This document shows positions 1 to 64,000 of a stretch of 64,000 bases of DNA, one piece after another. Source of the stretch: Rhodosorus marinus CCMP1338 (lineage: Eukaryota > Plantae > Rhodophyta); NCBI GenBank assembly GCA_029953675.1, contig JAMWBK010000002.1, positions 310,001 through 374,000 on the forward strand, written 5' to 3'. How positions within the stretch are numbered: the stretch's first letter is position 1; each line of letters begins with the position of its first letter. The notes under the pieces are model-generated. The model saw nothing but the letters and a program-made list of their open reading frames with translations. It searched no databases and was not told the DNA's origin. Both the position numbers and the translations under genes were made by a program.

Positions 1-1023
1 AGGATGAAATAATGATTTTGAGGGAAATGTGCCCATCTTGCGGGGCGCCTGGAGAGAGCCGCATGAAGGTAACTATTTCCACTCAGCATTTCGGTCCATT
101 CCTATGAAAGAACGCGATGCGTCTCGTGCTCAGCGACAGTTAAATGCGGCTGCTCGCAGATGCAAATGATCCCGTTCTTCAAGGAGGTCATCTTGATGGC
201 TTTCGCGTGTGATAAATGCGGATATAGAAGCAACGAAGTGAAGCCAGGGGGCCAGATCGCGGATATGGGAAGGAAAACTGTACTCCAGTAAGCAAGCAAC
301 CAGGACAAACCCTAAAGGAGAACCATCCGTACTCATTTATTTTTTCCGGATGTAACTCTACAGCGTCACGAACAAGGAAGACCTTTCTCGCGATATTTTG
401 AAGTCCGACACGGCGATCATTGACATCCCGGAGGTACGCAAGCGGACACCGTTGTTTTCACATGCTTGTGGACACCACGGAGTAGAGTAAATCCTTTGTT
501 TAGGTTCGCTGATAATCCTCTTCATGCACATCCAAAACCAGATTGAGCTAGTGCTCGAAGCAGGCACGCTTGGCAGTGTTTTCACCACGATCGAGGGAAT
601 GATCCTCAAGGTCAAAGACAACATCAAACAGGCCAACCCATTCGCTCTCGGAGACAGTGCGGCAACTGATAGCAAGAGCAAGTTTCGTAATTTCTTCCAG
701 TCCTTGGATAAGCTGCTTACAGGGGACGAGCGTTTCACCGTCATCCTCGATGACCCAGGTAAAACTCATCCACACCAGTGGTGCTGTTTCTCTTCATAAA
801 CAGTCCAATGAGATTCACAGACTTCGCGAGGACTTCCTTCCCATCCTCTGTAACTGACATGCAACTACTCTTTTTCGCATGTGCCAAACCAGCCGGAAAC
901 AGCTTCATTCAGAACCTTTATGCTCCCGACCCCGACCCCGAGATGGAAATCCAAGAATACGACCGCGATGAAGAACAAGACGAAGAGCTTGGAATCACAG
1001 ACCTTAAACTCTCACAGGCCTGA
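1..1023 (+). CDS. ZPR1: ZPR1 zinc-finger protein, 3' part (5' end outside window), multi-exon
   Basis: Spliced reading gives CPSCGAPGESRMK..IPFFKEVILMAFACDKCGYRSNEVKPGG, then REDLSRDILKSDT, TTIEGMI, ANPF..GDS, FTVILDDP and GNSFIQNLYAPDPDP, i.e. the second ZPR1 Zn finger/A-B domain; stop TGA 1021-1023. Confidence 0.95.
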
Positions 1024-1207
1024 TGATTCATGAACAGTCTTTCTCGAGAAGTAGTTCTGCGATTAAGTTAGTATCCGTGCTCTTTTCCATGGGCCACTGT
1101 AAAATAGAGCAACTCAATGGATGGCCCCACGTGCTTCGCAAGCTAATGCGAGTCAGCATTGTTAAAGCGACTCCAATTCCGATTCTCTCCGCCTGCACCG
1201 AAAAAGA

Positions 1208-3052
1208 CTAAAGCACGGGGGGGGCCGACCTCCTCTCGCTTGTGGGTAAAGGGTTCTGGACTGTGTAATCTGGAGAAGCTCTCGGGACTGGTCTCCGTAC
1301 AGATCCAGAGATTGCTGAGATGATATCTCCCATATCCTGCCCCTGCCCCAGTGCTCTGCGGAACTCCAAGAACTCGCTTGCGTTGGAACCGCTGTCGGAA
1401 GACCGGTCGTTGGGCGAACTAGTAGCGCCATCAACCGAACGCTGGCTCTTAGAAACCTCTTTAAGAAGCTCTACCAACCTGGCTTCCCAAGTAGCGAACA
1501 CCTCCTTGGGGGGAGTCCGTGTCGTTGCGACCTCCTCTGCGAGCTTCTGCGCGCGCTGTACGACCCCCATTTCCGCACCGAGAGACAAAGCAAGTGTATT
1601 GAGGCGCTCAACCCTCTCCAATAGCTCGTCCACGGGTGACGGACCCAGGTCGGCTTCCTCCTACAAAAAAGATCTCACGTCGCGAGTCAGTAGAAGCTGC
1701 GCTACTGTGGACAGACGTACCTTCTGAGAACTAGAGAGACTCACCATTGCGGATGGAGCTTCGAATTGAAAGTCTAGCTTTCTACGCCCATCCTCACGCT
1801 TGCGGATATCGTCTTCTCGATCCAGCAAAGCCTTTTCACTCGACTCGACTTCCTTTTGCCTCGCATCCAGGTCAGCTATTCTGACCTCATACGAAGCTTC
1901 CTTCTCAGATATCAGCTTTTGCTTTTCAGCCAAGCTTTCTTCCATATGTTCGAGCTCAACCGCTCTCGCCTCGAGGTCCCGCTTCGCGATTGCTGCTTCG
2001 CGACGGGATGCAATTGTAGCCTTCAGCTCATTCTCCACTTCGTTTCTTTGCTGATTGAGGTCAGCTCTCAAGATCTCCAGTTCACTCAGCTCGTTCTTCA
2101 CCCGCTGTTCCTTCAGTCTCAAGGTTCGCTCGGCCTCGACCACTCGAATCTCGCGCGCCTCGTTAACCTCCACGGCCATTTCTCTTCTGCGAACTGCCTC
2201 CTCCCTCCTAGTCACCTGAGAGATACTCTCCGCCAGCTGACCTCCTCGAGTATGCAACCAAGCGCCTAGGCTGCCGAACGATTTTGCCTCCTCCCCAAAC
2301 CTCGCTGAAAGCGTTTGATAGTCGCTTTCAATCTCCAAAACTCTGTCCTCACGTCTCTTCAGCTCTTTTGCATCGATCTTGTGTGATTCCAGCTTGTCAA
2401 GCTCTTCGCGGCTGGTCGAGATCTTCGACGTTAAACTTGACAGCAGGTCAGTCGCCCTTTGGACTTCCTCGTGCAATTCATCTACGGAAGATTTCAGAGC
2501 CTTTTCCCCGACTATCATGGAGTTTAAACGCTTCTCAACCTGAAGAGATTGAGATTTCAGATGCGCTAATCTCTCGTTTTCGGAGGTCATCGTCGCAGAG
2601 GCCTTGCTGGATTCCGCCAACCGTCGATCGGCTTCTTCCAATGCCGCAATCCTTTGGAGCTTTGGAATAGATGATAGAACCGAATAAACGATATACTGAG
2701 ATCCAGAAATGTATGTACGTCTACGTGTTCTTAGTCCCCTTCATACCTCAAGTTCAGCGAGCGTTTTCTGTTTCTCGCTCATCTCTCGGAGGAAATTCTT
2801 TCGCTCCTTCCGAACGCCCGCCTCCAGCGCTTCTGCGCGTTTCTCAACAGCCGACACGAGCATCCTTGAAGCCTCAACGGAGCTCCAATGTTCCTTTAAA
2901 CTGGAAGACTTCGCCTCCACCTGCTTCAGGCGTTCCTCAACGTGCTCAGCAAACGCATCGAGAGACTCAGACCGACGAACAAGCTCCTCCTCCAATCTAT
3001 CCAGCTCCTCGCTTCGAGCAACCAGTTCCTTTCGATTTTCTGAAATATTCAT
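1208..3052 (-). CDS. Long coiled-coil protein of unknown function (>=3 exons; a tiny first exon near 3086 is possible)
   Basis: ORFs 2741-3052, 1661-2641 and 1208-1633 are E/K/R/L-rich with heptad character and separated by short gaps containing GT..AG; C/A-rich promoter-type tract at 3100-3240. Confidence 0.75.
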
Positions 3053-4355
3053 CCTGTGCCCTGCTTTGCAAAACTCTTACCAGACATCCCTAAGCGGATG
3101 CCAGTCCACCCACTCCAACCCCAACCAGGTCCACCCTAACCCTCTCCACCATCAAAAAAAAAAATTCAATTACCTCGTTCACCGCGAAAACCTCCTAAAC
3201 CATAATAAGAGTCATCTCATCATTATCCCCACAAAAGATTGAATCCAATTTTTTATTTTCTTAGTACAGTATTAGTTCAGTCAAATAAATATATTGACTG
3301 ATTATATTTGTGATGCTTAGCTGGTTCTTGCGGGTTATTTTCGCAAAATTGTTTAAGTAATATTTAATGAAGGAACGATTCTGTTTCGGTTAAAACAGTA
3401 TCGTTTTCGACGTTCGAGGTATTCTCGTATTAAAAAAGTATAGAAAAACAAATATCGATGTTGCCATGATTTTTTTGTTGGCTGAGACTGTTTTGCTCTA
3501 CTATTGGTTTATGGAAATAAATAGATTGATTAGGTTTTTGACCTAGGAAATTAGTGGTTTATTTACAGCACGATTTTGAGCGGGAGTAGCTGGACGAATT
3601 TGGTGAAGCGGAGGTTGAGAAGAAAACCCCGAGAGGGGAAAAAGACTACGCATCGGCGAAGATCGCGTGCCTTCAACATCAAATTAGCCTTCATAGGCCA
3701 CAGCATGAAAGTTAGACGGGGTAAACAACGAGGAGAGACGGTCAGGGCGTTCGTGGAACAACTCCCGAAGCCAACGAGAACCACTGGAATCCATACCCCA
3801 AAACACGCAGTGACCGGAGGCCGAAGCGCGAATGTCTGGGTGGGACAAAGCCCGCATCTTTCACTTCTTTGCGACTTCTCTTAGTGGCAGAGGCAAATCC
3901 ATGACGCTCTCCCGCTGCCGGCTAAAAGCGTCTAGTATGAGGATTAGGAATAGCAAGATCAACATATGCCGTTCGGCGGGGTTCAATCTCAAGACCAGTA
4001 ACTATAGGGCGTTTATTGGACTGAAAGTGTCGGTAGGAGATTGCTGCTTTTTAGATTGAGCAGGATACTGTAAAGGACACGATCACACTGTTGGTCTGGT
4101 TCTGCATTTATTTGTCCTAGCTCTCGCACTGTTTGTACCTCCATGATACCCTCGAGCAAGATCTGAGATAGCAATTCTTCGAGGAGCCGGTTCCGTGTTG
4201 TTCCCTGCTCAGAACGAAGGTAGTATGGTAATGCTGTTGTAAGCTGGTTCTTAGAGACTCGCTCTGAAGGTTTGTCGGCGCGGGAGTTGGTGACATCGGC
4301 TGTGGACCGCGTAGGAGTTCGGGGCTGCTCAAGCGCAAGGTCGCTGACGCGACTA

Positions 4356-5083
<728 letters not shown>

Positions 5084-5653
5084 ACCGAAATATCCACTCA
5101 GCCTGCGAGCAGAGCGACGGAAACTCTAACACGCCCCGATCAGCTACCAGACATCACGTCAGCCTTTATCCAATCAATAAGCAATATTACCAAGTACAGA
5201 TAACCCAGTTTCGATGCGCTCAATCCGCAAGCGCTGTTCAACTCTGTTCTATAACAGACCGCACGGCCTTCAGCTTGGAGTCAAGAAGACGCAATTCCAC
5301 AGCATATCGAGAAGACCTATTAACGATAAGATCCCTTTTCCTCTCAACCACCAACCACAATCCGAATCTCGTCCTGGGAAAGCCTTCGATACCGTTGTCA
5401 TTCCTGACTTCAAAGAAACGAAAGGATAAGGACTCTGGAGGACGCTACCCCGGACAGAAAACAAATGGCTCACAAGCGTCTTCAAACTTTGTTTGTTTTT
5501 GATCAATCACGTCAACTTAGACAGGGCTTCAACTGCGGCGGTCGCGAGAGATTAAACTTACTTAGCCCGCCCCCCCCCCCGCCCCTTAAGCCTCACTAAT
5601 TCCATTTACGAAAAGAACTTTAGAACAAATAAACTGTTCCACAGCTCCACAAT

Positions 5654-5711
5654 CCATTATCCATTAAGCTCCATATATAACCCCATTATCCATTAAGCTC
5701 CATATATAAAC
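5654..5711. repeat. 29-bp tandem duplication CCATTATCCATTAAGCTCCATATATAA(C/A)C in AT-rich intergenic island
   Basis: Two adjacent copies at 5654-5682 and 5683-5711. Confidence 0.95.
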
Positions 5712-6672
5712 CCTACGACAATATATAACTCAATCGCATCCATCGCGCAATACAAATGTATTCACGTCCGTACTAATTAATTAAGCCCAAAAAATATATA
5801 TATACAACAACCCCTTGTAAAAACACGTTTCCAAACAAACATAAATAATATATTAATAAAATACACTATTCAATCCAAAACGATAAGAAGTTTCTACCCC
5901 CTCCCCCCTAGACCACATCCATTTTCTAATGGGTGGGGTACCTCAAGCTTACACATCTATTTTATATATTGGTACTAATTTATCTGTACTTGGTAATATT
6001 GCTTATTGATTGGATAAAGGCTGACGTTCAGTCAAAATTAAACCGTTAAAAATAGAATTTATAAAGTTTAGTTTATAATTTTGGGGGTTATTGCCTGACT
6101 TAAAAGTTGCGTTTTTTTGGAAGGGTGGGTTGGAGCTTATGAGGTGAGGGGGGGGGGGGCGTGAGATATATCTTCTGCAAATATGGAATCGTATTTTAGT
6201 GTTTTTATTGAATAAAAACGTGATTTCTCGACGAACTAAGATACGGTATCTCGGCAAGGGGGGTAGATTCTAGGTGACGCTTATGATCGCATATAAATTT
6301 TTAAAGATAGTAAATATAAAATTTATTTACCGGAATAGAGCTAATTTTATGGTTTATTTGGGGCATTTTGGATTTGTCGTGGAAGGAAGATTTTGGAGAT
6401 GAAATTTGAGTTAGTGTCACTCTTTGGGGTTGAGGTTTGGGCTTACGGCTGGAAGACAGTTCGATGGGTTGGGGTACTTAAGGGGAGTATGGAGGAGTGG
6501 GTTTGAAGATGGCCTAGTAGATGGTCAGCACCCTTTTTTGGTTTTACCCTGTTAGATTCTTTGTTAGCAAGACTTTGGAGCTTTTTAGTTTGGAAGGTCT
6601 TCAGCTTGCTCTGAGATTTAAGACGGTGGTTTGGCGTGACGGTGTTTTTTTTTTTTTTGAGATATCTGAATC

Positions 6673-8482
6673 ATGCTCCGAACAGCTGCGCAGCGGATGG
6701 GTTCCGGATTGAGGAGCTCATCCCAGAGTGGATTGAATAGCGCTCTGGTGAGTCTCTTGCCTCTGATGACTTCGGTATCCGGTTTAACTTGTTTTTGTCT
6801 CACGGTGAAGATGGATTTGGTTATCTGGTCAGGCTCAGCAACGGATGATGTCCGTTGTGGCCGTAGAGCAGCCGCCTACGCAGCATAGTAGCAAGTACTA
6901 TATGGATCTTGAAGAGAAATTTGGTGCTTTCAATTACGCTCCGATGCCTGTGGTGCTGTCCAGAGGAGAAGGATCAAAGGTACGGAAACTCGACGAGGCG
7001 GCCGCAATTGTAGTTGTATTGATTTGACGTCATCTCACAGAGCTATGGTGTGTTACATGTGTTTGTGGCTAGTTGTGGGACGTGGATGGAAAGGAATACT
7101 TTGACTTCGCCTCAGCGTACGGCTCGGTGAACCAGGGTCACTGCCATCCGCGAATCCGCGACGCGATGGTTGACCAGATGTCGAAACTCACACTGACTTC
7201 TCGCGCGTTTCACAACGACAAGCTTGGAGAGTACGTCAAATTCGTCACAGAGTACTTTGGGTTTGACAGAGCATTGCCGATGAACACCGGAGTGGAGGGC
7301 GGCGAGACTTCCATCAAACTGGCTCGGAGATGGGGATACAATGTAAAGGGCATTCCAGAAAACCACGCGAAGGTGAGTGAAATTTCAATAGAGGTGACGA
7401 GAAAACGAATGTTCGGCTCAACTCTGCAAACGCGCTTTAACAGGTTGTCTTCGCCGAGGGCAACTTTTGGGGTCGGACTTTGGCAGCGACTTCGTCTTCT
7501 ACGGATCCAACAAGTTTCACTGGATTCGGACCGTTCATGCCAGGTTTCCACAACGTACCATACAATGACTTGGCTGCTTTGGAGAAGGAGTTCAAGGAGG
7601 ATTTCAACGTCTGTGCGTACATGGTTGAAGCCATCCAGGGTGAGGCAGGAATCAGAGTACCAGACGAGGGATACTTATCGAAGGTCAAGGCTCTGTGTGA
7701 GGTCAGCAAAAGCCAGAAAAGAAAAAACGATTTCTCTCGGGATACGCTGCACAGACCTGTGCCTTTGTTCATCTCAATGATCGTTTGTATGTATGGCCTT
7801 CCACTGACGTGTACACTCCGCCGCTTCCTTCTTCGTAGAAATACAACGTTCTTCTCATTGTGGATGAGGTTCAGACTGGAATAGGACGCACTGGAAAGCT
7901 GCTCTGTCAAGAATATGACGGCGTGAAACCCGATATAACGATTCTCGGCAAGTCACTATCCGGCGGCCTGTTCCCTGTGTCGGCTGTTTTGGCGAGCCAT
8001 GAGATCATGCTCCAGCTCAAACCAGGAGAACACGGCTCTACTTATGGAGGAAACCCTCTTGCCTGCGCTGTTGCCACTGAAGCTCTCAAGGTAAGCACCA
8101 ACGCCACTGAAGAATTTTGACTTTCTCCCTTTGATGGTGAACAAAAATTTGGTCTCTCTACAAATTGAAGGTTCTGGAAGAAGAGGGAATGGTAGAGAAC
8201 GCAAGGGTTATGGGAGAAAGGCTAAGAGACGGACTGAGGTCGATGAACTCGGAATTGATAACCAATATTCGAGGACGTGGATTGTTCAACGGTATTACAA
8301 TCCAGGAGCGAGGTGGAAAGGGAGCTTACGAGCTCTGTCATAAGTTCATGGAAAACGGACTGCTGACGAAGAACACTCAGGGGGATAAGATCAGACTTGC
8401 ACCGCCGCTAATGATTTCCTCTGCACAGATCGATCAAAGCCTTGAGATCATCGAAAAGTCCATAAAGGAGTTCACCGCATGA
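6673..8482 (+). CDS. OAT: Ornithine aminotransferase, mitochondrial (class III PLP enzyme), multi-exon
   Basis: Presequence-like [16 protein letters not shown]; [65 protein letters not shown] (PLP Lys), [30 protein letters not shown]. Confidence 0.97.
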
Positions 8483-9061
8483 AGCGGTGGTCTGCCGAGA
8501 AAAACTTATCTTTGTCCTTAATGTGAATTTTGCCAGTAAAGTTAGTTATGAGTTATGAAAGCAGCTGCCTTCCCCATCGTTCCGCGTATGGTACTTGGAT
8601 ACGTTCGGCCAGTCTTTCTTCAACCAGTTTCCCGTTTGTAGACTGCAGGAAATATACACAAAAGCTAAACGAAAGGTCTTCTGTGACCTTACCGGAACAA
8701 CCAGTAGAGCTTTGTGCTGAAACGCTCAGAGAGTTCCTCCTCTGGGTTTTTGAGCGAATTCTTGAGAACGAGCCTTTTTCCCGCGCATCGAGAAGAGATA
8801 ACTGATTACAGCGGGGCCGCTGCTTGTGCGGGCAGAAGCCACACCCTATCACTTCACAGAACTCCTACAGCCCTGGTGGAACGCTTAACAAGGACATGCG
8901 ACTGCCGCGTTTCCGAGACTTCCTCGCACAACACCACGGGGAACAAAACTTCTTGAGCAGCTAAAAAGCCGCAAAGCTCTGAGAGGAACGGCTCATTGTT
9001 CAGCTTGCTTAGCGAACTCTGCAAGCAGCTAGATTCTGCAAGGACAAAAGAGTGTCAGATA

Positions 9062-9470
9062 TTCTGCTATGAGCAGTTTGGTGAGAAAGCTCCCTTGCAA
9101 GCAAGAAGCCAAGTTTCCACATCACACCTACTGCTTGCTCAGCAAAGCCATCCAAGGAGGCAGTATTTCATCAGCGGACAAAAGCGAGCGAGCCTGAAGA
9201 AGAGGAGACTTTTTTCCTTGAGCATTCGGTGAGGAAAGCCTTCTGTCCAGCAAGGAGCCACCAGCTTGTCAAAGCACATCTACTGCTTAGCTCAGCAAAG
9301 CCATCCAAGAGAGGCATTATTACTCCAGCAGCGGACAAAGGCGAACCTGAAGGAGAGGAGACTTTCTTCTTTGAAGATTCGGTGAGGAAATCCTTCTGTC
9401 CAGGCAAGAAGCCCAAAGATGTCTGAAGAGGAAGATGAGATTTTCTTCTATAAGAATTTGGTCAGGAAGA
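9062..9470 (+). repeat. Degenerate ~150-bp tandem repeat (about 3 copies) with a frame-broken ORF
   Basis: ATTCGGTGAGGAAA.CCTTCTGTCCAG at 9224 and 9377 (period 153); GCTCAGCAAAGCCATCCAAG twice; more diverged copies near 9071 and 9430-9470. Confidence 0.8.
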
Positions 9471-9639
9471 AGGAAAGGTTGTGTGTACAACAAGTCCTTG
9501 GGAAGGTGGTAGTTGAGATATATCTGGTGTCTGAGGAAGAAAGCAGAGAGCCTTGAGCAGGAAGGTTTTGAGATGCTTTTGTGACAGGGTTGCGTTTGCT
9601 TCTGAGGAGAGCCAGAGAGGTTTTCATTTAAGGAAACCG

Positions 9640-11373
9640 ATGGAGAGTGAAATAGAATACTCGCTTCTTAAAGTTCCTCTTGAAGATGCCATGAGGCAGT
9701 TTCGGAACGTTAAGAAAGAAGTGGATAGGAGGATGGAGGACGTGTCATTGGAGCTTGAAAAGAATGACGAGGTTTCTGTTGACCAAGTTTCAAAGTAAGT
9801 GGGAGGATTCTTTCACCGGTGCTTGCTGTTTGGTTTGGATGCTTTTGTCGTGACGGCTTTTCTGGGGGGTGGGTGGGGATTGATCTGATTTTGTCTTGTT
9901 GTTTTTCGTTGTTCTTGAAGGGCGATTTCTGATGCTACAGCCAAGCTCAAGGAGTTGCAAAAGTACATGGAAAAGGCGAATGAGGAAGAGCGTGAAGCAC
10001 TTTCTCGTCTGGTGTTGCGTTTCAATCATCTGGAGCAGAGGAAGGAGCTGGATGAGATGAAGCTTGTTAAGTCGGACTTTAACAACGAAAGCCAGGCAAA
10101 GTTCACTGCTGAAAGGCAGTCAGTGATTCCCACGCGCGTCAAGGATATCGATAACCTCTGGACATGGAATGAGGTTCGAGCTGAGCGTTTCATAGCGGAC
10201 TTCATGTTGAGATCGGGTTATACCGACTCTGCGCAGAAACTGGTCGAGACGTTCAAGCTTCAGGAACTAGTCGACGAGAACGTGATACGCGATTCTAGAA
10301 TGGTAAGAACGCAGACGTGTCTTTTCCTTAGGACGTGGTCTTGTCAATCCGGCGGAAACTTCATGCTCACTCGTCCAGACCTTGTCCTGTGCTCGTCTGT
10401 TGCTCAGCTGGCGACTACCTTGGAACGAAAGGACTGCACTGAAGCAATCAAGTGGAGCTATGAGAACAGAAAAAGACTGGAGAAGATTGGATCTGATCTA
10501 CTATTGAGGTTGAGGGTACAAGAGTTTGTCGAGCTTCGAAGGAGCGGGAAGATAACTGAAGCTATAGAGTACGCCAGAGCTCATATGGCGCCTGTGGCGG
10601 AGGACGCAATGAACCTTGTAAGTTGCGAGCCCTAGTTCGCTGTTTCCTTTTGTTCTGGGGTTTACTGTATTACATCCTGTTCTCTCAGGTCCCCAAGGTC
10701 ATGGGATTGCTCGCGTTTCCTCCTGATACCAAGTGCTCCCCATATGCAGAGCTCTACGCTGAGGAGAGATGGGCTGAGCTAATACAGATATTTCAGAGCT
10801 CCTTCTTCGAGCTTCACGGCCTGACCACTAAACCCCTGATCGAGGTCGCTATGATGGTTTGTATCGTACAATGACATATATGACCTGTCGCTGGGGCCAC
10901 CCAGAGGCGCTCTCTCACACTGAATACTGTCTCCCCTCTTGCCGGATTAGATTGGGATGTCGGCGAGGAAGACCAAAGCCTGCTTCCAAGATGAAACCAA
11001 GAACATAGACTGCCCAACTTGCAGCAAGCCATTCAACGAAATGTCATCCCAGCTACCGTTTTGTCAGAACACTCACTCCAAGTTGATATGTTCAATAACC
11101 GGCAAGGTAAGGCGCGGATTTTCTGCTGTCCGCTCGAGAGGGGGAAACGTCTTTCAAACCGGTAAGGTGAAGCTCACTCATTTCGCGCAATTTGCCAATC
11201 TAAAATCGTAGGTTATGAACGAAAACAACCCCCCTTTGGTGCTGGGCAACGGGAACGTGTATAGTGAGACAGGGTTGAACAGTATCAGTCATGAGGGAAC
11301 CGTTATCGACCCAAGGACAGGAGAATCCTTCCCGTACCCTTCTCCAGACATTGCGAAGGCGTATGTTCTCTGA
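9640..11373 (+). CDS. MAEA: MAEA/Gid9/Fyv10, CTLH (GID) E3 ubiquitin ligase subunit, multi-exon
   Basis: MESEIEYSLLKVPLEDAMRQFR; LisH (RFIADFMLRSGYTDSAQKL); CTLH (EAIKWSYENRKRLEKIGSDLLLRLRVQEFVELRR); CRA; degenerate RING CPTC..LPFCQNTHSKLICSITG; NNPPLVLGNGNVYS; stop 11371-11373. Confidence 0.93.
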
Positions 11374-11530
11374 CGTTGGACCTTTCAGAATCTCTATCAG
11401 GTCGGGTGAGAGAACCGCTCATCCACAAATGCTCGTAGGACCCTTGCTATCGGTACTGTACGGAGAAAGCGGGACTGTGGAAGAATTAGGAAAGCCGGTG
11501 TTCTTGTCCCGCAGACATTTGAGCATGGAC

Positions 11531-11554
11531 AGAGAGAGAGAGAGAGAGAGAGAG
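11531..11554. repeat. (AG)12 microsatellite between convergent 3' ends
   Basis: Read directly from the sequence. Confidence 0.95.
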
Positions 11555-11654
11555 GTTTCTGGTTTTCAGTCCTTGCCATTGAAAATAATCCTCGATCTGA
11601 AGACAGGAAAACCGGTGAAGCATTCTGTGCTCTGTCGATCTCTTTATATCCTTG

Positions 11655-12522
11655 CTAAGCTTTTGTTGACGACAACGCCGGAAGAGCTGCTCTTATGTAG
11701 CCTACGGCTGACGAAATAGTCAAAATGGTCGATATGTACAGAAGAAGGATCCCGAGCTTGAACAGAGAGGATCCAGGACCGCTGGCGAGTAGAATGAGGA
11801 GCGCGAACATCTGCATCGCCGTCTTGAACTTGCCCCAAACGCCCACGGCTACGGTTTCTCGGCTACCTTTAGAGGCCATGAACTCTCTCAGCGCGGAGAC
11901 GAAGATCTCCCGGCCAACGATGAGCGCGGCTGGTAGACCGATAAGGTCACCAATCTTTGATACACGACACAGAAGCTTTCAGACACGGTTGTTGTTATAA
12001 GAACAGAACCATGTAGTTCGATGTGCTCACCTGGGAGGCAAGCAAGATTAAAACAGTGCAAACCATAAGCTTATCGGCGACAGGGTCGAGAAAGGCGCCG
12101 AAAGGAGTGTACTGGTTCGTAATCCGTGCTATCAGACCGTCGAGGTAGTCCGTCAGCGCCGCGAGACCAAATAGTAGCGTCGACAATGCCCTTTGTAGAT
12201 GGAAATATGGAAGCATCATAATTAATATAATAGCTGGAACCATCGCCACTCGCAAGACCGTCAACTTGTTCGGGAGGTTGTTCGGGAGTGCGGGCACCCT
12301 CCGTCTAGTCGATGGCCCGGGCTCGTCATCAACAACATTTTCCTCACAGCTCACAATAGAAAGCCTGCGGCGGAAGAGCTCGCAGGTTTTCAAACCACGA
12401 CGCACCCGCGTGGCAGGTTTTTGTATCCGTTCGCTCCCAAACCCCCCCACACCATGCCAAGACGGTTGCAGAAAGAACAGAGGTTTTCGTTTCCTCATCA
12501 AACAGCTGCCATCACTCTCCAT
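11655..12522 (-). CDS. pgsA: CDP-diacylglycerol-glycerol-3-phosphate 3-phosphatidyltransferase (PGP synthase), probably plastid-targeted, 2 exons
   Basis: NLPNKLTVLRVAMVP; CDP-alcohol motif DYLDGLIAR..TPFGAFLDPVADK; GREIFVSALREFMA; GKFKTAMQM; basic/Ser-rich N-terminal extension. Confidence 0.93.
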
Positions 12523-14046
12523 GATGCCTTTTCAGAATCAAATACAGTCCTTTAGATATATTTATTAATCAAGAGAATTCATCACGTCCGAATACTGCAG
12601 TCCGCTTGCTTCCCTTCCCCTTCCCCATGAAACACATTAGACGCGACTTAACCTTTGATGCAGTCGGGACAAGAATGTGGGAGTGCATTTGGGACTTTTC
12701 TAAACAGTTTTCTTGAGACGAAACTAATTGGAAAATGAGGTCAAAGCTTCAAGCAGTTGATGATTGCGTTGACTTATCGCTTTCAAGGAGATCAGCTCGT
12801 CTTTTGTTTTCCGTTGGGAACACCAGGCCGTGGCCTGAGGGTTCGTTTAGACCCTGTGGATTCTTTCAGAGTCGTTCTGGAAGAGTAGTAGCGAGCTGGA
12901 GCACGTTTTCGCGTCCTCAGCGGTAAGGAACGAGGCTGGTCGAGAACATTGGACTACTTCAGGCTTCTCGCCATGACCCTTTCCCGAGTGCGGAGCTCAA
13001 CATGAGCTTGATGATACGTTGCTTGAGGAGAAACAGACCTCAAACCAGACTACTTCAGATTTGCCCTGTCCCATGTCTATTAGCGCTCTTAAAATACAGT
13101 CCCTGGGGTTCCATCATCGTGACCTTTTTCGAAGGGTTTACAACTGTATGAGGCGGAGCAAGTATGCGTCGACCATCGGATACGCGCAGTTTGCGCGGTT
13201 TGCTTGCTAACAATCCGTTATCGTTGTTTCAAATTGAGGCTCGAATAGAAAACCAGCTCGCTCCTTTGATCTACAGTTCAAACACCCCATCCGTTACAAC
13301 CACGCCATACTATTTTGCACTATATTTCTTGCCACTATTTAAAATGTTCCAATCATTATCCACATTGAATCCTCTTCTGTTTAAAATATTATTTTATTGG
13401 ATAATTGTCGTTCAGAAATTAAGTACAAAATAGATGACAACTGAAAAAACATTGTGCTTATTTCTTTAATACATGAATATGCGCGCCTGCCTATCCAATT
13501 ATAGTTTTATATAGAATGAATGTTGACGATATCGACGAATTAAAGCATTGCCCGCGAAAACGAGATAGTTATCGGTTCTTGATCGAGCGAAACATACTTG
13601 AATAAAACTAAACAATACAAAGAACTTCGTTTCATCACTTTTCCCGTTCAAGGATTATGCATAGAAAAGCAAGCTGCACTGATAAACATAATAGGAGCGT
13701 ATGGACTATCAATAGCATCACAGGCCAATGGTTGTACTGTCCATGTGAAAATAGTGCTGGTTGTACTGTCCGATAGTGCGTTTCTTGAGTTGGTCGGGGG
13801 AGGGGGGGGGAACGCTGTGTGAATAGTGGTATCTCCCTCCGTTTACCATGCCTACAAGGCGTTCTGTCCTTACAGCTGCTGGTACCGGACAGCCAGTTGC
13901 AGCAAGATAGGTTTTCGACCATCTTTCACTTGGTTGCCCTGTGGCTTCATGCCGTCGGTATTCTCCCTTCACAAAAGCCAAAGACGCCCGTAGGAAGGTT
14001 TGTTTATCGGATTTCTCCCCTCAGCTTTTACTTCTTGCACTCAGGA

Positions 14047-14076
14047 TATGCAACCCTATGCAACCCTATGCAACCC
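14047..14076. repeat. (TATGCAACCC)3 perfect tandem repeat
   Basis: Three exact 10-mers. Confidence 0.95.
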
Positions 14077-14727
14077 CATCCAACCACAGACGATTTCAAA
14101 TTCATCCCCAAACAAATGAATTTAAGATGTTTATTAGAATATTCCATTTATTAGTTTTCGACTCCTTCAAGATGGAACCTAAAATAGAAATACTATGGAG
14201 TAATGATTGAACTTCGAGCACCCCGAATTCTATTTTCGTCCTATGAATAGTTTGAAAGTTCCAGTTTAACTGCGACAAAAATTATTTTAGAAGGTGGTCA
14301 TAACTATTATAGCTCTCGGTAAAAACAAAGTTTTAGAAATATTTAGTCGGTATCAATATTCTTACTGGGGAAAGAGCAGGGGGTATATGTTGTGGTATAG
14401 ATGACAATGGGTGCATATAAAAAGGAACAGATGATGTTTTCGTCCGTTTGAACTGGTTGAGAACAGAGATATCGGACAGGTTGATGGATGCATTTTAGTT
14501 ACTGACATCTGAATTCAGCATTTCGTTTGAGGGCGACAGGGTTTTGACCTGTTTCTAAACTTCGTGGAGCGATTGGCTATTGCAGTGAAGCTATCCTGTT
14601 GAGTCTTGACAATGACGAGTCGTATTGGTATAAAACTGGATTTGAAGTGCTGGGTGTTGGGTCGCAGGTGACGAGTAGTTATCGCGTCTAGTGCTTTTTG
14701 TTGTTAAGGATCGTGATAGCGGATGTG

Positions 14728-16026
14728 ATGGGGATTGAAAACCTGTTGACGGGGGTGTTGGAAGAGGTTGTGGTGGATAGAAAGCTTCCTGGTGTGGCTG
14801 TCGGAGTTGTCGATTGCAGGGATGGCGCAGAAGGAACTTTTGCGTCCGCCGGCGAGAGTGCCCCGGGTAAGAAGTGGGGACCGGACACAATGTTTCAGGT
14901 TCACTCTGTGACCAAACTCATAACACAATTTGCCGCTATGCGGCTCGTAGAAGACCGGCGGCTGAACCTCAGCGACGAAGTTCGCGTACATCTCGGGGAA
15001 CGTTGGAGCTCGGAAAATCTTAGAGTCTATCGAGGAAAGAAAATCGAGGGGCAACCAGTTTATGAAAGAGTCAAAAAGGAGGTCACTGTGTTACACCTGA
15101 TGACGCATACGTCGGGACTTTCCTACGCCTGTCCGTGGGGCACATTTGTAGACGAAATATATCAAGATTCATATGCAAAGGCAGCAGCCATGAATGAGAG
15201 GGAAACTCCAGAGCAGCTAGAAAAAAGGCTGTCGGAGCTCCCTCTATGCGGCCAACCAGGAGAATACTTCACCTACTCGGCCAGCACCGACATACTCGGT
15301 AGGATCCTTGAGGTGGTCTGCAAAACAACTCTGGACCGTGTACTGGACGAGCTTGCAATTGCGCCGCTAAACATGCAGAACACATTTTTTCCACCTGAGA
15401 GGATGGATTCGAGTTTGATCGCCAAGATCTATCAGCGGTCGCCTGCGGGTGAACTACAGGATATTACTGACTTTGAACTGGATCGCGATGCTACACCTAT
15501 CGGTGGGAGTGGTCTTGTGTCCACGGTTGCTGATCTAATGAAGTTCTGTGCTGCTTTTATGACCGGGCGAAGTGCCAGCGGCGTGGAGCTGCTTTCAAAA
15601 GAGTCGATAGATCTCGTCAAAACGGACCGCGTTGGGTTGATTCAGGATCGGATTTGTTCAGAATATTCGGCGTTTGGAAGATACAAATTTGGCCTAGGCG
15701 TGGCGATTGAACCGTCAGACTTCGGCCCCGGCTGTGGAGGAAAGGGCTCGTTCTTCTGGATAGGATTCGGAGGAAACTTTGTCAACTTCGATCCGGAAAG
15801 TGGCATTGGGATTGTCTTTGCAATGCAAGTATTTACAGATATTAGATGGGATGACTGTCTTTCTTCCAGGCGGAAGATTGCCGAAGCAGTGTACAAGCGC
15901 GCCGCGCGAGCTCGAAATAACGCGGGTAACAGGGAAGAACACCCCCCGAAACAGATAGCGCTCAGGAAACGTTCAGATCAAAGCCTTCTCCCAGGTGATT
16001 GCTCACGAGGGTGCTGCGTGAGGTGA
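14728..16026 (+). CDS. Beta-lactamase-family (class C/EstB-like) serine hydrolase, apparently intronless
   Basis: One uninterrupted ORF; SxxK (HSVTK), HLMTHTSGLSY, QPGEYFTYSASTDILG (catalytic Tyr), GGSGLVSTVADL, FFWIGFGG..DPE; first ATG at 14728. Confidence 0.92.
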   Translation: MGIENLLTGVLEEVVVDRKLPGVAVGVVDCRDGAEGTFASAGESAPGKKWGPDTMFQVHSVTKLITQFAAMRLVEDRRLNLSDEVRVHLGERWSSENLRVYRGKKIEGQPVYERVKKEVTVLHLMTHTSGLSYACPWGTFVDEIYQDSYAKAAAMNERETPEQLEKRLSELPLCGQPGEYFTYSASTDILGRILEVVCKTTLDRVLDELAIAPLNMQNTFFPPERMDSSLIAKIYQRSPAGELQDITDFELDRDATPIGGSGLVSTVADLMKFCAAFMTGRSASGVELLSKESIDLVKTDRVGLIQDRICSEYSAFGRYKFGLGVAIEPSDFGPGCGGKGSFFWIGFGGNFVNFDPESGIGIVFAMQVFTDIRWDDCLSSRRKIAEAVYKRAARARNNAGNREEHPPKQIALRKRSDQSLLPGDCSRGCCVR

Positions 16027-17152
16027 GAACCTGAACTTCCAACAGGTGCCTGCTGGAAAGCGAGATGATCACAGCTCGATATCTAGACCGCTTTCGGGAC
16101 CAGCCTGGCGAACACCAAAACCACGAAAACAGGGAAAAAAAGCTATCGCTAGCTATATGAAATTGTAATTATTTTTGTTAACTGCAGTTTTGCTTCGAAG
16201 TTTTTACAGATAAATAATAGCACTTTGCAACCGCTGAAAAACAATAGTTATATGAAGTTTACGTGAGCGTGAAATAGAAATTCACCCTTTTTTCTTATGA
16301 TATTTTGATAAACGATATCCCTAGGGTTTCGTGATGAGAATGGAACAGAGTTGAACTAGAAAGACTGTAGGTTGCGAGAGCAGCTTCTCGATGTAGCTGT
16401 TGTGTCTCAGTTAGATTTCTTCTTCTGGATGCTTCTGTTCTGAACCCAATCAAAAGCTGTGGCCTCGACCTTGGAGGTTGGGTATGTCTGGGATGAACAA
16501 CATCGAGTTCGCAACAGTGGATGCCGAGGTGATTATCGCTGGTGAACATGTCATCGCCATACACAGAAAAAAAAAAACAGACGAACTATACTCTCCATCC
16601 GTTCCTTGGTTAATGATTGTGCAAACGAAAGCGGAAATGTACGTAGCCCCAAGTGCTTGAACACTAAAACCCCAGTACGTGCTTTCTTTCATCCGTGCTG
16701 TTGTACCACTCGAGCTTTTATGTGTACGCGAAGCGAGGGCCACATGCCATCGACCAAAGGACAATAGAATGTCTCAACTTCAGCACCGATTGCTTTTTGC
16801 GAATGAGCTACCTCCCACCTGAGCATGCGCTTTCTGAAGAAGGGTGGAGTCTCCAGCCTTTCGACGAACTCCCTATCTCAACCTGCACAGATCTCTGCTG
16901 CTGGGGGGTTCTCAATCAACTTTGTTTGACAACCATGCTAGCCTTCGACTCGTATTCTCACCGAAGACGATGGATTTTTTGTGCGCGTACGGGAAATCAT
17001 GCGAGGTACTGGTTGGGGATGAAGCTCAACGTGGAAGCTGAACTTGAACATCCAATGAAGAACTCTCGGTAGCGAAACGTAATTAGTTTAGTGTTGATAT
17101 ACATGCAGGGCTTTGCTGTCATGTCTTTGAACGCCTAGGTAGATGATGGTTG

Positions 17153-18244
17153 TCATCTGCCAAAATACCATAGTCCAGGCGTATCTTCGTCAATGTAGGT
17201 GGAACCGACAACGCTTCTCAAAATCGGCTCGTTGCTGGACACTACTTGCTTCAAAAGCTTGCGATAATATGTACTGTCGCTTTTCAAGCGTTCCGGAAGG
17301 CTTTTCGTAACTGCACAGCATATGTTGTACAGCATCTCTCGAAGCGGTTCCGCGACTTCGCTGTGGGTCGGTAGAAGATCTTCGACCGCATCCCTAACTC
17401 TGATCTCGTCTCTGTCTTCCTTTGCTTCCAGCTCCGGTTGTTCGTTGCGGGTATTAGGATTCTCCGTCTCCACTGCCTGAAGGATCAATAGACCTCGTGA
17501 TCCTTTCCCGGAGGGCGTGTTGGCTACCCCCGCACGTTCATCTGTCCATCCCTTTGACTTTCTTGAAGTCTTCTTCTCAGAGCATTTCTGCTCAAGCTTA
17601 AAACGCTGAAGTCTCCGTACCCCTTCCTCATCGTCCTTGGGAGTATTGAGGGGTCGGCGAAACCGACTGAGACCTGAACGAGATCCTTTCCAGTTCACCG
17701 GTGGTGCAACCAAAGGCTTCCCCTTGTTTCGCCGCTGTTCTCGTGGAAAAATACTGATCGAATCTCTGAAGGGGAGCTCGAATATATCAGCTTGTTCATC
17801 TGTCGCACAAAAGTCGAGGCCATATGCAGCCCCCACGGCCTCTGTTGAAGTACGATTTGCCCCTTTTCCACGCGCACATTTTAATTTCTTTCCTCGAGAC
17901 CTTTTTTTCACCCCGGCCTTCCCCGGAGCCCTCGCCCGGAGGCCGGAATGGCTCTCATGTGATGCATGGGATTTGATACCATTAGCAAACCTTTCATAAA
18001 TAGCGGAGCCACTTGGCAATTTCGCTGCGTCTACAGCGCTCTCCTTAACGGTTGACTCCGAGCTAACAATTTCCGACTCAAAGCTCAGCAGGGAGTGGCT
18101 GGTGGTGGGATACGATTCTTTAAAATTCAAAGCAGAGTCAGGCGTAGGAATCCGAATCTCATTAGGCGGACCCATACATGCGTTGCTCAGACTAATATTC
18201 CCGAGTTGTCTAGCACCAACAGCAACAACCGGATCAGCATCCAT
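17153..18244 (-). CDS. Hypothetical 363-aa protein, largely low-complexity/basic with a predicted helical C-terminal domain
   Basis: Long ATG-initiated ORF downstream of a C-tract promoter-type region (18660-18800); K/R clusters (KKRSRGKKLK) could be an NLS; no recognisable family. Confidence 0.6.
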   Translation of the reverse strand: MDADPVVAVGARQLGNISLSNACMGPPNEIRIPTPDSALNFKESYPTTSHSLLSFESEIVSSESTVKESAVDAAKLPSGSAIYERFANGIKSHASHESHSGLRARAPGKAGVKKRSRGKKLKCARGKGANRTSTEAVGAAYGLDFCATDEQADIFELPFRDSISIFPREQRRNKGKPLVAPPVNWKGSRSGLSRFRRPLNTPKDDEEGVRRLQRFKLEQKCSEKKTSRKSKGWTDERAGVANTPSGKGSRGLLILQAVETENPNTRNEQPELEAKEDRDEIRVRDAVEDLLPTHSEVAEPLREMLYNICCAVTKSLPERLKSDSTYYRKLLKQVVSSNEPILRSVVGSTYIDEDTPGLWYFGR

Positions 18245-20404
18245 CTTGAAACCTCTTCAAAATACCGAACTCAGTCAACGAACAAGAAGAATCTTGAATA
18301 TCGCTCGAACACGAACAGTTTACCCCTTCCGCATACCTCACGAAACAGCAGCTACGGCTCTGTGGAAAGTTTTCTCCGTCCACACGAGACTCATCGACGT
18401 TTAAATAATGAGTGCCAACGAAAATACCCAACGCATGATGCTCCTAGGAGGTCTTCAACTTATCCTGACCACAGCCTCATAGCCAGGAACAACCCCCCCC
18501 CCTCTCGCTCGCTAAAAAGGGAACGAGAAAAGGACAAGAGCAAGCCAAAGGAATACTTTCCGAGGCCAAAAAAAAGAGCGGAGAATCCAAATGTATCTAA
18601 AACAAGAACAAAGAAAGCTCGTTTCCAAAAAATTACTCACTAAAGTTCCTCAAAAACTAACTCGCATTTCCCCTTCCTCCCCTCCCCCCCCTCTCCAAAC
18701 CTACCCCAACAGTAAACCTCAAAGACTAACGTTCCCAACACTCCAAAGAAAAGAGTAACATGTCGCAAGAAGCTTGACAACCCCCGCCCTCCTTTTTTCT
18801 TAAACTATTCGTTCTTTTTCAAAAGAACCCTAGTCTTGTCAGTCCTTCCAAAATTTGGTATGTCTCACCTAATTGTAGATTTATCATTTAACTATCATCT
18901 TTTTCCGAACTTTAATTAGGGTCTTATTTATTTCATTAGAAGATAGTAAACACTCATATCATATTTTTCTTCCTTATTCATATTTGTAGTATTTTATATT
19001 ATGAAGTTTTTTGTCTATTTTTAGAGACTTGACCAGAAAACGCGTGCGGATTCATTGGAGTTTGCATTCTGGGTTTGGCTTTAAATGCTCGTTTCGTGAG
19101 TTAGAGGGTGTTAATCGGTGTATTCGGTTTAGGGTAGTTTGAGGACTAAGACTGATGGGTTCCAAGAAGGGTTCGGTGAGGCTTGGATCCTATCTAATAA
19201 AAACTAGATGGCTACGGGTCTGAAGAGTTCTTTTTCTAAGCCATTCAGCTGCTTGTCCTCAGAATGCTGGGCAGGTCTCGTCGCTTAGAGCTAAAGTGAC
19301 GGGGTTTGGCGAAACGAGCAGCCTGCCCGATTTTTTACAAATCCTGCACTTTTATTCCTTGGCACAACGTTAAAAACATCCAATATCAAGCCTCGATTCG
19401 CTTCAAACCAGACCGCGATCTGAACCGAAACGTAAGCTTTGGCTTCGGCATATGCTGCAGAGCATGACTGACTGTTAATCCATGAGAGATGGAACAGACG
19501 CATACAGACTTCACACACGTCCTTATCTGATCCGACGAACCATAACGGGATGTCCGCGTACAGGAATCGACGAACGTTTCTTTGAACAGAAAACTGCAAC
19601 TATTGTCGGACACAAGGTGGGAAGCGAACGCTCAATTACTGAAAGCACAGAATACTGACTTACCACAGAGGTTGCTTGAAACTCAGGAGGTAGTGGTTGG
19701 AAAGAATGGCAAGCGAGAGAAAAGCGGTAGCTAATTGAAAGCTCGCTGACCATCGAACGACTCGTAGCAGTGTTGAAAGTCTTGTGTTCGAGATGTTTAA
19801 CATGACTGAAGTCTGAAGGACAATAAGGTGTACTAACGGGTAAACTAAAAAGTCACAGACTTCTTTAGTTTATGAGATTGGTTCGTGCTGGAAACAGCTA
19901 GGCCGCGTGAATCGTTCCTATGGATACTAGAAGCTTCCAAGAGGCGTTCTCCAAGGGCTTGGCGCGATGCTGAGGACGGGAAGTTTGAAAGTGTTAAAAA
20001 AAAGCTGTCTTCGAACCCTTGGCCACTGTGCCTCGCCACTAGTGAATTACAAAATTATTCCTCACAAAATCGGGTAGCACATTAAAGTCAATAATGTCTT
20101 TAAAAACAATATATTACCGCCAAAAATTTGCACTTTAGGACCAAACAAAACCAAAATAGCATAATAATGTATTTTATAATATTTATTCAAGTTTGGATGC
20201 CGATGATTTCTTCTATTTGTTTTTATGAAATAATATAAAACTATTTTAAAAATAAATGAGAAATAGGGTGTTATCAAGTATTAAGTTTTAGTTATTTTGG
20301 CAAGGCCAATGGTTTTTAGTTTAGTGGGCCAATGACACCTCGATGTATTCGAGGTGTCATTGTGTCGGGGCTGTTGAAATGGGGAGAAGACTTAGACGAC
20401 AGGA

Positions 20405-20447
20405 TGGGGGTGGGGGGGGGGGGAGGGGAAGGGGAGGGTAGTGGGGT
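20405..20447 (+). promoter_or_regulatory. G-tract cluster (G-quadruplex-capable) ~140 bp upstream of the carrier ATG
   Basis: GGGGGTGGGGGGGGGGGGAGGGGAAGGGGAGGGTAGTGGGG: more than four G3+ runs, right after an AT island. Confidence 0.5.
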
Positions 20448-20584
20448 CCTCTGACTGACCTAAGGACTGAGACGATAGCACCGAAAACTTTTTAATTCTA
20501 AACTTCTCAATTCTATGAAAAGCCTTGAGGTTTCTTGCGCTGTGCCGTTTTGAGCAGCGTCCTGCGAGCTTGTTTAAAGAGGAT

Positions 20585-21901
20585 ATGGATGCGTTCTACA
20601 CGTACCGACATGCGATTTCTGGGGGTCTAGGAGGGGGAATTACCGGTACTGGAAGCGATTTTTTGGTTTTGGTTTTTGATAAGTACGCCTTTGTTAGCTA
20701 ACTGTGCTTGGTTGGTTTGTTTTTCCCCACTGGATTCTGTGATACCAGTGATCGCCCTGCATCCATTTGACACGATTCGAACTCGGATTCAGGTGGTCGA
20801 GAGCGCCGCGAATACTGGAAGATCGGTAGCAACGAGCTCAAAGTTGTCGACCTGGTCTACCCTGAGGTCAATTGTTCGAACCGAGAGCTTCGCCGCATTA
20901 TACAAGGGACTCGTCCCGGCTGTGGTTGGCAGCGGCTTTGCGTGGGCAGCCTATTTTCAGTCGTATAACTTCATGAAGAGCAAATTAGGAGAACTCGGAT
21001 TCGCGCAGAGTGCAGGACTGCACTTTGCTGCTGGAACTACATCAGGAATCCTTGTATGCGTTCTAACAAATCCTGTGTGGTACGATGGTTGGGAACGTCA
21101 TTTTTTTCTATTACAGCTCCTGCCTGATCACTCATTGAATCCACGCGACGTTCCATTCGATATCACACCAGGGTGGTGAAAACCAGACTTCAATTGCAAA
21201 TCGATGGAAAGCTGAGCTTTGGTCAACAACCCTACAGAGGATTCATTGAAGGTTTGAAGATCATTTTTAAGGAAGAAGGAATCCGTGGTTTGTACAAGGG
21301 CCTCGGTCCTTCCTTGTGGCTAGTTTCTCAAGGTGCTCTTCAGTTTGCTGCTTATGAGGAAATGAAGTCTATGATAGCGGGTGAGGCGCGGACCTTGGAC
21401 ACCACCTTAACTGTCGCCGAATCTTTAGTAGCTAGCTCTGTGAGTTACAAGCCGAGCTAAGAAAACAAATCTCTCACAAGCGCGTCCTGCTAAGATATTG
21501 ACAGGGTGCGGCCATTGTCCTTTTACAACAGTTGAGCAAGCTGTTCGCCTCTACAGCTCTGTACCCACTTCAGGTTGTTCGAACAAGGATGCAGAAGAGG
21601 CTAGAAGGCAGAGACAAAAAGTAAGCATCGATATCTTTAGCTCACTGAACGCGAAGAAGAAATCCAATGCACCCTTTTCATTCGATCTTGTCCTTATTTT
21701 TGCTTTAGCTACAAGTCCTTTGGATTTGCCCTTCGGACGATTGCAAGGCGGGAAGGATGGCGTGGATTCTACAAAGGCCTTACCGCGAACCTTCTCAGAG
21801 TAACGCCGAGCGCGGCGATCACGTTTATCGTCTATGAACAGTCCATGAAGTCGCTCGGCAACTTGAAACCAACAGATATGGCCCCTGCTGGAATCGTATA
21901 G
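20585..21901 (+). CDS. Mitochondrial carrier, folate/FAD (SLC25A32/Flx1)-like, multi-exon
   Basis: Three Px[D/E]xx[K/R] repeats (HPFDTIRTRIQ, TNPVW|VVKTRLQLQ, YPLQVVRTR); LYKGLVPAVVG..AWAAYFQSYN; GWRGFYKGLTANLLRVTPSAAITFIVYE; preceded by a G-tract at 20405-20447. Confidence 0.9.
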
Positions 21902-22561
21902 CCCGGACGGCTCCAGAGAAAAACATCTATTTATCCGTTTCCAGAACCCGGACGAGCGCAGAGCATGGACGGGTCTACAGTAAAAAGCTTGAACGAATAT
22001 AAGTCGACCATACGTCGCCTTAAAAGCACGGAGCACGGGGACCATTGCTATTCTACTCTGCTCCGACCTACGCGACCGTTCAGCATCCTTGCGGGACACC
22101 CTCGTGCTATGAACCGGAGCCCCACGCCTCTGTAAAGCAGGGTGGCAGATATTGAATCTACTCCTCTCGGACCCGGGTGGCAGTGGGTTCCAAAAATGAT
22201 GACATATTAGTCAACCTGTCCAGTGACAAACAATTTCATCCATTCCACATCCCGAGGCTCAATATCACAGCTTTGGCTTGCCGTTCCATAGAATCTTAGG
22301 ACTCCATGTTCAAGCTCGCAAAGGAGATTTAGGCTGTTCATGGCAGTTGAAATTGGTAAGATTGGACTGCCTCCCTTCTCAACGAGAATCAGGAGTGGGA
22401 GGAAAGTTCAGATGCCGTGTTCTCTTTGAGGAACTGGTATCTATTTCACGATAGAGGCGGAAGACACTATTATCGTCTCCATTGCGTAGCGATCCTCTAC
22501 CGGGTTCATAAGTTTCCAGAATGGATAAGTAGTCTGTGCGACGTTGACGGGGAAGAAATCT

Positions 22562-23061
22562 ATGAAGGACTTGGCTGGTTGGTCTGTTGAGAGCGAAAAC
22601 AACCAATCGTCCGTTTCAGGATCGAGTGGGTATTCGAAGGGCGATAGAGCGGTTGATGCAGACAACGGGGGTATAAGTGCGACAGGAAAATCTTGTCCGC
22701 GATGCTTCTGCGTCCACTCAGCTCCAGAGGAGGTGCTCGCGCTTGAAAAGGAAGCCAGAGCTTCTGGAAAGAGTAGCTACATCGATCCTGAAAGCAAATG
22801 TTCAGTTTTCACAAGCCGATATTTGGCAGATAAGAAAGTTTGCTGCGGTTTCGGATGTAGGCACTGGTAAGCCCACCGAGGTGGACGGAGAAGCACGGAA
22901 ACCGAAATCTTACTTAACGCTTCGTTTTGTGTCTCGCAACCATGGAACTCTCTTTTCTCTTCTTCGTTAGTCCGTTTGAACACATAAAAGTCACATGGCA
23001 GGCCACTCAACGAGACCAATCTTCCTCCTCGAGCTCCAGTGGAATAGTTCCGGACTGGTAG
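22562..23061 (+). CDS. Small Cys-rich protein, DUF5522/C1orf53-like, 2 exons
   Basis: SYIDPESKCSVFTSRYLADKKVCCGFGCRH|CPF matches the YxDP..FT..CCGxGCRHCP pattern; phase-2 GT-AG intron joins TG|T; start uncertain. Confidence 0.75.
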
Positions 23062-24458
23062 ACTCCGAACTTCCTCTAAGCAAGCTAGTGGTCCACAATC
23101 TTGAGAGAAGAGATCTCAAGCTCGGTGAAGATTGGATTTTGCCCGCAAAAGGGTGCAACTTGCTAATCTCAGTTTGTGCGTTCCATTCATCTCCTCATCA
23201 CCTTCACTTTCGAAAAGGGAGCTGGCTAGAGGCTGTCCCTCGATTTTGAAGCCAGAGTGACGTTGTGTTCTCCAGAGATGATGCATAGATATGAGTCAGC
23301 CCGACTTGTGTGAATCACTGAAGCGTTGTATTTGTCTACAAGGGACAAACTTTAGCTCCGATGAAGGTACAAACAGGCATGAGCGGGGTGAAGTCTCCGC
23401 TTGAGTTTCTCCAGCGTTCGAGATAATGGAGGTTACCAGAGTCAATTTCTACTCGATCTTCGTCTGGTGTATTGTACCCTAGGGGTTGATCCCTCCCAAT
23501 TCGGTATCTTCGCTGTCCATGGCACTTGACTATATATGATTTCAGTCTCCTTGACGGTTCACACCAGACGGCTGCGTTATCTGGCCTTGCAGTTCCTTAC
23601 GCTACGAACTTTGGAACTGTGGGAATGATGATGGGTACGGCTTTTTATCTGTGAATGGTCTGTGTTGGAAGAGGCTGATGCGACCGCTTCAGACTTTTCC
23701 TCCGGCGTTTCCCTGTTCAGTTTGCTCATCGGTCAGAAAAAAAAAAAGCCTTTCTACCTGGATTACCGCGAAACCGACGAACTGCCTTTTTCGGTGCAGA
23801 AGAGCGTTTGAATCAGAGCGTATCAGAATCTGATGGACTGTGCCATATAAAAACTAAAAACTAGTGCCTGCGTCATTGCTCAAAGCCATCAACGAGCTAT
23901 CCGGATACTGACCCAGCCTTCCAGAATCCACATCGACCAGCGCAATCAGATCCCTAAATCCCTAAATAGCCCTAGCAAGCCACAGGGGCTTTCTGGGCCG
24001 CCGCTGACATCGTTGTACAAAACTCAACCTCACAGCTTTACTACTTGAGCAAGCACTTTCAACAGCGGTCTCGATGTCGCCAGCCTCCACAAGTGACTGT
24101 ACAAATCAGCAACAACATGAATATATACGAAGTGTCTATCTAACTCGCCATAACTGACTTTGGGCAGTAGGTCAGCCCTAAAGAGCTCTTCCTACCGATA
24201 TCGCTCTGTCCGCCATTGTCGTTGCGGATCCCTAGACCGTGCCTTCCATCGTCTCTGCTGCTTCAAACCCATCAAAAACCTCCATCTTGGTTAAGTCAGT
24301 GACGTCGTCACCAATTGCTGCCAACAAGTATCCTGGAAAAGGCGGCAATAGGTACCGGAAGCGTGTTTCTTCTTGCTCCTCATTTTGCGTTCTCAAGATG
24401 CACTAGCTGCTCCCACAGTCTTCAACAAAAGGAAGTTCTCTCAGACAGGCTCCGGGTC

Positions 24459-25578
24459 CTACTTCGATGGTGGCGGATATGCCGGATACCCTCCTTGACC
24501 AGGCGGTGGTGCTGTTGGCCCCGGAGGTGGAGCTTGGCCAGGAGGCGGAGCCCCGGCTCCGGGCGGTTGTTGACCAGGTGGGGCTCCGTAGTATCCGCTT
24601 TGCGCGGGTGGCTGTTGACCGAAATATCCGCTCTGCTGCGGGGGTGCTTGTCCATATCCTCCTTGACCGGGGGGTGGTGGTCCATAGCCCCCCTGGCCCG
24701 GAGGTGGCGGTCCATATCCTCCCTGGCCCGGAGGCGGTTGTCCGTATCCTCCCTGGCCCGGAGGTGGTTGTCCATATCCTCCCTGACCTGGAGGCGCTGG
24801 CCCGTAACCCCCCTGCCCCGGAGGCGCATAACCACCTGCCGGCGGTACCCCGGGAGGAGGGTAGTACCCTCCTGGAGGTGGATAGCCACCTGGTGCGGGT
24901 GGATATCCCCCGCCCTGCGGCGGGTATCCAGCTTGCGGTGGGTATCCATAGGGTGCTTGACCTGGTTGCATTGGGTATCCGCCATATCCTGGAACTCCTG
25001 CTTTCGGTTCTGGTGTTCGAGAAGCACAAAAAAATGAATATCTTCGTTTAGCATATCATCCCGTACGAAAAGAAATATGGTAACAACAGTACCTTTCGCC
25101 CTCTTGTGGAGGACAACTTCAAGCCTAATCTCCCCTCCTGCCTTTCCCTTTTCCGTTCTCATCGCGTACCTAAAATTAATGAGAAGGCTCGTTAGACGTT
25201 GTACAACAGGCAGGCAGCTAGAATTTCTCTGAGCTTGGCGAAACAATCGCACCATTGGTTAACGGAGGCAGATTGCTTCCCAGGCTGGTTCAAATGGTTC
25301 AGATCTATATCTGTATAGGCGATCAGCCTGTCCTTTCCAATATTCTTATCCTTGACGTCGACTCTCAAATGCAAATGCGCCATCCCCGACTCCGGAACAT
25401 CGAACGAGAAATTCTGGTTCCATCTCGCCTTGGTTCCAGCCTCGTCCTTGACGGTCGTCATAACAACCCGATCAGTATACTTCATCCGAATCTCTACATA
25501 CGGATCTTGCCTTGAGAACCTTTCCTTATCAGGCATATGCCGAGCCTCAACAACGCAAACATCCATCCTCCCCGACAT
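24459..25578 (-). CDS. C2-domain protein with a long Pro/Gly/Tyr/Gln-rich tail, 3 exons
   Basis: MSGRMDVCVVEARHMPDKERFSRQDPYVEI..GTKARWNQNFSF..LRVDVKDKN..DRLIA (C2) |WYAMRTEKGKAGGEIRLEV| then a PPPGQGGYG-repeat tail ending PPPSK*. Confidence 0.9.
24651..24830 (-). repeat. Six 30-bp coding repeats encoding xPPGQGGYG(P/Q)
   Basis: Units start at 24651, 24681, 24711, 24741, 24771 and 24801. Confidence 0.95.
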
Positions 25579-26864
25579 ATTTTGTTCAAACAATGAAAAA
25601 AAAACCTTCCCCACTCCCCCCAAAAATCTCTCTTCAATCCCCACCCCCGCCCCCCACTCAGCCAACTCAAACACACGATCCTTATATCCTTTATCCAAAA
25701 ACGAAAAACCAAGAATTCAGACGCTTCTATACAGCAGGGACCCTTCTGCCTGCCCTCCACTAGCAATCCACAGAACCGCCTTCCTCCCCACTGACAATCA
25801 GCAGTCCTACTTCATCGGCTGCCTCACACAAAAACCCCTCAAAAATATATATAATACATCCCCACCCCTTTCCAAGAACGAATCCATATATCCCATCTCC
25901 TCCCAATTCAAATGACCCCCTCATACTTTTTCTTACTTTACAATCATACTACGACCCGCCCCCTTATTTTCATTTTTATTAGTATATTAAAAATAATTAT
26001 ACATATACCAAAATCTTACCCCCCTTACAAATTGCTTGTAAGCTTGAATATACCTTTTTGAAGGGGGGTAAGAAAAGTTGCATTTAAAGGTTAGCTAGTA
26101 CGAGTACTAATCACAGAATTTGATGAATCAGTCATGGTGTGAAAAACTTATAGTAGAATTAGATAATCATGGAGTAGCTACGGTAAGCTGATGTAGTATG
26201 ATGGAAATAAATTCGTATTTTGGGGCTTATTTAGGACGTATATGATCTATTAATACGATACTATGGGGGTAACATGGACTGTCAGTGACTTAAAAACGAA
26301 ACTTACACATTGATCTTGACTTAATTTTGTTTTGCTATAAAAACAAGGGCCATACAAACTTTTCTATTGAATGGATTGAATTTAGTGAATCTATAAAAAA
26401 ACCTACACGTGGAATGGGATTCTTTTCCGTGGTTTTTGGGGGGATGGGCGTTGGGGTCTGCATGGACCTGGAGGTTTCGATGAAGTTTGGGGTTTGAAGA
26501 GAGAATGCTCAGAGAAGGGTCTGGTCTGGAGCACAATACAGGGTGAAGTGTCCCGATACCATTGATTACTATGTGGAAACCGCAACCAATCACAACCCCA
26601 ATCCCTTTGCAAGGCTTCGCTGTCCAGCAGCTTTTTTGAGCTCGTCGCCACTGTACTGGATATGATGCATTTGGATGTTCTGTGCTCCAGATTTTTGGAC
26701 GGGCTTGAAGTGCCTTCGTTCGCTTTATGAACTCCTGAGAAGAACCATTTAAGTATCAAATATCTAGGCGTGTATGGCTTCCACAGTGAACTTTTTTTCA
26801 GCACAGTCTTCGCTCTGGGATGAAAAGTCGTCAAACATGGGGTGGTTGCTGGTTCCTCTAGCAG

Positions 26865-27840
26865 TCAGGGCGGAGGGTAGTAACCAGACGGCGGAGGTGG
26901 ATACTGACCACCCTGCGCTGGATACCCTCCTTGACTAGGCGGCGGTGCTGTTTGTCCTGGAGGTGGATACTGACCACCATGTGCTGGATAACCTCCTTGA
27001 CCAGGTGGTGGTGCTGCATGTCCTGGAGGTAGAGCTTGCCCTGGATGCGGGGGGTATGCGGTGGGTATACAGTGTGCGGTGGGTATGCAGTATGCGGTGG
27101 GTATGCAGCATGCGGTGCGTATCCGGTTGGTGGTGAATATCCGTATGGTACTGGTTCTGGGTGTCCTGGTGACGCTCCAGCTCGTGGATCTTGAGGTTAG
27201 AATGGAAAAGACTTCTATCAGATAGCACGACAGCACTACCCTAAACCAACTGAATGGCAGCGAGTACTTACCATCATACTTCTTGCGCAGAGTGATTTCA
27301 ATAACCCCAGACTAATGCTGAATAAGAGCTAGTTCCACCCTACGACTCAAGTAGTAGTTAAAATACCTACGAGTAAGTACAATGCGTTTAGGGAAAACAT
27401 GGCGTCACGCACCTCTGAGTGAGATACTGTGATGCGTTGATTAAAAGAGAGAGCGTGAGAGAGAGTAAGTAACGCTGGACATGCCCTTTTAGCCTCCGCA
27501 CAAAACAAATTCCAGGGGTATGTTGTCTTGCGATTGGTTTTGCAAACTGTAGTGCACGATCTCCTTACCGTCTGAAAGTTGAATGCTGAGATGCGGTACT
27601 GAGCTGGCAATCAACCTCGCCCCAGCGCGGCTCAAGCGTGCTGCGCCAAACATCCCGTAGCGTTTGTTCGGCTGACTGAAAAGCCAGTGCTGAGGTGTGG
27701 GATCTGCTGAACCGATTTCAGCAGTCGTGATGTTGGGATTAGCTAGGCAAACTGTCTTAATGTCCTTCTCCCCTTCTGAAGGATGCACGCTGAGTAGCCC
27801 GGTCCATGCCGTAAAAACCCATGCAGAACTGCAAATCAAC
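26865..27840 (-). pseudogene. Diverged tandem paralog of the C2/Pro-rich gene, frameshifted as assembled
   Basis: Same exon layout (..SGVIEITLRKKYD G|intron|DPRAGASPG vs GGEIRLEVVLHKRAK G|intron|EPKAGVPG) and same PPPGQGGYP tail; frame changes at the G6 run 27049-27054; in-frame TAG at 27312-27314; 5' end uncertain. Confidence 0.65.
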
Positions 27841-29598
27841 CTTGTCCTGTCTCAAGTCGAAATTACTATGGTTGACTGAACACTGCGGATAGATTGGTCC
27901 CTGGGAAATTCAAGCCGCAGACTGCTGACAAGATCCGAGAGATTTCTAAGCTCTTCTGCGATGAACCATTGTTGGAGCTTGCGGCACTTGGAAGACAAGA
28001 CGAGACCCGACTAACTTGCACCGCAACTGCGTTGTTATCGGGGTGTACGCAAATGCTTGAAGTTTCAACGCTTATGCTGCATAAGTGTTTCATACACTTT
28101 CATACCAACATGTCCCGCACATACACAATTTTAGCCGTTTGAGTGCAGATTTTTCCCCTTCGATATTGGATTTTTCATCGGAAAGCACATGCGGCGAAAC
28201 GCGGTCATCCGATTCAACAATTCTGAAGTTTCGCAGTTTGTATGTCATGTTGATACGTCATCATCGTTGGCTTATTCAGAGCAAGTGCTATCCTCAAGCT
28301 TCTACTTTCTAATCTCCTCAGCTTGATCATATACAGCAGATGGAGGTCCATCGCGGGTGCGATGATCCTACAGAAATTCGATACCTTCCCATGCGACGGG
28401 CTAACCCTTTCATCGCCATCGATGTTAGTGTTTGTACTAGTTGTACGAAGGTTTTTATCGTTTCATAGAGTTGTCCAAGTCCTGTCTTTCGTGTTTTTAA
28501 GACTAAGGTAACCCATGATGACGATTGCCTTCGAAAGCTCAGCTCAGCCCCGCCGCCTGAAGATCCGAGACGTAACTGAACTGGACTTCATCTCACCGGA
28601 AGGCTAGTCCTTCATGGGAAGAATCATCGGCATGGCTTTGTCTCCTTCCAAGACCTCCGATTCATCGGACAGCTGCACTTTCACGATGCCTGCGATGATT
28701 TCCTTGATGGAGTGCCCTGAAGGAGACCCTCTCATACGGGAGCTAGGATCCAAATGTGCCGGGATCCACTGTTAGAAGAGCCATTCAAAGTTCCCAAATT
28801 CGTCAAAACCTCTTGTCGTATACTGCTCCTTGAAACTTGTACTTTGGCTTCGTCTTCATCCCCTCACCAAACAACAAGCGCAACACTTTGCTGCGTCAGT
28901 TCCCGCGATACCTGTTGGGTTCAGTCGAAACAGTACATGGAGGGTTTCAGTCGGCCCGAGTGGCTGAGAAGAGCAAAGGAATACGCTGACAACTTGCGCT
29001 TCCAAGACGAACTGTTACGGTCTCAAGCTTCCTTTGGCGGGCATTTGAAAAGAAATCGACTCTGTTCGAGCCTAGCTAGCCTGAGCTGGTTGAAGACGAG
29101 GATGACGAGCGTCGAGGAAGAACATTCTTGGTGAAAGCTTCACTGGCGAGTAGTTGCTTGGAAATCTTGGTTCAGTCCGACCCCAGCCACCCTGAGAGGA
29201 GTGAACCAAGACCCTGATGACGGGCGGGGAGAACAAGTTTTGGCCTCGCTAGGCTTGGCGGGTTTTTGGAGAAGAAGTTTTGCTTGTTTTTGAATTTTTC
29301 AGAAGAATATATTGTTTTGTGAAAGAAAACCCAATACACATCTTGGTTCCCATTTTGCAACTTGATGCTGGGCATGGCGGGAATAGCTCCATTTCACTTG
29401 ATTAAGCCAGCATCATACGTTTTCCTAGAAAGATTTCGGATTTTCCTCGAAGGCTACAGCACCTCCGACAAGTCATACATTGAACGCCTTTGCGTTGGAC
29501 GTTGTTTCGAAGCAGCTCCGAGCTTCTAGTGTCCCGCTTTTGCAGTTCTCCCCCGGGGGGAGATATCTCGTTTACTTGCTCAGTACAAGGAAAACAAT

Positions 29599-30511
29599 CT
29601 ACTCTTCCTTCTTCTCTTCCCCAGAGTTCTCCTCTGGAATAATGCCTTGCTTAACCAAGTAGGCAATGATCGTCTTGGAGGCCTCCTCCGGGCTCTGTTC
29701 AGCGGTGTTGATCTTGACTTCTGGTTCCACAGGAGCCTCATATGGGTCATCGATACCGGTGAAATTCTTGATCTCTCCAGCTCGGGCCTTCTTGTAAAGT
29801 CCCTTAGGATCACGTGACTCGGCAACCTCAAGTGGGCCTGAAGGAGATCGTCAAAGGAAATGGCGATGGGTTTGGTTCAGCCCCGGCTGTGAGATACACA
29901 GCTTTTCCACTAGTAAGGGTTGGGACGCTTACAGTCAATGTGGACTTCAATGAAAGGAATCTTGGCCGCTTCGTGGACGTCCCTTGCGATCTTTCGGTCC
30001 GCAATGTAGGGGGAGATGAAAGCGGTCATGGAGATAATTCCCATGTCGCCCATGAGCTTTGCAACCTCTCCAATACGGCGGATGTTCTCAGTTCTGTCCT
30101 ACTCCCATGAAAATCAGCAAGGCACGCGTGGTCAACATGGATTCCCGAAACAAGCTCTAGAGTTTCTTCAGATTAGTACCTCAGCCGAGAACCCAAGGTT
30201 CTTGTTCAATCCATGGCGGATGTTGTCACCATCGAGCCGGTAGGAAAGCGATCCCCTCATCAAGAGTTGCTTCTCAAGCTCCACGGAGACGGTAGACTTG
30301 CCAGATCCCGACAAACCAGTCAACCACAGCGTAGCGCCCTTCTGTCCGAGGACCTTGTGGCGATCCTCCCTGGTGACTAGACACAACCCACCAAGCAATT
30401 CACATCGCTCAGGAAAATCCGTACCAGAAAAAATATCTCTTCTAGATGTGGATTCAACCCAAATCACTCACCTTCACCCTCATGCCAAACAATGTTCGTT
30501 GCCTTCTGCAT
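29599..30511 (-). CDS. cysC: Adenylyl-sulfate (APS) kinase, multi-exon
   Basis: [12 protein letters not shown]; [18 protein letters not shown]; [21 protein letters not shown]; [11 protein letters not shown]; [44 protein letters not shown]. Confidence 0.96.
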
Positions 30512-31734
30512 TATTTCCAAAAATAAGGATCCTAAACAATGGGGCACTAACTGATAACACAACCAAACAACGCAACTAAGCCAAAAAACTTCACACTTGA
30601 TAACCTTCACCCTCCTCCCTACCCCCAAACCTTTCCCCCAAAAACCTTCTCCCACGAACCGATTCTTCCTCACGATCTCTTCCGATCGGCTCTAAGGCAT
30701 TGAAAACAGATCCAAAACCGCATTGATCCAATACCCCCTCTTATAAACACTCTCAAAATATCTTATTCAAACCATTCAAAAATCATTATGCACCTTGTTT
30801 ACCCTATTAAAATCATACTTCATCTTTATACATAATAAAATATTACCTTTACTTTTCGCAAAGAGAAATCTTTATCCCCTACGTTTAATATTTGTCTCGA
30901 CGGAGTGCTGTTGAATAATGCATCGATTCCCCCCCCTTTAAATTCGGAATGGATTTTGTCACTCTACGTGTCCAAAAACCATTATAAAGGAAAATACTAG
31001 AAATAAACATTTAAATCAGAAATCGCGAATAGTCGGTTTCGTTTTAGGAAATGATTTTAGAGGTTTGGGTTTGATTACGGCTTTTATTGGATGAGCTGTT
31101 CCAGACGTGCGGAATTATTTCTGCGAAAAAATATAATTGTTTCGCAGGAAAAAGGCGGTTTTCTTGGTCAAACCTCTGACGTACAACCCGCCCTGTCTTG
31201 GGTGTACGATAGTACCTTATATGTTCGTGTACTATTTGTTTTGTCGTACGAATGCTCCCGTTTTGGTTTGTCGGGGTTTTTGGGGGGGAGGGGGTAGATG
31301 GATGGCTTCAAGCGCTTTGCTCAGATCCGCCAACGAAACCTGCGGACGCTTTTGGATACCACCTTGTGCGTGGGAACTGTTCTTCCCTTGTTACCCGGAG
31401 ATGAGTTTAACCAGAGCCTCATTGTTGTGTGCATGGCCATCGATTTGTTCGTTTCATGTTTTTTGTTTCATGTTTTCTTTATTGAATTATATCTTCCGTC
31501 GACATGTACAATCACTTCGTTTCGATGTGTTTCCGATCGCGTACGCTGCTGGAGCCGCCGAGCAATCGCAGTCCAGTTCCGTACAGGTCGCCCTAGAGGT
31601 CGTTTTAGCACATTCTGCCAGCCTTCTTCACATGTTCACACCTGACTGTTGACTTTCACGGATCTATATTCACTGAAAATGTACATCTAAACAACTTCTT
31701 CTCCTTCCACGCTCGCGTCTATCTTGGAACTTAT

Positions 31735-34726
<2,992 letters not shown>

Positions 34727-36197
34727 CTCAGAGAGTTTTCAAGGACCCGAAAATTGCCCAAACACCCTTCCACTGCCCAGCGAAAGGTCCAACCAACGTT
34801 CCCAAAACCACCTCAAAACCTCTTTCAACGCTACAAACAAAGAGCTAAACCCCGCCTCCCCAAAAAACTATCTCAGCTAGCACTAGAACGTGAGACCAGT
34901 ACCGCTAGGGCAGTTCCGTTAAAAGAACCCTCAACTCAAACCTCCTTCCTTGTCAAAGACAGCACAGAGTATATATGAAGCAACCTCGTCCTCGTCCCAA
35001 AAAGAGAATGCCTGCTCCATATTTGGAGAAAACCCCGAACCCCTCCTACTGAAAACCGTCAAATAATCTTCCACTTCATAATTTCGATAAAAATACAGTT
35101 TAAATTCCCAAAGACACGCAAGAATTCCTCCCTCCCCCCTCTCTCCTCCTTTCAATTCTACTATTTCCATGACGTAGATCTTCCTGACCATGAAGCGGCT
35201 CTTGCAGACGACTTTCGTTCTACGAATGATTCTTCCAGGCCCAAAAATGCAAACAAGGCGAATGTTCCATCTCCCGAATAGTGAATAGTGAAGAGCACAG
35301 CGGCCAAAGCAAGGAGGGCCAGTGTTCCTCTTTAGAGGAAAAAGTTGAGAATGTAATCAATCGATATACGTGAAAACTGATTGATGGAATGAACTCGAAA
35401 GTAGGGGGGAAAACTATTTTGGAAAATTGAGTTTGCGGAGATCTGAATTTCAGGCTATGATTCTCGTCGGTTGATCTTGACGGGTCTTTGAAGCGGTTGG
35501 CCGTCTGTCGGTCCGTGCTGCCCTAGTGATGATGCGAGTGGTTCTTCTGTCTACGAAAATGGTACCTGAATAGTAGATTTTCTCTGTCCGCGTACGGACC
35601 CCGCCATTATGCCATGTTAACTCCTGCTATTGAGAACCTTGATCATCCCAGAGCCTGCTCTATCGCCAAACTACGTGTCTACGTTTTTGCCTCGCTATTC
35701 AGACGCGATCACTAAGAGGATCGTGTCTGAATCGAACCCAGAATGAGCTTCTGCGACCTGAACCGGCTTATCTGGTCGAGCGGATTGACCACCAGAAAAT
35801 CCGCGTATCGGACTCTAGATTGCTCTTCCAAGTTCCGCGCAGATCGGAACTTGATTGACATGAACGCGAATTAGTCTTCTCGGATCATGATTTCAATCTG
35901 GCTCATCAGAATCAGCAGAATGTCCTAACAACTTCCAGACCATCATCGCGCTAGTTACCGCTATGGTCCTCCCGTGGCCCGGTTCCCAAATCAGTGCCCA
36001 TCAATGTTTTGTAGTGCCAAATCACTTCTCATCTAAACGACTTTTTGAGGAAGAATTGTTCATAGCTGCTGGGTTTTGGCTGAGGACTGGTCAAGGCTAG
36101 GTGGGGGCTAGTGCTCTAATTCAGTTCTACGGGACCGATTCTTAATATTAAATCTGGAACTTAAGGATTCAAAAACGTCTGTGCGTGTGTTGTCCAA

Positions 36198-38219
36198 ATG
36201 TCATCGAGACTGTTCGACGAGGACGAGGATGATGGACTCTCGGATGAGGGGCTGGACGTCTTCGCGGGCTTCATAGTACGTCCGCCGAGAGCGAAGTACA
36301 GCATGAACGATCTAGGTAGGAAAATATATTTGGAATCGATGCATTCTTTCTAGTGGTACTGATAGCTTCTGGTTCCGTCGTTTGCTTCATGGTTGAAGGT
36401 CCTACGCAGGATACCATTAAAAATGTGCGCGTTACCAGACGGGACTTTGAAGTCATGAATAGTAGGAGGTTGCGACTAAGGTGCTCCATTTGGGAGCCTC
36501 AGACAGAAAAGCAACCCGGTGACCCGTGCGTCATTTACCTGCACGGAAACGCATCCTGTCGAAGTGAGGCCCTGGCAATAGCGCCGGTGGTGCTTCCTTA
36601 CGGCATAAAGCTCGTTGGATTCGATTTTTCTGGATCTGGTCACTCTGAAGGTCAGTACGTCTCGCTCGGGGTATTCGAGAAAGAAGACGTCGGCTTCGTC
36701 GTGAACTACGTGCGCCAGAATAACCTGGCCCAAGACATTGCTCTTTGGGGACATTCAATGGGAGCGGCTACAGCGTTGATGTTCATAAGCTCTATCCCCA
36801 ACCCACCTGTCTCTTGCGCGATTTATGATTCTGCGTATGCGTCGTTCGACAAACTGGCAGAGGGATTCGTGAGTGCAACAACCCCAATTACTCTGTCATT
36901 GGTGTCTCGCGCCTAATCCGCTACTCTACAACCTCTTCCAGGTCGATCAGCTGCAGCTCCCGAGCGGACTACCGAAAAAGTTGGTGCTATCCATTGGTGT
37001 TCGCCGTGTTCGCAAGGTTGTTAAAACGAAGGCGGAGTTCGACATTAATGATGTAAATCCTCTAAAGCACGCGAAGAGTATAAAACAAACTCCGTGCAAG
37101 TTCGTTCATGGTACGAACGATGAAGTAGTCCAATACGTCAACGCCGAGGCCTTATTCAAGGCGTACGGCTGTCCGGACAAGGAGCTTGTCAGAGTTGTGA
37201 ACGGAGAACATACGCCAATGCGACCCAGATCTGTAGAAGACCGAGCTTTGTCGCTTGTTCTGAGAACGCTTCTGCCCGTTGTGGCATATTTAACTACCTT
37301 GAAGGCTCGGGCCAATCATCACCTACTCGAGGTAAGAGCGTGGGAAGGGAGGAGAGGGATGACTTCAGACAACGCCATTCTAAACAGGCTCAAACTGTGC
37401 GATCGGCCGGGTAACAGGGTGACGTGGAGAACTCGACAACACTTTTCACAATTATTATAGGAGAAGCTGAGAGGCTCCTGAACCAGCCGGACGAAGAAGA
37501 CGAAGAAAACGAAGAAGACGAAGAAGAACAACCAACGCTAGGTGCTGCAACTCTCGGTCCCTCAGACGATGAGACAGTGAAACCGTCCGCCTCGAAACGG
37601 TTCTTTTCGAGACGATTTCAGAAGAAGGAAGAGCAGCCATCCCTGCGACAAGTTTCGGCCGAATCGAAAAGGAAACTATTCAGCTTCCGCGGAAAGGATC
37701 CGTTTAAGTTCCAGTCCAAGCGCCTCGGCGCTATGAAATTGTCGGACGTGAAAGCGGATGCAGACCAACCGATCATTACTCCTCTCAATGAAGACCAGAA
37801 GAGAGACTTAAAGGCGTTGCTAATAGCCGTGTACGGGAACAGAAGCCTTGCTTACCTCCTCATCGAAAAGTATGCAAACGCCATATCCTTGACAGGCATC
37901 GTTCGCGAGCTCTGAGCTCTGACTCTTTGACTTTTGAGGAGGAGCTAGCCAAATTCTTTCATATTGCAAATGCTTCATGAGCAAACGCCTAATTCTCTGG
38001 TGATTTACGTGCAGGGGCGAAGAATCCTTGGCGGACGCGAACAAGGCGCTGAATCTCAATGAAAAGTGGATTCGAGGATACCACAGAAAAGCATCAGCGT
38101 TGAAGCTCATGGGCCGACTTGATGAAGCGAGGGCAGCTATCGAAACGGGCCTCAACATGGATCCAAACAATCAAGCACTGATAGACTTACTCAAAGCGAT
38201 ACGTGAAAATCCGAGCTGA
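36198..38219 (+). CDS. Alpha/beta-fold serine hydrolase fused to a C-terminal 3-TPR domain, 5 exons
   Basis: FIVRPPRAKYSMNDLG|P, VIYLHGNASCR, DFSGSGHSEGQYVSLG, WGHSMG nucleophile elbow, VHGTNDE, NGEH; in-phase introns 37332-37417 and 37870-38014 join TPR motifs LKARAN.., VYGNRS.., RGYHRKA..DPNN. Confidence 0.88.
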
Positions 38220-38521
38220 AGTAGTGAAGTGTTCTTGCACGAAAGTTTGGCCACGTAATCTGCACCGGAATCGGCCGCGGGGAGTGCAACTCGGAGAGCT
38301 GAAAATCATCAGTGAGGGGAGCTCACCAGTCGTGCCCACCGACCGACATCCTTGTCGAAAATCCAAAGGCGCAGCTCGAACTTTTCTACCAAGTATTTGC
38401 ACATATTTTCTTAATATATATATAAATGCACCGGAAGATTAAAATGGAATCTACATTATCCGGTTCCGTAGCAGGGTGATGAGCGCGCGAGTCTTGATAG
38501 CTTGTGGTAAGGACGATCCGA

Positions 38522-40060
38522 TTAAGCCCCGACCGTTTCTCTAAGAACGAAGGAGCCATAGTTGGTATCGCTCACTGCCTCGTAGAACAGCATGTAAGCA
38601 CTTTGAACTCGCTCGCCCTCGAGCAGTCCGGATTGAGTTACGGTATCGTCATTAACGCAATACCAGACACCCGACTCGTTATCTACACCGTCCTGGACCA
38701 GACTCACAATGCCTTTCTCGACATGCCTCCCTGCATACCGGAGACAAGTATAGTGACCTCCAGAACCGCCAGTGTGTTCCGAATGCAGTACGACCGATCG
38801 AAGCCTGTACTCCACCCCATTCTGTTCGGCAGCTCCGTGTTCTTTTGTCAACTGAGAGGCAGTTATCTTCAAATCGATCACCGCAGGTCTATCGTCACGA
38901 ACTGGTGCGCCTACAATCGCACAAGATGGCGGAAACTTGATCAGGTTAATCGAAGGGTCGGCACATTAACAGACGGGCGCGCACTGGGAAAAGCTATTGG
39001 GGGTGACTATAAGATGTTTAGCAACGGCCTTACCAGTCTCTGTGCTCCAATTCAGTCGCTTGAGGTGAACGCAGAGCATCTGAGGCAGACGCGCAATGGA
39101 ATATGAAAGAGTCTGTGGTGTACTGCTCTCACACATCCAGCAATAAATCCCATCGATCAGCTCCTCTTTTCCAGTGACCTCATGCAGGCACTTTGTCAAC
39201 TGGATTTCATCAAACTCCTTGGGGGGCATCGCGAAGGACAGTCTGTTGAAGGTCTCCAGCTTCAGTCCTTCAGAGTATCCGCAGACCAAGCATGTCAAGC
39301 GCCGGCCGAGGTAGCCCGTGCATGGTGAAATCTGGGATCTGCGGGAGTTGAGTGCCGTTCCACGGCCGTTTCTCAATGATCTCAAATCCAAAGATTCCGC
39401 ACGCTGCGATGCTTCTGCCTTCTTCATTTGATCTGTCAGCAGGCTAAGAATTTTATCATACGTCTCGTCCGCGTCGCGAGGGAGGTCTACCCGATAGCTA
39501 GAAGTGAACGAAACAAAGGGACAGATCCGTTGAGATGTGCGCTTGCCAGACAACTCTACAGCGTGCTCTCTTGCTTGGTTGATCGTGCGGGGATATACCC
39601 TGCTAGCCTTAATGCGCTGGCTAGATCGTATGGTTCAACCATCCTCTTGCCACTCTGATCACCGTCCATCTTCCTCAGTACAGTATTTAAAACCGCGGCA
39701 AATCCTCCGCACGTCACTGTAACAACTCTGACGTAGAGTCTGAACGATTCTGACGTGGCCAAAGACTAAAAGATCGAGGTTTGAATTTCAGTCGAGGTTG
39801 GTTGCGGTTGAAGAGAAGCCTTCTTAACTTGTAGAAGCATACCGTGAGAATTGCGTTCATGTGACATGAGTCACCTGCAAATTTTGAACCCAAAAACCAA
39901 TCGTTAAGGACCAACAAAGGAAGCCAGCTTGGGGAGTTTGCTCCTCACCAATATTTCTCACTCCGAGAGGAATTACTTTCTTAGACACGGTCATCCTCAG
40001 CTCTCCTTGAAGAGAAAAAGCTATTACAGCCGGATGAGATGAGAGTTCTTTTCCCAGCAC
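38522..40060 (-). CDS. Ubiquitin-specific protease (C19; USP30/Ubp-like), 5' end unresolved
   Basis: Cys box GVRNIG|DSCHMNAIL; LTCLVCGY; CWMCES; RLPQMLCVHLKR; His box YRLRSVVLH..GGHYTCLR; WYCVNDDTV; AYMLFYE. Confidence 0.88.
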
Positions 40061-41011
40061 TTGTCTTTTTCCGCCTTGATAGTCGAGAACGAGAGTTTTG
40101 CTCCACGAATTTTTTCGGCCCTTGCACTACCTCTCGCTCGCTTCAGATAGAGTCTTTTCAGAGCTAAAATCCATCTCTGACTGCGCTTTCCTCCACGAGG
40201 ACTATTTGGTCCTTGAACTGAAGTCTTCAGCGGCGTTCGTGGACGAGCTTAAGTCTACTGGGACATGTACCCGAGAAAAGAACCACAGGTACTTGGCGAA
40301 ACCTTCTTCGGGACTCTTAAACAACCATGGCAAATACCAATATCCTCAAGACTGGTCGGTAGGTGAGTTGTAAACCTTCATAAAGCCTTCACAAGCGCTA
40401 TAGAATGACAGCAAAGCAGGAGTTGAAGCAGCGCAGAGCTAACGAGAGGGCTCCCATGGGGCGCTCTCGGACGGCGTTGATTCAACGCTCGATATCGCGT
40501 TATTATCGAGATATAAATCTACTTCTAGCCTCTTGCGTGCCATCAGTGCCTCCCGTGAGAGCTAGGCTTTCATCGGATTCATCCCAGCCTCTCGAAAGAA
40601 AATCGATCTTGAATTTCAAAACAAAGTGAGCAGGGAATTGAAAAAATAACATAATTAGAAAAACAATTAAATGTATTATGGTAATAAAAAGGAAGCTAGC
40701 CGTTCCTTTGAGACAACTCAAGCATTGCTCTCTGGGGAGGTTGTTGAGACGTTTGCCGAGTATGAAACGCACGATGGGCCGAAAGTTTTAGAGCTGGAGC
40801 ATATTCAAAGACTTTCTTTCCGAGGATCCTTTCCCGAGAGTGTACGCGATACCGCCCCCAATTCGAGAACGTTGATGGTTGGGTGTATTAGTTTGTCGAT
40901 CGTTTCGGATTGGACAGGGACATATGATCGTATTGTCAACGGAAGTATTTGCTTGGTTACACTTTTTGCTTCTTTATAAGGTTGCGGGAATACGGTGAGA
41001 AAGGTTCGGCT

Positions 41012-42001
41012 CTACTCCGCGGCAGGCACAGTAGTACGAATGTAAGGCTTTCCGGAGGGCAGATCGACAGTCTTGAACCCTGGGAATTTCTCTTCTGCAG
41101 CTTCGCTGCTGACTGATGGCAAAATGACACATTCCCTGTTTCGACGCGGAAGGATAAGATAAGAGTTAGCCACGAGATCGGGTTTGAACAAGCCCTTGGC
41201 ATGATGATAGCTTACTCTCCTTGCATCCAATCGCATGGAGTTGCCAGGCTTTGAGTGGCAGTGACCTGCAAGGAATCGATGACCCGAATAATCTCCGTGA
41301 AGTTCCTTCCTGTGCTAGCTGGGTAGAGAAGACTGAGCTTGAGCTTCTTATCAGGGCCAATGATGAATACAGCTCGAACTGTCATCGCCATTCCCTTCGC
41401 GTCCACTGGTCCACCCTGCAGGAGAAAGCACAGATCTTCAGCCTTCAATTCGCTTGTCGCACAGTTAACACAGTTAAACGGGTTGGTCATACCGATGCTG
41501 GAATCATGCCGAGGGCCTTGGCAAGAACACGAGTTGGATCAGCGATGATCGGATAGCCGACATCGGTGTTGGCGTAGCTGTTGATGTCCGGAATCCACTC
41601 TCGGTGGCTGGCGACGTCGTTGCAGGATACAGCAAGAACTTTGACCTATCGGAAAGAGTAGGAGGTACGAGCATTAGTACCAGGGTATGAAATTTGTAAA
41701 GCCAGGGATCCGCAGCTTACGTTGCGTTTCTCGAATTCTGGCACGAGCTGAGATAGACGTCCGAGCTCAGTGGTGCACACGGGGGTAAAATCAGCAGGAT
41801 GAGAACAGAGCATCGCCCAACTATCGCCGATCCACTTATGGAAAGACGGGATCGATCCAGTCTATTACAAAACAATAAAACAACAAGCACAAACATTTTC
41901 AGTTACTGAGCTCCTTCACTCAACCCGAAAATAGGCCCCGCAGACTACCATACCGAAGTCTCACAAGAAAAGTCAGGAAGCGTCTCCCCAAGCAACACCA
42001 T
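41012..42001 (-). CDS. PRDX6: 1-Cys peroxiredoxin (Prdx6 family), multi-exon
   Basis: MVLLGETLPDF; WAMLCSHPADFTPVCTTELG; TVRAVFIIGPDKKLKLSLLYPASTGRNFTEIIRVIDSLQ; ATPCDW; LPSGKPYIR. Confidence 0.96.
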
Positions 42002-42630
42002 CGTTGAGCAGCAGAAATTAAACAAACAAACGCAGCAGAACCCAAACGACACAAAAAAAAATAAAAACACAGACGATCAAACAGACACACACCAGAATCT
42101 TCAAAATCTAACGTCCCAGTAACTCATCCAGCTACCCCTGCCTCCATCCCCCATCCTCATCCCCCCGCCCCCCTGCCCCTCCCTTTCCCTATATACCCTT
42201 TCCTACCCAATCCCCTAAACCTATCCGCCACGAGCACAAAACCCCACAATTTCTCACCCTTCCTGTCATACGTCATGAAAGCAAACTCAAACACCCAAAA
42301 ATGCCAACTTTCCAAGAAAAATACAACAAATCTACAATTATTGTTGAAAAATCAAACATATAATATCTCAATCCTCTTCAAAATTTCCCCAAAACAATTT
42401 CTACCTTCGGTGTACAATAGGATATTCTCCAATTCTATGATACTCCTCAGAAACAACAGATTTTCAAGAGTCTGTCAATCCAGCCAACCCTTTTTTTGAT
42501 TGCTTTGCGAGAGAGGAAGTGGTCTCCCAGAACTTCCAACTCTCGCACTACTTAGAGTCAAATGGCGCGCTCGGGTGGGTGTGGGTGTCTTAGGAGGGGG
42601 AAAAGGGAATCGCAAGTGTGAGTGTGTGGG

Positions 42631-42773
42631 CTCTGTGGTTTACTGGAAGGTACTGTCTGACTCTATGGTTTACTGGAGGTTTTACTGGAAAAGTGAAAGC
42701 CGCGAGGTGGATCCTAATGAGAGGGAAAGGGGTGTAGGCAAGGGTAGGTGTTGCTCTGTGGTTTACTGGAAGG
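42631..42773. repeat. Three copies of a 20-bp motif CTCT(G/A)TGGTTTACTGGA(A)GG in a G-rich tract
   Basis: Copies at 42631, 42661 and 42754; partial TTTACTGGAA at 42681; degenerate copy near 42985-43016. Confidence 0.85.
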
Positions 42774-43350
42774 CGCTGTAAGGCTGGCTAGTTCCGGAGG
42801 CCGCGCTCTCTGCGATCTTTCTAGTGTAGACCTCCAAACAACAGATTTTTTTTAATGGTATACCAATGCTACAAAATTTCACCGGCTGAAAGATAGCACT
42901 TCATTTGAGCGGATGCGTGCTAGGAGAGGGAAACTGGAATCGAATGTGTGTGTATGTGTGGCTCCCTCTCGTATAAAGCAAGGCTCTGTAAGGTTTGGCT
43001 TAGCTCTGGAAGGCGCGTTCTCTGCAGCCCTTCCTGCGTAGTACCTAATTCGCGGACCTTGGTCACGGATGAAAGCTATCTGGCTACCTTCCAGCAGAAC
43101 CCACGCCCGGAAAATTAAATTCAAATAAAATCCACCGAACGTCCCCTTTTTATTCGTTGCCGTCTTCCGTCAGCTAAATATCATTAGCAGGCGGCATCGT
43201 TCGTAACCAATCAAACAATAGTTCCTAAAGAACGTATATAATACTTAACAAAACAAGCAAACGGCACAGTACAACTCCTTCTTAGCTAAAAATATAAAAA
43301 CATACATTAATCAATCAGAAAAAGATGCTTAGAATTAGGGTTGTCTAGGT

Positions 43351-43476
43351 TGTCATAAAACGTCCGATAATTGTTTTTTTGCAATGGCCATACAATATAT
43401 TGAATATACAAAGAAAAATAACTTTTAAGCCAATATTTGTTTGCGCGTCCTTTTTGTTATCGGACGTTTTAGGACA
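43351..43476. mobile_element. Foldback/MITE-like module 1 with 20-bp terminal inverted repeats (TGTCATAAAACGTCCGATAA)
   Basis: 43351-43370 pairs with 43457-43476 at 19/20; AT-rich interior; no target-site duplication seen. Confidence 0.55.
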
Positions 43477-44182
43477 AAACTATTTAGATTGAATACAGTC
43501 GTTTTTTGTTAAATATTGATTTATGTGCATATTATTTATGAAAACTTGGTTTAGGCTGTTGCAGTCAGTGTGGGAATTGCTAGGGGCTTATTTTCTTCGC
43601 TTTTTTGTCTTCCAACCGATTGCTAAGAGGGAGTGGGAGGTGGGCGGGGGGGGCGAGTGGGACGTTGCCTGCCTTCTTTACATTTTCTCTACCGGTTACA
43701 AACTGACTGCTAGTTTAGTTCTAATTGGGACGAAGGTTTCTCTTCAAATGGAGATATATGTAGTTCCTTTTTCTCGGAGAACCCTGTTCCAGAGCTCTAG
43801 TCTATCTGTGTTCTTGGTGGTATTCATCTTTTCAGCGTCAGCGTCCCCTTTTAACCACCACCACTGAACTGAGCGTTCACTATTAGTCTACGCGTGGCAA
43901 TCATTATTTTCATGGCCTCTCCTATCTCTTGTGGGAAATCGCCCTCCCCTTATCGGCGAGGTAAGCAACAGCGACATATTAGAATAACGACAGATACTGT
44001 AACCGGATCTGAAAGGCAGCTGAATTTCTCCGAAAACCCTGGATTTTTGATCTTGCTGGTGATAGAAACTCTATCCAAAGTTGACCGCTACGAGATCGGT
44101 CTTAATCCCCCAATATTTGGCGTACATTGCTCAGGGATCCATATAGAATACCTGCAAGCTTACAATCGGCGCTTCGAATCAT

Positions 44183-44660
44183 AGGAAACCTCCGAGACTG
44201 GCCCTTCCTCCCCAGCGATCTCACCCCGTGCGATAAACACCCACCCAGTCGCAGTAAACTGATCGAGGACGGAGAGCTTCCGGATCCCATGGAGGAACTC
44301 CACACTCCGTGAGATCTCACTGAAGAATAATTTCTGCAACCTACTTTTCCGGACCTCCACTTCCAGCTTCTACCTTTTGCACAACCACACAACGGGCGGC
44401 ACTACCTAAATACCGCCCTCTGATCAACACCGCTGGAAGCATCCAGCTGGAATGTCGATCATAGGGCTATCAATCCGCGGGTTTACTGACAGCCTTTGGC
44501 TACACGCGTTCCCACGGAAATACGATCAGCAGTTCTTATCTTCTCACTACGCAATATGTCAAATTCCACTGGATCAGTCTTGGCATCTTGGCCCTATAGC
44601 TTACTGACCACAACTCCCTTGCCCACACCAAAGCCTGCTCGCCATCGCTCAATCGAACCC
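44183..44660 (-). repeat. Left arm of a ~1.3-kb imperfect palindrome; inverted copy of the LRR gene 5' region
   Basis: Reverse complement of 45029-45461; exon-equivalent 44245-44369 differs from 45274-45398 at 9 of 125 nt with no indels; ~40-bp insertion near 44595-44632. Confidence 0.92.
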
Positions 44661-44739
44661 CATCCGAACGGGCGCGCGATAGGAATGAGTGATATCAACA
44701 TTTAGTACAAATGTACAACGTGTTACCTATAACTAGGAT

Positions 44740-44966
44740 TGTCATATTTCGTCCGATAAAGAATCTTAGTACAAGACGCACTAGTACATATCATAGAATA
44801 AACAAAGAAAATTGGAGTTCGGGCCACGAAAACTTTTGAAAAACTCTGTCTAAATAAGCAGTCCGTAATTAGGTATTTTTCGAAAGTTTTTCATTCTCTC
44901 ATGCTCGAAGTTTCTTCGTTTATGTGATATTATGCGAAGAAATGCTTTATCGGACGTTTTATGACA
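44740..44966. mobile_element. Foldback/MITE-like module 2 with the same TIR family, inside the palindrome spacer
   Basis: 44740-44761 pairs with 44945-44966 at 19/22; 44947-44966 is the exact reverse complement of 43351-43370; internal inverted repeat near 44828-44843/44877-44892. Confidence 0.55.
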
Positions 44967-45028
44967 CATCGCGCCTATATCTGAGAGTGTGAGACGATAG
45001 CTCAATAGCTAGCTTCTCCGACCCATCG

Positions 45029-45461
45029 GTTCCATAGAGCGATGGCGAGGAGGCCAAGATGCCAAGATTGATCGAGTGGAATTTGGCGTATCGTGTAGTC
45101 AGAAGATAAGAACTGCTGGTCGTTTCCGTGTGAACGCGTGGAGCCAAAGACTGTCAGTAAACCCACGGATTGATAGCCCTCTGATTGGCATTCAAGCTGC
45201 ATGCTTCCAGCGGTGTTGATCAGAGGGCGGTATTTAGGTAGTGCTGCAAGTTGTGTAACCGTGTAGAAGGTAGAAGCTGGAAGTGGAGATCCGGAAAAGT
45301 AGATTGCAGAAATTATTCTTCGGTGAGATCTCACGAAGTGTGGAGTTTCTCAATGGGATCCAGAAGCTCTCCGTCCTCGACCTGTTTACTGCGACTGGGT
45401 GGGTTGTTTGTTCCTAGGGGTGTGATCGCTGGGGAGGAAGCGGCAGTCTCAGAGGTTTCCT
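45029..45461 (+). repeat. Right arm of the palindrome, overlapping the LRR gene 5' end
   Basis: Inverted counterpart of 44183-44660. Confidence 0.92.
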
Positions 45462-46715
45462 CTTAGCAAAACAGGTTGGCAACTTCTGCTCGTTTGCTTG
45501 TATAGTCTTTGGCAACGTGGACAAAGGGCGCGCAAGCCATTTCAAGTTTCCTGGGGAGGTCGAATGGACGCTTCACAATTGTTCGATACTCTGAAAAGCT
45601 TTGACCAGGCCGAAGAGGGGGCGCCAGCGCATCCAGAGTACGTGAGGTGACTTGCAGGCCGTCATTAAGATGCTCTGAAATTTGATAACTGCTGACGAAC
45701 TTCGTATTTTGATTTCAACAGCCCAGAGCCCGACTTCCGTGCTCGAATATTTTCCGCTCGTAGCGACGGAACGAATCGTCTGGATCTCAGTAATCTGGAT
45801 TTGTCGGATGCATCTCTGTGCACTTTACTAGATGCGATTGGGAGTGTTGAAAAGCATGTGCAGGTCGTTGACATGTCAATGAATTTTCTCACGGGCTCCC
45901 CTCAAGACAACCCCGGATGTGAAGCTGGAACCGGATTTGCCAATAAGTTTCCAGATGTTCAGTCCTTGGATCTCTCCGGGAATAGCTTAACTTCTATTCC
46001 AGGGTTCGTGACGGCCTTTCGGAACCTCAAGGTAGGTTTGCAGCGTCATTGAAAGCGATGTGAACATCGTGAATCGGAGGAGTCGCATACACACTCCAGT
46101 CCTCTAAGCACTTCCGGGGTCACCCAAACGATCATGCGGGAACAATGCCAGAGGCAGTATACTGGAGCCTACTACTACTCCAAAGCTACTGGAGTTGCCA
46201 ACCCGCTCGTTGGTCAGTTTTGGATAAACTGCGTTCCTAACAAACCGCTGTCGGTATACTGTAGGAGATTGACGTTTCAGATAACAGCTCCTTGGCAATT
46301 TTCGATACCTCAGTGCTTCCGAAGAGCGTCCGCCACGTCTACGCAAGAAATTGTGCTCTTACAAAGTTTCCTGAGCCGCTCGATGCTCTGCCGGGGACCT
46401 CTGTACTACAGCTTTCCGGGAACAGAATCTGTACTGTGCCTGGGGATATCGGTGCGTTCCAAGAGAGTTCTCCTTCACGCACTGCACCCGTCGTCATATC
46501 TGACCAACATCAATCGTACAGGAGAGCTGGAGAACCTAGTGTACCTTAACATAAGCGACAATGAGATAGAAAATCTCCCTGATGAGGTTGCCGAAGCGGA
46601 TCAACTAAGAGCGCTGGTTTTGTATCGAAATCGACGGCAGTATGGGTACTCCACAGATCTGAACGAGTTCTTTAGCTCCCGCGATGCTCTAAGGAGTGAT
46701 CAACCAGCCCTCTGA
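45274..46715 (+). CDS. Leucine-rich-repeat protein, multi-exon, start uncertain (45274 exon or ATG 45564)
   Basis: RLDLSNLDLSD, VQVVDMSMNFLTG, VQSLDLSGNSLTSIPG, VLQLSGNRICTVPGDI|GELENLVYLNISDNEIENLPDEV, LRALVLYRN. Confidence 0.8.
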
Positions 46716-46830
46716 GTATGCAGACTTACCCAGTAGCTGATGGATGTTCATAAAGCAGAATTATTTAACAAGTTACATAATCCAACGCATTGATGGAGTA
46801 GGCGATGCCAATATCTGTACAATGAGCTGT

Positions 46831-49646
46831 TCATTCTGTCCTGAAAAAACCATTACTCAGCTCGACTAACCAATGCTTCTCGATCTCGAGAGCAGTTCGG
46901 ACGTAGCTCCTAGTAGTCAGTATTAGTTCATGAAATATAATTAGAGCCGGCCTCTTCCGGAGTCCACGGAGGCAGGAGGACGGGTGAATATCAACTTCGA
47001 CACCACCGGTAAGCCCCCTCGTGCTGCCATAAGCTACGTATTTTTTGTCCTCTGAGCGTAAGTACGCGGCGTTACGAAAGTAACCGGCGACGAGGCTCAT
47101 CCGCACAGCATCTAGGAGATCACCTTCAAGCTCCCTTTCGTCGACACCGACTGCATTAACACCGCCAAGCAAGTCTTCGATCTGCTTCCTGATGTTCTGA
47201 GCTGCGAGCATACTCCTTTTCCAGGACCGAACAGAGGAAGGGTCCAAGTCCATTAGAAGCGCAAGCACCTTCAGTGACCATGCAGCTCAAGAAATTCCAA
47301 AGGAACTCAAAAAAGGAGTGTGCCTCGTGCTAACCTGACATTGAGGAAATATTTCCTGCAAAATTGTGATCTGTTCTCTGATTCAAGCTTTTCAAAAGAT
47401 TTGTAGGCGAAGTACAAGCTAATGTGGTCCCCGTACGGTGAGGCAAACTTTTTCCTGGACCCTGCAGCTTCGTCCCGTTTCCCTCTTGGGGAAAGAAAGG
47501 GAGACTGCGAAGCAGTTGACCTCAGTTCAGATCCCCGAGCAGCTCCCGCTCAGTTTGGTTCGCTACCCCTTACCTCAACAGTTAGCATTGCAGCCAAAGT
47601 AAGCATCTGTGGGAGGCAATTAGACCTCTTGGCTTCTAAAGTCGACCTAGCCAGCATCGGGGGTAGAGGCAAGGAGCTCATGGTCTTTCCTAATTCGGTA
47701 AGTCCCATCTGCTCATCTACAGCCGACAATGAAAACAAAAGCTCAAGCGCATTGGCGACAGCCTTTTTAGGAGGGGGATCAATGAATTCGAATTTGAACG
47801 GGTTTCCTAAAGGAGAAAATGGACATAGAATGGAGCGCAGAATTCAGCGGCCGGAAACTGGTGGCACCGTAAAGGGAAAGTTGCAGAGAAACGTGTACGT
47901 ACCTATTCCCATCGCCAGGAGGTGAAGGATTGCAGAAGCAAGATCGCAGCGAAGAATTTCCGGAATTGGATGATCTTCCATTTTGTGGTAGTCGTCCTCA
48001 ACATATAGCCGGAAACACTTCCCTGAGTACCGAGAAACGTCAGACTTTGAATTTTTAGGGTCCAAGTTGGTGTTGACTCGAATAGCAAGAAGAATTTGAG
48101 GAATCCAGACCTGGTGACTCCCTCCCCGCGCGACCAGCCCTTTGACGAGCTTGGCTTTTAGATACAGGACCCACGCGCAGAATATCTGCTCCTGTTCTCA
48201 GATTGACAGTTCTTGATTTCGCTACGCCCGTGTCAATTACATATTTTACATTCCTTATGGTGATGCTGGTTTCCGCAACGTTTGTCGCGAACATGACCTT
48301 TAGTACAAGTAAAAGCGCACATGTCAGTTTCGCCAACGTATGTACCCGCCTTCACGAGTACCCACCTTTCTGCTGTGATGTCTTTGTCCAGGTGGAAGAG
48401 GTTCTATGGCCGCCATCTGCTCATCGGACGGCAGTGCAGCGTAAAGAGGCCTGGCAACAAGCGTAGCCAACTTGTGGCCGTTAGCACGCAACTTCGTTAT
48501 TCGACTTTCTAGTATGCTTATCGCAGCATCGATTTCCTCCTGCCCAGTCAAGAATACTAGGATATCTCCCGGCATCGATTCGTCCGTGTGCACCTGCCCC
48601 AAAGAAGAACCAACCCGACTGGTGAGCAGCGGTTGGACACCAGCTCCTATTGTCCACGAATTATACCTGCAACGTGGCAGTGATTGCTCCATCAAGGTAG
48701 TCGCTCACTGGTTCACCAGCGAACATCATTTCTATTGGAAACGTACGCCCAGGTACAGTTACCACTTCGACAATGGAGCCCTTGTTGTAAAACCTGGCGC
48801 AAGAGGCACATTCTAATAAACGACAAACACGGCAGAGCAAAAAACAGTTCACGGAACATACTTCCTCAATCCATCAATATCGGGTGTCGCGGACATTACA
48901 ATTAGTTTCATTGAACCTCTTCGAACTGCCAGAGCCTGTTTGGATATGCCTAGGAGAACGTCTGTGCTTATCGATCTCTCGTGGACCTCATCGATTACAA
49001 CGACGGCTATATACAGCCACTTCAATCAGATAGGCTGTTGACTCCGCTTACAGAACAACTGAATTTCGCACGTGATGCGTACCATAATTAGATAAGACTT
49101 GGTCCTCGAGCGCTTCACGCATGAGGATTCCGTCAGTCGCATACTTGAGCCTGGTTCTGTGGGTTGTACAGTCATCGAATCTGACAGCGTAGCTCACTTC
49201 ATCGCCAAGGCGGCATCCACGTTCAGTAGCGACCCTACTGGCTACGGACATCGCTGCTACTCTTCGAGGTTGAGTGACTGCAACAAGCTTCCCTTTCAAG
49301 CCCCAGTCATCGTCCAGGATCATTTGCGGAACCTGGACGCGCACGACAATGCATTCAGACCTTCAAACAGTAGCTTCTGCTTGTTTCCAAGTCCAGGGCG
49401 AGGCTGCAATTCAAGCGAATGAACGAACAGACCAAACCCCTAAATGAGCATAGAAATCTATACTAAAGGCGACGGACTAACCTGAGTAGATTTGCCGCTA
49501 CCAGTATCCCCGACGAGTATCAGCACATCGCTCCTCGCAAAAGCTCTAAGGATTTTGCTGCGTGCAAACTGAACCGGTAACTTTCCCTTTCGATCGCGAT
49601 GGCCATCATTCCTATCTGAGCCCTCGAGAACTCGTTTTTGTCTCAT
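46831..49646 (-). CDS. DEAH/RHA RNA helicase, DHX33/Prh1-like, multi-exon
   Basis: GDTGSGKSTQ; TQPRRVAAMSVASRVA; YATDGILMRE; IDEVHERS; MSAT; DILVFLTGQEEID; FATNVAETSITI; QRAGRAGR; HA2/OB-fold tail (IHPSSCL..IIFHELILTTRSY). Confidence 0.93.
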
Positions 49647-49651
49647 CTTGT

Positions 49652-50750
49652 TCACAAGGCTCTATCCTCCATCCATCGACAAAGGAACTGCCCCCTCCAG
49701 AGCTGAACAGTCTTTCCTTGACTTGATTCTATATTCAAAAACCCTTGATCTGGATCAGCAGCAATCCGCTCTATGCAGTAATCCTTGTCATATCCATAGA
49801 GCATCACTAGATCCTCCCCAGAAGCGAAAATCGTCGTTTCCCTATTGCATTTCGTCACCTCGCTCAGTAAAACCCACAGCGTGAATGAAAGCATCTCGTA
49901 AGCTCGTAGGTGTTCAGTTAAGAACCCGATGACGACTGAGCATAGATGGAGACCTCAGCGATCTAACCGAGGTATAGGTGAACAAGCAGCAGCATTCTGT
50001 TTTTTTGCAGAGAAGATATTGCAATAGATGCTCAATCGAGCTGAGCTTGTTCCATTCCGCTCATGTTAGTGCAACGGACTGTTCATCAGGAGGAGGACAC
50101 GACCTCACCTTGGGAATGCTTGACTATGAACTCAGCCTTTCGATACTCGTTTGATGTCTTGGGACGGTGGACAACGGGTATATGGTCTCGCATTGGGCCT
50201 TGCTAAGGAACCAAGTAAAGACTCATGGACGAGAGCAGTTTGAGACTCCTCGGACACCCGGAGAAGTATAGGACATTTCTCAGGAAGCACGGCCTAAGGA
50301 TGCTGAAAACCACTCTTTGACATGTGGCTGACGCGATTCCTTCTTATTCAGCAGTCTGAGAGCGAGGCCAGCGACATTTACCGAGCAAAAGCCCTCCCAC
50401 GTCCCCAAAATGCTGACACTCCAACATGTGCTTGCTATTGATTGGCTTACTCTGCATACGAGGCTTCGTAGCTTGTGCTTATGACCTCTTACTTAGACCG
50501 TTCCCTCGGGATGGCGGTCTGATACTCTTTGACCCCACGCCTTTCTACACAAGTTTGCCTCGAGAGGTCTGTCGTAGGATGAGAATGGTGTTCCCACCGG
50601 ACCTATGCCGGTCTGGTTTCGCAAATTTCCTGGCAGACGACCAGCAGGTTAATTGCGAAGCGATTTTGGGATTATTCCAACGTCATGCTTGTGCATTTGA
50701 CGTTGATTCTCAGTATATACCAGCACGGCGACCAAGTAGAATAGGCCCAT
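49652..50750 (-). CDS. Orphan 187-aa protein deduced from 7 phase-compatible exons
   Basis: Exons 50750-50721, 50602-50493, 50412-50382, 50293-50258, 50202-50109, 50040-49968, 49841-49652 (564 nt); all six introns GT-AG, 55-126 nt; open frame MGLFYLVAVLVRWEHH..NILGTWEGFCS..RWMEDRAL*. Confidence 0.7.
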
Positions 50751-51537
50751 GACGAGCGCTTACACGACGTAATGCGAACTAGTCTATCGAAGCTTCTCTC
50801 GTACAAACGGTCAAGTAACGCGAATCGAGATGGTCATGGCGTCTGCATGTAATCCTATAACTCCTCGGGAGTAGACTTCTTCTCACCTCGCAGAAAGTTT
50901 TGGTAAGCCGTTTCAGGGAACCCTTAGCAACCCCCCTCCTTTGCAGGGACAAGAAACCCGATCAAAACCGAACCAAGTATGCATCCGCCAAAATCAATGG
51001 CCAAGAGTTGACATACAGGCTTCAGAAATTCTTGGGAATACAAGAAAACCTTTCGGTCCTTATCTCCTTTTCAATATGGCGAATGTTACTTTTGTCGAGG
51101 TTTTTGATGGGGTTTTAAAGGATGTTCGATGTTGGAGAAGCTCAGGTAGGTTTGAGGAAGAGGGAAAGAGAAGTGGATGGGTTTTCCTGCTTTGGCGAAA
51201 AGAAGGGATCACCTAACGGTAAACACCCAGTAAATTTTGCTAGTTACTGGCTGATGAAATGGAACGTACGTAAACAATGAGAAATCTGCTTTTTGCATCG
51301 AGAGAGCGGGGTCGTTTTTAAAAGGTGAATGCTTGGGGGATCTCGGGAGGCAGCGAGCTTTTCTCGAAGTCCTCTGTGGAACCAGAGAGCTGGTTGAGCT
51401 ATACAGTTGTAACCGGGAACCCTTTTGTTCAGAGGATCCGTGAGATCGGCTGCTTCATTTGAGAGCTTTTAGTGCGCGCGTTTATGCTTCGAGAGGGTTA
51501 TCAAGAGTGAGGACGGACTTCGACCTCCTCCACGGGA

Positions 51538-54500
51538 ATGATGAGGGAGGATGCGGCGATGACGTCTTCTGACAAGCAAGGAGAATTGATGTACAAGTAT
51601 GAGGCGCTTCGACTAGCGGAAGGCGCAGAGGACCCTGTACGGAGGGCATGGTGCTTTCACCTTTCAGGAATGTACAACCTTGCCGCGGATGATGCTATAG
51701 ATGAGTGGGAAAGATTCGCTTTGGAAGAAGAAGGGGAGAGGTTGATGATGCCAAAAAATTTCAACGCTTGGCTGCAGAGATTAAGTTGAGACTAAGCCTC
51801 TTCTCGGCTCTTATTTGCTATAGGTTCCTATATGAATCAATTTCCCTTGGCTATGAACACAATGTATTTGAAAATACACGGAAGGTGCTACATAGTTTAT
51901 ACGGGATTCAGAACGCAGGGGCAGGTCTGTCACTAGAACAAAGGCTTTAAAAAGGCAAACCTCTGAATTGAAATCTTAACATATCCCGTCTAGCGGCTTG
52001 CTCCAGCACAGAAAACGAGCATATGATTTCCAACGAGGATGATTTCAAACCTCTGCAAGTTTCAGAGGAGACGATCTTCAAATTCCCTAGTCTGGTCGCC
52101 GAATTAGTTGCGGCGGACATTCCTTCAGAGGATGAAGACGCCACTCACATTGTGAGAAATGTGCCAGTGGCTGATGCGATATTGGATCCGCCCAAAAAGT
52201 ACGAACGAATCCTACAGGACTTGTCTAGGAACGGACCTGAGTCTTGCGTTATTGATTGAGCCGGTTTTTCTATGCTTAGGTTTGACTATACGCCTCCTGC
52301 CAATGAAAACCTTCCGAAACGGACAAGACGAAGTGAGAGTTCTTCGAAGCTAATCAACAGCAGGGCCAAACCAAGCACCGGTAAGCGGAAGTCATTGGCT
52401 AAAGAGAAACCGCCCATTGCGACTTTAAACCTCACGGAAAATATCGATCATTGAAAAGGATCCGTCCGCCCTGCGGTCCACGCAATGAAAGACGATGACG
52501 ACATGTCCGCCCTGCTCAAGACTGGGAAGAGTACGTGCAATGAAAAGGGATCCGTTTTTGGGTGCTATCACTGCGCTGACCTGAGTGCAATTATCGCTGG
52601 CTGTTTTATCAGAGGATAGTGGGTTGCCGCCAGACAGCGTACTTGTGGATAACCAGGAGACAACCGGAAGACGCCATTATACGGATGCGCCGCCTTCGCT
52701 GCCTCCTAACGACGGCGGATTTAGAACTGCTTCGTCGTCGCTCGGAAAATCGAAGCCTGAACATCAACGCCGAGCGAACCAGAGTGCTGACAGCCGCCAC
52801 CGAGGAACAAACGGAGCTGGTGTTTTTCGCCGCCCCCGGTAAGATGCTGCTCTAGTTCAGACACGAGTTATGGGACCGACTACGAAGAGAGGACAGATCG
52901 GGCAGCATTGCACAATGTGGTTCGATCCGTCCTATGTTCGAGTCGAGTCGGTTATGCTGGAATGAAAAACGAGTAGTAGTAATGGTGTTTAGCAGGGATG
53001 TAGAATCTCCCTAGTGGTCCTGCTCCCGCTGGATGCGCGGTTTCAGGTCTCATTCGTCGATTCTTGCCTTTTTAGACCACTAGGGGCACCTGCACAAGAC
53101 GGCGAGGCGGAAGATGCGAAGAAGGACCTTCCGAAGATCCCTAATGTTGCTGAGAACCTGGTGGAAATGATCATGAACGAGGTTATGGACAAGAATCCTG
53201 GTGTAGAATGGGAAGATATCGCCGGTATGTCTCCAGAAGCGGCTGGCAGTCAACCGTCGACCAGTAAGCTCTTGAACTGTGGACTGATCGCACTTGGTAC
53301 TGCCTAATAGGCTTACATTTCCCCAAAAAATGTGTAATGGAGGCTGTTATTTGGCCAATGGTTCGACCAGACATCTTTACGGGGTTAAGGGGACCACCGA
53401 AAGGGTTGCTCCTGTTCGGACCTCCAGGGTATGAAAACAATTCCTTTTGTGGGGCTTAGGGCAAATGGAAACTCTTATCGCTCACGAGACTCGTCGCGTT
53501 GATTTGCTCGTCTTCATGATAAGAACCGGCAAGACCATGATAGGAAAGGCGATTGCATCCAAGTCGGGTGCCACCTTCTTCAACATTTCTGCGTCTTCGT
53601 TAACTTCGAAATGGGTCGGGGAAGGAGAAAAGACAGTAAGTGCAAGCCGCTCATGCTATGGCGACCTTGGTAATCGCTAAATTTTGTTATGTTTCTCGAG
53701 AAAGGTTCGTGCACTCTTCGCTGTGGCCAGAATGTTCCAACCCTCAGTTATATTCATCGACGAAATTGATTCCTTGCTCACAGCTCGGACTGACTCAGAT
53801 CAGGTCAGCCCAAGACCGCCACTCCATTAAAGATTGGCCTCTGAACGAAGAATTTACTAAATCACCTGCCATGCTCTTTAGGAATCAACGCGTAGAATCA
53901 AGACAGAGTTTCTCGTACAAATGGACGGTGCAGCTACGACCAGGGACGACCGGGTGTTGGTCGTAGGTATGGGAGCAGGAGACAATTGTGAATTCACTTC
54001 GTAGTTTTCGAACTTCCGAAAGCGTTTCTAGCATAGTCGGTGGCCTAAATTTATGAATCGCTGACCTCCATGCATTTGAACAGGAGCAACAAACAGACCT
54101 CAAGAATTGGATGAAGCCGCTAGGAGAAGGTTGGTCAAGCGGTTGTACATTCCGCTGCCAGATCTCGAGGTAGCTCTTGAGACCCCCTCCGTTTTTGGTG
54201 ATCAAGTTCCAATTGGTTCTGGGACCATTAAATCCGTCTGAAACCATGCTACCGCTGCACGTGTTGTGCATTTCCTAGTCTCGGACAGCGTTAATAGCAA
54301 GGCTTTTAAAGAATCAGGAGAACAATTTGGCATCAGAAGGAATCGCTGAGGTGTCACGCTTGTCGGAAGGTAAGCAAATTAGTATACATTGATTCTGTCA
54401 ATCCCACAACCAGCTTGTTCAGCCTCACGCGTCAAAATTCACAGGCTATTCAGGTTCCGATCTATACTCACTCTGCGCGGAAGCAGCACTGGGACCCGTG

Positions 54501-54757
54501 AGAGACCTTGGTGATGCTCTAAGCAGCATATCCGTTAGTAGTCTTACGCAACTCGCCTGTTCAAACCACCTAGGCGCAGCATCTCACTTTTGCGGTTGTT
54601 GACCTTTGATTAGGCGGATGGGGTCCGGAAGATTGACCTCGAAGATTTTCGTGTAGCTTCACGACTGGTCAGAGCAAGCGTGGGCTCATCAGAGCTTGAA
54701 GCGTATATCGAGTGGAACAGGACCTACGGCTCTTTTGCAATTGACAACGAAGTATAG
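51538..54757 (+). CDS. FIGNL1: Fidgetin-like 1 AAA ATPase, multi-exon
   Basis: [24 protein letters not shown]; [26 protein letters not shown]|[36 protein letters not shown]; FIDEIDSLL; [25 protein letters not shown]; EWNRTYGS; start uncertain. Confidence 0.93.
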
Positions 54758-54906
54758 GCGCTTGTCAAAGCAGCCGATTTGACGTAGGTCTATCCCCGCT
54801 CAGCCTGTAGCGTCATCCACTAACAAGAAGGACGGCGGTGATCCGCAAGCGCAGAAGCTCACATGTACATATGCCATATAAGTACAGTCAATGCGCAAGC
54901 ACCCTT

Positions 54907-58152
<3,246 letters not shown>

Positions 58153-58276
58153 CTTCGCAACATCTAAATACTTTCTGTCGCTCTCGCATGGTTTCGCAGA
58201 AAGGTCTTCCTAGAGCTCAGTACAATCCACTACCCCATAGACAACTCATCCATCCCCATCGCAAAACCTTTTATGT

Positions 58277-58339
58277 TGTCCCAATTCCGTCATCCACGAT
58301 TTCTGTCCCAATTCCGTCATCCACGATTTCTGTCCCAAT
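58277..58339. repeat. 27-bp tandem repeat TGTCCCAATTCCGTCATCCACGATTTC x2 plus a 9-bp partial
   Basis: Exact copies at 58277-58303 and 58304-58330, then TGTCCCAAT. Confidence 0.95.
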
Positions 58340-59270
58340 ACTTCACCCTGGGACAGAATTTCTGGACAATCTGTCCGGGAATGAAATCCCGACAGCCTGT
58401 CCGGATTTTGTTGTGGGTGCCAAATGCGGAGCGTTCTTGGAATTCTGATGTTGGCGATTCAAACCTGCCTCGACACGAAGGTTTAGAGATGAGGCATACT
58501 GTCTGTGGAAAGCTAGAGTTCAGCATAGTGAGGTGATAGATTTACTTGTCTTGAGAAACACCCCCCCACTCTGGTTCTTGCTGAGACGTACGCGTAACGC
58601 GCTATCTTAAACAAACCCCGAGAAACTCTTCTCTTTTATTCTATTCCATTTCTTCTCTCCCTTTTCTACCGCTTCCCAGTGAACTCTAAGCCCTTCAGTT
58701 CACTAGTATCCCTGATACTCTCCGTGAGGAAGATCTGCTTCTAGCGCTGGCAGATCTAGTGTACCATCCATGGTGATTGACTCCATAGGGATTGATACTA
58801 TCGACGTTACTATCTTTGCCGTTGTCGTAGCGTATTCTCGTGGATCTTCAAACCTAATCGCGTGTATCAAAACTCCAACCTAGTCCAAACTTTTAAGCAC
58901 TTCTCGGTACACGGATTGCCATAGCTCCTTTGAAAAGCTACTTTTGTGTCCCAAAAACAATCTCGGGACGAATTGTCCCGAAACACAAAAGGTGTAAGAT
59001 TTATTTTCACAAATGGATCTGTTGGGGACAGCCTGTGAGCTGACACTACCGTGTTGTTTTAACAATACGCGCTTCAGTTCGGAAAGCGTGGAGGCCTCCA
59101 GGCCAAGCGCATCGGAGCGATGAGTAAGGCGCGCAAGCAGTTACAATTGCAAAGAATCCGATCCGATTCGCCCAGTTAAGTAATTTTGTTTAGTGTTCAC
59201 AGTTGCAAAATTTTTTTTGTGATCTTTTAAGTTAAGAGACGAGTTTGTGTCTTTTCGGTTTGACTCATTT

Positions 59271-62200
59271 TCATTGCATCTTAGACTCGACGTAAGAGCG
59301 AGCCATTTCCTTCACGTGGTCCACAGAATCCTGGTCTCCGAATTCCTTCTCGAATTCCAAGAAGCGCTTCAAAAAGTATTTCATTTTCTTCGCGGAGAGG
59401 TCCAGTGCGCAGCACCGCTCAAACAGCCTTCTCACGACCTGAAGATCGGCGGAGTTATCGTCTCCATTTTGTCTGAGGTACCGGATCTCCATATCAAGGT
59501 AGATCCCCCACAGGTCTACCCGCTTTGGAAGATTTCCAACCAAGCCCTCGAACACGGTGCATCCTCTATCTCGAGATCCATATCTACATCACAAAGAACA
59601 AATCGCTCAGCAACCCATATGGTTTCGGATGAAGTTTGACACGTGTTCGCCCTACTTGTACTCGAATTGCGCAAACTTTGAAATCGTTGGTATGTGCTTT
59701 CGCCGCTCCAAAGACTGCAACGCTTTCTCCAGCAGCTTTCTCGCCTCCTCAGGCTCTCCCGATGCGAATCTGTGCTTCCCGGCCGTGATCCTATTACGGT
59801 TGTAAATTTTTAGTTAAGAGATTCAGGGGCTCCCGAGGAACAAGTGCGAACGACAAGACTTGGATCATTAAAGTACCACATCTTCTTCGAGGATTTGAAC
59901 TTCTTGAGCGCATTGCTCATGATCTTTTCAAAGTAGTCCTTGTTCTTCCAAAGCCCTGTGATCAGACGCATGTGCATAGCCTTTGAGTCAACGTTCTTGC
60001 ATGCCCTCTCGTATGCATCTGTAAATGAGTCCTGGGTCCCATAGTTGGCTTCCATATTCACTATGGAGATCCAAACGTTCAACTAAATGAAACAACAACG
60101 TTTTTCTCGGTTAGTGACTGACGGCCACAGGGTTTTTTTAATGGTATCCCTCACCCGTTGTGCCTCGTCTCGGTAGTTGATGGTATTCAAAGCCCTTTCC
60201 GCAATTTCTCTTGCGCTCGCTAGTTGGGAAAGTGACAAGCGCAGCGCTATGTACTTAATCCAAAGAATCGACGAGTTTGGTGTTCCCATGAGCAGCCTCT
60301 CAAAGTCTTCTGAAGTAACGGGTGTCTCCATGGAAGCCTGCAGCGCTTCTTCCTTTGCTCGCATCTCCACTTCGTGCTTAGCCAGAGCTCGCTTCCTCTC
60401 TCGTTTCTCCTTGGATGATTTCTTTTTTCTCTCATGGCCATCGTCTTGCTCTTCCTTCTCGGCAGCGTCCGAGTCGGAGGAGTGCTCCGTTCCTTTTTTT
60501 TTGCACAAGAGATGGTTGGTCGGTACCGTGAGACCGAGAGCTACTGTCGAGGTTGCTCTCTCGTGAAATCCTGCTCACCGTTCTCATGGCGAGGGCCCGC
60601 CTGAGCAATATGTCCTTCCTCTTCATCTTCGGAAAATTCAAACCCGCCTGGCACAGCCAAAGCCTCACTCTCCTCAACAGCTGGCTCGGAGTCGTCATCA
60701 TCGTCATCGTCATCGTCATCGTCGTCCTCTTCAACAGCCTCTGATTCTTCATCATCATCGTCAGCATTCCCATCCAGATCTTTGTCCGAATCGTCCCCAT
60801 GGCCTTGTCTCGTAGCTTCAGCTGACTGCCCAGGGTCCTCCTTCAGCACGGACGGCTTCATAGATAGTGATATGCGCTTCCTTTCGAGATCTACTTTGAG
60901 GACCTTCGCGCGTACACGCTGTCCAGGAGAGAATTTCTGCCCAATATCCTCCACCCGTCCGTCAAATAATTGACTCTTGTGACACAGTCCTGTGACGGAA
61001 TCGCTGAGACCTAAGGTCGGAATAGACGCCGGGGAAGGTTTTTGAACACAATGTGCCGGAGAAAATAACGCTAACAAGATCACCTTCTTAAACTTACGAA
61101 TGAAGACACCAAAATCCGTAATCGACTTGATAACACCAGAAACGAAGCTTCCATCAGGTAGATCCGAAACTGATCGCCCGTTAACTGTGCCCTCTGTCAT
61201 GTCCATTCGCAGGGTAAGCTCAACATGTTTTGACTCCTTGTCCACTGATTGAATCCGACCGGATATCAACTTTCCCTGTTTTTGAAACATGAAGAGGAGA
61301 TCAATATTCAGTAACCCAGTGAAAATGCATGCGTCTCATGATGCAAGCTCTTACAGGTGGGAAAGACCGCTCAATGTTCTTCACGAAGTGATCGCTGAGA
61401 TTCGATAGAAGAACACGAGCGACCAAATCTGTTCCAATAGATACGAAACAGCCCTTGGAAGTCGTCGATTTCACAAAGCCCCGTATACTCTGTCCGACGT
61501 TCAAGTCACTCACGAAGCCAATTTCCGGGTCAACGACGCCGGATGATTTTCCTCCGACACGCGATTCTCTCAAGGAAAGTCTTACGCGATCGTTGTCTCC
61601 ATCCGCTCGCGGTAACATGAAGCATTCTACAAAATTTTGGCCGCGGAGATGTTCAATTTGGCTCCTCACTTCATCGAAGTCGTCGGCAATATCCGTTAGG
61701 CCTATATGCCCATAGCGGTGTTCGTGGAGAATATGTCCGGGTAGTTTCATCCGAATGCCGTCGCCTTCGAGAACGCGATCCATCTCTGCTATAACCGAGC
61801 CTGCAAACTCGATGGCAAGATAGTAAAATACGCAGTCTCGTTAATCATCCCGTTAGAAAGAACTGAACTATGACCAGCAGCTATTGGAACCCACCTTCTC
61901 GCACGCCCTTTGTCACAGGAACAAGAGAGCAATCTATTCTACCCTTCTCCTTATCATGTGAAGCGATAAACGTTTCAATTGGATCTCCTGTCTTCAACCT
62001 GCAGTTTTTAGAACCGATTTACAATCAGAGCAAGCAAATACTTACGGAAGACTCTGACAGCGGAGACTCTGTTCATAAAGCACATGGTCGAAATAATCTT
62101 TTCTTACCCGGTGAAAGCTTCACCCCGATTCATCTCAGCCAGGCTTTTGTCGGTATCAATAAGGCTAAGTCTACCAGCCAGTGATGGGGTGAAAGCGATC

Positions 62201-64000
62201 CACAGAACGTTGTTCGAGATGGATTTCACAAACCCCAATACCTTCTTCCCAGTCTCGATTCCTTTCCAGAACAGATCAGGGTTGTTTGTGGGCGAATCCT
62301 TCCTCATGGACAACTCTACCACGTGCGCGTCTTCGTTACGAATTGACACAACCCTGGCAGACAGCATAGTGCCCACAGTTAGGCCTTTGAGAGGGGATTC
62401 ATTCGAGGTTCCCGAGCTTCCCTGCTGGAGCGCTTCCGTGATATGAATTCTCCCGACTCCCGCCTTTCCAAATGCGAGATTCACCTGCAAAGGGTGGGCG
62501 CCGCTTATCTTGCCGGATACTTGAGCTCCGAGCGCAAGTTCCTGCACTGGCCCGTCCGCACGGGCGCGGTTCTTCTCCGAAAGTGGCAGCTTCTCAATGT
62601 CCATTATATGGTACAAACCACGAAGGCTCCCGCACGCCGTGGCCGACACTAGCATCCCAGGTCGTAGACGCGAGTGTCTCATCTCTGTCTCATTTAGATC
62701 CCGGGACAAAGCGTGTGCGATCTGGTGCCCCATCTTGGGAACACTCAAAACTGCTATGTCTTCCTTCACCAGTTCGACGACAGCTTGGTAGACTTGCGAC
62801 TTCTCCATAGTCCTCGGCCCTGCGTTTCCGGCGTCAACCAGCTGCGGTTTAAGGGAAACATCTGCAATCCCTCGTCCGATGTCATGATCCAGAACGACTA
62901 GAGAAGCAGGGGTGCCTACTTGAACATCGCGATCACCAACCTGGGCTTGAACGGCGAAGACGACAACTGGTGATTCATCCGCAGCGGACGGAAACTCGAA
63001 GAACACCCCGCTGGTGGACTTGCTCTGGACCTTCGCTTCTACAACCGAGCCGACCATCAGCTTTTCATTGGACTGCGCCTTGGAGGCTGAATCAAGAGAC
63101 TTCGTGCTGGCCTCAACCTCCTGAACGTGTTCATACCGGCCGAAAAACTGTTGTACACGAATATTAACCCTGTCATTGGGAACTTCCATGTCGCTTTTCC
63201 TCATAGTTAGGCTAAGCCTATTTTCAGCAACGTTTAGTTCTTCCACCCGAACGTAGACTGTTTGACCGATGTATAAAAACTTCTGCATCTCTGGTACAAA
63301 CTCGTCCGAGAGACGGCTCTTTCGCACGAACCCAGTGGCCCCACCAGCGAACGCGACGATGGCGGCGTTAGGTGCCATTCTTATGACATAGCCGACCAGC
63401 TGCTCCGCCTTTAACGATTTAACATCAGCCAGAGACTGAGGCAAAACTTTGTCAGACCAGGCGGATATCAAGGACGGTTTCATTGTCAGGGTGGGAACGT
63501 CACTGCTTTCGCCTGTCTGTATGACCATCGCTCCTGCAACGAAAGAAACTCGTTTCTGAGCGCCTTGCGCAGAATTTACCATGACTTTAGGGCGTAGACG
63601 CCTACCTTCGAGCACCCCTGGTTCAGACTCGTCCTCCGGCTGCATAGATTTATAGTGCTCGAATAGGCGCTTCGAAAGGCTTTGCGTGTCCGCAAGATGC
63701 TCCAGGGGCAGCCAGCAATCCACTGACTCCTCTGAATTCGGAGTTTTGGCTGATATCGTCATGCCCTGCTCTGTAACCTCAGCTACTCGTCCAGTGACTA
63801 TCTGCCCAACAGACAATCGTGCAGAGCTCGCACTTGGGCTCGCGGAGTCGCTCGAAGTCTTTTTGAGGCTGAGAAGTAGACGCTTTTCACTTGGCACGCA
63901 ATTCTGAACTCGGGCTTTTAGGGTTCTTCCATCCGGAAACTGATCTTCGAGCTGGGAACTAGGACGTCGCGAGAAGAAACAAGGTTAGACTCTGACAAAG
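59271..64000 (-). CDS. RRP5: rRNA biogenesis protein RRP5 (PDCD11), 3' part; 5' end outside window
   Basis: Serial S1 domains (GQIVTGRV, GFVKSTTSKGCFV, GVIKSITDFGVFI, RISLSMK), acidic linker, then HAT repeats (DFERLLMGTPNSSILWIKY, NVWISIVNMEANYG, PKRVDLWGIYLDMEI, KKMKYFLKRFLEFEKEFGD). Confidence 0.96.

Follow-up and report, generated by a model that had tools for sequence, protein, structure and literature searches.

The window analysed here comprises 64,000 nucleotides of nuclear DNA from the red alga Rhodosorus marinus CCMP1338 (GCA_029953675.1, JAMWBK010000002.1, 310001-374000). One of its reading frames, a single exon of 363 aa, places it on this 3.48-Mb contig. Repeats make up 15% of the 31.2-Mb R. 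marinus assembly (PMC10250338); the published RepeatMasker table attributes 9% to CRE LINEs and 1.3% to LTR elements, lists 35 hAT fragments (0.03%) as the only DNA transposons, and leaves 4.03% (6757 pieces) unclassified (PMC10250338). Within the window, an unusually long intergenic region of 3.56 kb separates divergent genes for a peroxiredoxin and an LRR protein. Two short foldback modules, designated M1 and M2, sit inside this region, with M1 at 1350 nt from the ATG of the peroxiredoxin gene and the end of M2 598 nt before the LRR ATG. The features of the locus are as follows.

41015-42001, minus strand: 1-Cys peroxiredoxin-like gene, five exons (gene model proposed here)
43351-43476, plus strand: M1, 126-bp foldback, with a 20-mer at 43351-43370 and its inverted copy at 43457-43476 (19/20)
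43399-43417, plus strand: subterminal motif ATTGAATATACAAAGAAAA of M1, matching 44793-44811 at 17/19 positions
43477-44182: segment of 706 bp between M1 and arm A'
44183-45461: palindrome of 1279 bp, consisting of arms A' and B, 88-90% identical, and their spacer
44183-44659, minus strand: arm A', derived inverted copy of the LRR 5' flank
44660-44739: left part of the palindrome spacer, 80 nt
44740-44966, plus strand: M2, 227-bp foldback, with inverted repeats at 44740-44764 and 44942-44966 (21/25)
44793-44811, plus strand: left-half subterminal motif ATAGAATAAACAAAGAAAA of M2, matching the M1 motif at 17/19 positions
44967-45027: right part of the palindrome spacer, 61 nt
45028-45461, plus strand: arm B, parental copy, -536 to -103 from the LRR ATG
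45564-46715, plus strand: LRR-repeat gene, several exons, Pfam LRR_1 and LRR_4

Transcription of the peroxiredoxin gene, whose ATG is at 42001, runs away from the modules. The LRR ATG at 45564 is also kept in a related alga, and the end of the LRR gene was set at the stop codon of the last clear reading frame; a DEAH helicase gene converges on this 3' end. The 706-bp segment is not repeated anywhere else in the window, and its open reading frames gave no Pfam match. An exact-protein look-up with three local reading frames found no identical protein on record, and a protein homologue search with the C-terminal frame of the helicase found no homologue.

The 20-mer TGTCATAAAACGTCCGATAA occurs at four sites: on the plus strand at 43351 (no mismatch) and 44740 (three mismatches), and on the minus strand at 43457 (one mismatch) and 44947 (no mismatch). 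Chance expectation is zero, as none of 100 dinucleotide-preserving shuffles contained a match. The three mismatches at 44740 form a single block in which AAA is replaced by TTT. The outer pair is complementary at 20/20 positions and spans 1616 bp (43351-44966). These results bear out the first-pass annotation, which had reported the four copies with these mismatches and a perfect outermost pair enclosing 1616 bp. ACGT and GATAA, which we take to be transcription-factor core motifs, both occur within the 20-mer. A literature search with a 10-mer returned unrelated Staphylococcus aureus and MRSA papers only.

Both modules are AT-rich, with a GC content of 31% in M1 and 34% in M2 compared with 44-53% in the flanks, and both fold strongly as single-stranded DNA. 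The predicted folding energy was -21.1 kcal/mol (z -4.7 against shuffled sequences) for M1, whose stem encloses a poorly paired 86-nt loop, and -39.2 kcal/mol (z -6.2) for M2. The latter is an imperfect palindrome from end to end, with 64% identity to its own reverse complement over 247 columns (blastn, E 5e-12). Its left and right 20-mer cores match the reference 20-mer at 17/20 and 20/20 positions, respectively, and the repeat extends to 25 nt. Neither module contains a meaningful reading frame, and no Pfam match was obtained with the local reading frames. M1 and M2 lie in the same orientation at a spacing of about 1.3-1.39 kb. Their nearly identical 20-mers bound interiors of unequal length, in which similarity over the first 70 nt is only about 68%. 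The subterminal motif lies 48 nt from the left repeat in M1 and 53 nt from it in M2. The earlier description of two foldback modules with a common interior motif holds. A third, weaker copy of the motif lies inverted in the right half of M2 (~44910-44928). M1 and M2 thus have the appearance of two MITE-like elements from a single family.

Alignment of the flanks revealed no 2-10 bp direct repeat at the TGT/ACA boundaries of M1, M2 or the 1616-bp unit, in agreement with the initial impression that target-site duplications are absent. When the boundaries were shifted by -3 to +12 nt, the only matches were CTA for M1 (+3/+3) and CCTATA for M2 (+8/+7), which are mutually inconsistent; the outer flanks of the 1616-bp unit have nothing in common at the boundary, and their sole match at an offset is a 3-mer. 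Because a CTAG(G)/CTAT-like string stands 1-3 nt outside the 20-mer at three of the four ends, the real terminus may lie a few bases beyond the 20-mer. Outward extension of the inverted repeat was also considered, since MAFFT aligned ~50 nt of flank; this similarity was not significant on shuffling. With 100-nt outer flanks, p was 0.62 for the left flanks of M1 and M2 and 0.02 for the best pair, the latter uncorrected for six tests. Recombinational inversion between M1 and M2 was rejected as an explanation for the absent duplications, because on inspection the flanks do not pair in reverse complement.

The TGT/ACA ends had earlier been taken as a hint of Ginger-type elements. Ginger ends follow the pattern TGTNR, which is common to Ginger and Gypsy LTR ends, and Ginger elements have terminal repeats of 40-270 bp and 4-bp target-site duplications, at CCGG/CCGT in Ginger1 and at RTATAY targets in Ginger2 (PMC2836005). 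As in Ginger1 and Ginger2 (Tdd), the terminal pentamer TGTCA at both ends of M2 and the left end of M1 fits this pattern, whereas the right end of M1 reads TGTCC and does not fit R at position five. Unlike in these elements, the terminal repeats of M1 and M2 are only 20-25 bp long, and the 4-nt flanks (AGGT/AAAC for M1, GGAT/CATC for M2) contain no 4-bp duplication of the CCGG/CCGT or RTATAY type. Ginger transposases resemble Gypsy integrases; no integrase-like transposase was seen here. A Ginger affiliation is not supported, the pentamer being its only point of agreement. Transposases of any kind were absent from the 64-kb window. Members of the hAT superfamily create 8-bp target-site duplications and have YARNG termini. 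No 8-bp duplication, even an imperfect one, was found at the modules, and their termini read TGTCA.

The palindrome lies between M1 and the LRR gene. Its arms are separated by a spacer of 368 bp that is occupied by M2 near the symmetry centre, and arm A' has an insertion of 39 nt at 44594-44632. An assembly artefact was ruled out as the source of the palindrome, because the arms are just 88-90% identical. The left and right parts of the spacer are neither homologous nor mirror images of each other (global p 0.67, local p 0.72), and fold-back priming from M2's own repeats was therefore rejected as the origin of the palindrome. Since reading frames upstream of the LRR ATG differ between R. marinus and its relative, we regard arm B as non-coding 5' flank, which may hold an untranslated 5' exon. 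The first-pass annotation had described an enclosed inverted copy of the 5' exon of the LRR gene; an inverted copy derived from this gene is indeed present, but its source is the non-coding 5' flank rather than a coding exon.

A protein query with an LRR exon identified one relative (P0001, 78% identity), encoded on the 1903-bp Logan contig L124 (SRR32518360). This contig aligns to positions 45270-47102 of the window with 83% nucleotide identity, LRR introns included. A close relative of R. marinus is thus present in these public reads, which could serve to compare empty sites here and at other loci. By contrast, a protein search with concatenated six-frame reading frames from 41.9-45.6 kb and the 5' part of L124 found no homologue. 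In a three-way alignment of the shared part of the arms, identity was 88% between A' and B and ~76% between either arm and L124. At 34 sites the two arms agree and differ from L124, while B has 10 private sites and A' nine. These counts indicate that the inverted duplication is younger than the split from the L124 relative and that both arms have drifted equally. In both species, homology runs from arm B into the LRR gene, while that of A' ends exactly at 44183, which identifies B as the parent. L124 reaches ~79 bp past its last aligned base, and this stretch matches nothing in 41.9-45.3 kb; because the contig stops before the site of M1 and M2, it has no bearing on their presence or absence in the relative.

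We next weighed how these features could have arisen. One proposal was that the entire interval 43351-44966 forms a composite or Pack-type transposon, in which the outer ends would move all the intervening DNA and, with it, a captured gene fragment. The perfect complementarity of the outer 20-mers, as against one and three mismatches in the inner ones, would fit such a unit, as would the enclosed copy of gene-flanking DNA, and inverted terminal repeats around a copy of this kind recall Pack-MULE and other Pack-type elements as well as IS-style composites. Several observations make it very unlikely. No 2-10 bp duplication flanks the unit, no second copy of its 1616 bp is known, and each of its two ends is a complete small element rather than the end of one element. 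Furthermore, the cargo comes neither from a different locus nor from a gene fragment: it is non-coding 5' flank rather than a coding exon, its parent lies immediately adjacent, 61 bp outside the unit, and copy and source together make a simple local palindrome. Of the original suggestion of two MITEs flanking cargo, the MITE-like size, composition and structure of the modules and their membership in one family therefore stand, whereas the composite or Pack-type unit does not, given the absent duplication and the local cargo.

Several further explanations concern the modules themselves. M1 and M2 might go back to one insertion, or one hairpin-forming sequence, of which a palindrome-type rearrangement made a local copy, rather than to two independent transpositions. 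An inverted duplication has demonstrably occurred in the region, and the modules share their orientation at a distance of 1.39 kb, lack target-site duplications and have the CTAG(G)/CTAT-like string outside three of their four ends. We nevertheless consider a local copy unlikely: the interiors, at ~68%, are far more diverged than the 88% identical arms, so that the copying event would have to be much older, at odds with the almost perfect 20-mers, and the similarity of the 100-nt outer flanks does not survive shuffling. Immobile 20-mers, acting as locus-specific protein-binding dyads or structural hairpins in a shared peroxiredoxin/LRR promoter region, would account for the position of the modules between divergent genes, for the ACGT and GATAA cores, for the far better conservation of the 20-mers than of the interiors, and for the lack both of target-site duplications and of other copies in 64 kb. 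This explanation, too, is doubtful, because half-sites 86 and 187 nt apart would be an unusual operator geometry, the AT-rich composition unlike that of the flanks gives the modules an inserted look, and a full-length foldback with a common subterminal motif is typical of MITEs. A further possibility, that M1 and M2 encode small hairpin RNAs such as precursors of siRNAs or of miRNA-like molecules, draws on their strong hairpins and on sub-threshold matches of the M2 centre to generic miRNA-precursor models (mir-70, 24 bits; MIR444, 22 bits). These scores fall far under the gathering scores of 90 and 110 bits (E 0.13-0.22), and the poorly paired loop of M1 is at odds with such a function; no Rfam family or tRNA was found at the modules, and no RNA family scored above threshold in the whole window. 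Hairpin-RNA genes are accordingly the least credible of these options. We also considered an origin of the modules in transferred mitochondrial DNA (NUMTs), since such transfers are abundant in R. marinus (PMC10250338), but the reported GC enrichment of the minicircles contrasts with the AT-rich modules.

In our preferred reading, to which we assign roughly even odds (about 0.5), M1 and M2 are non-autonomous, MITE-like foldback elements from one family of DNA elements with terminal inverted repeats, and the local palindrome is a separate feature. Four 20-mers far exceed chance, the modules are short, non-coding, AT-rich relative to GC-richer flanks and capable of forming strong single-strand hairpins, and the subterminal motif recurs at a similar offset in both. 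Near-identical ends combined with diverged interiors of unequal length point to different members of a MITE family rather than to a recent local copy. The 4% of unclassified repeats and the near absence of classified DNA transposons in R. marinus make an undescribed family plausible. Doubt arises from the absence of target-site duplications, of a further copy in 64 kb and of a transposase, and two copies 1.3 kb apart with none elsewhere in the window resemble a locus-specific feature.

If M1 and M2 are MITE-like elements, their conserved terminal repeat of 20-25 bp would be the recognition site for a putative transposase supplied by an autonomous partner, perhaps together with the subterminal GAATAAACAAAGAAAA motif. 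The palindrome presumably arose in a separate event: ~435-475 bp of the non-coding LRR 5' flank gave rise to an inverted copy 368 bp upstream of the original, later than the split of R. marinus from its nearest sampled relative, and M2 lies in the spacer. The repeats with their structure and composition, the palindrome and its relative age are direct results, whereas we infer mobility of the modules, a role of the 20-mer as transposase-binding site and independence of the three events. Two MITE-like elements and a local inverted duplication in one enlarged intergenic region provide the simplest account of the locus, and a new MITE-like family in a red alga next to an unrelated local palindromic duplication is probable. 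The position of M2 near the palindrome centre may nevertheless be non-coincidental. It is conceivable, if quite improbable, that M1 and M2 represent a new red-algal family of recombinogenic DNA elements with hairpin ends, which insert without target-site duplication. The presence, insertion or excision of M2 could then have triggered the LRR-promoter palindrome, such elements reshaping promoters locally, or the palindrome loop could have been a preferred structural target.

Under the preferred reading of two MITE-like elements and a separate duplication, each part has recognisable counterparts. The modules resemble MITEs in their length (126-227 bp, below the limit of 800 bp for such short non-coding elements), in terminal inverted repeats of 20-25 bp, in their AT-rich, non-coding foldback structure, in their location near genes and in combining conserved termini with variable interiors. 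They differ from MITEs in having no visible target-site duplication, and MITEs occur in many dispersed copies, whereas M1 and M2 are the only two in 64 kb. The palindrome, with its sharp breakpoints, arms of ~435-475 bp at 88-90% identity and a single-copy 368-bp spacer between them, resembles local inverted duplications of the replication template-switch or fold-back type. It departs from these in that a hairpin-forming element, M2, fills the spacer and is flanked by 80 and 61 nt that are not mirror images.

No further module copy or solo terminus was found in the 64-kb window beyond M1 and M2. Scans with the terminal repeat detected at least 120 loci in metagenomes, all of them single matches with no second inverted copy nearby, two loci in viral sequences, likewise single matches with no inverted partner nearby, and one chance match in prokaryote genomes. 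Because a 16-base pattern is expected at that rate, we attribute the metagenome and viral matches to chance as well. To our knowledge, few descriptions of MITEs from red algae exist. In R. marinus, hardly any class II transposons have been annotated: hAT fragments, the only ones, make up 0.03% of the genome, next to 4% of unclassified repeat. If the family is dispersed, M1 and M2 would give its termini and thereby a handle for its transposase and for sorting some of the unclassified repeats. The palindrome, for its part, is a datable duplication of a promoter region that took place later than the species split. Apart from these possible family termini and this datable duplication, the locus is ordinary intergenic clutter.

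The window contains several other repeats. Perfect inverted repeats of 48 bp (5156-5203 and 5980-6027, 100% complementary) form the ends of an 872-bp segment at 5156-6027, whose AT-rich interior contains a 29-bp tandem repeat at 5654-5713. Its sequence is unrelated to the 20-mer family, and with no obvious target-site duplication (flanks ...gacatc / tcagtc...) it represents a second inverted-repeat-bounded module without duplication in the window. Upstream of the peroxiredoxin gene, ~125-bp diverged direct repeats (TTAGGAGGGGGAAAAGGGAAT ... GCTCTGTGGTTTACTGGAAGG) lie at 42589-42779 and 42920-42940, with 75% identity over 69 nt, and a C-rich 24-mer (42161-42184) has a G-rich counterpart of the same length at 43628-43651, to which it is 88% complementary. 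On the minus strand at 24459-24971, 30- and 60-bp tandem repeats give rise to a proline-, glycine- and tyrosine-rich reading frame composed of PPGQGGYG units; a repeat array with 66- and 18-bp periods follows 2 kb from this frame, at 26893-27122. Two simpler arrays consist of 1.9 tandem copies of a 153-bp unit at 9123-9413, with 85% matches, and 2.3 perfect tandem copies of a 27-bp unit at 58277-58339.

Follow-up and report, generated by a model that had tools for sequence, protein, structure and literature searches.

The question raised by this locus is whether a large palindrome lying in front of an LRR gene of the unicellular red alga Rhodosorus marinus is a head-to-head copy of the beginning of that gene, or a duplication of the non-coding DNA that precedes it. 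The window, i.e. the whole stretch that was analyzed, comprises 64 kb of nuclear DNA from strain CCMP1338 (assembly GCA_029953675.1, contig JAMWBK010000002.1, approximately positions 310,001–374,000), and the annotated locus around the LRR gene NDN08_007436 (21 kb) is identical to positions 35564–56715 of the window. The assembly is ONT-based and contains 31.2 Mb and 8,392 genes, predicted with BRAKER trained by RNA-seq mapping (PMC10250338). The palindrome is located in an intergenic region of 3,562 bp (42002–45563) between a 1-Cys peroxiredoxin gene (41012–42001, - strand, according to the annotation) and the LRR gene (+ strand), which are divergently transcribed around it; a DEAH helicase gene (- strand) is the next one after the LRR gene. 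Between the peroxiredoxin gene and the LRR gene, the RNA-seq-trained predictor placed no further gene, and the longer open frames of the interval 42002–45563 gave no Pfam matches. The same intergenic region contains a C-rich and a G-rich tract (42161–42184 and 43628–43651) that are 88% complementary across 24 nt at a distance of 1.4 kb, as well as, within 42590–42940, the short dispersed motifs TTAGGAGGGGGAAAAGGGAAT and GCTCTGTGGTTTACTGGAAGG, each present three times; a fourth copy of TTAGGAGGGGGAAAAGGGAAT is found at 47767–47787.

The wider window is ordinary gene-dense DNA that encodes an aminotransferase, a CTLH protein, a beta-lactamase-fold protein, an FtsH-like AAA protease and an RRP5-like S1 protein. 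Directly upstream of the CTLH-domain ORF (9955–10635), a 153-nt unit is repeated 1.9 times with 85% identity (9123–9413). GC-rich tandem arrays at 24639–24824 and 26893–27122, with periods of 30/60, 66 and 18 nt and units such as CCTCCCTGGCCCGGAGGTGG, are situated inside long ORFs that overlap on both strands (24315–25255) and probably encode a Pro/Gly-rich repeat protein. At the left end of the window, a perfect 48-nt inverted repeat (5156–5203 and 5980–6027) encloses an AT-rich non-coding segment of 872 bp (5156–6027) with an internal 29-nt tandem repeat (5654–5713), a C-run and no obvious TSD; this segment looks like a young non-autonomous TIR transposon.

Arms and spacer of the inverted repeat

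A repeat search identified four inverted blocks that tile positions 44183–44659 against 45028–45461, which agrees within 1 nt with the limits of the inverted copies proposed in the initial annotation. The left arm (44183–44659, 477 nt, - strand) is an inverted copy of the LRR upstream DNA that points leftwards to the peroxiredoxin gene, and the right arm (45028–45461, 434 nt, + strand) continues directly into the 5' flank of the LRR gene; it presumably consists of promoter or 5'UTR DNA. Gapped local alignment of the core (44183–44593 vs. 45052–45461) yields 365 matches, 44 mismatches and 3 gap columns, corresponding to 89% identity over 412 columns. The E value of the arm-to-arm BLAST alignment is 6e-151, and the palindrome is the largest repeat of the 64-kb window, in which neither BLAST nor the repeat search found a third copy or a fragment of an arm. 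A 43-mer taken from the arm has no match in the GTDB genomes, a collection that does not include this alga. The GC content of the arms is 51–53%, compared with 48% for the window.

The overall divergence of the arms is 10.8% (K2P 0.117). The substitutions, 27 transitions and 17 transversions, show no directional bias, which rules out a RIP-like or deamination-driven divergence. Three indels separate the arms: one of 1 nt at 44239, one of 2 nt at 44520–44521, and a segment of 39 nt (44594–44632) that the alignment reveals in the left arm only, reflecting either an insertion there or a deletion in the right arm. Reading frames of the arms other than the one considered in the next section are interrupted by these indels. 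The longest perfect run shared by the arms is 44 nt, which by our own estimate is not unusual at a divergence of 10.8%, and a conserved regulatory core in the arms is not supported. The value of about 7% previously given for the divergence of the arms is valid for a stretch of 125 nt within them and too low for the arms as a whole. The reasoning for which that value had been used, namely that divergence argues against a misassembly, is nevertheless sound. Inverted chimeras occur in long-read data and the assembly is ONT-based, such that a chimeric palindromic nanopore read might have been collapsed into the contig; palindromes of this kind, however, are near-perfect and have no spacer, whereas the one described here has 44 differing sites, three indels and a unique spacer of 368 nt. 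Because of the 11% divergence and the 39-nt indel, we assign an almost negligible probability to an assembly artefact.

The arms are separated by this single-copy spacer (44660–45027), the central part of which is occupied by a foldback element described below. Its two remaining parts (44660–44739 and 44967–45027) are not complementary to each other beyond chance, as their best local score of 14 compares with a mean of 12.5 for shuffled sequences and was equaled or exceeded in 153 of 500 shuffles. A weak and degenerate inverted match (8/11) adjoins the inner ends of the arms, which have since diverged by 11%. The possibility that the palindrome was once continuous through its center, and that a MITE was inserted into a perfect palindrome, is ruled out by the non-complementary spacer flanks. 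On the outer side, the homology of the arms ends sharply at 44183 and 45461: comparison of 43480–44182 (reverse-complemented) with 45462–46300 gives nothing better than shuffled sequences do. No direct repeat (TSD) is present at these outer ends, where the flanking sequence AATCAT precedes AGGAAACC on the left and CTTAGC follows GGTTTCCT on the right. Structured RNAs and tRNAs are ruled out for the arms and the spacer by Rfam and ARAGORN, since the former returned over this region only two sub-threshold miRNA-hairpin matches, both within the MITE and well short of the gathering scores (E 0.19 and 0.34), and the latter found no tRNA in the arms or the spacer.

Relation of the arms to the LRR gene

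NDN08_007436 (P0001; 45564–46715, + strand) consists of four coding exons that encode 254 residues with matches to the Pfam families LRR_8, LRR_4 and LRR_1, and it lies outside the duplication. It is 98% identical to a gene model built by hand from the window. Its splice sites differ slightly from a naive longest-exon reading (the donor GA/GTACGT at about 45637, and ATCG/GTGCGT in the third intron), and it is with the annotated sites that two R. marinus transcriptome-derived orthologues (P0002 and P0003, 75–77% identical) agree. Both orthologues, which are the only close relatives of the LRR protein and are recorded as transcriptome proteins with no contig, also begin at the same Met-Asp as NDN08_007436. 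The corresponding ATG at 45564 is located 102 nt past the end of the right arm at 45461, and the intervening sequence (45462–45563, + strand) is unique according to the alignment and to tblastn. The frame of this start codon is open back to a stop at 45423–45425 and contains no earlier ATG. When P0001 was used as the query in tblastn, no LRR coding relic was detected to the left of the left arm. We therefore do not retain the interpretation of the palindrome as a duplicate of the start of the LRR gene, as the coding sequence begins outside the arm, the orthologues share its initial Met, and the duplication does not extend past the arms. The truncated paralog that was expected to start from the left arm would have nothing to encode, because there is no LRR coding relic beyond that arm. 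An ancestral palindrome that once reached outward into the LRR coding sequence is likewise ruled out by the unrelated outer flanks and the absence of a relic in tblastn.

The case for a coding duplication had been built on a putative exon of 125 nt. Only one 125-nt segment of the arms has AG/GT borders in both copies together with nine differences, which allows its identification as 45274–45398 (+ strand), with its counterpart at 44245–44369 (- strand). The counts originally reported for this stretch were correct: it differs at nine sites, four of them synonymous, contains no indel, and keeps the flanking AG and GT in both arms. The open frame, on the other hand, has five non-synonymous differences, and a ratio of 4:5 is, as far as can be judged from so short a sequence, neutral-like. 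The divergence is 7.2% in this stretch vs. 12.3% elsewhere in the arm, a difference that, on so few sites, is not significant (Fisher p = 0.16). The frame contains no ATG and is immediately preceded by a stop. No ORF of the arms has a Pfam match at E<=1, and the six-frame translation of 45020–45565 (concatenated), when compared with 5.8 billion proteins, has zero matches at E<=10. When the 47-aa frame was searched exhaustively with phmmer in 1.84 billion cluster representatives, one marginal match was obtained (E 4e-4); it is a repeat-inflated artefact that owes its score to an internal repeat present in three identical copies in a protein other than an LRR protein.

It could still be argued that the arms carry a genuine 125-nt LRR exon, and that the left arm is the start of a truncated paralogue arranged head-to-head with the LRR gene around a shared central promoter. 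The frame is open in both arms between conserved AG/GT borders, and several downstream AG sites could join it in frame to the LRR coding sequence. However, the frame lacks an ATG and follows directly upon a stop, its substitutions are neutral-like, it has neither a Pfam LRR signal nor a credible homologue, the annotation and the orthologues place the start at Met 45564, and no coding relic exists past the left arm. A coding exon or truncated paralogue was rejected on the grounds of the missing ATG, the orthologue starts and the lack of a homologue and of a relic, and we consider this reading extremely improbable. As judged from their sequence, the arms encode no protein.

MITE-like elements and the probable origin of the duplication

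The presence of a foldback element inside the spacer, termed module 2, is confirmed by our analysis. It extends from 44740 to 44966 (227 nt, 34% GC) and is a MITE-like element that has TIRs of 20–25 nt and no coding capacity. A shorter copy of the same family, module 1 (43351–43476, 126 nt, 31% GC), has the TIR in common with it, as well as subterminal sequence of about 30 nt. The 20-nt TIR of the two modules, TGTCATAAAACGTCCGATAA, has four matches vs. 0.00 expected by chance, and both modules fold into hairpins. No consistent direct repeat that could represent a target-site duplication flanks both module 1 and module 2. In the JGI metagenomes, a collection that does not include this alga, the TIR 20-mer has a single match, with no inverted partner in the 600 nt around it, which we take for chance. 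The two modules resemble known MITEs in being short, AT-rich, non-coding and hairpin-forming with TIRs of 20–25 nt, and in occurring as two related copies 1.3 kb apart; they differ from them in having neither a definable target-site duplication nor an assigned superfamily or autonomous parent. Repeats make up 15% of the R. marinus genome, where classified DNA transposons account for only 0.03% and unclassified repeats for 4% (PMC10250338). The family to which modules 1 and 2 belong appears to be undescribed.

The position of the MITE between the arms had led to the proposal that its hairpin primed a template switch, or that a transposition of reversed ends took place. Such an origin is unsupported, because it predicts that the arms abut the MITE termini, whereas 80 and 61 nt of unique, non-complementary DNA lie between the arms and the element. 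We consider it probable, if far from certain, that the locus is instead a locus-specific, old (K2P about 0.12), decaying and non-coding inverted segmental duplication of the LRR upstream DNA with a nested MITE. Approximately 0.45 kb directly upstream of NDN08_007436, presumably promoter or 5'-leader DNA ending 102 nt before the ATG, would have been copied in reverse a few hundred bases further upstream. As to the route, the geometry of the locus, i.e. two inverted arms, a non-palindromic spacer and sharp outer ends, suggests either that a broken or stalled DNA end folded back and acted as a primer, or that the template was switched within a fork. The copies would then have undergone neutral drift up to their present K2P of about 0.12, with the 27 transitions, 17 transversions and three indels counted above, and the MITE may have been inserted into the spacer later or may already have been there. 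The duplication is most likely what remains of an error in DNA repair or replication.

Comparison with fold-back and template-switch inverted duplications from other organisms is instructive in this respect. A single-copy spacer, which represents the fold-back loop, is a hallmark of fold-back inverted duplications (PMC3907307; PMC10622511, PMC10766183). The inverted arms and the non-duplicated spacer of the Rhodosorus locus, the contiguity of one arm with the parental locus, and the sharp ends are features in common with human inv-dup CNVs, yeast foldback inversions and ODIRA (PMC3907307, PMC10622511, PMC10766183). On the other hand, the arms measure 0.45 kb here as compared with kb to Mb in those systems, there is neither a terminal deletion nor a triplication, and the event is interstitial and so old that the diagnostic inverted microhomology of 2–8 bp at the junction of spacer and arm is no longer readable.

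A different origin would follow if the arms were themselves an interspersed repeat, either as the long termini of a non-autonomous, foldback-type transposon of 1.28 kb that later received the MITE, or as two unclassified repeats inserted side by side in opposite orientations. Foldback or long-TIR transposons, such as FB and Galileo of Drosophila, have long inverted termini around a short non-coding middle. The Rhodosorus locus shares this anatomy, its inverted termini (434–477 nt) flanking a short non-coding middle; it differs from FB and Galileo by the lack of a TSD, of other copies in the window and of subrepeats in the arms, and by the fact that one arm runs straight into the 5' flank of a gene. 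To our knowledge, the arm termini are unlike those of any known transposon superfamily. MITE-like elements have been active in the region of the palindrome, another TIR-bounded unit is present at 5156–6027, and a repeat family that includes the arms could be represented among the 6,757 'unclassified' interspersed fragments that constitute 4% of the genome (PMC10250338). Nevertheless, no TSD is found at 44182/44183 and 45461/45462, no third copy or fragment occurs in 64 kb, and no annotated protein among the 5.8 billion searched resembles any frame of the arms. We regard a mobile origin of the arms as unlikely, while giving it appreciable weight.

The slightly higher GC content of the arms (51–53% vs. 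48%) also bears on the idea that they are a NUMT, composed of two minicircle non-coding fragments end-joined in inverted orientation. R. marinus has an unusual abundance of NUMTs, most of which are derived from non-coding minicircle DNA (PMC10250338). They represent, however, a small fraction of the genome, and we give very little credence to this origin as compared with an inverted duplication of the LRR upstream DNA.

Possible hairpin RNA, present-day effect and significance of the locus

Irrespective of how the palindrome arose, a transcript running through both arms could fold back on itself. The RNA predicted from such a read-through forms 401 arm-to-arm base pairs with an energy of -846 kcal/mol. 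If the locus were an hpRNA locus, this imperfect dsRNA of about 400 bp would be processed into siRNAs directed at the promoter or 5' leader of the LRR gene, which would be silenced at the transcriptional or post-transcriptional level. Plants are known to have loci that were born as inverted duplicates of their targets: the young MIR genes of Arabidopsis, Mu killer of maize and PAI1–PAI4 of Arabidopsis are inverted duplicates of target-gene sequence. In flies, the hpRNAs of Drosophila arise in the same manner from inverted duplication of target-gene sequence (PMC10317233), and DCL and AGO are encoded in the genomes of some red algae at least (PMC12026948); we found no literature on the RNAi machinery of Rhodosorus. 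The palindrome is similar to these hpRNA and proto-miRNA loci in being an inverted duplicate beside its source gene that could form a long dsRNA; in contrast, the known cases duplicate a transcribed and usually coding part of the target, whereas the duplication at the Rhodosorus locus is confined to upstream DNA. Since there is no overlap between the arms and the coding sequence, the LRR mRNA would be targetable only if an arm were part of an unannotated 5'UTR.

Several observations stand against such a role in spite of the extensive predicted stem. The arms have no sequence in common with the LRR coding region as annotated, no gene or transcript is annotated over them, and their 11% divergence shows no sign of maintenance, whereas hpRNA stems under selection usually remain well paired. 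We thus consider silencing of the LRR gene by siRNAs from the arms to be improbable. The more specific view of the palindrome as a young-to-middle-aged hpRNA locus, whose dsRNA, transcribed for example from the spacer with its MITE or by read-through, would give rise to small RNAs that modulate or silence the neighboring LRR gene, is decidedly improbable as well. At present the inverted duplication most likely has no effect, or at most a mild cis-regulatory one, through the second, leftward-facing copy of LRR upstream elements that it places in the divergent intergenic region.

As such, the palindrome is ordinary, one more small and decaying inverted duplication, accompanied by a MITE, in a gene-dense part of an algal genome of 31 Mb. 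At the same time, it provides a red algal example, and a clean one, of an inverted duplication with a spacer, and the locus documents an uncharacterised MITE family in R. marinus, a species whose DNA transposons are almost entirely unclassified. Moreover, it offers a ready test locus for the question of whether long genomic inverted repeats trigger small RNAs or chromatin silencing in the Stylonematophyceae. If the hairpin interpretation were true, the locus would represent a naturally occurring hairpin directed at a promoter, in a lineage whose endogenous RNAi has hardly been explored.
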